DNA from: a virus
Taxonomy: Duplodnaviria; Caudoviricetes
Reading direction: 5' to 3' (one strand)
Virus record (IMG/VR): IMGVR_UViG_3300013105_000022
Location: 1-64,000 of that record
DNA: 64,000 bases
In this document: positions 1 through 64,000 of the stretch, piece after piece
How positions within the stretch are numbered: the stretch's first letter is position 1
Layout of the letters: each line of letters opens with the position of its first letter
The notes under the pieces: model-generated
The model's database searches: none
Told to the model about the DNA's origin: nothing
The model's input: the letters and a program-made list of their open reading frames with translations, nothing else
Program-made: the position numbers and the translations under genes

Positions 1-43
1 AGGCAAAGTACATGTGCCAGGTGGGTAGGAGCTTGTACATTAT

Positions 44-120
44 GGTGGTAGAGGCAGAGCGGTTGTTGCAACAGGTTGTGAGCCTGTCCCCTGGCGGGTT
101 CGATTCCCGTCTATCACCCA
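44..120 (+). tRNA. tRNA-His(GTG)
   Basis: Cloverleaf; ACAGG-TTGTGAG-CCTGT anticodon arm, GGTTCGATTCC T loop, extended acceptor. Confidence 0.9.
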
Positions 121-164
121 GAGCGGTTGTAGGTAACGCGGAGACATCCGGTGGAACCTAATTT

Positions 165-237
165 GGCTCTATGATGTAAAGGTAAGCATGTCAGCTTGTC
201 AAGCTGGATGTGGGGGTTCGACTTCCCCCTAGAGTCG
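165..237 (+). tRNA. tRNA-Asp(GTC)
   Basis: TCAGC-TTGTCAA-GCTGG, TTCGACT T loop, GGCTCTA/TAGAGTC acceptor, G73. Confidence 0.9.
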
Positions 238-242
238 CAAAA

Positions 243-295
243 AGCTCTTGAGAAAGAGCTTGACAATACGTCTGGAAGGGCGTATAACTAAGACA
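243..295 (+). promoter_or_regulatory. Promoter of GOLLD/tRNA operon with an inverted repeat abutting the -35
   Basis: AGCTCTT-GAGA-AAGAGCT hairpin, TTGACA 260-265, 17 nt, TATAACT 283-289. Confidence 0.75.
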
Positions 296-1085
296 TGGGG
301 CATGACCCATAAGCATCCGTGAGGGTGTGAAAGAGAGTGTGACAACCTCTCGCCAGGCAACTGGTACCTCATGCAATCTGAGTGATTCACTTATCCGGTG
401 CCAAGCTGGGTAAGCGACATTCGAGTCACCTGAAGCACCCTAGGGCCGACCGGCGAGGGGTGGCCACCTGTTCTCGCAGTGTGGAAAAGGATCATGACAA
501 GAGTGTTGTTCATGCAGAGGGTGAGTTAGTTCGAGGCCTGTCAGCCAAGAGCAATCACCACGAGTCACAAGTATTGGACCGGAGGGTTCAAGAAAATGGG
601 ACAAGAAATGTAAGTAGCCTGACAGCGAACGCATTCGAAGGTGTGTAGTATTCTGAATCTCAAAAGGGTTCGGAGCTACATGAGAAAGCACATCTTCAGT
701 CAAATACCGCATCATTAGCTCATTGGCAGAGCAATTCCCTCTAACGGAATAGGCGGCAGGTTCAATTCCTGCATGTTTATGCAAAACACAAGCGAAAGCC
801 TTTCTCGTCAGGTAACGAAAGTGCCTTAATCCTCAGCACGTAAGTGAACTGAGGCAACTGGAAGCTCGCAAGGCCAAGGTTGTTCATAGGAAAGTAGCAG
901 GAGTTCAGGAGCTTAGCGGCCCCTGTTCGGTTGCAAAATCCGTGGAGTAAGTACCTGATTCTGGGGTGGTGCCCCGTAAAATCCACCAGGCATGACAAGT
1001 ACAGTGGCGACACTGTGGAGAAGTCGGGAACCAATAATCCGGCGAAAGCTTGTTACGATAGGATGTATTCTCAGTCCTCTTCACC
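295..1085 (+). ncRNA. GOLLD RNA (~790 nt) with embedded tRNA
   Basis: No credible ORF, dense hairpins, inside a phage tRNA cluster; GOLLD-like segments recalled by eye (GGTGTGTAGTATTC..CTCAAAAGG..GCACATCTT, GCTCGCAAGG, GGGAACCAATAATCC..GTATTCTCAG). Confidence 0.8.
709..783 (+). tRNA. tRNA with CUA (amber) anticodon inside the GOLLD linker
   Basis: TAGCTCATTGGCAGAGC D arm, ATTCC-CTCTAAC-GGAAT, GCAGG-TTCAATT-CCTGC; acceptor has a 3-nt bulge. Confidence 0.75.
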
Positions 1086-1113
1086 CTCCGGGGCCTCGAA
1101 ACCCCCGGAATTT

Positions 1114-1185
1114 GGTCTCATCGTATAGCGGCTAATACGCTAGGTTCTCAGCCTAGTAACCGGGGTTCGATTCCCCGTGGGATCA
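1114..1185 (+). tRNA. tRNA-Glu(CTC)
   Basis: CTAGG-TTCTCAG-CCTAG; canonical T arm. Confidence 0.92.
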
Positions 1186-1186
1186 C

Positions 1187-1255
1187 GCAAGCGTGTAGTT
1201 TAAGAAAAACACCGAGCAAGGCTCGGAGTTGGGGAAATGTCCCCCACGTGAGCCA
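1187..1255 (+). ncRNA. tRNA-like element with a 3-nt loop in place of the anticodon loop
   Basis: GCGTG/CACGT acceptor, GTTT/AAAC D stem, CCGAGC-AAG-GCTCGG, GGGG/CCCC T stem. Confidence 0.55.
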
Positions 1256-1258
1256 TAT

Positions 1259-1330
1259 GGCCCCATCGTTTAGTGGTTAGGACGCTGGTCTTTCAAGCCG
1301 GTAATGAGGGTTCGATTCCCTCTGGGGTCA
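1259..1330 (+). tRNA. tRNA-Glu(TTC)
   Basis: CTGGT-CTTTCAA-GCCGG; canonical arms. Confidence 0.92.
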
Positions 1331-1404
1331 CGTTGTAGCAACATTCCTCCCACGGATAGCTATTCGGTTCAAATCCGACGCGAGACGGCGATAGGGTCAC
1401 ATAA

Positions 1405-1487
1405 CCTGAGTTATACCGTAGGGGTAGCGGGACTGGCTGTAACCCAGTTGCCATTAGGCTCGGGGAGTTCGACTCTCTCACTCAGGA
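1405..1487 (+). tRNA. tRNA-Tyr(GTA), long variable arm
   Basis: ACTGG-CTGTAAC-CCAGT; CCTGAGT/ACTCAGG acceptor. Confidence 0.9.
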
Positions 1488-1616
1488 CGCAACACAAAAC
1501 AGTTATGAGCTTGCCGCGTAAGCGGTAAGTTCTTGAGGCTTCTGGTCAACGAAAAAGCCTACAGGCTGGCGAACCCAAGCGCTACACCTGAGCACGTGTT
1601 AGTAAACTGCTCATAC

Positions 1617-1690
1617 GGGAGTAGAAGAGCCAAGGATGACAGGGCTGACTGTAAATCAGTTCGTGGTAGGTTCGATTCCTACTGCTCCCA
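1617..1690 (+). tRNA. Atypical tRNA-Tyr(GTA), short variable loop, poor D stem
   Basis: GCTGA-CTGTAAA-TCAGT; GTAGG-TTCGATT-CCTAC; GGGAGTA/TGCTCCC. Confidence 0.7.
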
Positions 1691-1771
1691 CGCATGGCGC
1701 AATATTCGGACGTTGAGGATTAGTGACCTTCAACCATTAGTGAGCGCTGGCAGGGAATCGTCTCAACACTA

Positions 1772-1839
1772 GGGACGAGGCAAATGAGCACTCCGGCCTG
1801 ATAAAGCCGGTGGACTGGGTTGGACTCCCAGACGTGCCA
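1772..1839 (+). pseudogene. Degenerate tRNA-Ile(GAT)-like gene
   Basis: CCGGC-CTGATAAA-GCCGG (8-nt loop), CTGGG-TTGGACT-CCCAG, mismatched acceptor. Confidence 0.5.
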
Positions 1840-1875
1840 CATCGGCAGGTTGGTGTAAGGACCATTTCCCTTTAT

Positions 1876-1948
1876 GGGACTTTGGCGTAGCTGGAGCGCG
1901 CGACCGTCTGAAGAGCGGTAGGACAGGGTTCGATTCCCTGAGGTCCCA
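1876..1948 (+). tRNA. tRNA-Phe(GAA)
   Basis: ACCGT-CTGAAGA-GCGGT; canonical T arm. Confidence 0.9.
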
Positions 1949-2038
1949 CAGTAGGCGCGCTAGGCGTCGAAGCCGGAAACTCACTCAAAGCCCGGACGCA
2001 GGAGGAAGCTTTCGAGACGTTTCTCCACCCTAGTATAT

Positions 2039-2111
2039 GGCTTCGTAGGCAACGGAAGACCACTCTGACTTAGAATCAGTGATGCTGTGGGTTCGAATCC
2101 CACCGGAGCTA
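2039..2111 (+). tRNA. tRNA-Leu(TAG), short variable loop
   Basis: TCTGA-CTTAGAA-TCAGT; GTGGG-TTCGAAT-CCCAC. Confidence 0.85.
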
Positions 2112-2112
2112 C

Positions 2113-2196
2113 GCTCGTTTGGTGAAACAGGTAGACACGCCAGTCTCAGAAGCTGGTGCCCGATAGGGCGTGCGGGTTCGACTCCCGTGATGAGCA
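2113..2196 (+). tRNA. tRNA-Leu(CAG)
   Basis: CCAGT-CTCAGAA-GCTGG; long variable arm. Confidence 0.92.
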
Positions 2197-2287
2197 CAAT
2201 GTTGGGGCAATGCGTACGGCACAATTTGAGACACCGCAGGAGTAGCGACGGACCTCAGCCCAACATCTAGGATTCCTCTGTGAATAC

Positions 2288-2371
2288 GCGCGAGTGATGG
2301 AATAGGTAGTCTTGCCAGAATGAGAGTCTGGTGTCCGAAAGGGCGTGGGGGTTCGAGTCCCCTCTTGCGCA
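2288..2371 (+). tRNA. tRNA-Leu(GAG)
   Basis: CCAGA-ATGAGAG-TCTGG; long variable arm. Confidence 0.9.
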
Positions 2372-2395
2372 CAATGAGACCCCAAGGAGGGCAAT

Positions 2396-2746
2396 ATGGA
2401 ATTCGAACTTTACTCCAGCTATTTCGGAGAGAACGCCCCTCGTGTCATCACTGATGTTGAGTGGGTCGATGAACTTGAGCTTGACAACGCTTCATATCAG
2501 TTCTACATCCTCCTTGTCGTCAAGAGAGAAGACGGGTACTACCTGTCCACTGACTCTGGATGCTCCTGCCCAACGCCGTGGGAGAACCACACGTTCCCGG
2601 AGAGCTTCACCGGTCCTCTGACGGCAGAGCAGGCACGTGAGGAGTCTTCTTCCCTCATCGAGGGAGCACAGGAGACAGCGCGTAACGGCTACTCTGAAGG
2701 TCCCGACGAGTATAGGGCTAAGGCACTGCTCGCCAAGATCGTCTAA
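2396..2746 (+). CDS. Hypothetical phage protein (DSGCSCPTPWE motif)
   Basis: AAGGAGG SD, phage-like codon usage, followed by a terminator. Confidence 0.8.
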   Translation: MEFELYSSYFGENAPRVITDVEWVDELELDNASYQFYILLVVKREDGYYLSTDSGCSCPTPWENHTFPESFTGPLTAEQAREESSSLIEGAQETARNGYSEGPDEYRAKALLAKIV

Positions 2747-2749
2747 CTA

Positions 2750-2788
2750 GAAAACCCCAGGTCAGCACATGATCTGGGGTTTTTCTTT
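2750..2788 (+). terminator. Intrinsic terminator
   Basis: AAAACCCCAGGTCA..TGATCTGGGGTTTTTCTTT. Confidence 0.85.
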
Positions 2789-2864
2789 GCCTGAACGGCC
2801 TTACAGGCGTATACATGAGCTAGACTAGAAGCTGTATAACCAGCCATACCCCAGGGAGAACCTT

Positions 2865-3119
2865 GTGTCAATCCTCAGTGATAGCCTGAAGGACGTACGT
2901 GAGCCAAAGCAGAAGCCGAGCAACTTCAGGAAGTGGCTCGACTCTCTTTCAGAGGAGGATCGTAAGATCGCTCTGGATGCTATGCACGACAAGACCATTC
3001 TGAAGACCCACTTGCAGGAAGCCTTCAAGAGGGCAGGCCTTCAGGTCTCTAAGGACACTCTCAACAGGATCAGAGAGCAACTGCAAGACGGAACTCTCAA
3101 GGACGAGGACATTCGATGA
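2865..3119 (+). CDS. Small hypothetical protein, possibly DNA-binding
   Basis: GTG start with GGAG SD; ATGA overlap with next gene. Confidence 0.7.
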   Translation: MSILSDSLKDVREPKQKPSNFRKWLDSLSEEDRKIALDAMHDKTILKTHLQEAFKRAGLQVSKDTLNRIREQLQDGTLKDEDIR

Positions 3120-4336
3120 GTGAGCTAGGCGAAGACATCCAGAAGGCCAAGGAGAAGGCGCAAGCCGCTATCAAGGCCGATGAGTACTTCATGAAGGATT
3201 CCGAAGGTAACTTCAAGGAAGCCACCCTCATGGCTACAACAGCCTGGGGAGAGGATGATTGGAAGGCCTGGCTTCTTGAGCAGGGTACCAATCCGGAAGA
3301 TGTCACCTTCACCTTTGGAGTAACTTCCAATCCGTCCGGTGGTTACTGGAACAAGCTCCTCAATGTCAAGTACAAGAACAAGAATTTGGACGACGAAGGC
3401 GTGCCTCTGTGGCCTGTCATCCAGCCTTCCACGACCGTCTATAAGCTACGTCCCGTAGTCAAGACTCCGAAGGTCTCCAAGTTCAAGACAGCCGTGATCG
3501 GTGCAGACACTCAGATCGGCTTCGACATGGACGACCAGGGCAACCTGTACCCGTACCATGACGACCAGGCTATGGATGTCTTCCTCCAGGTCGTACAGCT
3601 TGAGGACCCAGACCAGACGATTCTTGCCGGTGACATCCTAGACCTTGCAGAGCAGGGCCGATGGGCACAGGAAGCTCGATTCGCGAACACCACACAGCAT
3701 GCCCTAGAGCGTGGCCGTAGGTTCGCCGCTGAGACCCGAGCCGCTACCAGTGGAGAGATTCACTGGATCGAGGGTAACCACGACAAGCGAATGCAGGGCT
3801 TCATGGAAGCCAACGCGAAGAGCGCTATGGGACTTCGTAAGGCCGGATACCCAGACTCGTGGCCTGTGATGAGTCTCCCGAATCTGATTGGTCTCGATGA
3901 CTTCGATACCACCTACATCGACGCATACCCAGCCGGACAGCACTGGATCACCGACAACCTCCGTGTGATTCATGGCACCAAGAGCCGTAGCAACGGTTCT
4001 ACGGCCTCAGCGTATGCCAACACGACTCCACACCTGTCTACCATCTTTGGACACTCTCACAGGCTTGAGATTCAGTCCAAGACGATCTTCGACAGGGCAG
4101 GCAAGATCAGGACGATGAACGTCAACCCTGGATGCCTGTGTCGTATCGACGGTGCAGTACCTTCCGTGCACGGTGCACGACACCTGGACGGCTCTAAGGC
4201 CACGTTCTACGAGGACTGGCAACAGGGCGTGGCAGTGATCCGCTACCGCGACACCGGCGAGTTCTACGTGGAACTCATCCAGATCGACAACGGCAAAGGC
4301 TTCTACGGTGGCCAAGAGCTAGAGTCACGTGTCTGA
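3116..4336 (+). CDS. Calcineurin-like metallophosphoesterase
   Basis: DTQ, GDILD, GNHD, IHG, GHSH motifs in order. Confidence 0.85.
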   Translation: MSELGEDIQKAKEKAQAAIKADEYFMKDSEGNFKEATLMATTAWGEDDWKAWLLEQGTNPEDVTFTFGVTSNPSGGYWNKLLNVKYKNKNLDDEGVPLWPVIQPSTTVYKLRPVVKTPKVSKFKTAVIGADTQIGFDMDDQGNLYPYHDDQAMDVFLQVVQLEDPDQTILAGDILDLAEQGRWAQEARFANTTQHALERGRRFAAETRAATSGEIHWIEGNHDKRMQGFMEANAKSAMGLRKAGYPDSWPVMSLPNLIGLDDFDTTYIDAYPAGQHWITDNLRVIHGTKSRSNGSTASAYANTTPHLSTIFGHSHRLEIQSKTIFDRAGKIRTMNVNPGCLCRIDGAVPSVHGARHLDGSKATFYEDWQQGVAVIRYRDTGEFYVELIQIDNGKGFYGGQELESRV

Positions 4337-4971
4337 TGAGTGTGATTTCCGTAGAGAGGGCCTTGTGCCCAAAATGCGGCACACTTCAGCCTAGAGACGA
4401 GTGGCCTACCTATCCTGACGGAAAATATAGAAGAACATGTAGAGAGTGCAAGCGCGCCAAGGATAGAGAATACGCGGCTAGAACTGCCGAGAAGAGACGC
4501 AAAGTATCAAGCGCTTGGATCAAGGCACACCCAGAGGTAAACAGGTCTAGGGTGAAAGCGTGGCAAAAGAAAAATCCGGAAAAGGCCAGAGAGACCAGAA
4601 GAGCTTGGTACAAGAATAACCCAGAGAAAGTTCACGCCAGCAATCGCGCCTCCTATCTGAGAAATAAGGACGTACACTTCGCAAAAGCGGCTAGATACAG
4701 AGCCAGGAAGCGGGAGGCCGAGTGCGGTTGCGTAGATAAAAGCTTTCGTCAGACTCTGATTAGAGCATATGGAGCTTCTTGTTTCTACTGCGGGGGTTCT
4801 TATGAGCACACCGACCACTTCGTACCTCTTGCTGGCGGAGGAATGAACTGTATTTCAAATCTAGTTCCATCCTGTGCTAACTGCAACCTGTCCAAGAAGG
4901 CGAAGCAAGTAGAGGACTGGACCGGATGGAACGGCAAGAGTCCGACGCTTGAGTGCCCCAGTAAGCGATAG
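4336..4971 (+). CDS. HNH homing endonuclease
   Basis: CFYCG..DHFVPLAGGG.N...NLVPSCANCNLSK; N-terminal Zn ribbon and basic helices. Confidence 0.9.
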   Translation: MSVISVERALCPKCGTLQPRDEWPTYPDGKYRRTCRECKRAKDREYAARTAEKRRKVSSAWIKAHPEVNRSRVKAWQKKNPEKARETRRAWYKNNPEKVHASNRASYLRNKDVHFAKAARYRARKREAECGCVDKSFRQTLIRAYGASCFYCGGSYEHTDHFVPLAGGGMNCISNLVPSCANCNLSKKAKQVEDWTGWNGKSPTLECPSKR

Positions 4972-4982
4972 TAGGAAGTATC

Positions 4983-5129
4983 ATGGAAGCATCATTCGAT
5001 GAGGAAGTCAACGCCTACTACTTCGGTGACGAAGACACCACAGTAGCGAAGGTCGTAGACCTCGGAAGCCGACACGTCTTCGTGGACGTAGACCATAACG
5101 GAAAGATTGTTGGGGTCGAAGTCCTCTAA
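4983..5129 (+). CDS. DUF2283-like small protein (48 aa)
   Basis: MEASFDEEVNAYYF..VFVDVDHNGKIVGVEVL. Confidence 0.65.
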   Translation: MEASFDEEVNAYYFGDEDTTVAKVVDLGSRHVFVDVDHNGKIVGVEVL

Positions 5130-5168
5130 GGACTTGACATCTGACTCTAGAGGGGCGATAGTAGAGCT

Positions 5169-5471
5169 ATGGAAGCTATCACACAGACAGAACCCGTCGT
5201 CACGGTAACGGACGCGGAGACCATCGAGTTCAGTATCGACCTCCCTGGCGTTGAGGACTATGTGCCTTGCGAGCAGTGCGACTCCACTGTGAAGAACGGT
5301 GTCATCGCATCCACTCGTTCGTACATGTTCTTCTTCTACAAGGACGGCCTCTTCTCCTTCTGCAAGCACCACGGAGAGAAGAACCAGGCCAAGCTCGAAG
5401 AACTGGGCGGAACACTGGTACTGGATACCCGTGATCGCCTCATCGAGAACCGGCTTCAGGGACAACTCTGA
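5169..5471 (+). CDS. Hypothetical Cys/His Zn-binding protein
   Basis: CEQC..FCKHH; leaderless after TTGACA-N17-GATAGT. Confidence 0.75.
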   Translation: MEAITQTEPVVTVTDAETIEFSIDLPGVEDYVPCEQCDSTVKNGVIASTRSYMFFFYKDGLFSFCKHHGEKNQAKLEELGGTLVLDTRDRLIENRLQGQL

Positions 5472-5617
5472 AAAATTTCTGACAGTTTGGGCCTTCCGGC
5501 TCAGATGTATGTTACAGTAGGACACATGAGTACAAATCAGACCATCGCAACGCGCGGAGCCTCGAAGCAGGTATCCGGCGTTAAGAGGCCTGTCTAGATT
5601 CATAAAACTAGACTTCC

Positions 5618-5686
5618 AAGAGCCTCTTCAGAGAAATCTGACAGAGGCTCTTGACATTTACGGGGGAAGCCCGTAAGATTAAGACA
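5618..5686 (+). promoter_or_regulatory. Promoter of second tRNA operon with an inverted repeat at the -35
   Basis: AAGAGCCTCT..AGAGGCTCTT overlapping TTGACA, 17 nt, TAAGATT-AAGAC-A. Confidence 0.7.
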
Positions 5687-5818
5687 TAGCCTCCTTGGGG
5701 GAAGAAATTCCGGACAGGATGAGCACTAGAACTCTGGGTAAAGCGCTACGGCGGCTCCCCGTCAAGTACACAGTGGAATCCGATACGGGACCAGGACGTA
5801 AGAGCCTGGCCCCGGAAT

Positions 5819-5905
5819 GGAGTAGTCGCCTAGAGGCCTATGGCGCTTGTCTGGAAAGCAAGTTGGGTACCCAATCCCTCGCAGGTTCGAATCCTGTCTA
5901 CTCCG
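5819..5905 (+). tRNA. tRNA-Ser(GGA)
   Basis: CTTGT-CTGGAAA-GCAAG; long variable arm; G73. Confidence 0.92.
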
Positions 5906-5908
5906 CAA

Positions 5909-5979
5909 AGGGAAGAGCGTGAAGCATGCTTAAAATCGCCTCTAAAGCGGTTGATACTGGGGTAGCGTCCAGTTTCCCT
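5909..5979 (+). ncRNA. Divergent tRNA-like gene with CUA anticodon
   Basis: AGGGAA/TTCCCT, ATCGC-CTCTAAA-GCGGT, ACTGG-GGTAGCGT-CCAGT (no TTC). Confidence 0.55.
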
Positions 5980-5982
5980 ATA

Positions 5983-6070
5983 TGGAGATGTGGTCGAGAG
6001 GCTTATGGCGTCTGTTTCGAAAGCAGAAGTGGCGTTAAACCCACCGCAGGTTCAAATCCTGTCATCTCCG
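5983..6070 (+). tRNA. tRNA-Ser(CGA)
   Basis: TCTGT-TTCGAAA-GCAGA; long variable arm. Confidence 0.92.
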
Positions 6071-6216
6071 CGTTACCACACGTCGTCTTTGTGCGGCTAG
6101 GGTTGCATCCTTACTGAACCGAATCCTGTGACTTGCTAGATAGGGCCACGGGGAGGAGGGTTTGGGTCCGCGAGACACAAGGGGGTTGCTCTTACCTTTA
6201 TCTAGGTGGTATCTTT

Positions 6217-6299
6217 GGAAGGTAAGCGAATGGAAAGCGCGTTGTTTTGAAAGCAATTATCCGGTAACACGGTTGCAGGTTCGAGTCCTGTACCTTCCG
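6217..6299 (+). tRNA. tRNA-Ser(TGA)
   Basis: GTTGT-TTTGAAA-GCAAT; long variable arm. Confidence 0.88.
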
Positions 6300-6300
6300 C

Positions 6301-6384
6301 GAAACCCACGAGAAATTCCAGTTCGACTCTGGTATAGTCCACCACATGGGCTATCCTGCCGGTGCCAGGACTTGTGGGCGTTTT
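6301..6384 (+). ncRNA. Circularly permuted tRNA-like RNA (YrlA-like topology)
   Basis: CCCACGAG/CTTGTGGG stem enclosing, in order, T arm, loop-closed acceptor, D arm. Confidence 0.7.
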
Positions 6385-6471
6385 GGAGATATGGCCGAGA
6401 GGCTTATGGCGTCACTTTGCTAAAGTGAAGTAGGTTGAAATCTACCGCAGGTTCGAATCCTGTTATCTCCG
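6385..6471 (+). tRNA. tRNA-Ser(GCT)
   Basis: TCACT-TTGCTAA-AGTGA; long variable arm. Confidence 0.92.
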
Positions 6472-6573
6472 CGTTGACCGGTTAGGAGTTTCTAGTAACA
6501 CTTCTCCGGCACAGTGGGCATGATGCTAGATGATGGCCCACACTTGACTTAAGTGGGGTAGCTCCCCTAAAGT

Positions 6574-6628
6574 CGTCCTGGTACTGGTGTACGGTACCTG
6601 TTCCCGTTCGATTCGGGAAGCCAGGGCG
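6574..6628 (+). ncRNA. Mini tRNA-like RNA lacking the anticodon arm
   Basis: CGTCCTGGT/GCCAGGGCG, small D-like hairpin, TTCCCG-TTCGATT-CGGGAA. Confidence 0.55.
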
Positions 6629-6787
6629 CAAACTTTCAAGACTAAGTACTAGAATTGACATTTCTAGTCCCCACTCGGTCGGGGAATCGTGCCGAGGGTG
6701 TTTAGCTGGATCATCGTAAAGAAAAGCGGTCTTATCCTACCAGAACGGGATACGCGAGGGGGGTGACCTGTCATCATCGCCTCTTAT

Positions 6788-6858
6788 GGGTCTAAGGTGT
6801 TACGGTAGCACTGGGCGCTCTTAACGCTCAAGCCAGGGTTCGACTCCCTGTAGACCCA
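6788..6858 (+). tRNA. tRNA-Lys(CTT)
   Basis: GGGCG-CTCTTAA-CGCTC. Confidence 0.88.
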
Positions 6859-7055
6859 CGTATGGGGTGACTCCCATTCCACTCCGGTATGTCCCGGACG
6901 TTTTTGCCTTCTCAGTGTATCGATAACAAAGAGAGCGTTATGTACGTACGAGAAGCGTGCACGTGTAAGTACAGTTGACGATACCAACACCGGGCAGTCC
7001 CTCTCGTATTCATGGGACCACGAAGGGGAGTTCCTAGTCAGTTCTAGCCCTTTAT

Positions 7056-7128
7056 GCCTCCGTAACTCAGCGGCTAGAGTAGCTGACTCTTAATCAGCGA
7101 GTCGTGGGTTCGAATCCCACCGGGGGTA
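7056..7128 (+). tRNA. tRNA-Lys(CTT)
   Basis: GCTGA-CTCTTAA-TCAGC; canonical. Confidence 0.95.
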
Positions 7129-7198
7129 CGGTGTTTGTGAGTAGCACCCATACCGGTAAAACTCATCGCATTCCGTCTGTGCGTAATCAGGCGGGCAT

Positions 7199-7271
7199 GG
7201 GGTATGAGCCATGATGGTGACGGCACCAGTCTTCCAAACTGGTTAGGTGGGTTCGATTCCCGCATACCTCT
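7199..7271 (+). tRNA. tRNA-Gly(TCC)
   Basis: CCAGT-CTTCCAA-ACTGG; U73. Confidence 0.88.
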
Positions 7272-7376
7272 CTCAACGCCGTAGGTTCGATTCCTGAAAT
7301 AGCTCGCTGGTGCGTGTGCGGCGCTGTACCAATGATTTACGCCGAGGGTTGCATTCAAACTAACTCCAGGCCCAAC

Positions 7377-7447
7377 GTCTATATGGTGAAATGGTATCAT
7401 CTCAGCTTGCCAAGCTGAGGGCGCGGGTTCGATTCCCGCTATAGGCT
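7377..7447 (+). tRNA. tRNA-Gly(GCC)
   Basis: TCAGC-TTGCCAA-GCTGA; U73. Confidence 0.9.
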
Positions 7448-7452
7448 CTCGT

Positions 7453-7635
7453 GGATTCAGTAAGTCAACATCTTGAAATGCAGGACGGCGGGGAGCTATT
7501 GGCGTAGCGGTGATCCGGCGAGCAGTTGGTGTTCATGGACATGATAACAAGATGAAGGACGACTGGGGTTTTTCATAGGTGATCCTGCTACCTCCTCCTT
7601 TCGGCCCTGTAGCGGCGTACCTGCTTACTGAATCC
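7453..7635 (+). ncRNA. ~183 nt rod-shaped RNA (6S-like size and shape)
   Basis: GGATTCAGTAAGT/GCTTACTGAATCC closing helix plus nested helices and an internal bubble. Confidence 0.5.
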
Positions 7636-7735
7636 CAATTGTGCCCTAGGGGCGGTGTTGGCCGATACCAACGAGGAATATCCGCGCTTGCGCAGTGAAC
7701 AACCTCAGGAGTCGTAGCACGTCGTAAGGGACTTT

Positions 7736-7807
7736 GCCCCTCTAGTTCTAGTGGTAAAACACCGGTCTTGTAAACCGGCTTCAGGAGTTCGATTCTTCTG
7801 AGGGGCA
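7736..7807 (+). tRNA. tRNA-Thr(TGT)
   Basis: CCGGT-CTTGTAA-ACCGG. Confidence 0.9.
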
Positions 7808-7912
7808 CGCTAGCAAACGGCTGAAAAAGGGATTGTAGTAAGCCAGTCTTCCAAACCAGAATCCCCGAAAGACACAGGCTCGAAAGAGTGCTAACTGTTA
7901 GGGAAGACATAT

Positions 7913-7983
7913 GCCGGATTAGCATAGTGGTAGTGCACCTGTTTCGTAATCAGGTAGCGCGGGTTCGATTCCCGCATTTGGCT
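7913..7983 (+). tRNA. tRNA-Thr(CGT)
   Basis: CCTGT-TTCGTAA-TCAGG. Confidence 0.88.
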
Positions 7984-8126
7984 CAAAGGGTGCAGGCTCA
8001 TATTTGTCTGCTCAATAGAGGATGCTAAATCCGACGCCTGAGGGTAGGAATGCCCGTCTCGCGAGACGAAATCCGTTGGGGTGTATGACCTCAGGAAGGG
8101 CGATAGTAGGTGCCCAATCATGCCAT

Positions 8127-8198
8127 GCCGCTTTAGCTCAGGGGTAGAGCATCTGCATGGTAAGCAGAAGGCCGTGGGTTCGAGACCCACAAGTGGCT
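8127..8198 (+). tRNA. tRNA-Thr(GGT)
   Basis: TCTGC-ATGGTAA-GCAGA. Confidence 0.9.
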
Positions 8199-8305
8199 CA
8201 GGGACGAATGTGACCTCATCACGCCACCCTATAAAGGCAGAACTTGAGGACGTTGAATGGGTTTTGGCTGACCTCTCACGGGCAATACGAGAAGTTGCCC
8301 TCTAT

Positions 8306-8378
8306 GGATGTGTGGCGCAGTGGCTAGCGCACCTGTATGACTCACAGGAGGTCGAGAGTTCGAATCTCTCCACATCTA
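8306..8378 (+). tRNA. tRNA-Val(GAC)
   Basis: CCTGT-ATGACTC-ACAGG. Confidence 0.9.
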
Positions 8379-8438
8379 CGCTTGACATCTGCAAGGATCG
8401 TCCCTAGACTGGTAACAACCAATCAAGAGGAGGGCACA

Positions 8439-8876
8439 ATGCCTTGTAGAGTTGAACTGTCGGAAGCAGAACTGGAAGCCGAGCGTCAGGCACGCTCCAA
8501 CCGCGAAATCGCTAAGGCCCTGAAGCCGGTGCAGGATCGCAATGACGACCTCACACACGAGAACGATCTTCTCCGTGAGACCATCCTGAACGTCGTCAAC
8601 GTCTTGGGAGACGAGGCCAAGAGCCTGATCCCGGACAAGCTCTTGAAGCACATCGAGCAGGATCAGGTAGAGCATCGCAAGGAAGACCTTCGCCGCCTGG
8701 AAGCCACACTGAACGAAAAAGTGGCGGTCCTTTACAAGGGCAAGAACTTCCGTGCAGGAGAGCAGGGTTGGAAGGAGGAGCGCAACGTTCTTTTCGATCA
8801 CATGCACCGCGTTTACACGGCTGATCCCAAGCTCCCGCTTGAGCCTCAACTTGGCTTCGATCCCGACAGCTACTAA
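8439..8876 (+). CDS. Hypothetical coiled-coil protein
   Basis: Own TTGACA/TAGACT promoter and GAGGAGG SD; start MPCRVELS. Confidence 0.8.
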   Translation: MPCRVELSEAELEAERQARSNREIAKALKPVQDRNDDLTHENDLLRETILNVVNVLGDEAKSLIPDKLLKHIEQDQVEHRKEDLRRLEATLNEKVAVLYKGKNFRAGEQGWKEERNVLFDHMHRVYTADPKLPLEPQLGFDPDSY

Positions 8877-8952
8877 GAATTGATACCCGGCAGGGCTTGT
8901 GATGATGTCACCTGTCTGGTATCTTTGGACTAGCTCACCTTACGGGCTATAC

Positions 8953-9022
8953 GGTTCGCGGGGTGGTTTCCTCCCCTGAGTTTTACACACTCGGACGCAC
9001 GGTTCAATTCCGTGGCGAACTA
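8953..9022 (+). tRNA. Atypical tRNA-Val(TAC), 6-bp anticodon stem
   Basis: GGTTCGC/GCGAACT, CTGAGT-TTTACAC-ACTCGG, CACGG-TTCAATT-CCGTG. Confidence 0.7.
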
Positions 9023-9065
9023 CAGTCTTGAATCGGACACTAGACTCTTGGAAGGAGGACCCGTC

Positions 9066-9554
9066 ATGACTGCATACGTAGAGCTTTACAATCAAGGTGC
9101 ATGCCTTGACGACAGCGGTTCCATCAAGGGTCAGCTTCTGAAGAGGATTTCGGTTCAGAAGGCTATGAACATGATGTGGCGCGGTGTCGCCAGGATTCTG
9201 GACGTGGACGAAGGAACCTTCGGACAGTTCGAGAAGCCCCGAGCATTGGAGTTGGTTAGATACGTCTACACCAAGTGGATGTACGAGCGCAAGGGCGAGA
9301 TTCGTCCGACGCGGCGCACCATCCTCCGACGCGACGACTACACATGCACGTACTGTGGCCAGTACGGTGACACGCTTGACCACATCCAGCCCCGCTCGCG
9401 CGGTGGTAAGGACTCGTGGGAGAACCTGATTACCGCTTGCCTCAAGTGCAACAACGTCAAGGACGACAGGACCCCTCAGGAAGCTGGCATGAAGCTCAGG
9501 TTCCAGCCGAGGGTACCTGAGTTCAAGGAAATCTACTCGTGGGGACGAGGCTAA
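9066..9554 (+). CDS. HNH endonuclease
   Basis: RDDYTCTYCG..TLDHIQPRSRGGKDSWENLITACLKCNNVK. Confidence 0.92.
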   Translation: MTAYVELYNQGACLDDSGSIKGQLLKRISVQKAMNMMWRGVARILDVDEGTFGQFEKPRALELVRYVYTKWMYERKGEIRPTRRTILRRDDYTCTYCGQYGDTLDHIQPRSRGGKDSWENLITACLKCNNVKDDRTPQEAGMKLRFQPRVPEFKEIYSWGRG

Positions 9555-9556
9555 AT

Positions 9557-9829
9557 ATGACGTACTACGACAACAAAGAAGCCCTGAAGGGCACTGTTAG
9601 GGAGCTTGCCGCCAAGAGGCTGGGAGCTTCCGACACAGACAAGATCGAGTATGGAACGTACACCTGGGACTCCGGTTTCTGTGAGACGTGTTCGTACACC
9701 GAATACGAGTTCGTCGTTCTCCTGAACGGCGAGGTCGTATACGACTCAAAAGGCAACCAGTACATCGACGGATACGACATCTTCGGGGCATTCCAGGAAT
9801 GGCTCGATGGAGTAGAAGAGAAGTACTGA
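9557..9829 (+). CDS. Hypothetical protein (GFCETC motif)
   Basis: Follows the HNH gene; GAGG SD. Confidence 0.7.
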   Translation: MTYYDNKEALKGTVRELAAKRLGASDTDKIEYGTYTWDSGFCETCSYTEYEFVVLLNGEVVYDSKGNQYIDGYDIFGAFQEWLDGVEEKY

Positions 9830-9958
9830 GAACCCCACAGGACAGCTACTTGTCTCCTGGCCTATAACCGATTTGCGGATAGCGGCGAAGGTAGTCGTTG
9901 GGTATACTGGAACGAGCTAGGTATACAAGTCGGGAGGGTACGTGAATCCCTCCCATAT

Positions 9959-10033
9959 TCCTCTGTAGCGCTCCAGGCGAGTGCGCCACGCTGTTAACGT
10001 GGAGGTAGGTTGGTTCGAGTCCAGCCAGGGGAG
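9959..10033 (+). tRNA. tRNA-Asn(GTT)
   Basis: CCACG-CTGTTAA-CGTGG; G73. Confidence 0.85.
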
Positions 10034-10236
10034 CTACCCGATATACACCGAGCAGTGCCACCACACTGGGCTAACTCGGAACCGATGTACCGCGACGGCG
10101 GAACTGCATCTAGGGCAGGCATACGAAGTGGTGGATTGAAGGATAGCATTACTACGAGGACACGTACGACCTTAGTGGTGGCTCATCCTCTCCGTGGAAG
10201 TCGGGGCGTGCCGTGGCCACGATACAAAGCCGCCTT

Positions 10237-10308
10237 ACCCCTGTAGCTCAGTGGCAGAGCAGGAAGCTGTTAACTTCAAGGTCGTTGGTTCGAATCCAGC
10301 CAGGGGTG
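10237..10308 (+). tRNA. tRNA-Asn(GTT)
   Basis: GGAAG-CTGTTAA-CTTCA; canonical D/T arms. Confidence 0.9.
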
Positions 10309-10373
10309 CTCTACAAACAAAGAAAACTAGAAAACAACTTGACAACCAACCAGAACAGGCGTAAAAATAGATC

Positions 10374-11453
10374 ATGACTTACTACATCAGAGCAGGAGCG
10401 CGGTTCAACGTCGCAGACAAGAACGCGCTGAACCTCCAGGAGAACCTTCCTGTAGGCACTTACACTGTCGGCTGGGACGAGATGAACAGCCGCTTCTTCC
10501 TCTCAATGGTCGCGAACCTGGAAATCTCCGGTAAGGTCTACGGAGACACCAACAAGGTCACCGAGCGCATCTTCACCACGTTCATGGATCGCCCGGCTTC
10601 GACCGGTGTCATGCTCGCGGGTGAGAAGGGTTCAGGTAAGACCCTCCAGGCCAAGAAGCTGAGTCACATCGGCCTCCAGAACAACATCCCGACCATCATC
10701 ATCAACCAGCCGTGGCACGGTGAACTGTTCAACCAGTTCATGCAGACCATCGATCAGCCTACGATCATTCTCTTCGATGAGTTCGAGAAGACGTACGATG
10801 AGCAGAAGTCTCAGGAAGCACTCCTGACTCTCTTCGATGGGGTCTACCCGTCCAAGAAGATGTTCGTCATCACGTGCAACGACTCGTACCGCATCAACCA
10901 GCACTTGAAGAACCGTCCCGGTCGTATCTACTACCGCAAGGACTACAAGGGTCTGGAGCGCGAGTTCATCGAGGAGTACTGCCGTGACAACCTCAAGAAC
11001 CAGGCCAACATGGAGGGCGTCTGCAAGATCGCAGTAGCTTTCTCGGAGTTCAACTTCGACATCCTCAAGGCTATGGTCGAGGAGATGAACCGCTACGACG
11101 AGACGGCTCAGGAGACGATGAGTTTCCTGAACGCTCGCCCTGAGTTCAGCAACATGGCTGACTACGAGGGATTCATCCTCTCTGAGGACAAGAAGATTGC
11201 CGTCACTTGGAGGGGTGCACCGCTGAACGGTAACCCCATCCGCATCTACTTCACCGCTCCCGGTGCCGCTAAGGACTGGGAAGACAGCCTCCTGGGGCTG
11301 GATGAGGACGGAGACGGCTCTGCCGAGTTCCTTGTCTCTGACCTTGTGAAGGTCGATGCTCAGACAGGATCGTTCCTCTTCGTGAACAGCGAGAAGGTCG
11401 AACTTCACCTGACCAAGAAGGTCGAAAAGACCTACAATTACAACGCCTTCTGA
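10374..11453 (+). CDS. AAA+ ATPase
   Basis: Walker A GEKGSGKT, Walker B ILFDEFEK, NRPGRI arginine finger. Confidence 0.9.
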   Translation: MTYYIRAGARFNVADKNALNLQENLPVGTYTVGWDEMNSRFFLSMVANLEISGKVYGDTNKVTERIFTTFMDRPASTGVMLAGEKGSGKTLQAKKLSHIGLQNNIPTIIINQPWHGELFNQFMQTIDQPTIILFDEFEKTYDEQKSQEALLTLFDGVYPSKKMFVITCNDSYRINQHLKNRPGRIYYRKDYKGLEREFIEEYCRDNLKNQANMEGVCKIAVAFSEFNFDILKAMVEEMNRYDETAQETMSFLNARPEFSNMADYEGFILSEDKKIAVTWRGAPLNGNPIRIYFTAPGAAKDWEDSLLGLDEDGDGSAEFLVSDLVKVDAQTGSFLFVNSEKVELHLTKKVEKTYNYNAF

Positions 11454-11638
11454 ACATGATCGTATTCATGCCTTTCTCAAGGACTAACGGATTGCGGGAC
11501 TTCCTGGCTCTGGTCACGAGGTTCATGCTCTAGAATTCCGACAGTCAATCTTCAGTAGACCCGAGTGCTTTACTGATTATGGACGGGAATGCCGGAGGGC
11601 GATAAACTCTCAGGGGTGCGACTGAACAACGCACATAC

Positions 11639-11710
11639 GCCGCTATGGTCCAATGGATACGATACTAGGCTACGAACCTGGGGATTTCAGTTCGATTCTG
11701 AATAGTGGTA
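11639..11710 (+). tRNA. tRNA-Arg(ACG)
   Basis: CTAGG-CTACGAA-CCTGG. Confidence 0.9.
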
Positions 11711-11743
11711 CGTTACCCCTTTCATCTGTGATAAGATGGAAGG

Positions 11744-12142
11744 ATGAACACACGAGTACAAGAATGGCGAGAGTCAAAGAGAAAGCCGTGTCCCGGTGGA
11801 TGCGGAACTACTGTGGCTTACGACACTGTTCTATGCCGATCTTGTCACTCACTAGCTAAGCGTGACCGAGCACTGGATAAGACAGTCGGTGAACTCAAGG
11901 CAACAAGCAAGAGCCTAAGGTGGACCGACCACGTTCGTTACTTTGCTAGAAAGATGCATCAGTTTGCTGAGTGTGAAGTTTGCGGATACGCCAAAATGGT
12001 AGAAGTAGCTCACATCGTTGACGTGGCATCTTTTCCGGACACGGCTACTATTCGAGAAGTAAACGCAAGAGAGAACGTCAGAGGCCTATGCCCCAATCAT
12101 CACTGGGAATTTGACAACGGCGTTCTAAATGAGCCGCTATAG
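11744..12142 (+). CDS. HNH endonuclease
   Basis: CEVCG..EVAHIVDV..N.RGLCPNHHWEFD; stop codon lies inside the next tRNA. Confidence 0.88.
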   Translation: MNTRVQEWRESKRKPCPGGCGTTVAYDTVLCRSCHSLAKRDRALDKTVGELKATSKSLRWTDHVRYFARKMHQFAECEVCGYAKMVEVAHIVDVASFPDTATIREVNARENVRGLCPNHHWEFDNGVLNEPL

Positions 12143-12204
12143 TACAAGGGATAGTGCTTCTGCCTCCTAAGCAGAGAATCCAGGTTCGAGTCCTGGTAGT
12201 GGCG
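12133..12204 (+). tRNA. tRNA-Arg(CCT)
   Basis: TCTGC-CTCCTAA-GCAGA. Confidence 0.9.
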
Positions 12205-12222
12205 CGCTAGAAAGGAACAGAG

Positions 12223-12814
12223 ATGACACCTGAAGAGATTGAGGATGCGGCAACGCAACTCGTAGTGGAGCATCTTGACGAGGGTATCGAATACCTTACG
12301 GTATCTGAAGCACTCTTCGAGGAGCACGAAGAAGTCAGTGAGGAAGACACCAAGGCCGTGTTCGACAAGGCCAACCGTATCCTTACGAAGATCATCGATA
12401 TGTACTTCGAGGATGCCGACTAGTGGACGAATTCGATCACCCACTCTTCCTCCACGGTATGGATGTGGGTGAGTCCATCGGTGAATACAACGCTCAGGCT
12501 GAGGCACAGCGCGCTTACGACATGGGCGAGATTGAGCTTTGGCTCGCATTCTACAAGCCGAAGACCATTTCCGAGTGGGTCGAATGGGAATTGGAACACG
12601 GAAGATCAGGTGATTTCGAGAAAAGGTGGGCAAGATGACACAAACAATTCGGCTTACCTCTCAGGAGACCGGCGAGTTGATTGACGAATTCGAGGTAGAG
12701 GACGATGAGTTCGCTATCTGGGAAAGAGCGGCAAGCAAGATGGGTCTCACGGTCGAGGAATTCCTTGTCAAGGCAATCCACGACTTCGCAGACAATTACA
12801 AGCCCAAGAAGTAA
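12223..12814 (+). CDS. Three coupled small acidic hypothetical genes (12223-12423, 12423-12638, 12635-12814)
   Basis: Overlapping stop/start codons, SD before the first. Confidence 0.7.
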
Positions 12815-12844
12815 ACCCCCACTGAGCCGGGGTAAAGGCTCTGA

Positions 12845-12917
12845 TCCCCGGTAGTTTATGTTGGTAAAACGCCTGACTCTGAATCAGGAATGCTTGGATC
12901 GTCGCCAGGCTGGGGAG
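12845..12917 (+). tRNA. tRNA-Gln(CTG) with aberrant T loop
   Basis: CCTGA-CTCTGAA-TCAGG; T loop ATCGTCG. Confidence 0.8.
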
Positions 12918-12983
12918 CGAGGTAGCTATTTCACCTACGACAAATGGTCGCGAACTAGATCGTAGTGCGGTAGTTACCCACAT

Positions 12984-13054
12984 ACCGGAGTGGTGTAAAG
13001 GTAGCACAAGAGACTTTGACCCTCTTAGACTTGGTTCGATACCAGGCTCCGGTG
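12984..13054 (+). tRNA. tRNA-Gln(TTG)
   Basis: AGAGA-CTTTGAC-CCTCT; ACCGGAG/CTCCGGT acceptor. Confidence 0.85.
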
Positions 13055-13205
13055 CAATGCGAGGCCCACCCGCCATATGCAAATGCTAAGTGAGTGGCGC
13101 TCTGGGAGTTGCAACCCTCGCAGAAAGTCCTCAGGTAAGCAAGGCCAAATGTAATTACGACCTGAGGCAAGTTTTCGATAGTAGTCAGTGACTGAAGGAG
13201 TCATC

Positions 13206-13373
13206 ATGTACGATCCACAGATTGGCGACACCTGGACAAGGAACGGTCGCGAACTTCACATCATCCAGAGTGACCCGCTGAACAGCAGGGTTCAGATCGA
13301 GTACACGGAGTCAAGGCGTACGCGCTGGATCGACGTTGCCGACCTTCTTGCTAAGTACACCTTCGTAGCTTAG
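13206..13373 (+). CDS. Small hypothetical protein
   Basis: GAAGGAG SD; stop lies inside tRNA-Arg(CCG). Confidence 0.65.
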   Translation: MYDPQIGDTWTRNGRELHIIQSDPLNSRVQIEYTESRRTRWIDVADLLAKYTFVA

Positions 13374-13430
13374 AGGATAGAGCACATCCCTCCGAAGGAT
13401 GAGACACGGGTTCGAGTCCCGTCGAGGGTA
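13359..13430 (+). tRNA. tRNA-Arg(CCG)
   Basis: CATCC-CTCCGAA-GGATG. Confidence 0.92.
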
Positions 13431-13443
13431 CGTTAGGAGCATC

Positions 13444-13593
13444 ATGGCCAAGCTCATGGGCCGTATTCATTCGCGAAACTGTGACTGCAATATCGAGCAG
13501 TACGTGTCTGGTGTCGGTGAGAAGTGCAACCATCGCTACGGCGTGAAGCGCCAACGCTCCCGCGAGAAGCGACAGTGGAAGAAGGAATCGTGA
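13444..13593 (+). CDS. Small basic Cys/His protein
   Basis: AGGAG SD; ends KRQRSREKRQWKKES. Confidence 0.65.
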   Translation: MAKLMGRIHSRNCDCNIEQYVSGVGEKCNHRYGVKRQRSREKRQWKKES

Positions 13594-13736
13594 ACAAGTA
13601 CTTTGTGAACGCAGAGAACGAAGCAGGAACAGCCGGTGAGCGGCCTCTGATCGAGGCTGAGAGCGCCGAAGAAGCTCAGGCTATCTACGAGGGCTTTGGG
13701 ACGGGTTACGCCGTCACAAGCGTCGATGTGGCCTAA
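13590..13736 (+). CDS. Small acidic hypothetical protein
   Basis: GTGA overlap, AAGGA SD. Confidence 0.6.
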   Translation: MNKYFVNAENEAGTAGERPLIEAESAEEAQAIYEGFGTGYAVTSVDVA

Positions 13737-13851
13737 TGAGGGAATACGCGCAACAGCCGGTAGCTGTGAGGTTCACACCCAAAGTGCGTCCCGCTAGTCA
13801 ATTGCCTAGCCCCCCTAAAAGTCATCGCTTAAAAGTGCGATAGTAGAGGAC

Positions 13852-14286
13852 ATGAAAAGATGTCCCAAGTGTCAGACAGATAAGCCCCTAGCCGAGTTCG
13901 CGAAGCGGGCTAAGTCTCCTGACGGCCTACAGTCCTGGTGCCGGTCGTGCAACGCGGCTAGGTCCAAGCAGTACTACGCCGAGAACACAGAGAAGCACAA
14001 GTCTGTGGTGACTTATAGGGCCAATACTGAGCGCTTCCGTCAAAGGCAAATGCTTATCGAGTACAAGGAGTCGCATCCCTGTACAGATTGCGGACTTCAC
14101 TTCCCTTACTACGTCATGGACTTCGATCATCTAGACGGTAAGAAGTGTAATGTCTCCAGTATGCCTGGCAACTGGTCAGACGCAACTATTTGGGATGAAG
14201 TAGCAAAGTGCGAACTGGTATGTTCTAATTGTCATCGAATCCGCACACATACAAGACGGGTCTCTGGTGTAATGGTAGCACTGTAG
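13852..14286 (+). CDS. HNH endonuclease
   Basis: CTDCG..MDFDHLD..KCELVCSNCHRIRT; last codons lie inside tRNA-Lys. Confidence 0.9.
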   Translation: MKRCPKCQTDKPLAEFAKRAKSPDGLQSWCRSCNAARSKQYYAENTEKHKSVVTYRANTERFRQRQMLIEYKESHPCTDCGLHFPYYVMDFDHLDGKKCNVSSMPGNWSDATIWDEVAKCELVCSNCHRIRTHTRRVSGVMVAL

Positions 14287-14328
14287 GCTTTTACCCTTCA
14301 GGTCAGAGTTCGATCCTCTGGGGACCCA
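14258..14328 (+). tRNA. tRNA-Lys(TTT)
   Basis: GTAGG-CTTTTAC-CCTTC; GGGTCTC/GGGACCC acceptor. Confidence 0.8.
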
Positions 14329-14329
14329 C

Positions 14330-14488
14330 ATGAACAATCAAGAAGAACTCTCCGTCTACTTGCCTCTCGTGGTGGCCAAGATGCCAGACAAGAGGATCGT
14401 AGGCCTGAGAGTCGAATACGGGTACGTCTTTGTTGACGTGGAGGATGAGGTAGATTCTTACATCTTCCCTGTCTCTGACTTCATCTGA
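14330..14488 (+). CDS. Small hypothetical protein (52 aa)
   Basis: Open frame MNNQEELSVYLPLVVAKMPDKRIVGLRVEYGYVFVDV.. Confidence 0.5.
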   Translation: MNNQEELSVYLPLVVAKMPDKRIVGLRVEYGYVFVDVEDEVDSYIFPVSDFI

Positions 14489-14504
14489 GGCGTATACATG
14501 ACTT

Positions 14505-14579
14505 GGCGGTATGACCGAGTGGCATAGGTAACAGCTTGCAAACCTGTTTACGCCGGTTCGATTCCGGCTACCGTCTCCA
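14505..14579 (+). tRNA. tRNA-Cys(GCA), CCA encoded
   Basis: ACAGC-TTGCAAA-CCTGT; U73-CCA. Confidence 0.93.
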
Positions 14580-14601
14580 AGCACTAACAAGAGAGAACAC
14601 A

Positions 14602-14883
14602 ATGAAGCCACGTAGAGTACAGGTATCACATCAGAAGGACGAGGGGTTCACCCTCACTGTGGAAGAGTACTCACGTTTCCGCTCAGGGGTGGCATGGGTC
14701 GCAGACAAGCTCTGTGTACTGACAGGTCACCACTTCTGCAACTCAGGTCCCATCGCGTGGGCCTTCGAGTGGGACTGGCACGGCTCTACGGAGCTTGTAC
14801 GCATCCCCATCGAGCGTGAGACAGCAGATAAGCTCGCCTACGACAAGGATTCTTGGTCGTGGCTTGACGAATCCGACGAATGA
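14602..14883 (+). CDS. Hypothetical protein
   Basis: Start MKPRRVQ; phage-like codon usage. Confidence 0.7.
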   Translation: MKPRRVQVSHQKDEGFTLTVEEYSRFRSGVAWVADKLCVLTGHHFCNSGPIAWAFEWDWHGSTELVRIPIERETADKLAYDKDSWSWLDESDE

Positions 14884-15032
14884 GCGTATAACTGAAGTAG
14901 CCCATCAGCCAAGCTGACTGCCGAAGTCTAGAAATAGATGTACGCGGAGTGGTAGGTATGAGGACTCTAATTCCTTAGGGGAGTCTAGGATGGCAACCTG
15001 GCCGAGTATACGCGGACGAACAGCCAACAAAT

Positions 15033-15104
15033 GCCCCTGTAGCTGAGTGGATTAGCTGGAGCCTTCTAAACTCCGAGACGCAGGTTCGAATCCTGTCAGG
15101 GGCG
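15033..15104 (+). tRNA. tRNA-Arg(TCT)
   Basis: GGAGC-CTTCTAA-ACTCC. Confidence 0.9.
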
Positions 15105-15181
15105 CGAGACCGCGTGTGACACGGACTAATCGAGCCGTTAAGCGGCGCGGTCTTCTAACTTCGTAGCGCGATAGTATCAAT

Positions 15182-15499
15182 ATGAGTAAAATCCTTGATA
15201 TGCTGGCAGACGTAAACGCGCAGAAGAAGCTACACCTTCGTCTCGCCATCTTTTGGGCTATCAACCTACCGGTTGTGTGCCTGATCTACTTCCTTCTCCC
15301 TGAGGTCTGGAAGGAAGCAAGCATTCTCTATCTCGCAGTTGTCTCGATCTATGCGAACTTCGTAGGTGAGATTTCATCTTGGCAGGCCGCTAAGGTGGAA
15401 GTAAGGCAAGAAGAGATTGAAGCCGCAAGGCACGAAGAAGAACAAGAAAAGGTCGAGGAGATTGTCGAGCGAGTCAACGACATCACACCGGACAAATAA
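15182..15499 (+). CDS. Membrane protein (2 TM, charged C-terminus; holin-like possible)
   Basis: Two hydrophobic helices; leaderless after GATAGT. Confidence 0.7.
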   Translation: MSKILDMLADVNAQKKLHLRLAIFWAINLPVVCLIYFLLPEVWKEASILYLAVVSIYANFVGEISSWQAAKVEVRQEEIEAARHEEEQEKVEEIVERVNDITPDK

Positions 15500-15572
15500 G
15501 CCCGCATGGTGTACTGGTAGTGCACGTTTGTCTGATACGCAAAAGGTCCTAGTTCAACTCTAGGTGTGGGTA
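15500..15572 (+). tRNA. tRNA-Ile(GAT)
   Basis: TTTGT-CTGATAC-GCAAA. Confidence 0.85.
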
Positions 15573-15644
15573 CGGTAGGGGAGGCCTCCCCTGCAAGAGG
15601 CGAGTGGGGTTCGATTCCTCCTGGTTGGAACATTCGCTTCGCAT

Positions 15645-15718
15645 AGTCCTTTAGCTCAGTTGGTTAGAGCGCAACACTGATAATGTTGAGGTCCAGGGTT
15701 CAAATCCCTGAAGGGCTA
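15645..15718 (+). tRNA. tRNA-Ile(GAT)
   Basis: CAACA-CTGATAA-TGTTG; canonical. Confidence 0.93.
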
Positions 15719-15784
15719 CTAACGTGAATCCTCACTGCGGGGAGACGGAAGGCTGGTCCCGGCCTATCACGTGAAAGGGCATAT

Positions 15785-15857
15785 GGGGTCTTAGCTCAGT
15801 TGGTAGAGCATCTGTCTGGCAGACAGAAGGTCAGGGGTTCGAATCCCCTATTCTCCA
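15785..15857 (+). tRNA. tRNA-Ala(GGC)
   Basis: TCTGT-CTGGCAG-ACAGA; G3:U70; two acceptor mismatches. Confidence 0.85.
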
Positions 15858-15911
15858 CAGCCGAGAGTAGCTAGCTCTCACAATAGTCTCTGTTGCTGAG
15901 ACGGGCACTAT

Positions 15912-15984
15912 GGGCCTGTAGCTCAATTGGTAGAGCACCTGCTTTGCACACAGGAGGTCGCGCGTTCGATTCGCGTCAGGTCCA
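15912..15984 (+). tRNA. tRNA-Ala(TGC)
   Basis: CCTGC-TTTGCAC-ACAGG; G3:U70. Confidence 0.9.
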
Positions 15985-16053
15985 CGGAAAGGGTCCGGTT
16001 CGTCCGTGATAAAAAAGAAAGACCATGTGTTACGCATGGCACCTTATCCCCAC

Positions 16054-16125
16054 GGGGGCACATGTACCAAGGTGGCGAGTCTCTTTTGCAAGGAGACTGG
16101 GTGGGTTCGATTCCCACTGTTTCCA
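16054..16125 (+). tRNA. tRNA-Ala(TGC), divergent D arm
   Basis: TCTCT-TTTGCAA-GGAGA; GTGGG-TTCGATT-CCCAC. Confidence 0.8.
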
Positions 16126-16170
16126 CGCGGACGGCGTTGAGTAGCTACACGCGCGTCGTCTCGCTGTAAT

Positions 16171-16230
16171 GGGCTGTATGAGACTGGAGAGTTTCGGTGC
16201 ACGAGGCGGGTTCGATTCCCGCACAGTCCA
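16171..16230 (+). ncRNA. 60-nt mini tRNA-Ala / tmRNA TLD-like RNA
   Basis: GGGCTGT/ACAGTCC-A with G3:U70, unpaired D region, short stem, perfect T arm. Confidence 0.65.
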
Positions 16231-16365
16231 CAAATAGCACCCAAGAACTTTCCTGAGGGTGCGAAGGGAGATACGGAAGTGACTCTCCTACCAACAAGAA
16301 CGGATTCCACTGTGGACAGCTTGACAAAAGAAGAATTCCACACCCTCGCACGAACGGGTGAGCTT

Positions 16366-16696
16366 ATGCTTACTACCGAAAGAGACGAGGAGCAGATCGC
16401 CACTCACCTTATCAAGGATCACGGCTGGATCAACGTGGACATTCACTACGAGAAGGACACAGAGGCGGGTTGGCTGAGGCTCTGGATCGACTGAGAGCAC
16501 GATAGTAGTACATAGACACCTTAGGAGTGTAGCTATGGACTACGAATACAATGACACCACTCTTCTAGAGACTCTGAAGAGTACCGACGTTCCTCGCATC
16601 CTCACGGATCGCGTAGATGGGACAGTCGTCTATGTTGCGTTGTCTGACGATGGGGAATCCCTAGTCGAGGTAGACATCGAGGAACTAGATGACTGA
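16366..16696 (+). CDS. Two small acidic hypothetical genes (16366-16494, 16535-16696)
   Basis: Open frames; the second has an AGGAG SD and overlaps the endolysin start. Confidence 0.55.
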
Positions 16697-17804
16697 CCTT
16701 GGCGGAGGACGTGGCTGGTTGAACCCGGACCCTGCCGCATCCCTATTCCGCATTGACAGCAAGCTGGGTCACCGTCTACAGGTTACCGAGGCCGGTCGCA
16801 CCTGGCAACGTCAGAATGAGCACTTTCAGCGCTACCTCAAGTACGGAGCGCCTATCGCTCTGTCTCCAGACGGACCCCCCAAGGGTAATGGTCCTAGCGT
16901 CCACCAAAAGGGTGCCGCTATCGACACTGACGAGGGTCAGAACTACGTACAGCTACTAGCCGATCACGGATGGATTCGCACCGTTTACCGCAACGGTAAT
17001 CTTGTAGAGCCGTGGCACTTCGAGTATTTCAAGAGCCGCGACAAGTACTACGGACAGGGTACCGGAGCAGGCAACCAGTCGAGTGCTCTAGATGTCGCAA
17101 CCATTAAGAAGCTTCAGACCGTACTTGGAGTCAAGGCTGACGGAAATTGGGGTGCGGGAACAACTACTGCACTTCAGAACAAGCTCATCGCTATCGGCTA
17201 CAAGATCAAGGCTGACGGCGATTTCGGACCTTCCACAATCAAGGCACTTCAGACCTTCCTTATGGGAGCGAAGAACGCTGACGGTGATTTCGGAGCTAAG
17301 AGCATCACCGCTCTGAAGAACTACTTGAACAACGGCGGAAAGTTCAGCCCGCCCGCAACACCGAAACCCCCCAAGGAGATTGAAGTGATTTCATATCACA
17401 GGGAGGACAAGACCTCTCGCACATCAGGTCGAAACCTAGCTCCAGGAGCAGGGTTCTATCTACACACGGTAGCCAACGTTCCCGCGTCGAATGCAAGCAA
17501 CGTCGTGGGCGGCGTAGGTTCCTACTCGATTACCCCTCACATCTACGGAACAGGAACTGCCGGTGACGTAGTTGAGATTCAGCTAATCTGGCAGAACACG
17601 AAGACCAAGCCCGCCATGAACAGCGCACACTACGTTGAGCGCCTGGTAGTGGACAAGGATGGGAAGATTCGTGCTTCTCGCGAGTTCAAGAGGGCCGTAG
17701 CGGCTGGATACGCCGTCTACCTACGTGTAGATGCCCCGAAGACAAATAAGGCCGCTGTGAAGATCACAGTAGCCGACGTGGATTCCTACTTGTTCGTTAG
17801 CTGA
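16689..17804 (+). CDS. Endolysin: M15-family Zn peptidase, peptidoglycan-binding repeats, C-terminal domain
   Basis: SVHQKGAAID and EPWHFEY motifs; three LQ..L...ADG.[WF]G..T repeats. Confidence 0.88.
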   Translation: MTDLGGGRGWLNPDPAASLFRIDSKLGHRLQVTEAGRTWQRQNEHFQRYLKYGAPIALSPDGPPKGNGPSVHQKGAAIDTDEGQNYVQLLADHGWIRTVYRNGNLVEPWHFEYFKSRDKYYGQGTGAGNQSSALDVATIKKLQTVLGVKADGNWGAGTTTALQNKLIAIGYKIKADGDFGPSTIKALQTFLMGAKNADGDFGAKSITALKNYLNNGGKFSPPATPKPPKEIEVISYHREDKTSRTSGRNLAPGAGFYLHTVANVPASNASNVVGGVGSYSITPHIYGTGTAGDVVEIQLIWQNTKTKPAMNSAHYVERLVVDKDGKIRASREFKRAVAAGYAVYLRVDAPKTNKAAVKITVADVDSYLFVS

Positions 17805-17825
17805 TTCGTCTGCTACACTCGTTAC

Positions 17826-17975
17826 ATGATGTTGACGCAGAGTTACCGCAAGCTCCACACCAAGGAGTGCATGTACGGTCGTAAGTGTTGCACCACGGAT
17901 GACCGCAAGAGCAGGGCACTTCGTCGCCACGGTCGTAAGATCGAGAAGCGACTGTGGAAGCGAGAAGTGTGGTAG
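17826..17975 (+). CDS. Small basic Cys/His protein
   Basis: MMLTQSYRKLHTKECMYGRKCC..RRHGRKIEKRLWKREVW. Confidence 0.6.
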   Translation: MMLTQSYRKLHTKECMYGRKCCTTDDRKSRALRRHGRKIEKRLWKREVW

Positions 17976-18028
17976 GCTTCTACTAATACGACTTAGGATT
18001 TTCTCGGGATGAGAGGGTCCTAGGTTCT

Positions 18029-18100
18029 GCCGGTATCGCCAAGAGGTAAGGCACTGGTTTCATACTCCAGAATACGTGAGTTCGAGTCTCACTACCGGTA
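18029..18100 (+). tRNA. tRNA with CAT anticodon (Met or Ile2)
   Basis: CTGGT-TTCATAC-TCCAG; GCCGGTA/TACCGGT. Confidence 0.85.
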
Positions 18101-18117
18101 CGCGAGTTGCATCGAGC

Positions 18118-18158
18118 AAGACCCCCTCCCGAGCACAAGGAGGGGGTTTCTTGTTTTC
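18118..18158 (+). terminator. Terminator ending the tRNA island
   Basis: ACCCCCTCC..GGAGGGGGT followed by a T-rich tail. Confidence 0.85.
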
Positions 18159-18185
18159 TTAGCGCATCGTGCGTATACATGCAAC

Positions 18186-19052
18186 ATGGGAAAGATTGTC
18201 ACCATCAAGAAGACCACCCCGGCGCAAGCCGTGAAGATCACCACGCCCGAAGAGGAGAAGGTCGTTAGGGGTTGGCTTGCGGACATGTTCGTAGCCGAGT
18301 ACCCCGATCAGATCAGCACCCGTGAGCAGGCCGAAGAACTGGCGGAAGCTCAAGAGCTTGAGCCTGTAGTGCAGGCCGGGTTCTGGTTCGCCCGCGACCA
18401 CGGAAGCAACATCGTCTACATGATCGAGCCTGACGAGTTCGAAAAGGCACATGAGGTCGTATCGTCTCAGGATGTTCTGGGCGAGGCTTCAGCGTTCAAG
18501 ATTGCGAAGTAAAACATGATTCTGCTTGTCATTCTGCTCTACCTCGCGCTGACCGTTGGCATCGTCGCGTTCGACGCTTGGATTCTCACCATCCACGTGC
18601 CGACCATCGCCGCTGACCCCAGTAACTTTGGTGCATGGTTCTGGATCATCCTCACTCTGACGCTGACCATTTTTGGCGGTACGAGAGCGGCCAAGGAGTA
18701 ACCAATGAAGAAGATTCTTGCCGGTCTCGCAGTAGCAGGAGTGCTGGCACTGTCTGGATGTTCAGGGGGGTTCCTGACCATCGACACTGAGCAGGCCGCA
18801 GACTTGTGTGACGTGCCATCGGATGACGGAACAATCAGCTTCGTCGGAGCCAAGGCAGACGATGCCCAAGCAATGTCTGACATCTCGTGTGTGCTGTATG
18901 CGCTTGACGTGTCAGAAGCTACGGTGACCCGCATCGAGACGACAAGAATGATCGACGGTGTGCAGACAGATAGCTGGCAAGGGGTAACCGCTACGTGGTC
19001 GTACGATGACTTCAACGGGTTGACTCTCGTGTTGGAGCACAATAACCGATAG
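18186..19052 (+). CDS. Three-gene operon: hypothetical (18186-18512), 2-TM protein (18516-18701), lipoprotein (18705-19052)
   Basis: Leaderless start; LSGC lipobox in the third gene; terminator ~19076-19122. Confidence 0.75.
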
Positions 19053-19168
19053 TAGTACCCAATAACCGCAAGAGGAACAGGCCGGGTGAGTGTCTATAAG
19101 GGACACCCCGGCCTGTTTTTCGTTTATTGGGGTTGACACACCCGCACCGAGTCTGTATCTTCGTATGC

Positions 19169-19633
19169 ATGGAGAGAGACTTCTACCGCATCGAGTGCGA
19201 AGAGACGGGCGTTGGCCCTTACCAGTCGGGTGAGTACGCCTGTATTGAGACGCCTAGTTCTGACCGGCATCCCACACCCTGGAACGAGGGTCTGTGGGAC
19301 CGTGATCGAGCCTTGGACGATGACTACCACCAGGACCAGCAGAACTTCGTCTGCGGGTTCGAGAGCATCGAGCAGTTGCTTAGGTGGTTCGATGTGAAGT
19401 CCCTTAGTAACATCGAAAGACTCGGACTGAAGTACAGCCGTCACTACAACGTGATCCGCTTCCGTTCTCGCGTCGAGCACATGCGCGTAGCCAAGTGCCA
19501 GGCCGTGGCACGTAAGGTCTTCCTGATCGAGGTCTCACGGCTGACGCTGAGCGACTTTATCAACTCAGTGCGGATTCCTGAGGAGGCCAAGGCCTTGACT
19601 TACGCTGGAGAGAGGGTTAGGCTGAACTCATGA
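19169..19633 (+). CDS. Conserved-looking phage protein (YRIE..GPY..HPTP..GFESIEQL..WF)
   Basis: Leaderless after TTGACA-N17-TATCTT. Confidence 0.75.
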   Translation: MERDFYRIECEETGVGPYQSGEYACIETPSSDRHPTPWNEGLWDRDRALDDDYHQDQQNFVCGFESIEQLLRWFDVKSLSNIERLGLKYSRHYNVIRFRSRVEHMRVAKCQAVARKVFLIEVSRLTLSDFINSVRIPEEAKALTYAGERVRLNS

Positions 19634-19975
19634 CCGAGAACTATGAAGAATACGTAGAGCGCAAGTGGCAGGAGTACGTCTCCCAGCCCTCCAACTTCGG
19701 CGCTGACGACCTGGCCACTCGACTGGCTGAAGAGGACGCATACAAGGCCGGAGCCAAGGCCATCTACGACGAATTCGTGCCGTTCTAATGTCTCTTCGAC
19801 AGGATTTCAGCGTCATCTCTGACGATCAGCTTGTGAAGATTCACGAGCGGGCACAGGCTGAGGTAGCAGACTGCCTCAGTGGAGGATTCCTCACCCTCAC
19901 AGCCAAGTACACCAAGATCGCGAAAGCGGCTGAGCGGGAGCTTAGGAGCCGTGCCAGATTCAACAAGGGCAAGAA

Positions 19976-20233
19976 ATGACAGACACACTGGAGATTGTGG
20001 ACCTGGAGGAGTTGATCCTTGAGGACGACACGCACTGTGAGTTTCGGCACAACGAGTCTTTGGAGTGCTCAATCGAGGTCACACACCGGATGACGGCCAC
20101 GTGCATGGGCGAGAGCTTCAACGTCTGCAAGAATGCCGCCATGCAGAAGCTGAGGCGCATCGACGATGGTAAGACCATCTGCTCAATGTGTAAGCGCAAA
20201 GCAGGAGTGTGCTGGAGAATCATTCCTATCTAG
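19976..20233 (+). CDS. Cys-rich Zn-binding protein (paralog of 40340-40627)
   Basis: Shared C/H spacing and C-terminal CW...PI. Confidence 0.7.
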   Translation: MTDTLEIVDLEELILEDDTHCEFRHNESLECSIEVTHRMTATCMGESFNVCKNAAMQKLRRIDDGKTICSMCKRKAGVCWRIIPI

Positions 20234-22043
20234 GGGTTGACACAGCGCAGTGTCGTACCCTAAGCTGGTGATAACCAACCGAAAGGAACACATCATGGCA
20301 AACGACGAACGTCTCTTCGTAGACAAGCTGGCTGAAGTCATCCGACGTGCTGACGGCAACCACGACATGGGAGCCGGGGCACTGGCGGACGCTATCGCAG
20401 ACTCTGGACTCTTGTACGAACTGGAGCAGGCCGCAGAAGATCGCGGCTACGAGAAGGGCCGTGATGCGGGCTACGCCATCGGTTGGGACAACGCCCTGGA
20501 CGCCGCCGCTTGGGACAGGGACGGTGAGTGACATGAGCGCAACCCCGCATCCTCTTGATCCTTTTGTCCCGAGCGCTAAGGCCGTAGAAGAAATCTACGC
20601 TGGCTCTCTGGTAGTCACGGAAGGCGAACCTGAAGAGGAGTATGTCGCAGAGTTCCGCCGCATGCTCGCCGCCGAGAAGGCCAAGGCCTGGTACGAGGGC
20701 ATGGAAGCCGGACAGGACGCAGTAATCACCAAGTCTTACACACCGAACAACCCATACGAAGACGAGTAAGGAACAAGAATATGACCGAGAACGTGGAAGT
20801 ACCGGACGCGCTGGTTGCCATCGGTGACCAGATTCAGGAGACGGTGAGCAACAGTCTCTACCCCATCGCCGCCGTCATCATCCTGGCAGAGGATGGCAAC
20901 GTGGAGATTCGCGCGCAGTTGGACGAACCGACCATGCGTGAAGCTCTCTTCTACATCGCGGAGACGTTCTAATGAGTGACGCAGGACTGAAGCAGTCTCA
21001 GGCCTACACGGCATCCCTGCACAAGCTCGCAGAGGCAGAGAAGAACCTGGACGACTTGCTGGATGGCAACTTCGCCTCACTCAAGGACATCCAGACCGCT
21101 AAGGATCGACTGATCGCGGCTAAGGCAGAGCGCAACGTCGCCTACAAGGCATACACCAACCCGTTCGGCGTGAAGAAGACAGTCTAAGTCTTGACATCCT
21201 GCCGGTGAGTCTGTATCGTCGTATGCATGAGACACATCCCACCGGCAGGACAGAGCATCCTTATCCACAAGGCGAGTGCTGACTGCCCCTGCAATCCAAC
21301 CAAGACCGTCAAGAACATCGGACGTGCATCAGGTAGGCGCGGAGGACATCAGGGATACCGTCAAGAGATTTCGTTTCAGCACAACACACTGGTAAGGGAG
21401 AACGCATCATGAGCGAGGGAACAGTGATCTTCGAGCGGGAATCCGACTGGATGGGCCGCTACCGTGTGGAGACTAAGACAGTCGAGGGATACTGGGAGTC
21501 TTCTTGGGTTCTGGATCGCACCTACGAGACGCCCGAGAGTGCCATCTCTCGCGCAGAGAATCTTCTCTACAAGCGCGGAATTGACTACGTTCGCGTAGTG
21601 GACACCGAGGATGGCGAGTGATGGGCAAGATGACGATGCAGTACCTGACCGCCGGGGCACTTGTCCGTGGTCAGATCAAGAATCTCTTTCGTGACATCGA
21701 GATGCAAGGTGGCACGGTCACGTACAACGAGCACAAGGGATTCTTTGAGACGACGTTCACAAACATCAGGATCGAGGCGGACGACCATATCATCCGTCGC
21801 GTTCACCGCATCATCAGTGATGCAACAGGACGGATGATCTAGTGGACAGTCCCTGTGAGTGCATCGCGTGTGATGCCGTCTTCGACTCAGAGACGAATTT
21901 CATCACACGCCCCTATCGCATCGTTTGCCCCGAATGCGGGCAGGTACAGCCGACAGAGGCTGACTGGAAGTTCTACTACGGGGGTTGACATCTGCCTGTG
22001 ATGTCTGTATCTTGGTGAGTACCAACCACTTGAGGAGGAAGAC

Positions 22044-22514
22044 ATGTTCTGGAAGAAGAAAGTAAAGAACCCCACGAACAAAACCGCCGTGCTCAACACC
22101 ATCGAGGACGGAATCCGTTTCGCAATGGAGCACGGAATCTCCGTCTCGGACTACATGAACACGACTGATCCTTTCAGGTGGAAGTCTGACTATGAGTCGG
22201 TCGAAAGCCAACTGAAGCGGTTGTCTGATTTGGCCGTGAAGTTTCGCAAGCAATCTCGGGAGTACGCCATCCTGTACCCCGGAGGAGCCGACTACAATTT
22301 CAATGTCCGTCTGACTCAGTTCGTCGCTGACGAGAATTTCAAGAAGAAGATTCTCAATGAGACCATCGAGCGTGAGGTAGAGGTACAGCGCTCGCGTGCT
22401 ATGGTCGAGGCCGTTCGCGCCGGTAAGGACACGCACCCGCAGTTCCTCGCACTCGTGGATGCCAAGAGCCTGGACGACATCAGACAGGCTGAAAGCATTC
22501 TGAAGAGGGCTTGA
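22044..22514 (+). CDS. Hypothetical protein (paralog of 25400-25858)
   Basis: Shared C-terminal G...HP....L..A...D.I motif. Confidence 0.75.
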   Translation: MFWKKKVKNPTNKTAVLNTIEDGIRFAMEHGISVSDYMNTTDPFRWKSDYESVESQLKRLSDLAVKFRKQSREYAILYPGGADYNFNVRLTQFVADENFKKKILNETIEREVEVQRSRAMVEAVRAGKDTHPQFLALVDAKSLDDIRQAESILKRA

Positions 22515-23384
22515 CACCCGCTGGATCATCACCTAAGCTGGTACTACCAACCAACACAGGAGGACATCATGACCACGCACAACACTCTCAAGTTTCTTCG
22601 TGAGTACGCGGAGGAGCACAAGGACGGATTCAGGAACGGTGTCGAGTACATCGAGAACCGTGGATTCCTCGACGGCTTCGGCGTAGAGGCCGTTCTGGAG
22701 GGCATGGCCAAGCAGGCATTCGCCCGTGACTTCGACAACATCATCAGTCGAGGAGACACCGCAGACGCGGAGGGCGAAGACCCCGAGTGGGCCGCACGCC
22801 TTGAGCACATGACCAATGTGGTTGATCGCGTGCTCAAGACGACTCTTCTTTTCAACAGTTCGTCGTACGGTTCGAACACCCTGGACCTTTACAAGGTCAA
22901 GGAGGCGCAGAAGCTGACCGACAAGCTGAACTGGACCCGCGCACTGGACAAGGCTGAGTGACATGACTTACGTGGACGACATGAACAAGATTTTCAGCTT
23001 CAAGGATGCCGTCAAGACGGTTGAGAACATCCTGAATGTGGCACGTGTCGAGAGGGATATCATCTCGGACACATCTCACGTGTTCTATCAGGACAAGGAC
23101 GCGGCATGGAACCGCGCACAGGAGCGCGTCGAGGTACTGGAGGACGTGCTGGAGGCTCTGAGCAACGAGACCGGCATCTCTCACCACGTGCGGGCACACG
23201 ATGAGCGGGGGGTCGTGCTGTGATGGATGTTCTACTACACGGCGTCGGGTACGCCATCGGCATCATCGCCTTTCTCGCAGTCGGGACAAACACACCCAAA
23301 AAAGTTTCCCGAAAGTAGTTGACACACGTCGGCATCACCGTCTAAGCTGGGTACATACCAACCAACACCACTTAGGAGCACATC

Positions 23385-23738
23385 ATGAACGAGAACTTCG
23401 ACGGCACCGACGACATCATGGATTCCCGCGACATCACGGCTCGCATCGAGGAGCTTGAGGCCATCGCAGTCATTGACCGCGACGAGGAGGAGCAGGACGA
23501 GCTTGACGACCTGTACGAGCTTCAGGAGCAGACCTCCCACATTTTCGAGAACGAAGAGTCTTTCATTTCGGATGACTACTTCCCCGAGTACGCCAAGCAG
23601 ATGCTGGAAGATGTCGGCTACATCTCCCCCGAGTTCCCTTCCTGGATCGCGATTGACTGGGAAGAGACCGCAAACAACATGCTCATCGATTACACATCTT
23701 ACGAGTTCCGGGGCACCACCTACTGGGCACGTGACTAA
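23385..23738 (+). CDS. ArdA-like acidic antirestriction protein
   Basis: Very acidic; EYAKQMLEDVGY..P..IAIDWEETA..L..DY resembles the ArdA C-terminus. Confidence 0.55.
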   Translation: MNENFDGTDDIMDSRDITARIEELEAIAVIDRDEEEQDELDDLYELQEQTSHIFENEESFISDDYFPEYAKQMLEDVGYISPEFPSWIAIDWEETANNMLIDYTSYEFRGTTYWARD

Positions 23739-23755
23739 GGACCACGCGCTATAGC

Positions 23756-23812
23756 CCCGATCCCCCGAACCTAGGCAACTACTCTGGCTTAGGTTCGGGG
23801 GATTTTCTTGTG
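23756..23812 (+). terminator. Intrinsic terminator
   Basis: ATCCCCCGAACCTAGGC..GCTTAGGTTCGGGGGATTTTCTT. Confidence 0.8.
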
Positions 23813-24465
23813 TTTGGGGGTTGACATGTGGTGCACGTGTCCCTAAACTGGACACATGACGAACTCACCTGAAAACAACGCACTTCTCGGAAGCATCCTC
23901 ACGGGAATGATTCGGGACTCTCACTCAGTGACCAACAGCCTGATCGATGGGCACCTGGACGCGGCTATCAACTGGGCCAAGAGTTTTGAGGAACTGTATC
24001 AGCGACTGGAGTACGCCATCGAGAGCGGAAACATTCTTCAGGCGCGGCGCATCCTGGATCAATTCGCCTACGATTACGACGACGTACCTCGCGCAGTCGA
24101 GCACTACGAGAACATGAAGATGGGACGTGTATCATGAACCTCACAAATGACGGACTCAAGATCATCACCGCTGACAAGCTGGAGCTTGACATGGTTATCC
24201 CCGGCAAGCTGACGGGCCATGACCACACTGTTACGTACGTGCTTCGCAACCATCGCGACAGCCTTCTTGGCACGTGCGTTTTGGTTCACACGTGGAACGA
24301 GGAAGAAGAATTCTCGGGAGTGTACAAGTTCCGCACGTTCGACAAGATCACGGTCAAGCCGTGAGCATCGACACTCTGCAAGCAGTAGCCATCATCGCAG
24401 GACTCAGCGCGGCTGGAGCATTCTTGATCTTGCTCGGAGTCGCTTTCAAGAAATGGAGCTAGATC

Positions 24466-24855
24466 ATGCGCGTCTTCGAGACTATCCCCGACTTCGGTGC
24501 CACGCTTGACTGGGACATTGAGGAAATCTTGGAGCGCCCGTCAATCGATGTCAAGCGCAAGGACTGGCAGAACATCGCAGACACGTGGGCGGATGTGCTG
24601 GAGGACAAGCGGAACGACTACAACTATCAGGACATCGTTACATCGCTTCGCACATGGGGATTCGTGAGGCCATTAACGGCACGTGTAGCTGACGGACAGC
24701 TTCAGTTCGGTGACGGGCATCACCGTCTCGCCGCATCCATCGAGCTTGGCTGGGCAGTCGTGCCGGTCGTGGTTCGGGATGGTTGGGTAGTCTCTCAGGA
24801 TTCGGGTTGCTGGAATTTGCGAAATGGTATTGACGTAGCTCGGAACATGGCCTAG
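24466..24855 (+). CDS. ParB/Srx-like domain protein
   Basis: SLRTWGFVRPL..DGHHRLAASIELGWAVVPVVV. Confidence 0.8.
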   Translation: MRVFETIPDFGATLDWDIEEILERPSIDVKRKDWQNIADTWADVLEDKRNDYNYQDIVTSLRTWGFVRPLTARVADGQLQFGDGHHRLAASIELGWAVVPVVVRDGWVVSQDSGCWNLRNGIDVARNMA

Positions 24856-24893
24856 AGTAGGTACTACCAACCAACACCACTTAGGAGCACATC

Positions 24894-25403
24894 ATGGGCC
24901 GTTCAGTTATGACTCTCTCGGATGCAACCACCATCGCATACGACCACCTGGAGCCTGACGAAGAGTTTTACCGTGAGCAGTTCAACGAGGACATCGCGGA
25001 GGGCTACATCGATGAAGATGAGGACTTCGACAGCTACATGTGGAGCCGCTACAACGACAGCGCGGCTGACGACTTCGAGTTCTACATCGAGGGTGTGCAG
25101 TCGGCACTCAAGGAAGCATTCCCGTCTTTCGAGGACGCAGACGAGTGGGCAGGCTCTGAGCTTCACATCATCGCGCAGAACGCACACAGCATCGTGACCA
25201 TCAGCGAGTACTGTGGAGCCGTGGCCATCTGCCTGGGACCGCGTTACGACCGTGGGGAGTTCTGGATGGACGGCACCGAGCTTGCAGGACTGGGCGAGGC
25301 CTGGCGCAAGAAGATTTCTGACAGCTTCGAGTCGATGTTCAGCACCATGACCAAGCTGGGCACCGCTTCGAACGGTGAGACTTTCTTTCAGGTCGCATCA
25401 TGA
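24894..25403 (+). CDS. Highly acidic protein, possible DNA mimic
   Basis: D/E-rich with aromatic residues; early promoter and leader. Confidence 0.7.
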   Translation: MGRSVMTLSDATTIAYDHLEPDEEFYREQFNEDIAEGYIDEDEDFDSYMWSRYNDSAADDFEFYIEGVQSALKEAFPSFEDADEWAGSELHIIAQNAHSIVTISEYCGAVAICLGPRYDRGEFWMDGTELAGLGEAWRKKISDSFESMFSTMTKLGTASNGETFFQVAS

Positions 25404-25858
25404 ACATCTTCGAGTGGCACCGGCGTCGGTTGCTGGAAAAGGTAGTTGACATGTCGATGCAGTACGGCGTACTCATCTACTACACCAATCCCTACTACAG
25501 CTACAATGACCCTGAGCTTAAGGTGAAAGTCCCGGAGACCGATTACCAGAGGACCGTCGAGGGGCGGCACGAGACCGCACGTCGCACCATCCAAGAGCTT
25601 TCGAGCAAGCCACTTCAAGATGTAAGGCGGGCATACCGCCGCGCACGCCGTAGCGGGGCAAACCTGGATGTGCAGACAGCACTCTACAACCGCGTGGACG
25701 AAGAGGCGGTAAGCGCCATGCGTACAGACGCTATGGTTACTCTGCTTCGGACTGGGCGCGAGGATCACCCGGCCTATGTCATGTTGGCAGAGGCATCCAC
25801 GGTAGATGAAATCAAGTCGATCAAGCAACGTGCAGAGCGCATGCAGTTGGAGAGGTAA
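25400..25858 (+). CDS. Hypothetical protein (paralog of 22044-22514)
   Basis: ATGA overlap; shared C-terminus. Confidence 0.75.
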   Translation: MNIFEWHRRRLLEKVVDMSMQYGVLIYYTNPYYSYNDPELKVKVPETDYQRTVEGRHETARRTIQELSSKPLQDVRRAYRRARRSGANLDVQTALYNRVDEEAVSAMRTDAMVTLLRTGREDHPAYVMLAEASTVDEIKSIKQRAERMQLER

Positions 25859-26252
25859 TCATGAGCACGACAATCCCCATGACCATCAACGATGTCAAGA
25901 ACAAGATTCTTGCCGACATGGACGAGGCAGAGCGCCTTGACGCCATCGTGGGTGAGACACGAGATGGAAGCTACATCATCCTGACCGAGCATCGCGTTAT
26001 CGAGGTCTACACGTCGGCAGGAGTCATCTATGCCGGTACCAAGAGCACCACGGGCAACTGGGACACTCAGGAGATGTGGACGGCATGAAAGTGAGAATCA
26101 AGAGAGTCTACGACTGGGCAGGGTTCGTAGAAGCATTTCACTACCACGTGACATGCCGCGTGTTCGGTCACAAGATGACCTTGCAGAAGATGAGCGGCAA
26201 GCTCTGTGCACGTTGTCGTCTCTTCGAGCGCACGCAGTGGAACGATAACTAC

Positions 26253-26267
26253 TGAGAATCATTCTCA
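26253..26267. promoter_or_regulatory. 7-1-7 palindromic operator TGAGAATCATTCTCA (also 27303-27317; degenerate at 26907-26921)
   Basis: Perfect palindrome ~13-14 bp upstream of TTGACA in consecutive promoters. Confidence 0.6.
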
Positions 26268-26348
26268 TCTAGAAAATAGCTTGACATGTGTGTTCGGTGA
26301 CCCCTAGAGTAGGTACTACCAACCAACACCACCTGAGGAGCAGGAATC

Positions 26349-26759
26349 ATGAGCTACACGAACTCTGAAATTGTCACCGCCGCACTTGCAGGCAAGGATG
26401 CCACCACGAGCACGGGCAACATGAGCACCGAGCACAAGCCTTTCTTCCTGGGCCGTGGACACATGCCCAACGCTCACGCCGAACTCATGCGGAGCCGTCG
26501 CGAGCACATCACGCAGATCATCTACAGCTACGCAACCCCCATCGCGTGGCATGACGATGAGCACGGCTGGATCATCCCCAACGTTCGCTACAGCATCACC
26601 ACGTCGAGCAAGCACCAGACGCATCTGTACCGTCTTCACGGGCGTCACATCACTCTCGCCTGGGATGCCACGCCCGAGGATGCACAGCGCGTGCTGGATG
26701 GCATCATGATTTTCACCACGGACAACCGTGGACACGTCAACGGCATCAAGGCCGCATGA
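26349..26759 (+). CDS. Conserved-looking phage protein (YSYATPIAW..YSITTSSKHQ)
   Basis: SD, early leader. Confidence 0.75.
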   Translation: MSYTNSEIVTAALAGKDATTSTGNMSTEHKPFFLGRGHMPNAHAELMRSRREHITQIIYSYATPIAWHDDEHGWIIPNVRYSITTSSKHQTHLYRLHGRHITLAWDATPEDAQRVLDGIMIFTTDNRGHVNGIKAA

Positions 26760-27741
26760 TGAAAACCCATCTGCTCAAGTTCTACGTCGTGGATGTCGAG
26801 TCAAACACCGCAGTAGCCGCGTTCATGAATGAAACCATCGCCGCATTGTGGGCGCTGGAATACACGGAGAAGACCGGTAGAGAACTCAAGGCGCTACCCG
26901 TTGCATCGGAAACCGTTCTCATCTAGAAAAGTAGCTTGACAGGTTGGTAGTACTCACATAAGATGGGTACTACCAACCAAGGAGGACAACATGAGCATCA
27001 TCGTAGACACTCTCGCAGAACAGATTCGCGACAGCGTGAAGGAGGCAGGAGCCACCCGAGAAGACTGGCAGGCCGCAATGAATCAAGCGTTTTCCAACAC
27101 ACCCCTGGATGTCTGGCTGAAGTTCGACAGTGAGGACGACGACGCACCCACCTATGAGGCGAACACCTACCACATCGAGGATGACCGGTACCGCATCGAG
27201 TGGTACCACGTGGATGTCGGACAGGTGAGCACGAAAGAATTCGACACCTACACCCACGCCATCGCTTGGTATGCGACGAACGGATTCGAGGACTACACAA
27301 GCTGAGAATCATTCTCATCTTGAAAATAGCTTGACACTCACCAAGGAGGCGCGTACTGTTAGTACTACCAACCAAGGAGGACAACATGAGCAAGATTCTC
27401 GCTTTCCGCATCAAGGCAGGCATGACCATCAAGCACCTTGGAGGACCCAAGATCACGGTCGCGGAGGTTCACGACCAAGGGCAGTGGGTGGCCAACGCAT
27501 CGGTTTACGTGACCGGGGAGGATGGCACCAAGTTTGGATTCTCCCGCTACGACGAAATCACAGTTTTCCCGAAGGAGAACTTCGAATAACTCAACAACCA
27601 ACAAGGAAACCCATCGGGTGAGGCTCAAGCGAAAGCTAGCCCCCGGTGGGTTTTCGACGTGTTGTTTACGGATGTAAGCATTGACATTATTTAGAAAATA
27701 GTGTAGGCCCCCATTCACAGGTTTGCTGTAACGTAGTTCAC

Positions 27742-27981
27742 ATGAGAGATACGTCACCGCCTAAATTGTCCGTCTCACTGGCCCTGGAAGGGCTCTCTGA
27801 GGTCGTAGAAGAGATTGAACAGCTAGAGACCCGTCTAGTCAATTTGAGGGCCGCACGCGACGATATCCTGATTGACGCTTACGGGCATGTGCCGGTCACC
27901 AAGCTAGCCCGCATGGCCAAGCTGAGCCGTGAGCGAGTGAGCAAGATTTGCAGTGCAGTGGTTAGACCGCGCCAGGACTGA
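27742..27981 (+). CDS. HTH DNA-binding protein
   Basis: VPVTKLARMAKLSRERVSKI. Confidence 0.7.
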   Translation: MRDTSPPKLSVSLALEGLSEVVEEIEQLETRLVNLRAARDDILIDAYGHVPVTKLARMAKLSRERVSKICSAVVRPRQD

Positions 27982-27997
27982 GGCGTATACATAGACC

Positions 27998-28924
27998 ATG
28001 CTTAGTCACATCGCCATCAGGAACTATCAGAGCCTTGGGGACATCTCCCTAGACCTCAAGCCCTTTACGGTGATTGTTGGGCCGTCGAGCAGTGGCAAGA
28101 GCGCGTTCACCCGAGCACTGAAGACACTCACGAGTAACCAACGTGGAGACTCATTCGTGACTCACGGTGAGACGCAGACAGTCATCAAGGCAACCACTGA
28201 TCGCGGTACCGTTGCTCTGCTTCGAGGTAAGAAGAATGAGTATGTGCTGATCCCTGAAGGGGACACCACACAACAGCAGTCATTCACGAAGTTGAACGCC
28301 ACGGTACCCGAGGAGGTCACGGCATTCTTGGGCATCCCTGCCGGTGATGCACTCAACTACGCTGACCAGTTCGACATGCCCTACATGCTCAAGCGCAGTG
28401 GCGGAGATGTGGCGCGCGAGCTTGGAGCACTCACTAACGTGTCTGTCATCTTCGAGGCATCGAGGGAGGCGAACAGGCGAGCGCGTGGAGCATCAGCAAC
28501 ACTGAAGACACGTGCCAGTGACTACGCAGGCCTGACCGTAAATCTTGATCGCTACAAGAGCTTGAAGGACGACCAGCAGGCCTTGACATCAGCGCAGGAG
28601 CAGTTGAAGCAGGCCAAGGAGTTGGCAACAAGAATTCAGCGCCTTGACATGCTGATCGCCAAGCTGACCAGCGCCCCCGAGGTACCCGAGGCAAGAACCC
28701 TCCCAAGCACCGAGGATGTGGAGACCATCAGTGCACAGGTACAGCAGTTGTCGAGTCTCATCAGGAAGGCACAGCAGGCACAGGGCACCATCGAGAACAG
28801 CATCGATGACAGCGCTAAGGCATACCTGATTCGCGAGCAGGCAGAGGAAGAGTACGCGGAAGCACTGAGGGATGCCGGTACCTGCCCAACGTGCAGACAG
28901 AGCACCCATGACATCCATTCATGA
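27998..28924 (+). CDS. SbcC/Rad50-like ATPase, N-terminal half
   Basis: IRNYQSL, GPSSSGKS Walker A, Q-loop (DQFD), coiled coil, terminal CPTC zinc hook. Confidence 0.8.
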   Translation: MLSHIAIRNYQSLGDISLDLKPFTVIVGPSSSGKSAFTRALKTLTSNQRGDSFVTHGETQTVIKATTDRGTVALLRGKKNEYVLIPEGDTTQQQSFTKLNATVPEEVTAFLGIPAGDALNYADQFDMPYMLKRSGGDVARELGALTNVSVIFEASREANRRARGASATLKTRASDYAGLTVNLDRYKSLKDDQQALTSAQEQLKQAKELATRIQRLDMLIAKLTSAPEVPEARTLPSTEDVETISAQVQQLSSLIRKAQQAQGTIENSIDDSAKAYLIREQAEEEYAEALRDAGTCPTCRQSTHDIHS

Positions 28925-29630
28925 GAGGCCCGCACTCACACCAGCGCAGTACACCAAGAGGCTCATTGAGCAAGCCAAAGAACGCGCCGCACTGGAGGAG
29001 TGGGAAGAGTACGAACAAGAAAACAGAGCACAGCTTGCCATCCTGAGAGGTCGAGAACATCGGCCTATCACTCATGGCATGAGTGGATACCGGCGAGGAT
29101 GCCGCTGTGATGAGTGCAAGGCATCCCGTGCGCAGTATGCACGTGAGTGGAGAGCACGACAGCCGAAGAGGGAGAAGCCCGAACCTCAAGGCATGAAGGA
29201 TCGAACTCTCAAGGAGTGGATGCACGGATCACAGACAGGATACGTGTATGGGTGTCGCTGTGACAGGTGTCGTGAAGCGTGGAGAGTATCAAGGCCTAAG
29301 AGCAACACCAAGCACGGAACCGAGTATGGATACCGGAAGGGTTGCCGGTGCAGATCATGCGTCAAGGCTGAGAGAGATGCACGATACCGAAGACTAGGAC
29401 GAACACCGCCCCGAGTATCGAAACGACCACATGGAACACGTGCGAAGTACAGCGCTGGATGCAGATGTAGTAAATGCAAACTGGCCAATCGTGAGTACAC
29501 ACGTGAGCGTAGAGCAAGGGAGAAACGACATGCAGAAGTATCCCAGTCACGGGAGAACAGCACAGCGCAGACAGTCACGCATCCCGACGTGTTGCCGGTC
29601 GAGGTTGGGCACAATCAAGAAACGCTTTGA
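28908..29630 (+). CDS. Basic protein with four HG...Y..GCRC..C Zn-finger repeats
   Basis: Repeats visible in the translation. Confidence 0.7.
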   Translation: MTSIHERPALTPAQYTKRLIEQAKERAALEEWEEYEQENRAQLAILRGREHRPITHGMSGYRRGCRCDECKASRAQYAREWRARQPKREKPEPQGMKDRTLKEWMHGSQTGYVYGCRCDRCREAWRVSRPKSNTKHGTEYGYRKGCRCRSCVKAERDARYRRLGRTPPRVSKRPHGTRAKYSAGCRCSKCKLANREYTRERRAREKRHAEVSQSRENSTAQTVTHPDVLPVEVGHNQETL

Positions 29631-29748
29631 CACTGAGAAGGAAGCCCGCGCAAAGGCCCGTGAGTATGAAGGTAAGTACGACGTGTACCCATGCAGAACG
29701 GGCGAGGGATACCACATCAGGACACACAGAGACAGGAACGAGAAATGA
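29530..29748 (+). CDS. Small hypothetical protein (KKRF..EKEA..YPC..GEGYH)
   Basis: GGAG SD; coupled to the downstream gene. Confidence 0.55.
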   Translation: MQKYPSHGRTAQRRQSRIPTCCRSRLGTIKKRFDTEKEARAKAREYEGKYDVYPCRTGEGYHIRTHRDRNEK

Positions 29749-30858
29749 GCTACCTGACAACCGAGGCTGAGCAGGAAGTCCAATACCATCCTTTGAAGGC
29801 TCAAGCATATGCGGCCATCGCTCAAGCCAAGGCACTGGAGCGCATCGCAGATATCTTGGATGAGGGATTGAAGGTCAGATCATGACACTCAGGGATGAGA
29901 TTGCAGTGCATCTGTACATGGAATCAAAGATCACCATGCGACGACACTACGGCGAAGACCTTTTGCCTACGTGGAGCAAGTTGGGACCGTTTCAACAGAA
30001 CATGTATTTGAGGATGGCTGACAAGTCAATCGCCCTCATCACTGAGAGGATCAACACATGAAGAAGATCACTGAAGAGGAAGTGTACCAACTCAGTAAGT
30101 GGGCGTATCAAGACTCACAGGGACAGACAGTCATCCCCTGGGGATTGGTCAAGTATTGGTACGCGGCACGAGACGACGTGGAGGAGACAGATGCCTAAGC
30201 AGTGGCGAGGCATGATGCCAGATGGAACCCCGGCTACCCCCTGGTTCGACATCTTGCCTGAAGATGCCACCGAGGAAGAGACTCAAGCACAGATCAAGAA
30301 ACAGCGTGAGCAATACGAGGAATGGCACAAGGATGATTGAAGTACACCTGGATCATGGGTATGACCTCCCCGAGGATGAGCCAACACCAGAGCTTAAGAA
30401 GTTCCACACTGACCCTATGGATATCCCGTGGTTCCGTGACGCTGTAGAAGAATCCTGGAGAGTCATGGAAGAGACACCAGAACAGTCACGCCCGGAAGGA
30501 TTCAAGAAATGATGGATGACGAATACTCTCGCCCCGTATGGGAGACAGAACCCCCGGCCTACATCACCATCACACAAGAAGAGTATGACGAACTGATTGC
30601 TGACCGAGATGAGCTATCGCGGCTGTATGCCAATGGTGTGGATAGCTGGGAAGGATACGCACAGTGAGCAGGATAAGGGAATGGATTGATCGAGTACTCA
30701 TCGTACATTCTCCCCCTATGACATCCATAGGATCACGTGGAGCAACATACATCGGGCATAACTCACCACGTGCTGAAGAGGTAGAGAAATACCGTAGTAG
30801 GCCTATTTCGCACGAGAATGCCCCTCATCCCGACCTCAAGAATTCCCAGGAGAACAGT

Positions 30859-31560
30859 ATGACCCCCACACATGGATTCATCCCTACCCACGCTTTCACA
30901 CCCACAGACACGCCACTAGTACAGCTAGCACCCCTCATCGGTCTAGGGGGGAAGCTACGTGCAGGCAAGGATGCCGTAGGCGATTACCTGGAAGAGCACC
31001 ACGGGTACACCAAGCTGGGCATGAGTGACGCCCTGAATGAAGCGCTACTAGCCCTGAACCCCTACATCCCCCTAGTGGAGCTTGGGGGGCAGAGTGTGCG
31101 CTACAGGGACTTGCATGACCGCGTGGGATACGTGGAGGCTAAGAAGCACCCTGAGGTTCGCAGGCTATTGCAGATTCTGGGCACTGAAGTGGGCAGGGAG
31201 ATGATTGACCCGGATGTGTGGGTGAACATCGCAGTGCGTAGGATCACTGAGCTTCGACAGGCGGGTGTGCCGGTAGTCATCACGGCTGTACGCTTCCCTA
31301 ACGAGGTAGAAATGATTAGGAGGCTCGGAGGTACCACTGTATGGATTGAGAGGCCTACAGAGGCGCGTACGGACGCACAGGGGGATATCCTGACCCATGC
31401 GAGCGAGACCAGCGTGAGTGAAGAGCTATTCGATACTGTCATCCACAATGATTCGACGCTGGACAGGCTCTACGGCTTGGTCGAGACATTTCTAGAACTG
31501 ACTACCCCGAAGGGTGGCCATGAGCTACCGGACAGGTTCGGGAGCAATGTGACAAGCTGA
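30859..31560 (+). CDS. Deoxynucleoside monophosphate kinase
   Basis: GKLRAGKD P-loop, RRLLQILGTEVGR, VRFPNE, HASE. Confidence 0.88.
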   Translation: MTPTHGFIPTHAFTPTDTPLVQLAPLIGLGGKLRAGKDAVGDYLEEHHGYTKLGMSDALNEALLALNPYIPLVELGGQSVRYRDLHDRVGYVEAKKHPEVRRLLQILGTEVGREMIDPDVWVNIAVRRITELRQAGVPVVITAVRFPNEVEMIRRLGGTTVWIERPTEARTDAQGDILTHASETSVSEELFDTVIHNDSTLDRLYGLVETFLELTTPKGGHELPDRFGSNVTS

Positions 31561-31572
31561 TAGGAGCTTGAC

Positions 31573-31652
31573 TGAGCATAATGACAAGGAGGGCAGTGAA
31601 TTACCCTAGGGCTGGAAGCTAGACCAGGGCAGTTTGCTTGTCATTATGCTCA
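31573..31652. repeat. Perfect 16-bp inverted repeat
   Basis: TGAGCATAATGACAAG / CTTGTCATTATGCTCA, intergenic. Confidence 0.75.
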
Positions 31653-32419
31653 ATTTGGGGCTAGGGGTTGACATCTCTAGCCCCTTTCGCGTACCTTGGG
31701 GAGTACCAACCAAGGAGCACACCATGATTACCAGCATCGCAACCGTCTACCTAGGATCACAGTTGATTCTCAACAACGTGGTTCCTGAGGTCACCTACAA
31801 CGTGTATGGTGTCCCTGTTTCTATTCTCGGAGAGGCTTGACCATCATGGCACACACGCTTTCGACAGCATCCACCCTGGCAGTGGGAGACTGGATCATCG
31901 ATCCTGAGACGAACACCTTTCAGCGGATCGAGGAGATTCGGGATTTGCCAGGTACGGACGTGGAGGGCGCATCGCGTTTCATCCGGCACACGGGTGGACT
32001 CATCGCTACGTACGCATGTGAGCAAATCGCGGTACAGGCCTAGAAAAGTTTCTTGAAAAAGGGGTTGACACGTCCTAGGGAGGGTGCGTAAGGTAGGTAC
32101 TACCAACCAAGGAGGCACCAAATGTTTCGCATCAAGGCTCACAACCCGTTCGGACTCGACTACGACCTCACGTTCGATGACAAGGGGCAGGCCGCACGAC
32201 AGCTTGCACACCTTGCCGCACGTGGAGCCGAGAACATCACCCTCAACGACATCCCCTGGGGAGAGTGAGAATCATGAGCGGAGAGGCTGACGACCTGGAC
32301 GACCGCGAAGGTTGGTTTTGGGATCGAGTGATGGGGGAGTAACAAGAATTTGGGGACAGGGTGAACCGAAGCCCGGAAGGGCTGGAGGGGTTAAACCGAC
32401 AGCGCCTGTGATTCGGCTT

Positions 32420-32523
32420 GGAAAAAGGGCAGGGTTGGTGTAACCCCGATCCCTTAGGTTGGTTTACAGTTGAGGCCCCGTTGCCATACCTACAGCTTAG
32501 TGTGGCCGTGCGCTATCTGTCAA
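32420..32523 (-). ncRNA. Putative ~70-nt minus-strand small RNA with its promoter and terminator
   Basis: TTGACA(32523-18)-N18-TAAGCT, only a 7-codon ORF, then hairpin + U5. Confidence 0.45.
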
Positions 32524-32617
32524 GAGGGAATCTCAAGAAACTTTTCTGAGATTGGGGGTTGCGCTCGCCGCATGACCCGTGTCATACTGGGGGTACACAC
32601 CAACCAAGGAGCACGTC

Positions 32618-35600
32618 ATGGAAATCTTCCTCACCATCATCACCATCCTCGCAGTGTTCGGCGTGTTCGCCCTTGGAGCGGCCATCATGGAGGCCCTGGA
32701 CATCCCCGGCATCATCGTCACGGGAGGCCTGGTTATCCTCGCCATCGTGGCCCTGGCCGGTGTCTTCCCCCTCATCTGGGGCGCAGGATACTTCGGGATT
32801 GCCTAACCATGTACAGCCCCCCGCCTTTCCCTCCGACCGACCTGGAGCGACTTATCAACATGGGCTACACCGAGGAGTACGCCCGCGAAGTACTGAAGCA
32901 GAAGGAGGCTTGACCCATGTACAGCCTTGAAGCCCTTATCTCGTTTATCGCCTACACCGCCGTAGCCGTGGCCCTCATCTGGGCTATCGGCTGGGCACTG
33001 ACCCGGAGGTTCGACAAGTGACCATCACCATGACCAAGAAAATCCGTATCTTCGGATTCTGGATCACCTACAGCCGTACCACTCTCATCCCCTACCCGGA
33101 GGCCTGAATCATGTTCTACGTCATCATTCAAACCCACGTGTGGGAAGCCATCTACGGACCCTTTGAGACCGTACAGGAGGCCCTTGAGGAGAAGAGCCGC
33201 CTGATCGACAGCTACCCGCACGTGGTCGCCCGCGTAGTCGCAGAAATCGCCTAGGAGGCCTGACATGTACACCATCACCCACAAGCACACCTTGACCCCC
33301 GTAGGCGGCGCACAGAAGGTCGCTACCGTCGAGGAGGCGGAGGCCATCGTCATCTTCGCAAGGGTGGCCCTGGGGGAAGACCTGACCTACGTCAAGGACG
33401 AACCCACGCCCGAGCAGGAGGCAGAACACGCCCGTCTGCTCAAGGCCCTTCAGAGCGCCCGTAACTACAGCTACGAGGCCAACATGGGTGACTACAGCAT
33501 GGCGAGCATCAAGCATGCCAAGGCGCAGGTAGACGCCGCTAAGCAGGCCCTGATCGACGCAGGATACGAGGTTCCGACATGGTAAGGGACTTCGACTGGG
33601 CACTGTGGGCGAAGAACTTCCCCGTCAAGGTGGAACGTGAAGCCGCAGTAGCAGGGATGCCCGCAGGTATCAGCATCACCCGCGCAGGGCAGAGCGTATT
33701 CTTGAGCATGGAGGAGCTTTCCGCCATCGTGTGGACCGAGGAGAAGGTACCCCCGAAGCTGGACCCCTTTCCCCTGAACACCTACACGGGCAAGTTCGAC
33801 CCTCGCCCGGAGTACTCACAGAACCCGGAGGACTACAAGTGACCGTACACGACGACCTGACGCTCATTCGCCGGGAGTTGGCTATCACGGGTACAGACGA
33901 AGCTTGGGAGGCCCTGAAGCGGCTTGAGAAGGCCGTAGAGGAGCTTTCCAATGCGGCACGTAACGCCATCGGAGCACTGATCGCAGAACCGGAGCCGGTC
34001 TACGAGTACGGGGTAAAGTACTCACTCTCTCTGGAGGCGCACGGGGAGGGCAAGTTCGGCTACTACTGGGCACCGAGCTACAGCCATGCACGAGAGGATG
34101 CACAGGACTCGGGTAGCACCGTAGTACGCCGCACCAAGGCCGGACCCTGGGAAGAGGTCAAGTAATGTTCCGTTTCTGGTACTTCGATCCGGGCTACATC
34201 TCCCATACACACCGTGCCGTCACCGCAGGAGACGTGCGTACCATGACAGCCTGGACCCCACTTGGACCGGGCGAGTACATCATCTACGAGAGCTAAGGAA
34301 ACAAGATTATGGCAAGCAACATCGTACGCCCCGACGCACAAGGCCGGGTTAGCCTGGCACGGTTCGGAGTACAGCCGGGGCAGACGTTCAGCATGTACGT
34401 CGAGCAGAACGGGCGTATCCACCTGACCCCCGTACCCGAGGACTGGAAAGAGGAGGACTGACCTATGGCACTGACATGGGAAGAGCGTGACAGCATCGCC
34501 CTGAACCTCATCTGGGATGAGTACGGGGAGTTCGACGGACTGAACAAGGCCATCGCTAGCGGGGAGTTCGACTTCTCTACGGTACGCCGCCTCATCCGTG
34601 AGGGTATCGAGCGTGCACAGGAGGGGGAGAGCGCATGAACGAATATGAGCGTAAGCAGGCTGAGGAGCTTGCAGAGAAGGCCTATCCCTCAAGGCCGTTC
34701 TACGAGACCGGTATCAACCCCTGGCCGCAGTCATTCCGTGACGCCTTTATCGAGGGCTACGAGGCCGCACTGGAGACCGTAGCGCCTACAGAGGGCACGG
34801 CAGAGGAAGCAGAGCGCCTTTTGCACGAGTCCCTGGCACAGAAGCAGGGTGTAGCGACGAACTTCTTGCAGGAGATTCGCCCCGCACACGAGGTCTACGC
34901 GGAGAGGACACGAGGGGCGACCTACAAGGACGGCGTACAGCTTGACCCCAATCGACCGGAACCCCCGTTCCCTGGAGGCCCTACCCTGGACCCCTTGCCT
35001 TGGGTATGTGACTTCCACCCGTATGAGCGCTGGGCATATCCGCCCACATCTAGCCATTTCGAGCCTAGAGATGGCTACTCACAGGAGCGGAAGGACTACA
35101 TGCACAACTCTAGGTGGGACGGAGATAACCCGAATGTCTGAGTACATCGCAGGGAGCGCGGAGGCAGAGGTAGAGCGTATGCGTAGGGTGCTGGACGAAG
35201 CCCTGCCCGCCATCTTCGGAGCATTCGCGGAGTTGGTACCCGAGACCTATGGACGTAGCGGAGACGAGCTTACAGAGCGTGACGTTGCTATCCGGGCGGG
35301 CTACAGCATGGTGCACTACATCGCTAAGGAGATTGCTACCGGCAACGGGCAGGGCATCTACGATCTTCCCAGCGTACTGGACCTCATGAAGACCCTCCGG
35401 AAGGAGCGCGAGGAGAACGGCGTAGCTAGAGCTTGGGACGAGGGGTTCTATGCGGGCGAGTACTACGGCCTTGGTATGAGCCGTGCACCGCAGAACCCCT
35501 ACCTGAGGAAGATGAGAGGCGAAGAATGAAAGTCATCCCGCATCAGAAGCCTACGAAAGGCCCGAGGGTGTACAGAGAACCCAAGCCTAAGCGCTACTGG

Positions 35601-38600
35601 GTAGAGTGGTTTAGCTACAGCGAAGACCGCTGGATCATGAAGGACGACTACAGGAGCGCATGGAATGCGAAGGGCTGGGCACGCTACTGGGAGGACATCA
35701 GCCCCGAAGTCGCGTGGAGAGTAGTGGATACGAGAGGATAGGACACATGACGTATGACAGAGAAGCCCTGACGAAGGTGATCGCTGACAACCAGTACTGG
35801 ACTAGGCGCATGTCAGACGGGTACCTGAGCACCGGGCAGAACGACCCCGAGGACATCGCGGATGCCGTGATCGCCTACCTGGAGTCTACGGGTGCACTTG
35901 CCAAGGCCTGGAGTGAGGGCTACGACGAAGCTATGGACGACATCGGGGCTGACGACGTGAACGATGGATTCGGCACGAGTACGAACCCCTACAGGAGGAC
36001 AGAATGACTCTCCCATCTGAGCAGTACTATGACCCTACCAATAGAGGGCTGAAGGCTGAAGAGTACGTACGGGAAATCTATGTGAACTACGAGAATGCCG
36101 GTGACCTGGATGGCTTTAGCGGATACTACGCCGGAGCCGACTTCGACGCATGGCTGAAGGCCGTACGTGCACAGGCATGGGACGAGGGCAGGGAAGCTGA
36201 GGCAGAAGCGCAATTCCAGGATGCCGGATACGGGAACGTACAGCACCCGGAGAACCCCTACAGGAAGCCCCTTGGATAGGCGCACGTAAGCGCGTATACA
36301 TAGACCATGACAGAGCCAACACCAACCGAGGCAGAGAATGCCGATCCCGCGTTCACCGTAGGCATGATCCGTCTTGCCGCAAGCACCTACAACATCGAGC
36401 CGGTGAAGCATGGCTGAGCCGACCAAGGAGCAGTACGCCTCATTCGGGGAGGCCGTAGCAGGCATCATGGACGGCTACCTCTTCGACACAGCCGACTGGA
36501 CCGAAGAGGACCGCAACAGCACTTTCGTACAGGCCGTAATGCTTGCCGCAAGCGTCTACGGAATCGATCCCAAGGAGCACCCCGATGACTGACATCCCCG
36601 CCAACTTCCCGTCTGCCGCACAGCTTTCCGCGCTGGGCGCATTCACCCTGGGTACTCTCGACGGGTACCTGAAGGACGGAGGCACAGCAGAGGATGTGCT
36701 TGTCAACATGTTCAAGGGTATCGCTCTGACCGGTATCTCCCTGCCCCTGGACGGTGACTGATATGGGCGACGACTTGCAGTATTCGCCGATTGACTACTC
36801 GCCCTTGGAGAAGCGGGTAGAGAGGCGCGACATCTACCCGTGGGGTACGTTCATCATCGACCCCGCAACGGGTCTGCCTCAGCTTGAGGACGGCATGTTC
36901 TTCCGTGTGAAGCGTGTGTTTTTGAGCGGTGGACACTGGAAGGTGAGCTTGCGCAGGCGCGGGGCATTCTGGAGTCACGAGCTTCAATCCCGTACATGGG
37001 GACCGGAGGACGCTATCGATGCGCCCCACATCCTGGATGGTGCCGCATTCGCCCTGACTCACTACTGGGAGGCAGAGGAAGCCCGCAAGGTTGAGAGCAA
37101 CGAGAGCTTGCTGGGTAACTATCCCCCGAAGAGGCTTCCATGAGTGCCCGCGACGACGTACGTACCCTGAGGGACTTCCTGTCTCGCCAGGGGAGCACGG
37201 AGGCCGCATGGAAGGCTCTTGACCGTATCGAAGAGGCTTTGCCTAAGCCCGCCTACGAAACGGGTTACTACCAGCTTTCCGTATCCGGGCTGTACTGGTA
37301 TGAAGGCAGTACAGATGTCTGGTACGACGTGACGCAGGGATACAAGACTACAACCTACCCCAGAACGGTGAACACGGGCGAGCTTGTGCGCCTGTACCGT
37401 GCAGACGAAGTGAGCGCACTGGCATGAGCCTGAGAGAAGACGCACGTACTGTGCGTTACCACATCGAGGACGACCTGAGCACTGAAAGGGCGCGGGAGGC
37501 TCTGAAAGCCTTCGAGCGCATCGAAGCGACCTTGCCTAAGCCCATGACTATGCAGGAGCAGTTCGAGGAGTACCCCATCGGTACCGTCTTCGAGCTTCAC
37601 GACCTGGGAATGCAGTTCGTGAAGGTAGCAGATCGCGCTCTGGTGCGTTCCACCCTCAACGGCAATGGCAAGCTCATCACGGAGTACTACTCCAACCTGT
37701 TCACCGAGAACGTTTACGAGCACTGGAAATGGATGGACACAGTGGGAATGAGGATCGTCAATGAAAAGCCGTGAAGAAGTATTCGCCAAGAGCGCGCAGT
37801 TGTACCCGGACTTCGGTAGCTCGGAGCACCACGGAAGGTCTCTGGGCTTCGAGGAGGGCGCTTTCTGGATCGGTAAGCAGGAGAGCGTACCCACGAGGAA
37901 CGACGTTGTTGCCGAGGCGGAACGCCGCTACGAAATCGAAGAGGGCGACGGGGCATCTGCCATCGTAGCCGTGTGGAGGCGTAGTGGCTTTGTGCTGGGC
38001 GCATCGTGGGCCGTGGACGGGATGCTGGACTGATGACTGTGAGCTTCGACAACGAAGGACTGCCGGTACTCCCTGAGGGGTACTTTTGGCGCATCACTGA
38101 CGTAAGGATGGGATTCTGGGAAGTGCAGTTGCGTAAGCGCATGCTTATCGGATCGCGCACCGTGGAGAGAGCAGTTCACGATAGCTGGGAACCCATCACA
38201 CGCTCCAGTGTCCAGGAGGGCGCTCTGTACGCCTACACCAACTGGGTAGACCCTACCTACTATGATCGGATTGAGGCACAGGTGTTCGGCACCACAGACA
38301 GAAGCCTGATTGGAGACCGATGAGCAGTGACATGAAGGACGCCCGCTGGGGTCTTGCCTTGAGCTTCGCTGAGCGTGAGGGTAAGGAATTCACGGACTAC
38401 AGCTACGCCGAGTTCGAGCGCTTGCTTGACCGGGCGCAGGATGTGCTCAACGATCACCCCGAGTACGTCGCTCACTGGGCAGGCGTATTCAGAACGGTCG
38501 AGCCGTGAGAGCTAAGTACGCACATGCCATTCGCTACGGCATCATGAAAGGTCGCCAGACGCGATACGGTGACGTAGACGATCCCTACTACAAGCTCCGC

Positions 38601-38849
38601 TCAGACATCATCTGGGGCTGGAGTGAGTATGACCTTAGAGAGCTTGCCCTGAAGGCCTTCGAGCACACCTGGCAGACAGAGACCGCTACACGCATGCAGG
38701 ACTACTCTGAGGAGGAGCGTGCAGAGGCACAGCGTATCTTTGAGCGCCGGTGGCAGATTCACACCGAGAGTCGTGAGGAGCGTCAGGTGCGTCTCCTCCG
38801 CGAAGAGGTACAAGACCTCAAGGAACGATTGCTGAAGATCGAGCAGTAA
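32618..38849 (+). other. Operon of ~25 small coupled hypothetical genes
   Basis: ATGA/GTGA overlaps, GGAGG SDs; ends at a bidirectional terminator. Confidence 0.8.
34309..34461 (+). CDS. AbrB/MazE-like small DNA-binding protein
   Basis: VRPDAQGRVSL..FGVQPGQTFSMYVEQNGRIHLTP. Confidence 0.65.
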   Translation: MASNIVRPDAQGRVSLARFGVQPGQTFSMYVEQNGRIHLTPVPEDWKEED

Positions 38850-38851
38850 AC

Positions 38852-38887
38852 AAAACCCCCTAGCCTATCTCAAGCTAGGGGGTTTTG
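38852..38887. terminator. Bidirectional terminator (a second at ~38991-39026)
   Basis: AAAACCCCCTAGC..GCTAGGGGGTTTT between convergent genes. Confidence 0.85.
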
Positions 38888-39040
38888 TTGTGCCCTGGTA
38901 GGCTCTACACGGTGGCTAGGAGCGACTATAAGAGCGTTTCGGGTACCCGCGTACGTCGCGAGCGTTCCAGGCCCTTACAGGGGCGCACACAGAAATCCCC
39001 CTCCGATGTTCTGGAGGGGGATTCTTGCATGTATGGGGAG

Positions 39041-40328
39041 CTAGAGCACCCACAACCATTGAATCAGGGAGATGAACCACACGATGATCGTGAGCATGAG
39101 GAACATGATCCAGTAGACGATCATTCCCCAGATGAAGGCGAACCCCGTCCAGTCTCCGTCCTCAGTACCCCACACGAGAAACGTGAAGATACCCAGAGCG
39201 ATCATGCCGATGATGCTGATGACCACCCACTGCCCGAATGAGTACTGCCCGAAGAAATCGACAGCGACAAGCATCAGAACAGGATTTGCAGGGCGAAGGT
39301 TCCGGCGATGACGGAAGCGATGAATGCCAGGATCGCGGCAATGGGACTCTCCCTGAAGAGACCTCCAGCCAGAAGTGCGAGGCCGAGCCAGACGATGACG
39401 AGAAGGATGCCGAGGAAGATCACTGGAGCACCCCCGCATCTTCCAGGAGGAACGAGCCGAAGTTCATCACTCCGACGAAGACGACGAAGAGCGCGACGAT
39501 GGACACCCACAGGGCGGTCCACTTGCGACCCTCAGCGAATGCCGCTCCTGCCAAGAAGGCATCAACGAGCGCCAGGATGGGCAGAAAGATTCCAAAGAAA
39601 AGGTTCATGATGTATGTATACGCCTCTCAGGCCTTAATGATAAGAATGATTCCACTGGACAGTGCCAGGGAGAAACCGCCGATGAAGAGTCCTCCCAGGA
39701 TGCACACCCCGGCGAACCACCACCACTTCCCCGGAACGTCAGACAGGGGAAGAGTCGAAGCGATCTGGAGACAGCCGTACCAGGCCACGAGGGCAAGGAA
39801 CGCGAGAAAGACCAGGCCACCGCCTGCAAGAATCTCCCAGATCATGATGTGAATGTGAAGTAGAGGCCAAGCGCGAAGAACATCACTCCGCAGAAGCCCA
39901 TTGCCGGGGAGTCGTTGAGGATTCCTGTCACGCCGATGAAGACGCCACAGAAGATGATGAAGAGTCCGCAAAGCAGAACGATGGACATAGTTATTTCCTT
40001 TCGATGACCCGCAGGACGATGCCTGTCAGGAAGATGAGCAGGCCCGCGCCCGCCATGACGATGGTGGCCCAGGGGCCTTGCTTTTCGATCTGCGTAGCCG
40101 CGACTCCGGCCATCACCAGGAGCCACACCCCCGCGATCACGAGTCCAGTTGGCATCAGATGTCCATAGCGGAGGCGCGACGTTCGCCCTCACACATCCAG
40201 TAGTTTGAGTGATCGTCGTAGATTTCCTCCGCGAACGGGTCAGGACCGAAGGTCTCAACTCCGTCACAGAGGTCCCCCTTGACGTTGCCCTCAAAGGTGG
40301 GGCACTCTCCGGGCTTGTGGTTGGTCAT
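39041..40328 (-). other. Cluster of ~6 tiny 2-TM membrane proteins (e.g. 39420-39608, 39627-39845) plus one soluble gene
   Basis: Consecutive hydrophobic 45-75 aa ORFs. Confidence 0.7.
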
Positions 40329-40339
40329 GTTCTTTCCTT

Positions 40340-40627
40340 TCAGATAGGGGTTACTGTCCAGCAGTCTTCAAGATTGGCCCCGCAGTGGCAGAGGGTGTTT
40401 TTGGATGTAATGAGGTCCAGGTTCCAGTTGTAGGAGTTCTGGCAGATGAGGAAGTCCTTACCGTTGCAGGCTACACGCTTTCGAGCGACAACGGTGTGTG
40501 TACACGTCGGTGACGTATCCGGCCCGTGCGAAGCCTGACAGTGAATGTCATCCGCGAACATCCACAACTCCATGATGAGGATGTCGAGTGCCTTGTTGTA
40601 CTCAGTCACAGTGTCTTCCATAGCCAT
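40340..40627 (-). CDS. Cys-rich Zn-binding protein (paralog of 19976-20233)
   Basis: C..H..C.H...C..F.IC..C.C..CW...PI. Confidence 0.7.
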   Translation of the reverse strand: MAMEDTVTEYNKALDILIMELWMFADDIHCQASHGPDTSPTCTHTVVARKRVACNGKDFLICQNSYNWNLDLITSKNTLCHCGANLEDCWTVTPI

Positions 40628-40632
40628 GCCTT

Positions 40633-40848
40633 TCAGTCGAGGGGCCAGTCGTACCCAGCGCGGCGTACATCACCACGAAGGTTCTTCATGCCCCGCGAGT
40701 CCGAGACGGACAGGTGCATGGTGAGAATCTTGGTGCCGTTGGCTGGGAACAGCCGGTATCCCTCACCCGTACGCTTGATAGTGAATCCCTGATCCTCAAG
40801 ACCGTTGAGGAGTCGGGACAAGTCCTTGTTGCTTAGTGTCTTTGCCAT
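40633..40848 (-). CDS. HicA-like protein
   Basis: LEDQGFTIKRT..YRLF...ILTMH.S.SD.RG.KNLR..VRRAG; own leaderless promoter. Confidence 0.6.
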   Translation of the reverse strand: MAKTLSNKDLSRLLNGLEDQGFTIKRTGEGYRLFPANGTKILTMHLSVSDSRGMKNLRGDVRRAGYDWPLD

Positions 40849-42860
40849 GTCTCAACCATAGAGGCACGTGTGCGTCTATGTCAAGCCCTCTTGCAAAGTT
40901 TTTTCTTACGTGCTACCTTGGGCGTATGAATGAATTGGAGAAGCGTGCAGAGGCGGAAGCCGAACGCCGCTGGCCTAGCCCTAACACCGCCTTCTACGAC
41001 GGACTGCGTATCGGATTCAAGCTCGGGTACATGGCACGTGTCGCAGACCAAATTCTGGAACTGGAGGACTGACGTGGAACCTGAGAAGAGACGAAGCGCA
41101 GTACCAGGATGTCTGACCCTCATCGCGCTCTACCTGTTCAGTCAGTACATTCTCATCACACTGATCGCACACTACTTCGGAGGTAACTGACATGGACCCC
41201 GTAATCACATCCGGTGTTGGAGTAGGCCTCATCGTAGGCTTCCTCATCGGAATGCTCGTATCCAACCTCATCTGGCAACGCTGGCAGAAGCGTGAGGAAG
41301 AGATTCGTGTCGAAGTGACCAAGAAGATCGACAAGTGGAAAGAAGACCAGGCGGCAGGGAAGCCCTGGACTCCACACCCCAAAGACGACCCTGCCATCTC
41401 AGAAAGGCATTGGTAATGGACCCAGTAGTAGCAGTACTCAGTACGGCAGGAGTTATCCTGCTCATCATCACCGGCGTGGCCGTCACCTTGGCGAACCTCG
41501 CAGTGCGTAAGGACAAGGACTAATGGAAGCAACCGAAGAATTCAAGGAGGGCGACAAGGTTCGCCTGATCGGAGAAGGATGGGGTGCAGACCTCATCGGA
41601 GAAGAGGACGAGCGCGGCAAGATCGCGACCGTTACAAAGGTGGTAGAGGGATTCGTCTTCTACCGCGTCGAAGGGTACGTGGGCGATTTCGTCATGTGCC
41701 GTGGATGGGAAGTGGAGAAGGTATGAAGAACCTGACAGTAGACGACTACCGCAGACTGTTCACTCGTGATGCCCTGGAGCAGTTGATCCACATGGGAGAG
41801 AGGGAAGTGTACGACCCTGAGGTACGTCGCGAGGTCGTCAAGATCAAGGAAGCCCTCAAGGAGCCAGAATGACGTACGCACCACTGGAAGCCGCCGCACG
41901 TTTCTTCGGAAAGCGCCCGTGGTGGCTGGAGAACATGGTCAACGCCATCGTTCGTGCTGAGCTTCTTCGCCTCGCGGACGTGTGTGAGGATAGCGCATCG
42001 TGGTCGGAGAACAACTTCATTTCCGGACCCAACTCCGAGTACGCCATCCGGCGTGACCGTGACACTGCTGAATGGCTGAGAGAGGTCGCATATGAGTGAC
42101 GACATGCAGGTACTCCCCTGCGGGTGCAGGATGTACAACGTAGGTGACGCCTTCGTTTATGAAACCCATGCCCTTGACTGTGAGTTCTACCTGTACTTCT
42201 TGGAGCAGTCTGAGAAGCTGGGAAAACCACCGACATTTCTGGAGATTTAATGAGTGACATCAGTGATTGGGAGAGCGAGGGTGGTGCGTGCTACAACCGG
42301 AGCTACGAAGACCTCACTCTCGCTCAGAAGGTGGGAATCCTCTACCGGCTTGCATACGCGACGTACCCGCAAATCTCCTACAGTGAGATGGACGGTGGCA
42401 TTTTCTGGAAATCCTTGACACAGCACAAGGAGGGGGATACCATCGAACACGAGGGTAAAACCTACCGCGTCATCTACGACGGGTGGGCATGGATGAACTA
42501 TGGCCCCACCATCATCTACGGATCGGAACTTGAGGAAGTGAAATGACCGAACACGGCATCGAAGTACCCAGCATCATCGGAACGACACGCCTGGGACCTA
42601 TCGGCATCGAAGAGCTTGACCAGCTTCTGGAGCAGGCCTACCTCAAGGGCTTCAGTGATGGAGCCGATCAGGGTTTCGCTGACGCCCACGACTGCATTCC
42701 TAAGGAGTATGGGTGGGCGGGGGACGCACAGGCGAACACCTTCTACGATACCCTCGAAGAGGCCGAAGAGTACATGGGAGAGCCGAAGCTGTTCCAGCGT
42801 CGTTCTGCCGGTCCCTGGGAGCAGTTTGACAATTCCTCAGAGGGTGTGTAACCTGAAGCC

Positions 42861-43616
42861 ATGATTACTTTCAAGGAGACCAAGGCACTCAAGGATTACG
42901 ACTCCGTGAGTCTCGCTTCCATGCTTCGGGAGCACTTCAGGGAGAGCTACCCGTACCGCACCGTTGAGCGTCTGGAAGACGCCATTCAGGTGGCGAGCTA
43001 CCTCCACCGCTACGACGTGCGTCGTGGTAACCGTGGCAAGCTCCCGAACCCTCCCTACATCGAGCACCCGCTCCGTGTGGCTCTGCGTCTGGTGCGCTTC
43101 GGTGTCAGGAACCCGGACCTCATCATCGCGGCCATTCTGCACGACACGGTGGAGGATCACCCGTTCGAGTTCGCAGACTTCGAGGGTGTCTACGGATGCT
43201 CCAACGAGGTCAACGCTCGCTCGCGCGCCCACCAGTTCGTGTCTACGCACTTCGGGTTCTCCACGGCTCGTATCGTGGCAGAGGTCTCCAACCCCCTCCT
43301 CAAGGAGGGCATCACCAAGGCTGAGAAGATCGCGAAGTACCAGGCTCACGTGATCGCGGTGGTCAATCACTCCTACGAGGCTCTTCTGCTCAAGGTGAGC
43401 GACTTCATCGACAACGCGGGTAGCCTGCACCACCACTACGAGTACACCGACAAGGGTGCTGAGTACTTCGTGGATCGCTACGCTCCTCTGCTTCCGATCT
43501 ACATGGAGGCCGTGACGAACTCCTTCGACATCTCAGATTCCGTGAAGGATGACATCAGGGGCCGTCTGGAGCAGGTAGGAGAGCAGTTCGAACGCTTCCA
43601 GGGGGTTCGCAAGTGA
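42861..43616 (+). CDS. HD-domain (p)ppGpp hydrolase-like protein (small alarmone hydrolase)
   Basis: PYIEHPLRVA, AAILHDTVED, LKVSDFIDN. Confidence 0.82.
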   Translation: MITFKETKALKDYDSVSLASMLREHFRESYPYRTVERLEDAIQVASYLHRYDVRRGNRGKLPNPPYIEHPLRVALRLVRFGVRNPDLIIAAILHDTVEDHPFEFADFEGVYGCSNEVNARSRAHQFVSTHFGFSTARIVAEVSNPLLKEGITKAEKIAKYQAHVIAVVNHSYEALLLKVSDFIDNAGSLHHHYEYTDKGAEYFVDRYAPLLPIYMEAVTNSFDISDSVKDDIRGRLEQVGEQFERFQGVRK

Positions 43617-44964
43617 GCCTCGCAGATCAGGGACATCGAGGACTCGACCCCAACAAGACCGTCTATCAGAGGCTCAACCTGGCCCTGAAGGAAGTGATGG
43701 ACGATAAGGAAGCAGATCGGCTGACCACGGAACTGTTCCCCTACGTCATCGCAGAGAGGAAGGACGCATCATGACAGACATCACGACCCTTAAGATGGGC
43801 GACCGTGTACTCCTGACCGGACCCGCATGGGCAGAGATTGCAGAAATCTCACCCATCGAGTTCGCCGGTATCCCCCAGGCTGGGGAAGAGTACCTGATCG
43901 AGTTCCGTTCCGTGATGGGTCCTGGATTCTGGGCCTACGGAAGTCCGTGGGCTGTCAACGACTACTACACCGCAGACAAGGTAGACAACTCACTGACCGC
44001 CGAAGCCGCAATCGAGAAGATCAAGGAACTCCTCGATACTCCTAGTGATGAGAGAGGAATCACATACTGGGAGTGGATTGACGACGGATTGGGCGGTGAC
44101 CTTGGAGACCTCCTTCGGGGCATTCTCGACAGAGTGGAGAATAGTTGACTGACATGGACAGGTGGATCGCTGAGATTCACGAAACAGCGCTCAAGAAGCG
44201 CAACAGCGCCCTGCCGCTGAACCGAAGGGTGCGTACCGGTGTGCCCATCCGCAACAACGTAGTACCGCCTCTGACGAAGTTCACCAGGGGCGTCCCCATC
44301 GTAATCGGAGTATTGGAGATTAAGCTGTGAGTGCAGAACTGGTAGACACAATCGAAATCGTCGTGAAGGTGAACATCCTTCGCTATGAGGGCGACCAAGG
44401 CCCCATGTACGACTGGCGTGCTTCCAACGGAGACGAGCCGGACGAGTGGTTCGAAACCGCTGAAGAGGCAATGGCAGACGCGAGGAATCGCTACTGACTT
44501 GACAAGTCGTAGGTATGCGCCTATTATCGAGATATGAACCTCACTGAAGCTCGACACGCTGGCCTTCCGGTTCGTCCCTGTAGGACAGAGGCGGGCCTTC
44601 ACAAGGCGCATACTTACGACCGTAAGATCAAGGCACCTGGAATCCAGGCGTCATACAGGGCCTGGTGCCCCGGAAGGAGTCACTGATGCCACGCTGTGAG
44701 CACGGGTACGACCACCACAATGGTCCCCACGCATGCGACAAGGATCAGCACCTGAACCAGTGCCCATACCGGTTCCCCGAGGGCTATCAGGCTAATTCCC
44801 GTGTGCGTACAGAGCGCATGGATCACAACCACATCTTCCAGGCAGAGACGGTCAACGGCAACTGGGACTGCCCCGCGTGCCGCACCATCGACCCGCTTCG
44901 CATGCGCTGGGAGTACGCAAACCACTACCACCGTATGGCACTGAGTGCAAGAGGATGGCTGTAA

Positions 44965-45471
44965 ATGGAATGGCTCGTCGCGGGGTTCTTCGGCCTGCTC
45001 TTCGTCGCAACGATCTTCTCCCAGATCATGGAGAGGGTCTTGCGCGAGGAGAACCCCATCCCTGTCAAGATTCATGACGGAGGCCGTCGTCTGGCTGGCT
45101 ACAAGGGCAAGACCGGCGACTGCGTGACGAGAGCTATTGCCATCGTCACGGGTTACCCCTACAAGTCGGTGTATGACATCGTGGACCATGCCGGTAAGGA
45201 GTCCGGCTACAAGAACAATAGTGCCTCCAAGGGTGTCAACGGATACGTCACAGACGCCCTGATGGATGCCTTTGGAGGCACATTCCACTCACTTCCCAAG
45301 GGGACATATCTCAAGGATGGAATGCTTCCCCAGGGCCGTGTCGTCGTGCTTCTGGAGGAGCATGTCCTTGCGGTTATCGACGGAGTGGCCTACGACAATC
45401 ATGAAAACCCGTACAGGCAAGAGATTTTCGGGTACTGGACCTTCCCGAAGGGTAGAAAAAGCGTGCGGTAG
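44965..45471 (+). CDS. Membrane-anchored protein with a possible Cys-His-Asp papain-like core
   Basis: N-terminal TM; GDCVTRAIA..HVLAVIDG..YD. Confidence 0.55.
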   Translation: MEWLVAGFFGLLFVATIFSQIMERVLREENPIPVKIHDGGRRLAGYKGKTGDCVTRAIAIVTGYPYKSVYDIVDHAGKESGYKNNSASKGVNGYVTDALMDAFGGTFHSLPKGTYLKDGMLPQGRVVVLLEEHVLAVIDGVAYDNHENPYRQEIFGYWTFPKGRKSVR

Positions 45472-48400
45472 CACGTATACATGAATCATGGATAACGAAG
45501 ATTTCCAGACCTTCAAAGCTATCGGCGGTGTCCTGGATGGACTCGATGTGAACATTCCGCTTCACGCCATCCCTGAGATTATGGCCGCAGGCGGTGTGGT
45601 CCTCAATGGGCCACTTGGAACCACAGACTACGACCTCGACTACCTTGAAGGAGTGCTGAGAGAACATGAGAACTAATCGAGAGCGCCTGATCGAGTGGGT
45701 AGAGGATATTCAGCGCAACATGCGCGAGGATGACTTCTGGACGGTGACAGCCGGAGAGTGGGCTGATCGCATCATGGAGGACATCAACAAGGGCATCATC
45801 GCTCCCGAGAAGCCTGAGAACAAGTTCGCGGACGCGACATGAAGACTCGGAGAGAGCGCCGTGTCGTAGGTTCCGTCTACCGCCAGAGCCGCAGGTTCTG
45901 GATCAGAGTTCGGAACGACATCGGAAACGAGCGTGTCGATAGTTGGTCGGATACCGGCGACCTCGCACATCTGGGTCCTGAGGTCTCTCGCGAACTCATC
46001 ACTCTGATGCACCACTGGGCTGACAAGATGAAAGAGGCGAGAAGATGAACGAAGAAGAGTACAGAAAGATGGAAACTCGCGCGTTGCGCGCTGAGGGCAA
46101 GCTGGCTGACATCCTGGAGGTCTTGCAGGAGCATGTGAACACCCCTCTGAATGAGAAGATTCCGGCGATGACACTTCTTCAGATCGGACTCATCGTGAAG
46201 CGAGGAGAACATGGGTAAGAAGAAGTTCAATGTCACCGTCGATGGATACGGCAAGTTCTCTGTTCCGCGCCCCAAGGAGTACAACCAGGAGACTTTCGAT
46301 CAGGGAGTCCTCCATGCGGTGCTCCAGACCCTGAACATGATGGCTGAGGCGAAGACCAAGGAGAAGTTCCACCCGGTTCTCGGTCTGAAAGTTCGCGGCG
46401 ACGATTGATTGACATACGCACTTATTGCACGTATACATGAAGCATGAGTGAGAAACAGATTCCGATGACGCAGAGCGGTTTTTGCGCCTTCGGTCCAGAT
46501 GACTCGCACAAGTACTGTACCAAGGCGGGATGTACCTGCCACTGTCATGGAAAGCCTGAGGAGGCCGGAGACAATGCCGAAGATCAACGATAAGCACACC
46601 CGCACCACCCGCCGCGAGGCCGCAGAGGAGCGTCAGAAGAAGTACGACGCCCTGACGACGGCAGAGAAGATCAAGCTCGTACAGAGCCGCCGTGGCAACA
46701 GCGCCCGTGAGCTTGGCCGTCTCAGTGAGGACATCGCCGGTTACGAACTCGGAGCAGAGTGATGAACGAAGACGACAAGGTTATCTGGCTCGGAGAAGTG
46801 AGCCTCACGCTGGACACCGTTATGCTTGACAATCCCGATCTGGACCAGGCATGGGCAGATCAGGTCATGCATGTCGCTGAGCACGTTGCGGAGGCGGATG
46901 CACAGACCCTTCGTGAGGCTTTCATGATTCTCACAGCACAGCGTGACGATGGTCCCGCTAAGGCACACATGTCCATCGTCGCGGCGGCGGCAATGGTTAT
47001 CACACCCAAGGAGTAATAATGACCGAAAACGCACACCCCGCAGACGACCTCCTTCGCTCGAAGGTTGACGAGGTATTCGAGGCTCGTGATGCCTCTCAGG
47101 CCGTACAGGCTCTGGGCAACATCGCCGGTGGAGTCGAGAACGCTCTTCTCAACCTCGTGTACAACCTCCCTGAGGAGGCAGTTCGTCTGACCCTCTTCAA
47201 GATTCTGAAGGACTCTCACGAAGACGGCGAGGACGAGTTCGTGCTCGACACGATGGAGTTCACGTCCAAGGCCACGCTGATGTTCCAGCCTGACGCCCTG
47301 GATGTCTTCAAGCAGGGATTCCGCGAAGACTTCGACAAGGGTATCGTCCGCTGATGAACTTCGACAAGTCACCCGATGGAGAGTTCGAAGACCCGTTCGT
47401 AGAGGCTTCTTACCAAGCCTGGCGTAACGCGGAAAATGGGGAAGAGGCTTTCAAGACTCTCACCTTCAGCGCCGGAGTAGACCCGGAGCAGGCAGTCAGG
47501 AACATCTGCTTGAACGCCCCCGAGGAGGTAGTTCGCTTCACCCTCACGGGTCTCATGCTCGGGTTCCTTGACGGAGACCGCTCTGATCTGGTCATGGAAA
47601 TCATGAAGGACATGGGCGTACTGGCCCTCGAACTCCAGCAGAGGGGCGAACTGTGAGTGACACCCCGATCTACGATGCTCTTGAGAGGGAGTATCTGAAT
47701 CGTGGGCAACTCAACGTCATGATTGACGTGCTGGAGGATCACCTGGACTCTTTCGAGGCTCCCTACTTCGAACTTATGGACGAGGATATCGAAGAAGTAC
47801 CCGCACTTCTGGCCAACGCGGCTAAGGCAGTGGGCAACCTTCTGATTCCGACTCTCGTGGATCGACAGAGTGAGACCGAAACCGACCGGGAGTTCGCCGC
47901 CTACATCGGGGGGATCATCGATACCCTCCACCTGTTGAGGACTCTTCCACCGCCCGAAAACCTCGACTAAGCTCCAGAGGCCTTGACTCGCTGTGGCACG
48001 TAGTGTATAAATGACGTATGAACGTTAAAATCACTCTGCCTAAGCCGGTCAAGGCCTCTTCTGCACAGTCGCTCGGTCTTCCGAGCACGCTCATGCCCGT
48101 CAAGGACTACGGAATCCACAAACTCCGCTGGCCTTGGGCGAAGAGACAACTCACGCGGCGCATGGAAGCCGCAGAACGAGCTTTGGAGGCTCTTTCATGA
48201 CACTGAACAGCAACGATATTCAAGTCAGGATCGCGGCTAACATCGTAAAGAATCAGCCGAAGCCCATCCCGATCAACGCCGACGAGGCCATGATTATGGC
48301 GCATGCACTCATGCAAGAGTTCTGGATTCAAGAAATGACGGAGAACCCGTATCGTGTCATCTAAGCAGACCCACCAGGAGCGTCTTATCGCTCGGGCTGA

Positions 48401-50916
48401 GAGGTTCGCGGCTGGGTGCAAGCGCAGTCGCATGGAGCTTCAGTTGGTGGACGAGATTCACCGCCTGAACAAGATCATCGAGGAGCAAAATGGACAACTG
48501 GCTGGCAATCACTGAGACCGGCGCTGAATGGCGCTTCGCAGATGGAATGCTGTACGTGCAATCGAGCCGTGGAGGATTCTACACCATTCGTCCCTGGGTC
48601 ATGAAGATCATCGACCGTGACGCCCTGCCTCAGGGAACCACAATCCGTGAAGCCATTGATTCCGGAGAAGATAGCTTCACCCCGAAGATCGGCTACGCTA
48701 TCTACGCGGGAGGCAAGGACTCGTGGCGCTTGTCCACGCGCGTGGTCTCCCTCGAAGAGATTGAGCTTGAGAATGCGTAACGCGACCGGCAAGGAGTCTC
48801 GTCACTACGACGAGCAGGAGATTCGTCTGATCGCCGCTGAGACAGAAGCCGACCCCAAGTTCCCGAAGTGGGTAACCACGGCACTGATGGCGCAAGTGGA
48901 GCATAGCGCAGAGTAGGCGTATAAATAGACCATGAGCTTCATCATCGACAATGACAACTCCACCGACACTCAGGGCAAGGCTCTGCCGCGCCTGATTGGT
49001 CCCTTTCTCACTCGCACGCTGGCAGACCAGTGGGCATTGAGGAACCTCCGCAACGGCTCCTGGAACGTAGCTCCGGTTCAGGACCCTCGCTCTTTGAGGA
49101 GAGAATGATGACAGATATCCCTTGGTGGGTGCAGGAGAGCGTGGAGTACTACGGGTTCAGTAATCGTGTCCTCCCGTGGGAGAAGCACAGCGAAGAGATG
49201 TACAGCCTCGTTTCAGGTATCCACTATCCTCCTCGCGCTCACGTATTCTACGTTGTGGATGCGCTTCGGGAGGATGCGACCTGGGAAGAACTCAAGGGGA
49301 TTCACTACTCTCAGGCCCTTGCGGATAACGCCGCGCGCAAGCGTGCGTACAGCGACGGAATCCCTCACAGGGTCAGGATCGTGGTTTCCTATGAGTAAGC
49401 TCTACAAGGTTACGATCAAGCGTGTCCAGTACGGAGATGCCATCGTAGTCGCTGAGAACGAGAAGCAGGCTGAGAGTCTTGCTCTCGATGCCGTGGTGGG
49501 AGCCGTCCTCCCGCCGTATGATGCCATTGACACCGTAGAGAGTGTCACAGAAGTAGATATGGAAGAAGACTGATGCCATTCGTAAGTCGTAAGGAAATCC
49601 GGGAACTCAGGGAGTCAAAGGAGAAGGTAGACGCACTCCTCCTCGACAATGAGGCCTACAGCAACCGCGCGGATGCTAGGGACGAAGAACTCAACGAAAT
49701 CGGCGGATTCCTGAGGTTCTTGGCCGTTCGCGTTCCGGACTATGAGGGTTACGTCCTGGAGTACCTGGACTTCATGGAGGATCAGGAAAATGCAGGAAAT
49801 TAAGGTCGGGGACTTCGTTATCGTCAAGGATGCCGGTGAGGTCGGTGTAGTGACTGAGAAGACAGAGAACCCTCTCTCCTATCGTGTGCGCGCACGTGGT
49901 ACCTCCTCCACTTACTCCCCATACGACATCTTGGGTCTCACTGCGGCACAGGTTCGCATCTTGAACCAGTCTCTTGCGGCTGTCGCTTCTGTGATCGATA
50001 CATACCGCGAGGCAGATGTTTACGATCCTGTGTACGACGAAGAGGGCAAGATCGTGTACTCCTCTGCCGCCGCTACGGTGTTCCGCGTCCTCAGTTTCGC
50101 TGAGATGATCGTACATCTGGGAAACCTCTCCGACCGGGTAGCCATCCTGGAGAAGGAGCTTATGGAAGCTCAGGCCCAAAGATGATTCTCGAAGACAAGC
50201 ACATCTCATATCTCGAACTGGTATCTAGGGGTCATGTTGTCCTCTGGTGGAACCCACCCAAGACGATGAGTAAGTACGTCTGTTCCGAGTGGTATGAGGG
50301 TCGCGTGGACGTAGACCAGATCGTGGCCGCTCAGATGCATGCACTGGGAGCTACGAGAATCGTCGCGAAGTCAGGTAAGCAGTTCGTCGCTTTGACTGAT
50401 CGCGGAGAGACGATTCTTCTCGATGAGGCCGAGGCATGGTCGTAAATATGGGACAATAGACTAATGACCGAAGAGAAGCGTAAGCCCGGACGCCCTCGCC
50501 TCTACACTCCAGAAGAGGCGAAGGAGCGCAGGCGCGAGCAGAACCGAAATCGCGCCCGTCAGCGTAGGGCAGAAGACCCAGAGTACAGTCGCAAGCAGTA
50601 CGCCGCACGATCAGCAGAGAAGAATGCTGAGTACAGACAGCGTGCGTATGAGAAGCGGAAGGAACGTCTCCAGAACGACCCTGACTATCGTAAGAAATGG
50701 AACGAGAAGCAACGCGAATACAGAGCGAAGCGTAAGGAACAGTGAAATGAAACTGTGGCATCAGGCGACCATCATTGCGGTGGTCGCCTTTTGTCTTCCC
50801 AGAATCCTCTTCAACCTTTACCTGATGTACAGGATGGTGAAGAACCACGGGAGACTCAAAGGAATAGCCCTCTGGAAGCAATGGAAGTTGTAGCACGTAG
50901 TGCGTATACATAGATC

Positions 50917-51399
50917 ATGGGATACGCAGTGTATGAAGACCGCTGGAATGGCGACAGGTGGGCAGGCTATGCCGTTCCCGCAGAGTGCGACATGCCAGAC
51001 TGTCATGAGAGTATTGACCGTGGCATGGGTTACCAGTGCCAGACACATGATTACTACCAGTACCTGGATGAGAACGGCAAGATCGTAACCTCAGAGGATG
51101 ACTGGGAAGAGGAGGAACTGGTCGATGACGAAGGTTGCTACCTCTATTTCTGTGAAGAGCATCTGTACAACTGGAAGGCTCACGAGAATGTGACTCCCAA
51201 GGGAGATTCCGTCGAGTGGATGTGGTGGCTCATCGTAGCTCCGTCTTGGGCACAGTGGCGCATCGAGAATCCCGATAAGGTAGCAGAGTACCGCGCGGCT
51301 ATTACGGCGGCGAACTATCGACCAACACAGAGCAATCTCGTGGACCTCAAGTGGGACATGGAAGATTCTGGCGTCATGACCACGGAGCACTTGCTGTAA
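50917..51399 (+). CDS. Hypothetical Cys/His protein (GYAVPAECDMPDC..IDRGMGY)
   Basis: Leaderless after TATACAT-N5. Confidence 0.7.
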   Translation: MGYAVYEDRWNGDRWAGYAVPAECDMPDCHESIDRGMGYQCQTHDYYQYLDENGKIVTSEDDWEEEELVDDEGCYLYFCEEHLYNWKAHENVTPKGDSVEWMWWLIVAPSWAQWRIENPDKVAEYRAAITAANYRPTQSNLVDLKWDMEDSGVMTTEHLL

Positions 51400-51903
51400 T
51401 GGCTCAGGTCTGGAAATGCCTCAAGTGTGGCTACGTCACCTGGACTCCCACAGAAGCCGGTGACCACGAGCGCCAGTTCTATGGCAGGATCATCTGGAAG
51501 CCGCGTGATGAGGACGGAAATCTTCTTCACTACATGGATGACATCGGAGAGTGACAATGGAAGACGCCCCTGAAGGGTACGAACTCAGTACCCGCGAGGA
51601 GCTTGCCCCGCTCGTTCGCGATTTTCATGAACTGGTGGGACGCGATCTGACGAACGGTGAGCTTCTTGCACTGGACTTCGCTCTGGAGTGGGTCTATGCC
51701 ACTGCCGAAGAGGAGTTCGAAGACCGGCTCCTGGAGATGAACGCCAGGATGGACACGGAGTACGCAGTCACCTATGGGTCTATCCCGACTGTTCGTATGA
51801 TGAACATGCCCAACCTGGGAGTAGCTAAGAGAGTCGCACAGGCTCTCAACGGACAGGTGCGTATCAGACGCGCATCTAAGTGGGAAATGTACAAGGAGGA
51901 CTG

Positions 51904-52335
51904 ATGGCAACTAGTTGGATTCACGCTGTAGCAACCTCCAAGCACTTCAAGGCCGGTAAGCCTGAGGACTTCATCGACATCCATGAGTGGATCGATCAGT
52001 TCAAGCAGTCGAATGCTGACGTACGGCACCGAGCCTTCCTGCACAACTCGCAGGGACCGTGGATGGCACAGGATGTCTTCGGACACGTGCGTACGGTAGA
52101 GAAATGGCCCTTGGGTGAAGGCAAGACAGTAGACCTCTCTGTGAGGGAGATTGTCGAGTCTCACATCATCGAAGACCTCGGATGGGTTCCTTCCCCTGCC
52201 GACTGGGCATCCTGCATGAGTTGCCGTGTCTGGATGGGAGGCAAGAGGAATAAATTCGTCGGCAGGGAAGAGCTTTTGGAGTCGGAGGTCAAAGTTGTAA
52301 ATCCCACGCGAGTGAACAATGACCTTTCAACGTAA
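51904..52335 (+). CDS. DUF6915-like protein
   Basis: HA...K.F..G.PEDF..IH.W.D......D.RHRA.LH..QG. Confidence 0.65.
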   Translation: MATSWIHAVATSKHFKAGKPEDFIDIHEWIDQFKQSNADVRHRAFLHNSQGPWMAQDVFGHVRTVEKWPLGEGKTVDLSVREIVESHIIEDLGWVPSPADWASCMSCRVWMGGKRNKFVGREELLESEVKVVNPTRVNNDLST

Positions 52336-52735
52336 ATACTTCGGATGCTCGGTTGAGGGATGTGACAGTCCTCACGAAGCTAGAGGCTTCTGCCGTAAGC
52401 ACTATCGTAGAGCTACATACTACGATAGTGAGGCTCGACAGGCTTCTCAAAAGGCATACAATCTTGCCGGAAGATACGGTATCACTCTCGAAGAGAGGGC
52501 AGAGATGCTGGAGAGGCAGGGACATAGATGTGCAATGTGTCCCGCGACGGAGCCGGGAGGGAGGCACAAGGAGTGGCATCTCGATCATGACCATTCATGT
52601 TGTCCTAAGCGAGGTAAGACTTGCGGAAAGTGCAATCGAGGACTACTTTGCTCCAGATGTAATCTGGCGCTAGGTATCGTAGAGGCAATCGGCCTCGACA
52701 AAGTAACCAAATATCTACAAGGAAACAAGAAATGA
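52319..52735 (+). CDS. Endonuclease VII-type homing endonuclease
   Basis: YGITLEE..ML..QG.RCAMC..LDHDH..RGLLCSRCNLALG. Confidence 0.88.
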   Translation: MTFQRKYFGCSVEGCDSPHEARGFCRKHYRRATYYDSEARQASQKAYNLAGRYGITLEERAEMLERQGHRCAMCPATEPGGRHKEWHLDHDHSCCPKRGKTCGKCNRGLLCSRCNLALGIVEAIGLDKVTKYLQGNKK

Positions 52736-53238
52736 CTGAAATCTTCAAGATCACTACCCGCCCCATCGAGGGCGACATCACCGCTTCCGGCAAGACGCGC
52801 TACAATCAGGTCTCCCCGGAGGAGTTCCTGGCCGTCGTAGACGAGATTCTGGCCACACCGGGAATTCGCTCCATCGGATGGACACAGCACACGCCGTACT
52901 TCAACGACGGAGAGCCATGTGAATTCGGCCTGGGAGAACTGGCACTGGACCTCGACCCGGCAATCTACGGTGAGGTCGATGACGACGACGCATACGCTCT
53001 CCCGGAAGAGGGCTACAACTGGGCCACTTCTTGGGGTATCTACACGTATCCCGAGCGTGGTAACTACTCCACCAGGAAGTACGAACTCAACGGGGTAGAC
53101 ACCAAGCCACTGAACGACATCTTCTCAAAGTGGGCGTCTGAGCGCTACGAGAACGTGGCTCTGGACAGCTTCGGTGACCACGCGGTTGTCGTCGCTACGC
53201 CGGAAGGCTTCAGCGTTGACTACTACGAGCACGAGTAA
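52732..53238 (+). CDS. Acidic hypothetical protein (WTQHTPYFNDGEPCEF..FGDH)
   Basis: Coupled; terminator-like hairpin after. Confidence 0.75.
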   Translation: MTEIFKITTRPIEGDITASGKTRYNQVSPEEFLAVVDEILATPGIRSIGWTQHTPYFNDGEPCEFGLGELALDLDPAIYGEVDDDDAYALPEEGYNWATSWGIYTYPERGNYSTRKYELNGVDTKPLNDIFSKWASERYENVALDSFGDHAVVVATPEGFSVDYYEHE

Positions 53239-54174
53239 GCCCTCCAAGGCCCTCAGGACGGCTTTTTGGGTCATCCTGGGGGCCTCGGTCTTCCTTTACA
53301 TTTTCAGCCCGGAGAAAGGCACACAGTGACTTACAGCGACAGCTACGATCTGGCTCTGGAGCAGAGCCGTGTACTCATCGAGCATGAGACCGATGTCGAT
53401 ACCGAACGTCTGGTCATGCTGGGGTACATCGCAGGACTTCAGGACACCAACAAGATTCTTCAGGAATCCATCCGCGCGACGGGTGAGAGAGGCAAGGCGG
53501 GACGCATGTTCTCCATCGCCTACTCCAAGTTCACCGGTATCGCACAGAAAGCGTCCTCGCGCGCCAGGGAGTTGAAGGTATGAGCTTCGAATCAGGCCAG
53601 AAGGTCTACATCAAGCCAGGAACTTTCCACCACCCGTGGTCGGATTCGGACGCCCTGGAGGCCACCTTCGTCAGCTACATGGCTGGGAGAGAGTATGCCA
53701 TCCTTCTGGTGAGGAACCCGGACCCATACAACATTCGAGTAAACGTAGAGGACCTGATCGATGAAGACTGAGTGGGGAGTGAACAGTAGTCTGGGCGGCG
53801 GTATTATGCCGGTGGCCAACTACGACAGTGCTCTGACAGTTACTGAGAACATGCACAAGGCGGGACATGCCGCTGTCATCGTGTGGCGCGGTGTCACCGA
53901 ATGGAGAGAACATGACAACTACGACGATTGAAATTGACGGCGTTCCTGTCGTACCTTCTTTCCGCGTTGAGCGAGGAGAAGTGAAGAGTGCATGGGACGG
54001 AGGTTGGGAAAACCTGACTCCAGTCAAGATCATGCATCCCTACGACATCGCACAGAAGCTCGCAGAGGCGGGGAACATCACTCAGGCTTTCGCGGCTCTG
54101 GATGGATTCATGCGTAGAGAAATCGACATCAAGGCAGACAGCGCTATGTGGAAGCTTGACAGGATGTACGAGGA

Positions 54175-54543
54175 ATGAGCAAGGAACTTCTATTCAGCGT
54201 CACTTTGGACGACTGCAAGGTAGAGACATTCCGCGCTGGAGGTCCCGGAGGACAGAACCAGAACAAGCGCGAGACCGGCGTGAGGATCACTCACAAGGAG
54301 TCTGGCGCTGTCGGTGAGTCCCGAGAAGAGCGTTCACAGCTTCAGAACAAGAAGACGGCCTTCAAGCGCATGGTCGAGTCTCCCCATTTCAAGTACTGGC
54401 TCGCCTTGAAGCGACGTGAGCTTGAAACCGGAAAGACTGCCGAAGAACGTGTAGAAGAATCTATGAAGGATTCGAACATTCGTACGGAAATTCATGATGA
54501 GCAGGGACGATGGGTTGCGGCTTCGGGAGAGGATTTGGTATAG
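54175..54543 (+). CDS. Class I release-factor catalytic-domain protein (ArfB-like peptidyl-tRNA hydrolase)
   Basis: RAGGPGGQNQNKRETGVRITH..ERSQLQNK..A. Confidence 0.88.
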   Translation: MSKELLFSVTLDDCKVETFRAGGPGGQNQNKRETGVRITHKESGAVGESREERSQLQNKKTAFKRMVESPHFKYWLALKRRELETGKTAEERVEESMKDSNIRTEIHDEQGRWVAASGEDLV

Positions 54544-54550
54544 TCGCACC

Positions 54551-55225
54551 ATGACTAAGACACCACAATACTTCTACACATCAGACACCCACATCGGGCA
54601 TCGTCTGGTCGCTCGCGAGCGCGGTTTCGTGTTCCCTGACCGAGAGCCGGAACTGGATCAGCGTACAGGTCTGTACCTTCCAGTACCTGATACAGGCGCT
54701 CACGACCGCGCACTGGCCCTTCACTGGGACACGACAGTGCGCCCTCAGGACTTCGTGTTCGTTCTGGGAGACATCTCCATCAGCGGTTCTGACTACGCGC
54801 TGGAGTGGCACATGAACCGTCCAGGCACGCTGGTTCTGATTACCGGCAACCACGACGATCCGTGGGGCTTCAACCGTGACGCCTACAAGGAGTTCGAGAA
54901 GTGGTCTATGGTCTTCCGTGGAGGAATCTTCCCTTTCCTTCGCCGCAAGCTCGGAGGTCACTACTTCCTGATGAGTCACTTCCCTTACTCGGGTACCGGC
55001 TCTGAGGGTCACGGTGCAGAGGAACGTCACAACCAGTTCCGTCTTCCTGACATGGGAACCAAGCTGATCCACGGTCACACTCACGACCAGGATCAGAGGG
55101 CACACGTCTCCGACAGTGGAACTCCACAGCTTCACGTCGGGCTGGATGCCTGGGATCAGAAGCTCCTCCACCAGGACACAATCCAGGGGTGGCTGGAGAA
55201 CCCGGACAGCACGTTCTTCCAGTAA
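54551..55225 (+). CDS. Calcineurin-like metallophosphoesterase
   Basis: SDTHIGH, LGD, GNHD, SHFP, HGHTH. Confidence 0.88.
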   Translation: MTKTPQYFYTSDTHIGHRLVARERGFVFPDREPELDQRTGLYLPVPDTGAHDRALALHWDTTVRPQDFVFVLGDISISGSDYALEWHMNRPGTLVLITGNHDDPWGFNRDAYKEFEKWSMVFRGGIFPFLRRKLGGHYFLMSHFPYSGTGSEGHGAEERHNQFRLPDMGTKLIHGHTHDQDQRAHVSDSGTPQLHVGLDAWDQKLLHQDTIQGWLENPDSTFFQ

Positions 55226-55234
55226 TAGCACAGC

Positions 55235-55270
55235 AAAAGACCGCATATCTTGTAGATATGCGGTCTTTGT
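55235..55270. terminator. Bidirectional terminator
   Basis: AAAGACCGCATATCT..AGATATGCGGTCTTT between convergent genes. Confidence 0.85.
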
Positions 55271-55280
55271 GCATCTAAGC

Positions 55281-55923
55281 TCAGTCGCGCTCTGCCATGT
55301 CTGCGAGGATGATGTCCATAGTGTCCGTTGGGACGGTCTGTGCGTCGATCCTGGGGCTTCTCGTCCACAACCAGAAGCCGATACCGCTACCGAGAGTGGC
55401 GAGGAAGCCTACGAGCACCACAATGCCGAAGAACCACGAGAGTCCGGCGTTCTCTGTCTTCCAGAAAATCCAGTCACCCACGACGTAGGCGATGAGCACT
55501 GCACCCAGTGTCATCACGAAGAGCGACGTGCATACTACGGTCCAGGCCACGGCTCTCAGCACAAGACCTCTACGCCTAATCAAGGTACAGCCCCCTGCAC
55601 GCTCCGTCGCACCCGTGGATCATCTGGTAATAGGTGGTCTCTTCGCTGGTCGCGCTCTTCCAGAACTCGTACTGTGCCCTGGTGGGATGTCCGATGCCGG
55701 TATCCGGATCGATGACCTCCATGATGCCGCGATCCTCGCGCCAGTTCAGGGGCCAGTTGGCCCACGGCAGAGGTCCACGACGGTCATGAATGTCACACAG
55801 ACGACCCTCGCACTTCTCAGGCGCATGGGTATTGACCAACTCATAGCCGCCGCTGAGCTTGGTCCAGTACCCCGTCTCGGGGTCCTGCGTAACGATCATG
55901 TTCTTACTCCTCAAATGGTTCAA
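55281..55923 (-). CDS. Two genes: 2-TM protein (55281-55583) and His/Cys protein (55576-~55923)
   Basis: Hydrophobic helices; H..C..C.IH..GHP..HGCDG.C. Confidence 0.65.
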
Positions 55924-55970
55924 GACAGCCCCGAACCTCTACACGAAGTCCGGGGCTGTCTAGCTAGTGA

Positions 55971-57242
55971 TTAGTTGTTGGCCTTAATGCGACGTGCTAC
56001 TACGATAGTAGCACCACCAAGGATCATAATCCCACCCAGAACGAGAAGTCCGATACCGAACTCTCCACCGGTCTGAGCGAGGGTGTCCTCATCCTCGACT
56101 GCCGCCTTCACCGAAGCCTTGGAAGGCTCAGGCTTCGGAGTGACCACAGGGCATACGACCGCATCGTGCTTGACGGTCTCGACCCAGGCTTCCTTGTAGT
56201 TCTCGTTCTCTACCTGAAGTGTCGGCTCACCGACAGCAGGAACGGCAGGAGTGCCGGTAACAGCGGGCTTGTAATCAGGATTGCTGACAGTCTTGGTTGG
56301 CTCACCGATGGCAGGTACTGCCGGTACAGCAGGCGTGCCTGGCTTGTAGTCAGGGTTGCTGACAGTCTTGGTCGGCTCACCAACGGCGGGCTTTGCAGGA
56401 ACATCGATGATCTTCTCATCCCAGGCGGGAGTAACAACCACAGTCTCGTCGTAAGCTTCCTTGACGACCACAGTCTCGTCGTACGCGGGCTTGATAACCT
56501 CAGTCCAAGCGGCCTTGTCTACGACAACACGAGTCTGTCCGTCGTAAAGTGCCTGCCACTGACGCTCCCACTGAACCTTGTACTGTCCGTTACCGCGCTC
56601 ACCACTGGAGTGGAACTGAGGCGATCCGATGGGGTTGGTGTTCAACTGCCATGAAGTGTGAGTCTCCGGGCTGTACTTCTCCCATGCACCGTACTCCGAC
56701 CATCCGCCGTTCTTGGACTTGGTGCGCTCACGAGTGAACTTGGCGAAGTGGTACTCGGTGTGAGTAACAGCCGCGTGCTCCTTCACCTGAGCCTCATGGT
56801 GAACGACCTTCGTCTCAGCGTCGTGGTGAACGACCTTGGTGACGGCGGGGTGGTTCACGATGTGTGAAACTTCCTCGACAGCAGGCTCGTAGTCTTCGTT
56901 CTCGACTACGATGGTCGGCTCACCCACGGCAGGGACTGCCGGAATTTCAGGCTTACCGGGAACATAGTCCTCGTTCGGAACCGTGATCGTCGGCTCGCCT
57001 ACAGCGGGCTGGTCGGGAACGGCAGGAACCTCAGGCTTGTACTCCGGGTTCTTGACCGTGATCGTCTTCTCGCCAACGGCGGGATGATTCACAGTCGTGG
57101 TGTATGCGTCCTGAGGGACACACACGGATGCCTGTACTGAGGTATCAGCCGATGCAGGAACAACGACACCGGCTACAAGGCCAGCACCGATGAAAGCTCC
57201 CGCAACCGCGAGCACCCCCAGGCGCTTGAATGGATTCTTCAT
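55971..57242 (-). CDS. Secreted sortase-anchored (LAQTG) repeat surface protein
   Basis: Signal peptide ending ASA, PAVGEPT repeats, LAQTG + TM + RRIK tail. Confidence 0.85.
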   Translation of the reverse strand: MKNPFKRLGVLAVAGAFIGAGLVAGVVVPASADTSVQASVCVPQDAYTTTVNHPAVGEKTITVKNPEYKPEVPAVPDQPAVGEPTITVPNEDYVPGKPEIPAVPAVGEPTIVVENEDYEPAVEEVSHIVNHPAVTKVVHHDAETKVVHHEAQVKEHAAVTHTEYHFAKFTRERTKSKNGGWSEYGAWEKYSPETHTSWQLNTNPIGSPQFHSSGERGNGQYKVQWERQWQALYDGQTRVVVDKAAWTEVIKPAYDETVVVKEAYDETVVVTPAWDEKIIDVPAKPAVGEPTKTVSNPDYKPGTPAVPAVPAIGEPTKTVSNPDYKPAVTGTPAVPAVGEPTLQVENENYKEAWVETVKHDAVVCPVVTPKPEPSKASVKAAVEDEDTLAQTGGEFGIGLLVLGGIMILGGATIVVARRIKANN

Positions 57243-57274
57243 ATAGGTTTCCCCTCCAGGGATTGGTTTGTGTG

Positions 57275-57868
57275 TTAGTACGACACTACATCCATCGCGT
57301 AGTTCGTGTCAAGCGCTTTTTCAAGAACTTCTTCCCACTGCGACCAGTCCGTGATGCGTGGAAGCTGAAGCTCACGGTTGTACGGCTGATCGTAGAGAAT
57401 CTGAGTCCACGTAGGCTCTTCGTAGTGCCCGGTGATTCCAGGCTTGTCATCGAACAGCACATCACCACGGAGGCCGGTCTTGTCATTCGCAAAAACGATG
57501 CTCTTGCGGATGCCGAAGTCACGCTCGATGGAGTCTGCCTTGTCCTGAAGACACGTGGGGTTGTCCCACCACGGGCTGGTGGCGATCTGCACGTGATGAC
57601 CTTGCTCGATCATCTTGGCGATGGCCTCCTGAGACCCTGGAAGGGTCCTCAGTTCTCCGTAGAAGCCTGGGTGGTTGAATACCTCATCCACCACTGCGGC
57701 TTCCTCAGGAGTGAGGTTCAGACGGAGGTTGAAGCTCCTCTGATCGACAGCCCGAGGGATGTTGAGCAGATGCGGAGCCTTCTCGTTCAGAATCTCATCC
57801 CAACGGTACCCCCAGTCATAGAGGGTACCGTCCGCGTCTACGAGGATGTGGAGCTTAGGAAGCGACAT
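57275..57868 (-). CDS. 5'(3')-deoxyribonucleotidase (HAD, NT5C-like)
   Basis: DADGTL, ATSP, DK, LFDDKP, PYNR. Confidence 0.88.
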   Translation of the reverse strand: MSLPKLHILVDADGTLYDWGYRWDEILNEKAPHLLNIPRAVDQRSFNLRLNLTPEEAAVVDEVFNHPGFYGELRTLPGSQEAIAKMIEQGHHVQIATSPWWDNPTCLQDKADSIERDFGIRKSIVFANDKTGLRGDVLFDDKPGITGHYEEPTWTQILYDQPYNRELQLPRITDWSQWEEVLEKALDTNYAMDVVSY

Positions 57869-58802
57869 CGCCTACCTTCTTCCGGGCGAGGTAGTCCTGA
57901 ATCTCCTTGCGGAACCTGTTGGCATTCCACACGCTCCAGACGATCAGAAGTCCGTTCAGGATGGCGAACAGGCTACCGACCTGAAGGTTGAGGAAGAGGG
58001 AGTAAACGCTGAACAGCGCCAGACCGATCCACAGGACGAGGAACACGATGCCGGTGATGAACTCCCAGCGGTACTGATACTTCATCATCATCACTTCTCG
58101 TCGTCCTCATCGTCATCATCGGCGCTCGTCTGAAGCTCGATGTTCGGAATGATTGTCTCCGGGCGGAAAATCACCTGATAGTGATACGGGTCCGCATCCG
58201 AAGGCTCGGTCTGAATCGCCGTCACGGAAACGTTGTCTCCCATGCGGAAGATTTCCTTAACGTACTTGTCCTCACCGATCTTGCAGATTACGGTGGTCTG
58301 ATTCTCCGGGTCATCGTTACCGAGAGCGCAACGGCCCTCGATTTCGAAGAGGTAGGTGTCGTTCAGATCGTTGTGAAAAACTACCTTGCGGTTAATCTCG
58401 AAAGAGTCCGCATCCTTGGAGAGGTTGTAGGATGCAGTATCTGACTGACTGCTACATCCCGCCAGGCCAACAGCTACAGCGGCGAACGCAATCGCGCCAG
58501 CGGCGATCTTGGTTACTTTATTCATGAAATTAGGCTCCTGCGGCGATAAGTTGAATCAAAGTGACGACGTGAATGACGATCTGGATAACAACGAAAATTT
58601 CCCAGGCGACACCGAGCACCCAACCGATGAGCGCTCCTCCGAGGAGGCCGACACCTGTGTTGTCATCGAGACCCTTGCTCTTGGAGGCACCGATGAGTCC
58701 ACCAGAGATGACAGTGACCCAGAAGATGATTCCGGTGATGGCGTGTCCGACGAAGAGCCAGATGACACCCCAGATGATTGTTGAGAGAATGGTAGGTTCC
58801 AT
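57855..58802 (-). CDS. Envelope genes: 2-TM (57855-58094), lipoprotein (58091-58525), 2-TM (58530-58802)
   Basis: LAGC lipobox; hydrophobic helices. Confidence 0.75.
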
Positions 58803-58834
58803 AGTTCTATTTATACGTGCACGTACGGCTATTG

Positions 58835-59875
58835 TCAAGCCTGTGCTTCGTATTCCTTTCCACGGCGCTGATAGGTGAGTGGTTCCTGGTAGAGGAGGGT
58901 GTTGTTGATGATGTCCACGGCGGCAGTCAGACGACCCTTCAGGTCATCCTCATCGAGAACGACGTAAGGAAGATCGAACTCCTCCAGAATGTTGATCCAG
59001 TACTGATCGTCAAGCTCGCGCTTGTCCCCTCCATACCGAAGAGGGTCGGCCTCGAAGGGAATGTTCGACTTGGTGACGATGTAAAGGTCACTACGAAGCA
59101 GACTGGCGTGCATATCCAGCCTCCCAGGAACGCTCCAGTGGTCCCAGTTCCGCCAGTACCCCAGGGTCGAGAAGAGGTCCGTATCCTGAATCACCAGAGG
59201 CTTCAGAGCGGTGTCGAACGTGGCCTCCTGGAGGGCCTTCTGTCCCAGATAGATGGCATCCATCTTTGCCACCGTCAGTTCGGAACCCACTGCTTCCAGA
59301 TAGGGACGTGCCCACTCAGGAAGTGTCGTGGATTCACGAAAGAGCTTTCCCAACTCATTGGTGAGAGTGGTCTTGCCGGTAGATTCGGCACCGAAGATGG
59401 TAACCGTCTTCTGAAGAAGGACGCGGAACTCGGGGATCATCTGATCCCACTCCCCGAACCAATCCTTTCGTACTTCAGTGCCCTTGGTGTAGCGGACCTG
59501 ACGATGAAGATCGTAAGGCATGAACACGCCGCGAGCAACTTCTGCCAGCTTCTTGCCGTACATCTCGGAAGCTACGATGTAGTCTCCCTTTTCGAACCCG
59601 TGGTCATTCAGGAACCTAACCCACATGTCCCAGAATCCTGGGTCATCCTCTGGCTCCTGAGGAAGTTCGCGGTGAATGCGATGAACCGTGATGATGTCGC
59701 TGATCTTTTCGACCGCGAGAACCAGGGACTCGAAGCGCTCTTCATAGTACGGCTCGTCAGGCTGAGTGTTCAGGATGACTTCAACCCGACCAGTAAGCAT
59801 GTGAGCGAACTTGATGAGGTCAAGGTGTCCCAGCGTGGGCGGAAGTGCTGTCATCAGCACGTAGCTCTTAGTCAT
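58835..59875 (-). CDS. nadR: NadR-like bifunctional NMN adenylyltransferase / nicotinamide riboside kinase
   Basis: PPTLGH nucleotidyltransferase motif, ASEMYG, GAESTGKTT, EWAR, DTD, F..DPLR. Confidence 0.88.
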   Translation of the reverse strand: MTKSYVLMTALPPTLGHLDLIKFAHMLTGRVEVILNTQPDEPYYEERFESLVLAVEKISDIITVHRIHRELPQEPEDDPGFWDMWVRFLNDHGFEKGDYIVASEMYGKKLAEVARGVFMPYDLHRQVRYTKGTEVRKDWFGEWDQMIPEFRVLLQKTVTIFGAESTGKTTLTNELGKLFRESTTLPEWARPYLEAVGSELTVAKMDAIYLGQKALQEATFDTALKPLVIQDTDLFSTLGYWRNWDHWSVPGRLDMHASLLRSDLYIVTKSNIPFEADPLRYGGDKRELDDQYWINILEEFDLPYVVLDEDDLKGRLTAAVDIINNTLLYQEPLTYQRRGKEYEAQA

Positions 59876-60482
59876 TGCCGTACTTCTCCTTTGCCCATTC
59901 GCGGCCATCGTAGACCTTGACGCCAAACTGTTCCAGGTCCTCAGTCACGTACTCATCACGCTCGGGGTGAACGGATGCGGTGAAGTCCTTGATAACGTTC
60001 ACCTTGAACCCCGCCTGAGCGAGGTCCTTTGCCGTGTGGAAGACACAGTAGTCGTAAGCGATTCCCACGACATCCACCGTGTCTACGTCGAAGTACTTCA
60101 GCGCCTCTACGAGTCCTACACCGTGAGAGTTCTTGCCCTCAGCGCCACTGTAAGCCGCCTCGTACTGCCCCTTCATGAAAACCCGCTCGCGGACATCATC
60201 CTGGTCATCCAGATCGATCAGAGGAGCGGCGAAGCTTGCTCCATCCGATCCAGCGACACAGTGGACGGGCCAAGAGTCCTGATAGTCAGGCTCATCCGAG
60301 AAGTGGCTACCGGGCTGGATGTGCCAGTCGGCGGTAAAAAGGACCAAGTGGCCCTGAAGTTCGAACACGGGGATCACTGCGGCGGCGAGGTTGTCAGCTA
60401 CCTGCTGACCTCCTGCGACGGCAAGCGAACCGCCCTCCACGAAGTCTTTCTGTACATCTACTACTACAAGTGCATTGGTCAT
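59868..60482 (-). CDS. pncA: Nicotinamidase
   Basis: VVDVQKDF, DWH..HF, WPVHCV, KG..YSG, GIAYDYCV. Confidence 0.92.
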   Translation of the reverse strand: MTNALVVVDVQKDFVEGGSLAVAGGQQVADNLAAAVIPVFELQGHLVLFTADWHIQPGSHFSDEPDYQDSWPVHCVAGSDGASFAAPLIDLDDQDDVRERVFMKGQYEAAYSGAEGKNSHGVGLVEALKYFDVDTVDVVGIAYDYCVFHTAKDLAQAGFKVNVIKDFTASVHPERDEYVTEDLEQFGVKVYDGREWAKEKYGND

Positions 60483-60518
60483 GTCTTAATCCTAGGTGAA
60501 GGGTGGTTCGCTGTCAAA

Positions 60519-61316
60519 TCAGCGGAGGGCGTTGAACTTGGCGGGGATGGCAGGCTTCCACTTGGGTGCCTTCTTCTCCACGGCCTCGCGCATGGCCTTA
60601 CCGGCAGGGTGGTTGGTCATCGACTTCTGACGGTTGTACGCCTTCTGCCACTCCCACCAACCCCATACCGAGGCAATGCCGAACACCAACTGCTGGATGG
60701 CGGCGAAGTACAGACCGCTCGTGAAGTACAGAACGGTACCGGCGAGGTTCACACCGATGATCCAGACCCACCAGTTCTCCAGCTTCTTGCGGTCGAGCAT
60801 GAACTGTGCCAGAAGGGTGAAGACGAGGATGGCGCTGTCCCAGAATGCGAAGGTACCGCCGAGAAGGGAGACACCAAGCACTGCTCCACCGTATGCGGCG
60901 GCAGTGACCAGGAGGTACAGAGGGATCAGCTTCGGCTTGATGTGCTCAACCTGGAGCTTCGGCTTGGAGTCCTTACCCCACATTGAGAAACCTACGAAGA
61001 GTGCGATAGCGAGGTATGCCGACAGGAAGGCGGAAGCCAGAAGGTTTGCCTGAAGGTAAGTAACGATGAACAGGGCGGATGCGGCGGCACCGATCATGTA
61101 GAACCAGCGGCGGCGCTTCACCGAGAGGTAGAAGCTGGCATAGTTAAGTGCCGTCGCTCCGACCTCGAATCCATTCAGAGTGGTGATCCACCCCGCCCAC
61201 GTGGCGATGAGGAAGCTGAGAACGGTCGCGACAATCGAGATGATCGCCGCCTGTACGAAGTCATTCTTGAGGAACGACGGCACTCTCGTCAGTGCGGGAA
61301 GGTAGGGAATAGTCAT
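60519..61316 (-). CDS. pnuC: Nicotinamide riboside transporter
   Basis: Multi-TM; WDS..L.AQFML.RKKLENWWVW, GWWEW. Confidence 0.88.
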   Translation of the reverse strand: MTIPYLPALTRVPSFLKNDFVQAAIISIVATVLSFLIATWAGWITTLNGFEVGATALNYASFYLSVKRRRWFYMIGAAASALFIVTYLQANLLASAFLSAYLAIALFVGFSMWGKDSKPKLQVEHIKPKLIPLYLLVTAAAYGGAVLGVSLLGGTFAFWDSAILVFTLLAQFMLDRKKLENWWVWIIGVNLAGTVLYFTSGLYFAAIQQLVFGIASVWGWWEWQKAYNRQKSMTNHPAGKAMREAVEKKAPKWKPAIPAKFNALR

Positions 61317-61353
61317 AACTCATGTATATACCCGAACCTGGGGTTTGTCAAGC

Positions 61354-61629
61354 TCAGTGCTTGCGATGCCAGTTCAGGTGGATAGCCACGTCATGGATCA
61401 ACAGACCACATTCCAGGCATCCCATCTCACCATTGTCACCCTCGCGGTCGATGAGACCCATCTGAATGGCGTCCTCGGTAATCTCCACATCTACGCGGAG
61501 CTTCCAGTACATCAGGGCAATCTCAGGCGTGTAGCCCTTGTGCTCTCCGAACCTGTCGTCAACGATCCAGTAGTACGGCTCGACATGGATGATTTCTGGA
61601 GTCGGGTATCCCCGGTAGGTATCGCTCAT
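61354..61629 (-). CDS. Hypothetical protein with C-terminal C2H2 Zn finger
   Basis: CLECG..HLNWH. Confidence 0.65.
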   Translation of the reverse strand: MSDTYRGYPTPEIIHVEPYYWIVDDRFGEHKGYTPEIALMYWKLRVDVEITEDAIQMGLIDREGDNGEMGCLECGLLIHDVAIHLNWHRKH

Positions 61630-61647
61630 ATGTCCAGTCTACTCACT

Positions 61648-62100
61648 TTACTTGTAGGATTCGCGGTAAGACAAAAGTTGCTTGATTCTTGATGGATCAT
61701 CACCCAGCAGACCTAGCGCCATATTGCACTGTCCGCATAGTACTCCGCGAAGCTCTTCGGTCTCGTGGTTATGGTCGAAGTGCTTCTTCCTGCCATCAAG
61801 ATCGCGACCGCAGGACGCACATTTTCCGTCTTGAGCATCCAAGATTGTCTGCATCGTCGTTCTGGGTACCCCTCTACGCTTCTCGTAAACGTAGTCATTT
61901 CGAACGGCACGACACTTATCGCACTTGCATCTGTAGTTCGACTGGAAAGAGATAGTACCGTGTCTAGGATCATCCGGATTCTCAACTGCGTATTTAGCAT
62001 TACGAACTCTGCGTGCTCTAGCTTCAGCGGCTACTACAGCCTTGCAGTCTGTGCATCGGCACTTGAGAGCCTTGTAAGCGTGAGCGGTTCCATGTTTCAT
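61648..62100 (-). CDS. Endonuclease VII-type homing endonuclease
   Basis: QDGKCASC..FDHNHETEELRGVLCGQCNMALG; two N-terminal HGT..C.C..C repeats. Confidence 0.88.
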   Translation of the reverse strand: MKHGTAHAYKALKCRCTDCKAVVAAEARARRVRNAKYAVENPDDPRHGTISFQSNYRCKCDKCRAVRNDYVYEKRRGVPRTTMQTILDAQDGKCASCGRDLDGRKKHFDHNHETEELRGVLCGQCNMALGLLGDDPSRIKQLLSYRESYK

Positions 62101-62115
62101 AATTCATACTATCGC

Positions 62116-63327
62116 TCAGCGGACGAAGTTGGGTGCCATGACCATCAGAGACCCCACGAACTGCTCGGATTCGTGGTAGATGGGTGCTTGCTTGTTCTTC
62201 GTGGACTCACCCAGTCGAAGCTCAATCTCGCGTCCCTGTACACAGGACAGGAACTCCAGAAGGTAGCGGTGGTTCAGCGCAAGTTCCTTCTGAGTGGCAG
62301 GGCCAATGTACTCTGCGGCGATGCTTTCCTGAGAAGCGTTCCCGTTACGGTCCCTTGCGCGCACGAGCACAGTCCACTCGCCCTTAGTCTGTCGCACGGA
62401 CAGGAACAGAGCAGAGTACTCCGGATCAGCGTTGACTCGCACGCGCTTGATAGCAGAAATGAGTTCTTCACGGTTCACGATCAGCTTCTCCTCATTCTGG
62501 AGAGCAGGACCAAGCACAAGGTGATTCACGGCAGGGAACTCGAAGTTCAGTCGCTGAGTGTACAACCGAGTGTCACCAAGAGACAGCGATACTGTCGAGT
62601 GGCTGGATCGAATCTGAACCGTAGGCTCGCTGGAAGCTCGAAGCTCCTTGATAGCCGTCTCGATGAACCTCAGCGGAAAAGTGGACTTGAAGAGCTTGTC
62701 CAGGGATGGCACCGTGACCTTGTGAGCGCGCACGCCATCGCATGCAGTGATCTGAGACTTGGAGACCTCAGCCTGCATCAGGGACTGTCGCGCGGTCGTG
62801 CGAGCTACGGCAGGAAGAACAAGCTCCAACGCATTCAGAAGCTCATCTCGATCTACGTCAGAGACTTCCCACTGCGTGTCGTCGTCCGGAGTGAAGACCG
62901 GCAGGTTAGCTTCGACGGGAGGAGTGTTCACAGTCCATACAGCGCGACCAGAGCGCACAGTGGCCGTTCTGCCAATGACATCGATACGGACGGTGTTTTC
63001 AGGAGCTAGCTTGAGGATATCAAGCATGCGCTTGCCAGGAAGAAGAACATCACCGGACATACGTACTACGGCAGGACCCACCACTGTGATGGCACGTTCG
63101 CCATCAGTGGCAGATACTTCAACGGTATTCTTGCCATCGAATGCCTCTAGGAGCACATATGTCGTGTTCGGAATGACTTCCTTGGCCGGAGTCACTTCCA
63201 CAGCGCTGGAGAACAGAGCCACGAGGCTATATGCCTGTGCAGAGAACGAAAGACGAGCATCTACCGGAAGAATCTCCGGAACTAGCTCGTCTTCTCGCTC
63301 TGACAGATCAAGAAGATCGGTCATCAT
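62116..63327 (-). CDS. dnaN: DNA polymerase III beta sliding clamp
   Basis: ATDGE, ACDGVR, FP....L, LNHRYLLEFL, terminal LMVMAP; three-domain size. Confidence 0.85.
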   Translation of the reverse strand: MMTDLLDLSEREDELVPEILPVDARLSFSAQAYSLVALFSSAVEVTPAKEVIPNTTYVLLEAFDGKNTVEVSATDGERAITVVGPAVVRMSGDVLLPGKRMLDILKLAPENTVRIDVIGRTATVRSGRAVWTVNTPPVEANLPVFTPDDDTQWEVSDVDRDELLNALELVLPAVARTTARQSLMQAEVSKSQITACDGVRAHKVTVPSLDKLFKSTFPLRFIETAIKELRASSEPTVQIRSSHSTVSLSLGDTRLYTQRLNFEFPAVNHLVLGPALQNEEKLIVNREELISAIKRVRVNADPEYSALFLSVRQTKGEWTVLVRARDRNGNASQESIAAEYIGPATQKELALNHRYLLEFLSCVQGREIELRLGESTKNKQAPIYHESEQFVGSLMVMAPNFVR

Positions 63328-63575
63328 GCCCCCAAGTCGTCAAGCGACTTCTCGGTGGCGGCGACCTTCTCCAGAAGCTTCTCCTCGAACTCAGCACGAA
63401 GAGAGATTGCTTGATCGACAGAGGAGATTCCGAACTCCTCCCTGAGGAGATTCTGAGCCTCTTCCTGCTCCGCCTGTGCGCGCTCGCGGAGGACATCGTT
63501 ACGTGCCTCTTCCTGAGAGGCCTTGGCGATCCGCGCCTTGATGTCAGCTAGTCGAGATTGGATGTCAGTGCTCAT
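63324..63575 (-). CDS. Coiled-coil hypothetical protein
   Basis: Leaderless after TAAACAT-N5; coupled to the clamp gene. Confidence 0.7.
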   Translation of the reverse strand: MSTDIQSRLADIKARIAKASQEEARNDVLRERAQAEQEEAQNLLREEFGISSVDQAISLRAEFEEKLLEKVAATEKSLDDLGA

Positions 63576-63601
63576 AGTCTATGTTTACGCCTCGGGGTGT
63601 C

Positions 63602-64000
63602 TCAGAACAAGTTGACGCGCTTGTTACCGTTGTTGCCGTTCACCGGCGTGAACCTGGAGCAAGCGTGCTTGACATTGCACCACGAGCATGCAGAGATAGG
63701 AGCATCCGGCTCGATGTTGTTGCGCCAGATGTCATCGGCCATCTGTAGGACGTGCGTCTCAAGGATGGTCCTGTCCTGGTCTCCCAGCGTGAACAGCTTC
63801 TGAGTCTCTTTGCAGAGAGGCTGAAGCAGACCTACCTCGAAGGTGGGAGATTCGAACATAACATCGACTGCAAGATCATAGAAGGACAGTTGCCCCTTGG
63901 TCTTCTTCCAGTAGTAGTTGTCCTTCGTGTGCTTCACGTCATAGACGGCCCACTGAGCCGGAAGCTCTAGAGTCTCCGGACGGCGCACGATGATGTCCAT
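63602..64000 (-). CDS. PD-(D/E)XK RecB/Cas4-like exonuclease (5'-truncated by window edge)
   Basis: DII..VYDVK..QLSFY, C-terminal CSWC....AC. Confidence 0.75.
   Translation of the reverse strand: MDIIVRRPETLELPAQWAVYDVKHTKDNYYWKKTKGQLSFYDLAVDVMFESPTFEVGLLQPLCKETQKLFTLGDQDRTILETHVLQMADDIWRNNIEPDAPISACSWCNVKHACSRFTPVNGNNGNKRVNLF

Follow-up and report, generated by a model that had tools for sequence, protein, structure and literature searches.

An anticodon-less mini gene, apparently derived from tRNA-Ala, in the tRNA array of an actinophage relative belongs to a recurrent phage class

INTRODUCTION

In many bacteria, ribosome rescue is an essential or important pathway, and it serves as a drug target. 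It is the acceptor/T-arm half of a tRNA on which RNase P, the enzymes of 3' processing, the CCA-adding enzyme, alanyl-tRNA synthetase (AlaRS), and EF-Tu act, and AlaRS requires only an acceptor helix with the G3:U70 pair. Among the RNAs encoded by phages, that of mycobacteriophage DS6A is listed as a "TLD only" tmRNA, that is, a tRNA-like domain (TLD) by itself (Hudson, Lau and Williams 2014, PMC4131195). The same paper, citing Mao et al. 2009, notes strong inhibition of tmRNA by a molecule of this kind, which may act by titrating SmpB. The 2025 account of the tmRNA database (PMC11915505), likewise citing Mao et al. 2009, has the DS6A form inhibiting endogenous tmRNA in E. coli; that account also lists CDS-less plastid tmRNA forms of approximately 65 bp. 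A different kind of tRNA mimicry is seen in the YrlA Y RNAs, in which Ro60 binds a tRNA-like module (Chen et al. 2014, PMC4201824).

Here, we describe a 60-nt gene, hereafter the mini, at positions 16171-16230 on the plus strand of a phage sequence and compare it with these systems. With the DS6A RNA, which we placed at JN698994.1: 28478-28557 (80 nt), it shares a phage origin, a 7-bp acceptor stem with G3:U70 and A73, a T arm, and the lack of both an anticodon arm and a message. However, the DS6A RNA has a long P2-like helix and, in its D loop, the tmRNA motif GGUGGUCGAC, neither of which is found in the 60 nt of the mini; the latter instead combines a D-like hairpin and a linker with an apparent descent from tRNA-Ala(UGC). 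Like YrlA, the mini is a tRNA mimic in the tRNA region of a phage, and YrlA-like copies occupy the syntenic place in the relatives of this phage. In contrast to the mini, YrlA is permuted (the T arm comes first and the acceptor is closed by a loop), carries a GNCGAA(N)G motif, and is accompanied by a Ro60 gene, whereas the mini is not permuted, has free 5' and 3' acceptor ends, and gives no match to the YrlA family RF02553, and its phage has no TROVE gene. A full-text literature search found no description of shorter tRNA-Ala-derived minis in phage tRNA arrays. Judged by its sequence, the mini is a nonrandom, tRNA-Ala-derived gene of a recurrent and essentially undescribed phage class.

RESULTS

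The phage genome and the alanine group of its tRNA array

The window, i.e., the whole stretch of DNA analyzed, is the first 64 kb of IMG/VR record IMGVR_UViG_3300013105_000022, the 136.5-kb record of a large phage from soil that is 100% complete according to CheckV. ARAGORN finds 44 tRNA genes and 0 tmRNA genes in the whole genome. The tRNA array is sorted by amino acid, spans the ends of the record, and has HNH endonuclease genes in between. The protein relatives of the phage are actinophages: the metallophosphatase, whose gene lies 12 kb from the mini in the window, shows 46-55% identity to its counterparts in Microbacterium and Clavibacter phages, and for the endolysin the identity is 54% with Microbacterium phage Pumpernickel and 60-63% with two Logan contigs. 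These protein relatives point to a member of the Microbacteriaceae as the likely host. An ArfB-like protein with an RF-1 domain (peptidyl-tRNA hydrolase type) is encoded at 54193-54510. Genes for SmpB, FemAB, a CCA-adding enzyme, and the TROVE protein Ro60 were sought in the phage genome, and none was found.

Upstream of the mini, both ARAGORN and Rfam delineate an alanine group at 15785..16125 on the plus strand, which consists of tRNA-Ala(GGC) (15785-15857), tRNA-Ala(UGC) (15912-15984), and a non-canonical tRNA-Ala(UGC) (16056-16125). The mini follows 45 nt past the third of these on the same strand, which makes it the fourth and last alanine-type gene, just as a preliminary description of this DNA had placed it. 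No promoter-like or terminator-like sites were found on the plus strand between the alanine tRNAs and the mini. Downstream lie an ORF at 16279-16494, a 53-aa ORF, and, ~460 nt away, the endolysin gene; again, no promoter-like site was found separating the array from these ORFs.

Anatomy and predicted fold

The mini reads GGGCTGT AT GAGACTGGAGAGTTTC GGTGCACGAG GCGGG TTCGATT CCCGC ACAGTCC A. Its acceptor strands, GGGCUGU (16171..16177, with G3 at 16173) and ACAGUCC (16223..16229, with U70 at 16227), form 7/7 pairs and are followed by the discriminator A73 at 16230 and by a CAA trailer, CCA not being encoded. The T arm, GCGGG-UUCGAUU-CCCGC (16206..16222), has 5 bp and a canonical 7-nt loop and abuts the acceptor with zero gap. 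The preliminary description had recognized both this alanine-type acceptor and the T arm, and both are borne out. A 28-nt connector bearing U15-G16-G17 joins the strands. It comprises an AU joint corresponding to tRNA positions 8-9 (16178..16179; unpaired in the minimum free energy [MFE] fold), a 6-bp D-like hairpin with a GG-containing tetraloop, GAGACU-GGAG-AGUUUC (16180..16195), and a 10-nt single-stranded linker, GGUGCACGAG (16196..16205), which, as judged from fold energies and alignment, replaces the anticodon arm. The UGG at 16185-16187 supplies the equivalents of tRNA U17-G18-G19.

The MFE and centroid folds of the mini both give this succession of acceptor, AU, D-like hairpin, 10-nt linker, and T arm. 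The MFE is -24.5 kcal/mol (z = -2.3 against shuffled sequences), and the acceptor/T-arm unit persists when folded in a 164-nt context. The region between acceptor and T arm had earlier been read differently, as a stemless D region with CTGG followed by a short TTCG/CGAG stem with a GTGCA loop. The letters are indeed in place (CTGG at 16184-16187, the stem strands at 16193-16196 and 16202-16205), but the D region is not stemless, for the preferred fold gives a 6-bp hairpin there, and the fold with the alternative UUCG-GUGCA-CGAG hairpin reaches just -21.2 kcal/mol, 3.3 worse than the preferred one, with an ensemble frequency of 0.001 as against 0.27.

The flanks resemble those of the neighboring tRNA genes. 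The T at -1 is shared with 25/36 window tRNAs, the C (not CCA) past the discriminator with 35/36, and the CAA trailer with 6/36. Across the 136.5-kb genome, the T-arm-like sites outside the ARAGORN-called tRNAs include only two with a 7/7 acceptor abutting the T arm, namely the mini and a tRNA-Tyr-like gene at 1617-1690. The mini is a genuine, non-chance sequence element, given that the full acceptor-on-T-arm stack is nearly unique among stray T arms, that its fold is kept, and that its stability exceeds that of shuffled sequences. Two side observations concern the remaining sites: the tRNA-Tyr-like gene was missed by ARAGORN, and T-arm fragments without an acceptor stem are present at 6317, 7281, 15605, and 135977.

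Origin from tRNA-Ala(UGC)

The mini lacks the cloverleaf, the D arm, and the anticodon arm with a 7-nt loop that characterize a canonical tRNA. ARAGORN makes no call at the mini in its bacterial or metazoan-mitochondrial modes, a threshold of 80% yields a mis-registered call only, and the Rfam tRNA model RF00005 gives no match to it at E <= 10, including in a 101-nt search. In a global alignment with the canonical tRNA-Ala(UGC) at 15912-15984, 49 of the 60 positions of the mini are identical. The two share the identity elements, the T loop, the D-region UGG-AGAG, the anticodon-loop UGCAC, and the processing flanks. The mini is 13 nt shorter, and its deletions fall in the D stem, both strands of the anticodon stem, and the variable loop, so that it is left without a canonical-register D stem, an anticodon stem with a 7-nt loop, or a variable loop. 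From this alignment, GUGCAC (16197-16202) is probably a remnant of the anticodon loop of tRNA-Ala(UGC), and the mini was most likely derived from a tRNA-Ala(UGC) gene by collapse of the decoding half and retention of the top half. As it has the 10-nt linker in place of an anticodon arm, it cannot decode. Relative to tRNA-Ala(UGC), the bases have changed in acceptor pairs 5-7 and in two T-stem pairs, with pairing retained throughout, and acceptor pairs 5-7 are unlike those of every paralog.

Such a descent is also what one would expect of a functionless pseudogene, that is, a duplicate of tRNA-Ala(UGC) decaying in an array reshuffled by homing endonucleases. We consider this somewhat unlikely, but it is a reading of real weight: small deletions apart, the mini aligns to tRNA-Ala(UGC) like a copy of it and keeps UGCAC, no detector calls it a tRNA, and the array harbors several HNH genes as well as T-arm fragments (6317, 7281, 15605, and 135977). 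It is further favored by the lineage-specific presence of the mini, which is absent from all close relatives (see below). Against decay, the losses are restricted to the decoding half, whereas 12/12 top-half pairs, the T loop, G3:U70, A73, and the flanks are intact, and acceptor pairs 5-7 have diverged from every paralog and yet are still paired. Moreover, the same architecture is encountered in unrelated phages, conserved amid contexts that cannot be aligned.

Comparison with tmRNA

Of the Rfam families in the tRNA clan, the one that scores best on the mini is tmRNA. The score on the tmRNA model RF00023 is 14.5 bits, or 23.0 bits in a whole-genome search, against a cut-off of 47; the ordinary tRNA-Gly of the phage obtains 23.5 bits and the TLD-only RNA of DS6A 43.2 bits. 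The alignment to the model matches nothing but the T arm, the acceptor, and two GA dinucleotides, and the D region is deleted. As in tmRNAs, the acceptor has 7 bp with G3:U70 and A73. We also compared the mini with 29 tmRNAs of Micrococcales, the order of the likely hosts, which share 5' GGGGNNG-AYM-GG-UUUCGAC and 3' GGAC-GCGGG-UUCGAUU-CCCGC. The GG-UUUCGAC/GGAC signature is absent from the mini, which has GG-AGAG-UUUCGG and, ahead of the T arm, CGAG. The parts of a full tmRNA (mRNA-like domain, tag frame, and pseudoknots) are likewise absent, the mini being only 60 nt long. Its T arm is identical to those of the phage tRNA-Gly(GCC) and tRNA-Thr(CGU) and to most Micrococcales tmRNA T arms; being common to tRNAs and tmRNAs, it does not discriminate between the possible origins of the mini. 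The preliminary description had called the mini an alanylatable, tmRNA-TLD-like RNA. The alanine marks, the lack of a usable anticodon arm, and the tRNA-gene context sustain one half of that view, but a specific kinship with tmRNA is not supported, given the scores of 14.5-23 bits against 47 and the missing signature. Its further idea, that a message-less RNA of this kind could titrate SmpB and block trans-translation, has a precedent in the literature in the TLD-only RNA of DS6A.

It is accordingly very unlikely that the mini descends from tmRNA proper as a TLD-only form without a CDS, homologous to that of DS6A. Such an origin could draw on the tmRNA family being the best in the tRNA clan, on G3:U70, A73, and the commonest Micrococcales tmRNA T arm, on the GG followed by UUUCG, which recalls GG-UUUCGAC, and on the alternative fold, in which D loop, short hairpin, and T arm are laid out as in the TLD-only minis L434 and L527. 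Yet the score stays far below that of DS6A (43.2 bits) or of the phage mini L270 (39.7 bits), with the D region deleted by the model; 4 nt are inserted between GG and UUUCG, neither the GAC nor the GGAC ahead of the T arm is there, and the identity to tRNA-Ala(UGC), which extends to the anticodon-loop remnant, is higher.

The syntenic place in related phages

The relatives compared were Pumpernickel, Big4, a 171-kb IMG/VR contig (L009/G001), and the Logan contig L047, in all of which the local order is Ile, Ala, Ala, RNAs, a 53-55-aa ORF, and endolysin. None of the four has an ortholog of the mini at the syntenic place, and R1, a covariance model whose only source was the window mini, yields no match above 20 bits anywhere in these four records. 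Searches for orthologs via the endolysin, the metallophosphatase, and exact and motif DNA patterns found none either. The only analog, which is not an ortholog, is in the distantly related G002. A metagenome match, L576, was rejected as an ortholog because its acceptor is imperfect. A look-up of identical endolysins retrieved the same phage from four other samples at 99.95-100% identity with the mini unchanged; as these copies are the same phage, they are uninformative on conservation of the locus. Orthologs with compensatory changes, which would speak for maintenance of this particular locus, were thus not encountered. We also dismissed a 12-13-nt identity between CCCGCACAGTCC, the 3' part of the mini, and the starts of lysin genes of relatives, which is at chance level (E ~0.4).

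What the relatives have at this place is one to five permuted tRNA-like modules with a GNCGAAG motif, which are sub-threshold matches to YrlA (30-36 bits); in Pumpernickel and L047, a Ro60 (TROVE) gene lies just downstream of the endolysin gene. The YrlA model RF02553 has no match at the mini locus.

A recurrent class of minis in phages

A search of IMG/VR with the pattern GGGC, 23-43 nt, GGTTCGAWTCC, 6 nt, GTCCA gave at least 124 matches in at least 118 stretches, at least 63 of them with perfect acceptor and T stems. Among the matches listed, the distinct sequences of up to 61 nt are bimodal in their free stem pairs: 17 have 6/6 and 17 have 3/6. At least 15 of the distinct matches are minis, 49-60 nt in length, that have G3:U70 and A73 and, the class sample having been selected for this, perfect stems; two further candidates were removed as they are located inside tRNA-Tyr genes. 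An equal-sized control sample with G3:C70 contained 3 minis against the at least 15 for G3:U70, a comparison of raw counts that is suggestive of a bias of the class to alanine. Two other candidate analogs, L034 and L044, were set aside since an extra base separates the T arm from the acceptor.

The members share a 7/5 acceptor/T-arm stack with G3:U70 and A73, a total length of 49-61 nt, and a connector of 17-28 nt in which UGG falls at positions 13-18 and a 7-nt anticodon loop is missing, and the window mini has all of these traits. Their connector sequences differ from that of the window mini, and none is a clear ortholog. The connector of the window mini is directly comparable to those of L234, L254, L196, L237, and L290. 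Of these, L234 (59 nt), L254 (60 nt), and L290 (56 nt) adopt exactly the fold of the window mini: 1-3 nt past the acceptor comes a hairpin of 4-5 bp with a GG tetraloop, and a linker of 10-12 nt leads from there to the T arm. L290 has the identical acceptor stem GGGCUGU/ACAGUCC, and L234, from a 135.8-kb contig with a few genes in common with the window phage, has the 8-mer CUGGAGAG at the same offset as in the D-like hairpin region of the window mini. At one end of the spectrum, L270 (39.7 bits) and the second element of L209 possess the tmRNA D-loop motif and obtain about 40-41 bits on the tmRNA model; at the other, L206, L304, and L190 have canonical D arms, and on the tRNA model L206 and L190 reach 44-48 bits. 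Between the members with the tmRNA motif and those with canonical D arms come the window mini and its look-alikes.

In 174 kb, the single-sequence model R1 recovers 16 minis, scored at 21-40 bits, and not one canonical tRNA at E <= 0.01. On the reverse model R2 the window mini scores 74 bits, but this value is circular and not independent because the R2 alignment was fitted to the window-derived R1; a MAFFT alignment of the minis mis-registered their 5' ends. Two pairs of minis bear on maintenance. L195 and L212, of 49 nt each, are identical at 41/49 positions and differ by two double compensatory changes, and L196 and L237 (54-55 nt) have identical stems and similar D regions; in both pairs, the 400-nt flanks on each side cannot be aligned. 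Conservation amid unalignable flanks indicates that these RNAs are maintained at the level of the class.

At least 6 of the 15 minis (L196, L244, L290, L209, L234, and L283) are situated within tRNA arrays on the strand of the tRNAs; L244, L290, and L209 lie between tRNAs, whereas L195, L212, and L254 are far from any tRNA or array. These positions bear on the proposal that the mini is a processing or punctuation element, retained solely for an RNase P or RNase Z cut that gives the downstream mRNA its 5' end. No other tRNA-like unit stands between it and a protein-coding block, no promoter-like site was found in between, and its preserved parts are exactly those recognized by RNase P and RNase Z in textbook accounts. 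However, a complete tRNA-Ala 45 nt upstream would suffice for this purpose, other minis of the class lie between tRNAs or far from any of them, and G3:U70 and A73 are unnecessary for processing, which leaves the proposal improbable.

DISCUSSION

The top half of the mini is the part through which a tRNA is matured and charged, and this permits a pathway to be sketched. The mini would be transcribed together with the tRNA array to yield an RNA of ~60 nt (63 nt with CCA) amounting to the non-decoding top half of tRNA-Ala. RNase P would cleave past the T at -1, the 3' end would be trimmed, and CCA would be added by the host enzyme. The processing and charging enzymes work on the half that the mini retains, and the RNA is therefore predicted to be matured and alanylated, an acceptor helix with G3:U70 being sufficient for AlaRS to charge it. 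The likeliest target of the alanylated mini would be the machinery that handles the tRNA-like domain of tmRNA, because this domain is the only other alanylated anticodon-less tRNA mimic in the cell. By competing for SmpB and EF-Tu, the mini could damp or re-route trans-translation during infection, as is reported for a TLD-only RNA like that of DS6A.

The steps of this scheme do not command equal confidence. That the mini is a maintained, functional RNA of its class we regard as moderately probable. A role in ribosome rescue, argued by analogy, is put forward as doubtful to tentative. The composite proposal of a non-decoding, alanine-chargeable mimic derived from tRNA-Ala(UGC) and acting on rescue by SmpB/EF-Tu is a possible but tentative one. 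It is supported by the intact stack, the array-like flanks, the pairing-preserving changes, the recurrence of the class, and the DS6A precedent. Against it stand the lack of an ortholog in the nearest relatives, the other tRNA debris in the genome, the missing tmRNA signature, and a tmRNA score in the range of ordinary tRNAs. In addition, a full tmRNA is also encoded in 3/16 of the mini-bearing phage records listed, which would be strange for an RNA that served purely as an inhibitor. Hence, interference with rescue is our leading guess by analogy, but as a general rule it is weakened by the co-occurrence with tmRNA, the missing signature, and the lack of an associated phage partner gene. With regard to such partners, ArfB-like (RF-1 domain) genes are present in 2/20 of the mini-bearing records listed, and metallophosphoesterase genes in 9/19, within ~1 kb of the mini in one; an association of minis with an ArfB-like gene or an adjoining metallophosphoesterase was rejected, as the records are too few (2/20 and 1/19).

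Other uses of an alanylated or tRNA-like top half merit consideration. The mini might act as a decoy for defense nucleases or toxins that read the acceptor/elbow half, or as a sink for AlaRS, and thereby shield or modulate the tRNA-Ala pool. Arrays of phage tRNAs may serve against defenses that target tRNAs, and the present array has duplicated isoacceptors and non-canonical variants (the tRNA-Ala at 16056-16125 and the Tyr-like gene at 1617-1690). Nevertheless, most known tRNA-targeting defenses cleave the anticodon loop, which the mini does not have, and no candidate partner gene was found; we therefore hold a decoy to be improbable as well. Alternatively, the mini might donate alanine to a non-ribosomal aminoacyl-tRNA-dependent transferase, for instance, one that modifies the cell wall or lipids, given that some Fem-type transferases accept alanylated minihelices and that the endolysin gene is ~460 nt downstream. 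However, the phage has no FemAB-family gene, no other transferase candidate was noticed near the locus, and the ordinary tRNA-Ala genes of the relatives are equally near the lysin, so that this too is a very unlikely explanation.

Should the minis be charged and prove to act on stalled ribosomes or on SmpB/EF-Tu, they would give phages a compact RNA tool for shutting off or re-routing bacterial ribosome rescue, and DS6A, the one published case, would be the tip of a widespread class, reached convergently from tRNA-Ala and from tmRNA as one minimal alanine-accepting mimic. In its broadest form, which we regard as quite unlikely, the proposal would be that large phages of many lineages carry alanine-chargeable, anticodon-less top halves that arose repeatedly from tRNA-Ala and tmRNA and that enter stalled ribosomes with host SmpB/EF-Tu so as to block tagging or to rescue tag-free. 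This would spare phage proteins made from damaged or truncated mRNAs, and in the present phage the mini might, alongside the ArfB-like protein encoded at 54193-54510, replace host trans-translation by a rescue route under phage control.

The class has been invisible to annotation because tRNA and tmRNA finders alike miss its members, and the apparent "gaps" in phage tRNA arrays can harbor genuine non-decoding tRNA-like genes. The case for the locus described here is built on architecture and analogy, not on conservation, and its value is therefore that of a further member and an example of the class.

A minor observation concerns the linkers. A self-complementary 6-8-mer was seen in 11/16 minis of a first sample against 4.06 expected, which raised the idea of a palindromic linker that mediates dimerization. 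We rejected this idea, as the effect was not replicated in an independent sample obtained with the pattern GGGG...CTCCA (2/7 against 2.06 expected), and the GUGCAC of the window mini is better explained as a remnant of the anticodon loop.

Processing context and noncanonical tRNA genes

The processing context is strikingly uniform across the whole tRNA array of the window: a C, but not CCA, lies 3' of the discriminator in 35 of the 36 tRNA genes, and 25 of the 36 have a T at position -1. The third tRNA-Ala(UGC) gene (16056-16125) is non-canonical, scoring 33 bits and possessing an aberrant D region (ATGTACCAAGGTGGCGA). It is nevertheless conserved. Its odd D sequence recurs in the related 171-kb contig L009 (1384-1457), where the anticodon stem of the counterpart shows compensatory changes. 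tRNA-Ala(UGC) genes of 66-69 nt whose 4-bp D hairpin carries a GG tetraloop are seen in Microbacterium phage Big4 (L046, 2857-2924) and in many IMG/VR phages.

Two further units are missed by ARAGORN. A full tRNA-Tyr-like gene (1617-1690) is detected neither by ARAGORN nor by Rfam at the gathering threshold. Its acceptor stem pairs 7/7 (GGGAGTA/TGCTCCC) and its anticodon loop reads CTGTAAA; the D region is odd, and a long variable arm is absent. Likewise without an ARAGORN call is a tRNA-Ile-like unit with the loop CTGATAA in the related Logan contig L048 (8560-8640), which lies upstream of the two tRNA-Ala genes and has a 22-nt additional segment ahead of the T arm.

YrlA-like modules and Ro60

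tRNA-like modules in which the T loop comes first are found at 15600-15637, 7277-7323, and 6301-6384 in the window and at 135974-136031 in the whole genome, the last matching YrlA with 28.8 bits. The one that comes after tRNA-Ile has a homolog in Big4, a YrlA-like module at about 2770-2830 of L046. YrlA-like modules adjoin the endolysin in all four relatives (Pumpernickel, Big4, L009/G001, and the Logan contig L047). Despite its own modules, a Ro60/TROVE gene is absent from this phage's genome; Pumpernickel and L047 possess one. In Big4, a 68-nt annotated "tRNA-Ser(cga)" (ON637770.1, 100198-100265) overlaps a permuted YrlA-like module (L046, 3767-3874; Rfam YrlA, 31.7 bits) and is probably a mis-annotation.

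Other RNAs and a release factor-like gene

The window array also contains a GOLLD RNA (636-1077; Rfam RF02032, 213.9 bits against a cut-off of 150). Nested in it is a tRNA-like unit (713-775) with a partial RF00005 match and a CUCUAAC segment resembling an anticodon loop, for which ARAGORN made no call, nor could a matching acceptor stem be found. The tRNA array of a 463-kb jumbo phage (IMGVR_UViG_3300033405_000001; L209, 4030-4350 and 4494-4569) carries an RNase P RNA of the bacterial type (208 bits) along with a TLD-only-like element of 76 nt (41.3 bits with the tmRNA model) and a 59-nt alanine mini. At the protein level, an RF-1-domain ORF of the window (54193-54510) has an open frame of 127 aa, scores 72 bits against PF00472, and resembles an ArfB-type peptidyl-tRNA hydrolase. 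A homolog with 50% identity lies within the tRNA array of G002 (15107-15484), a distantly related contig.
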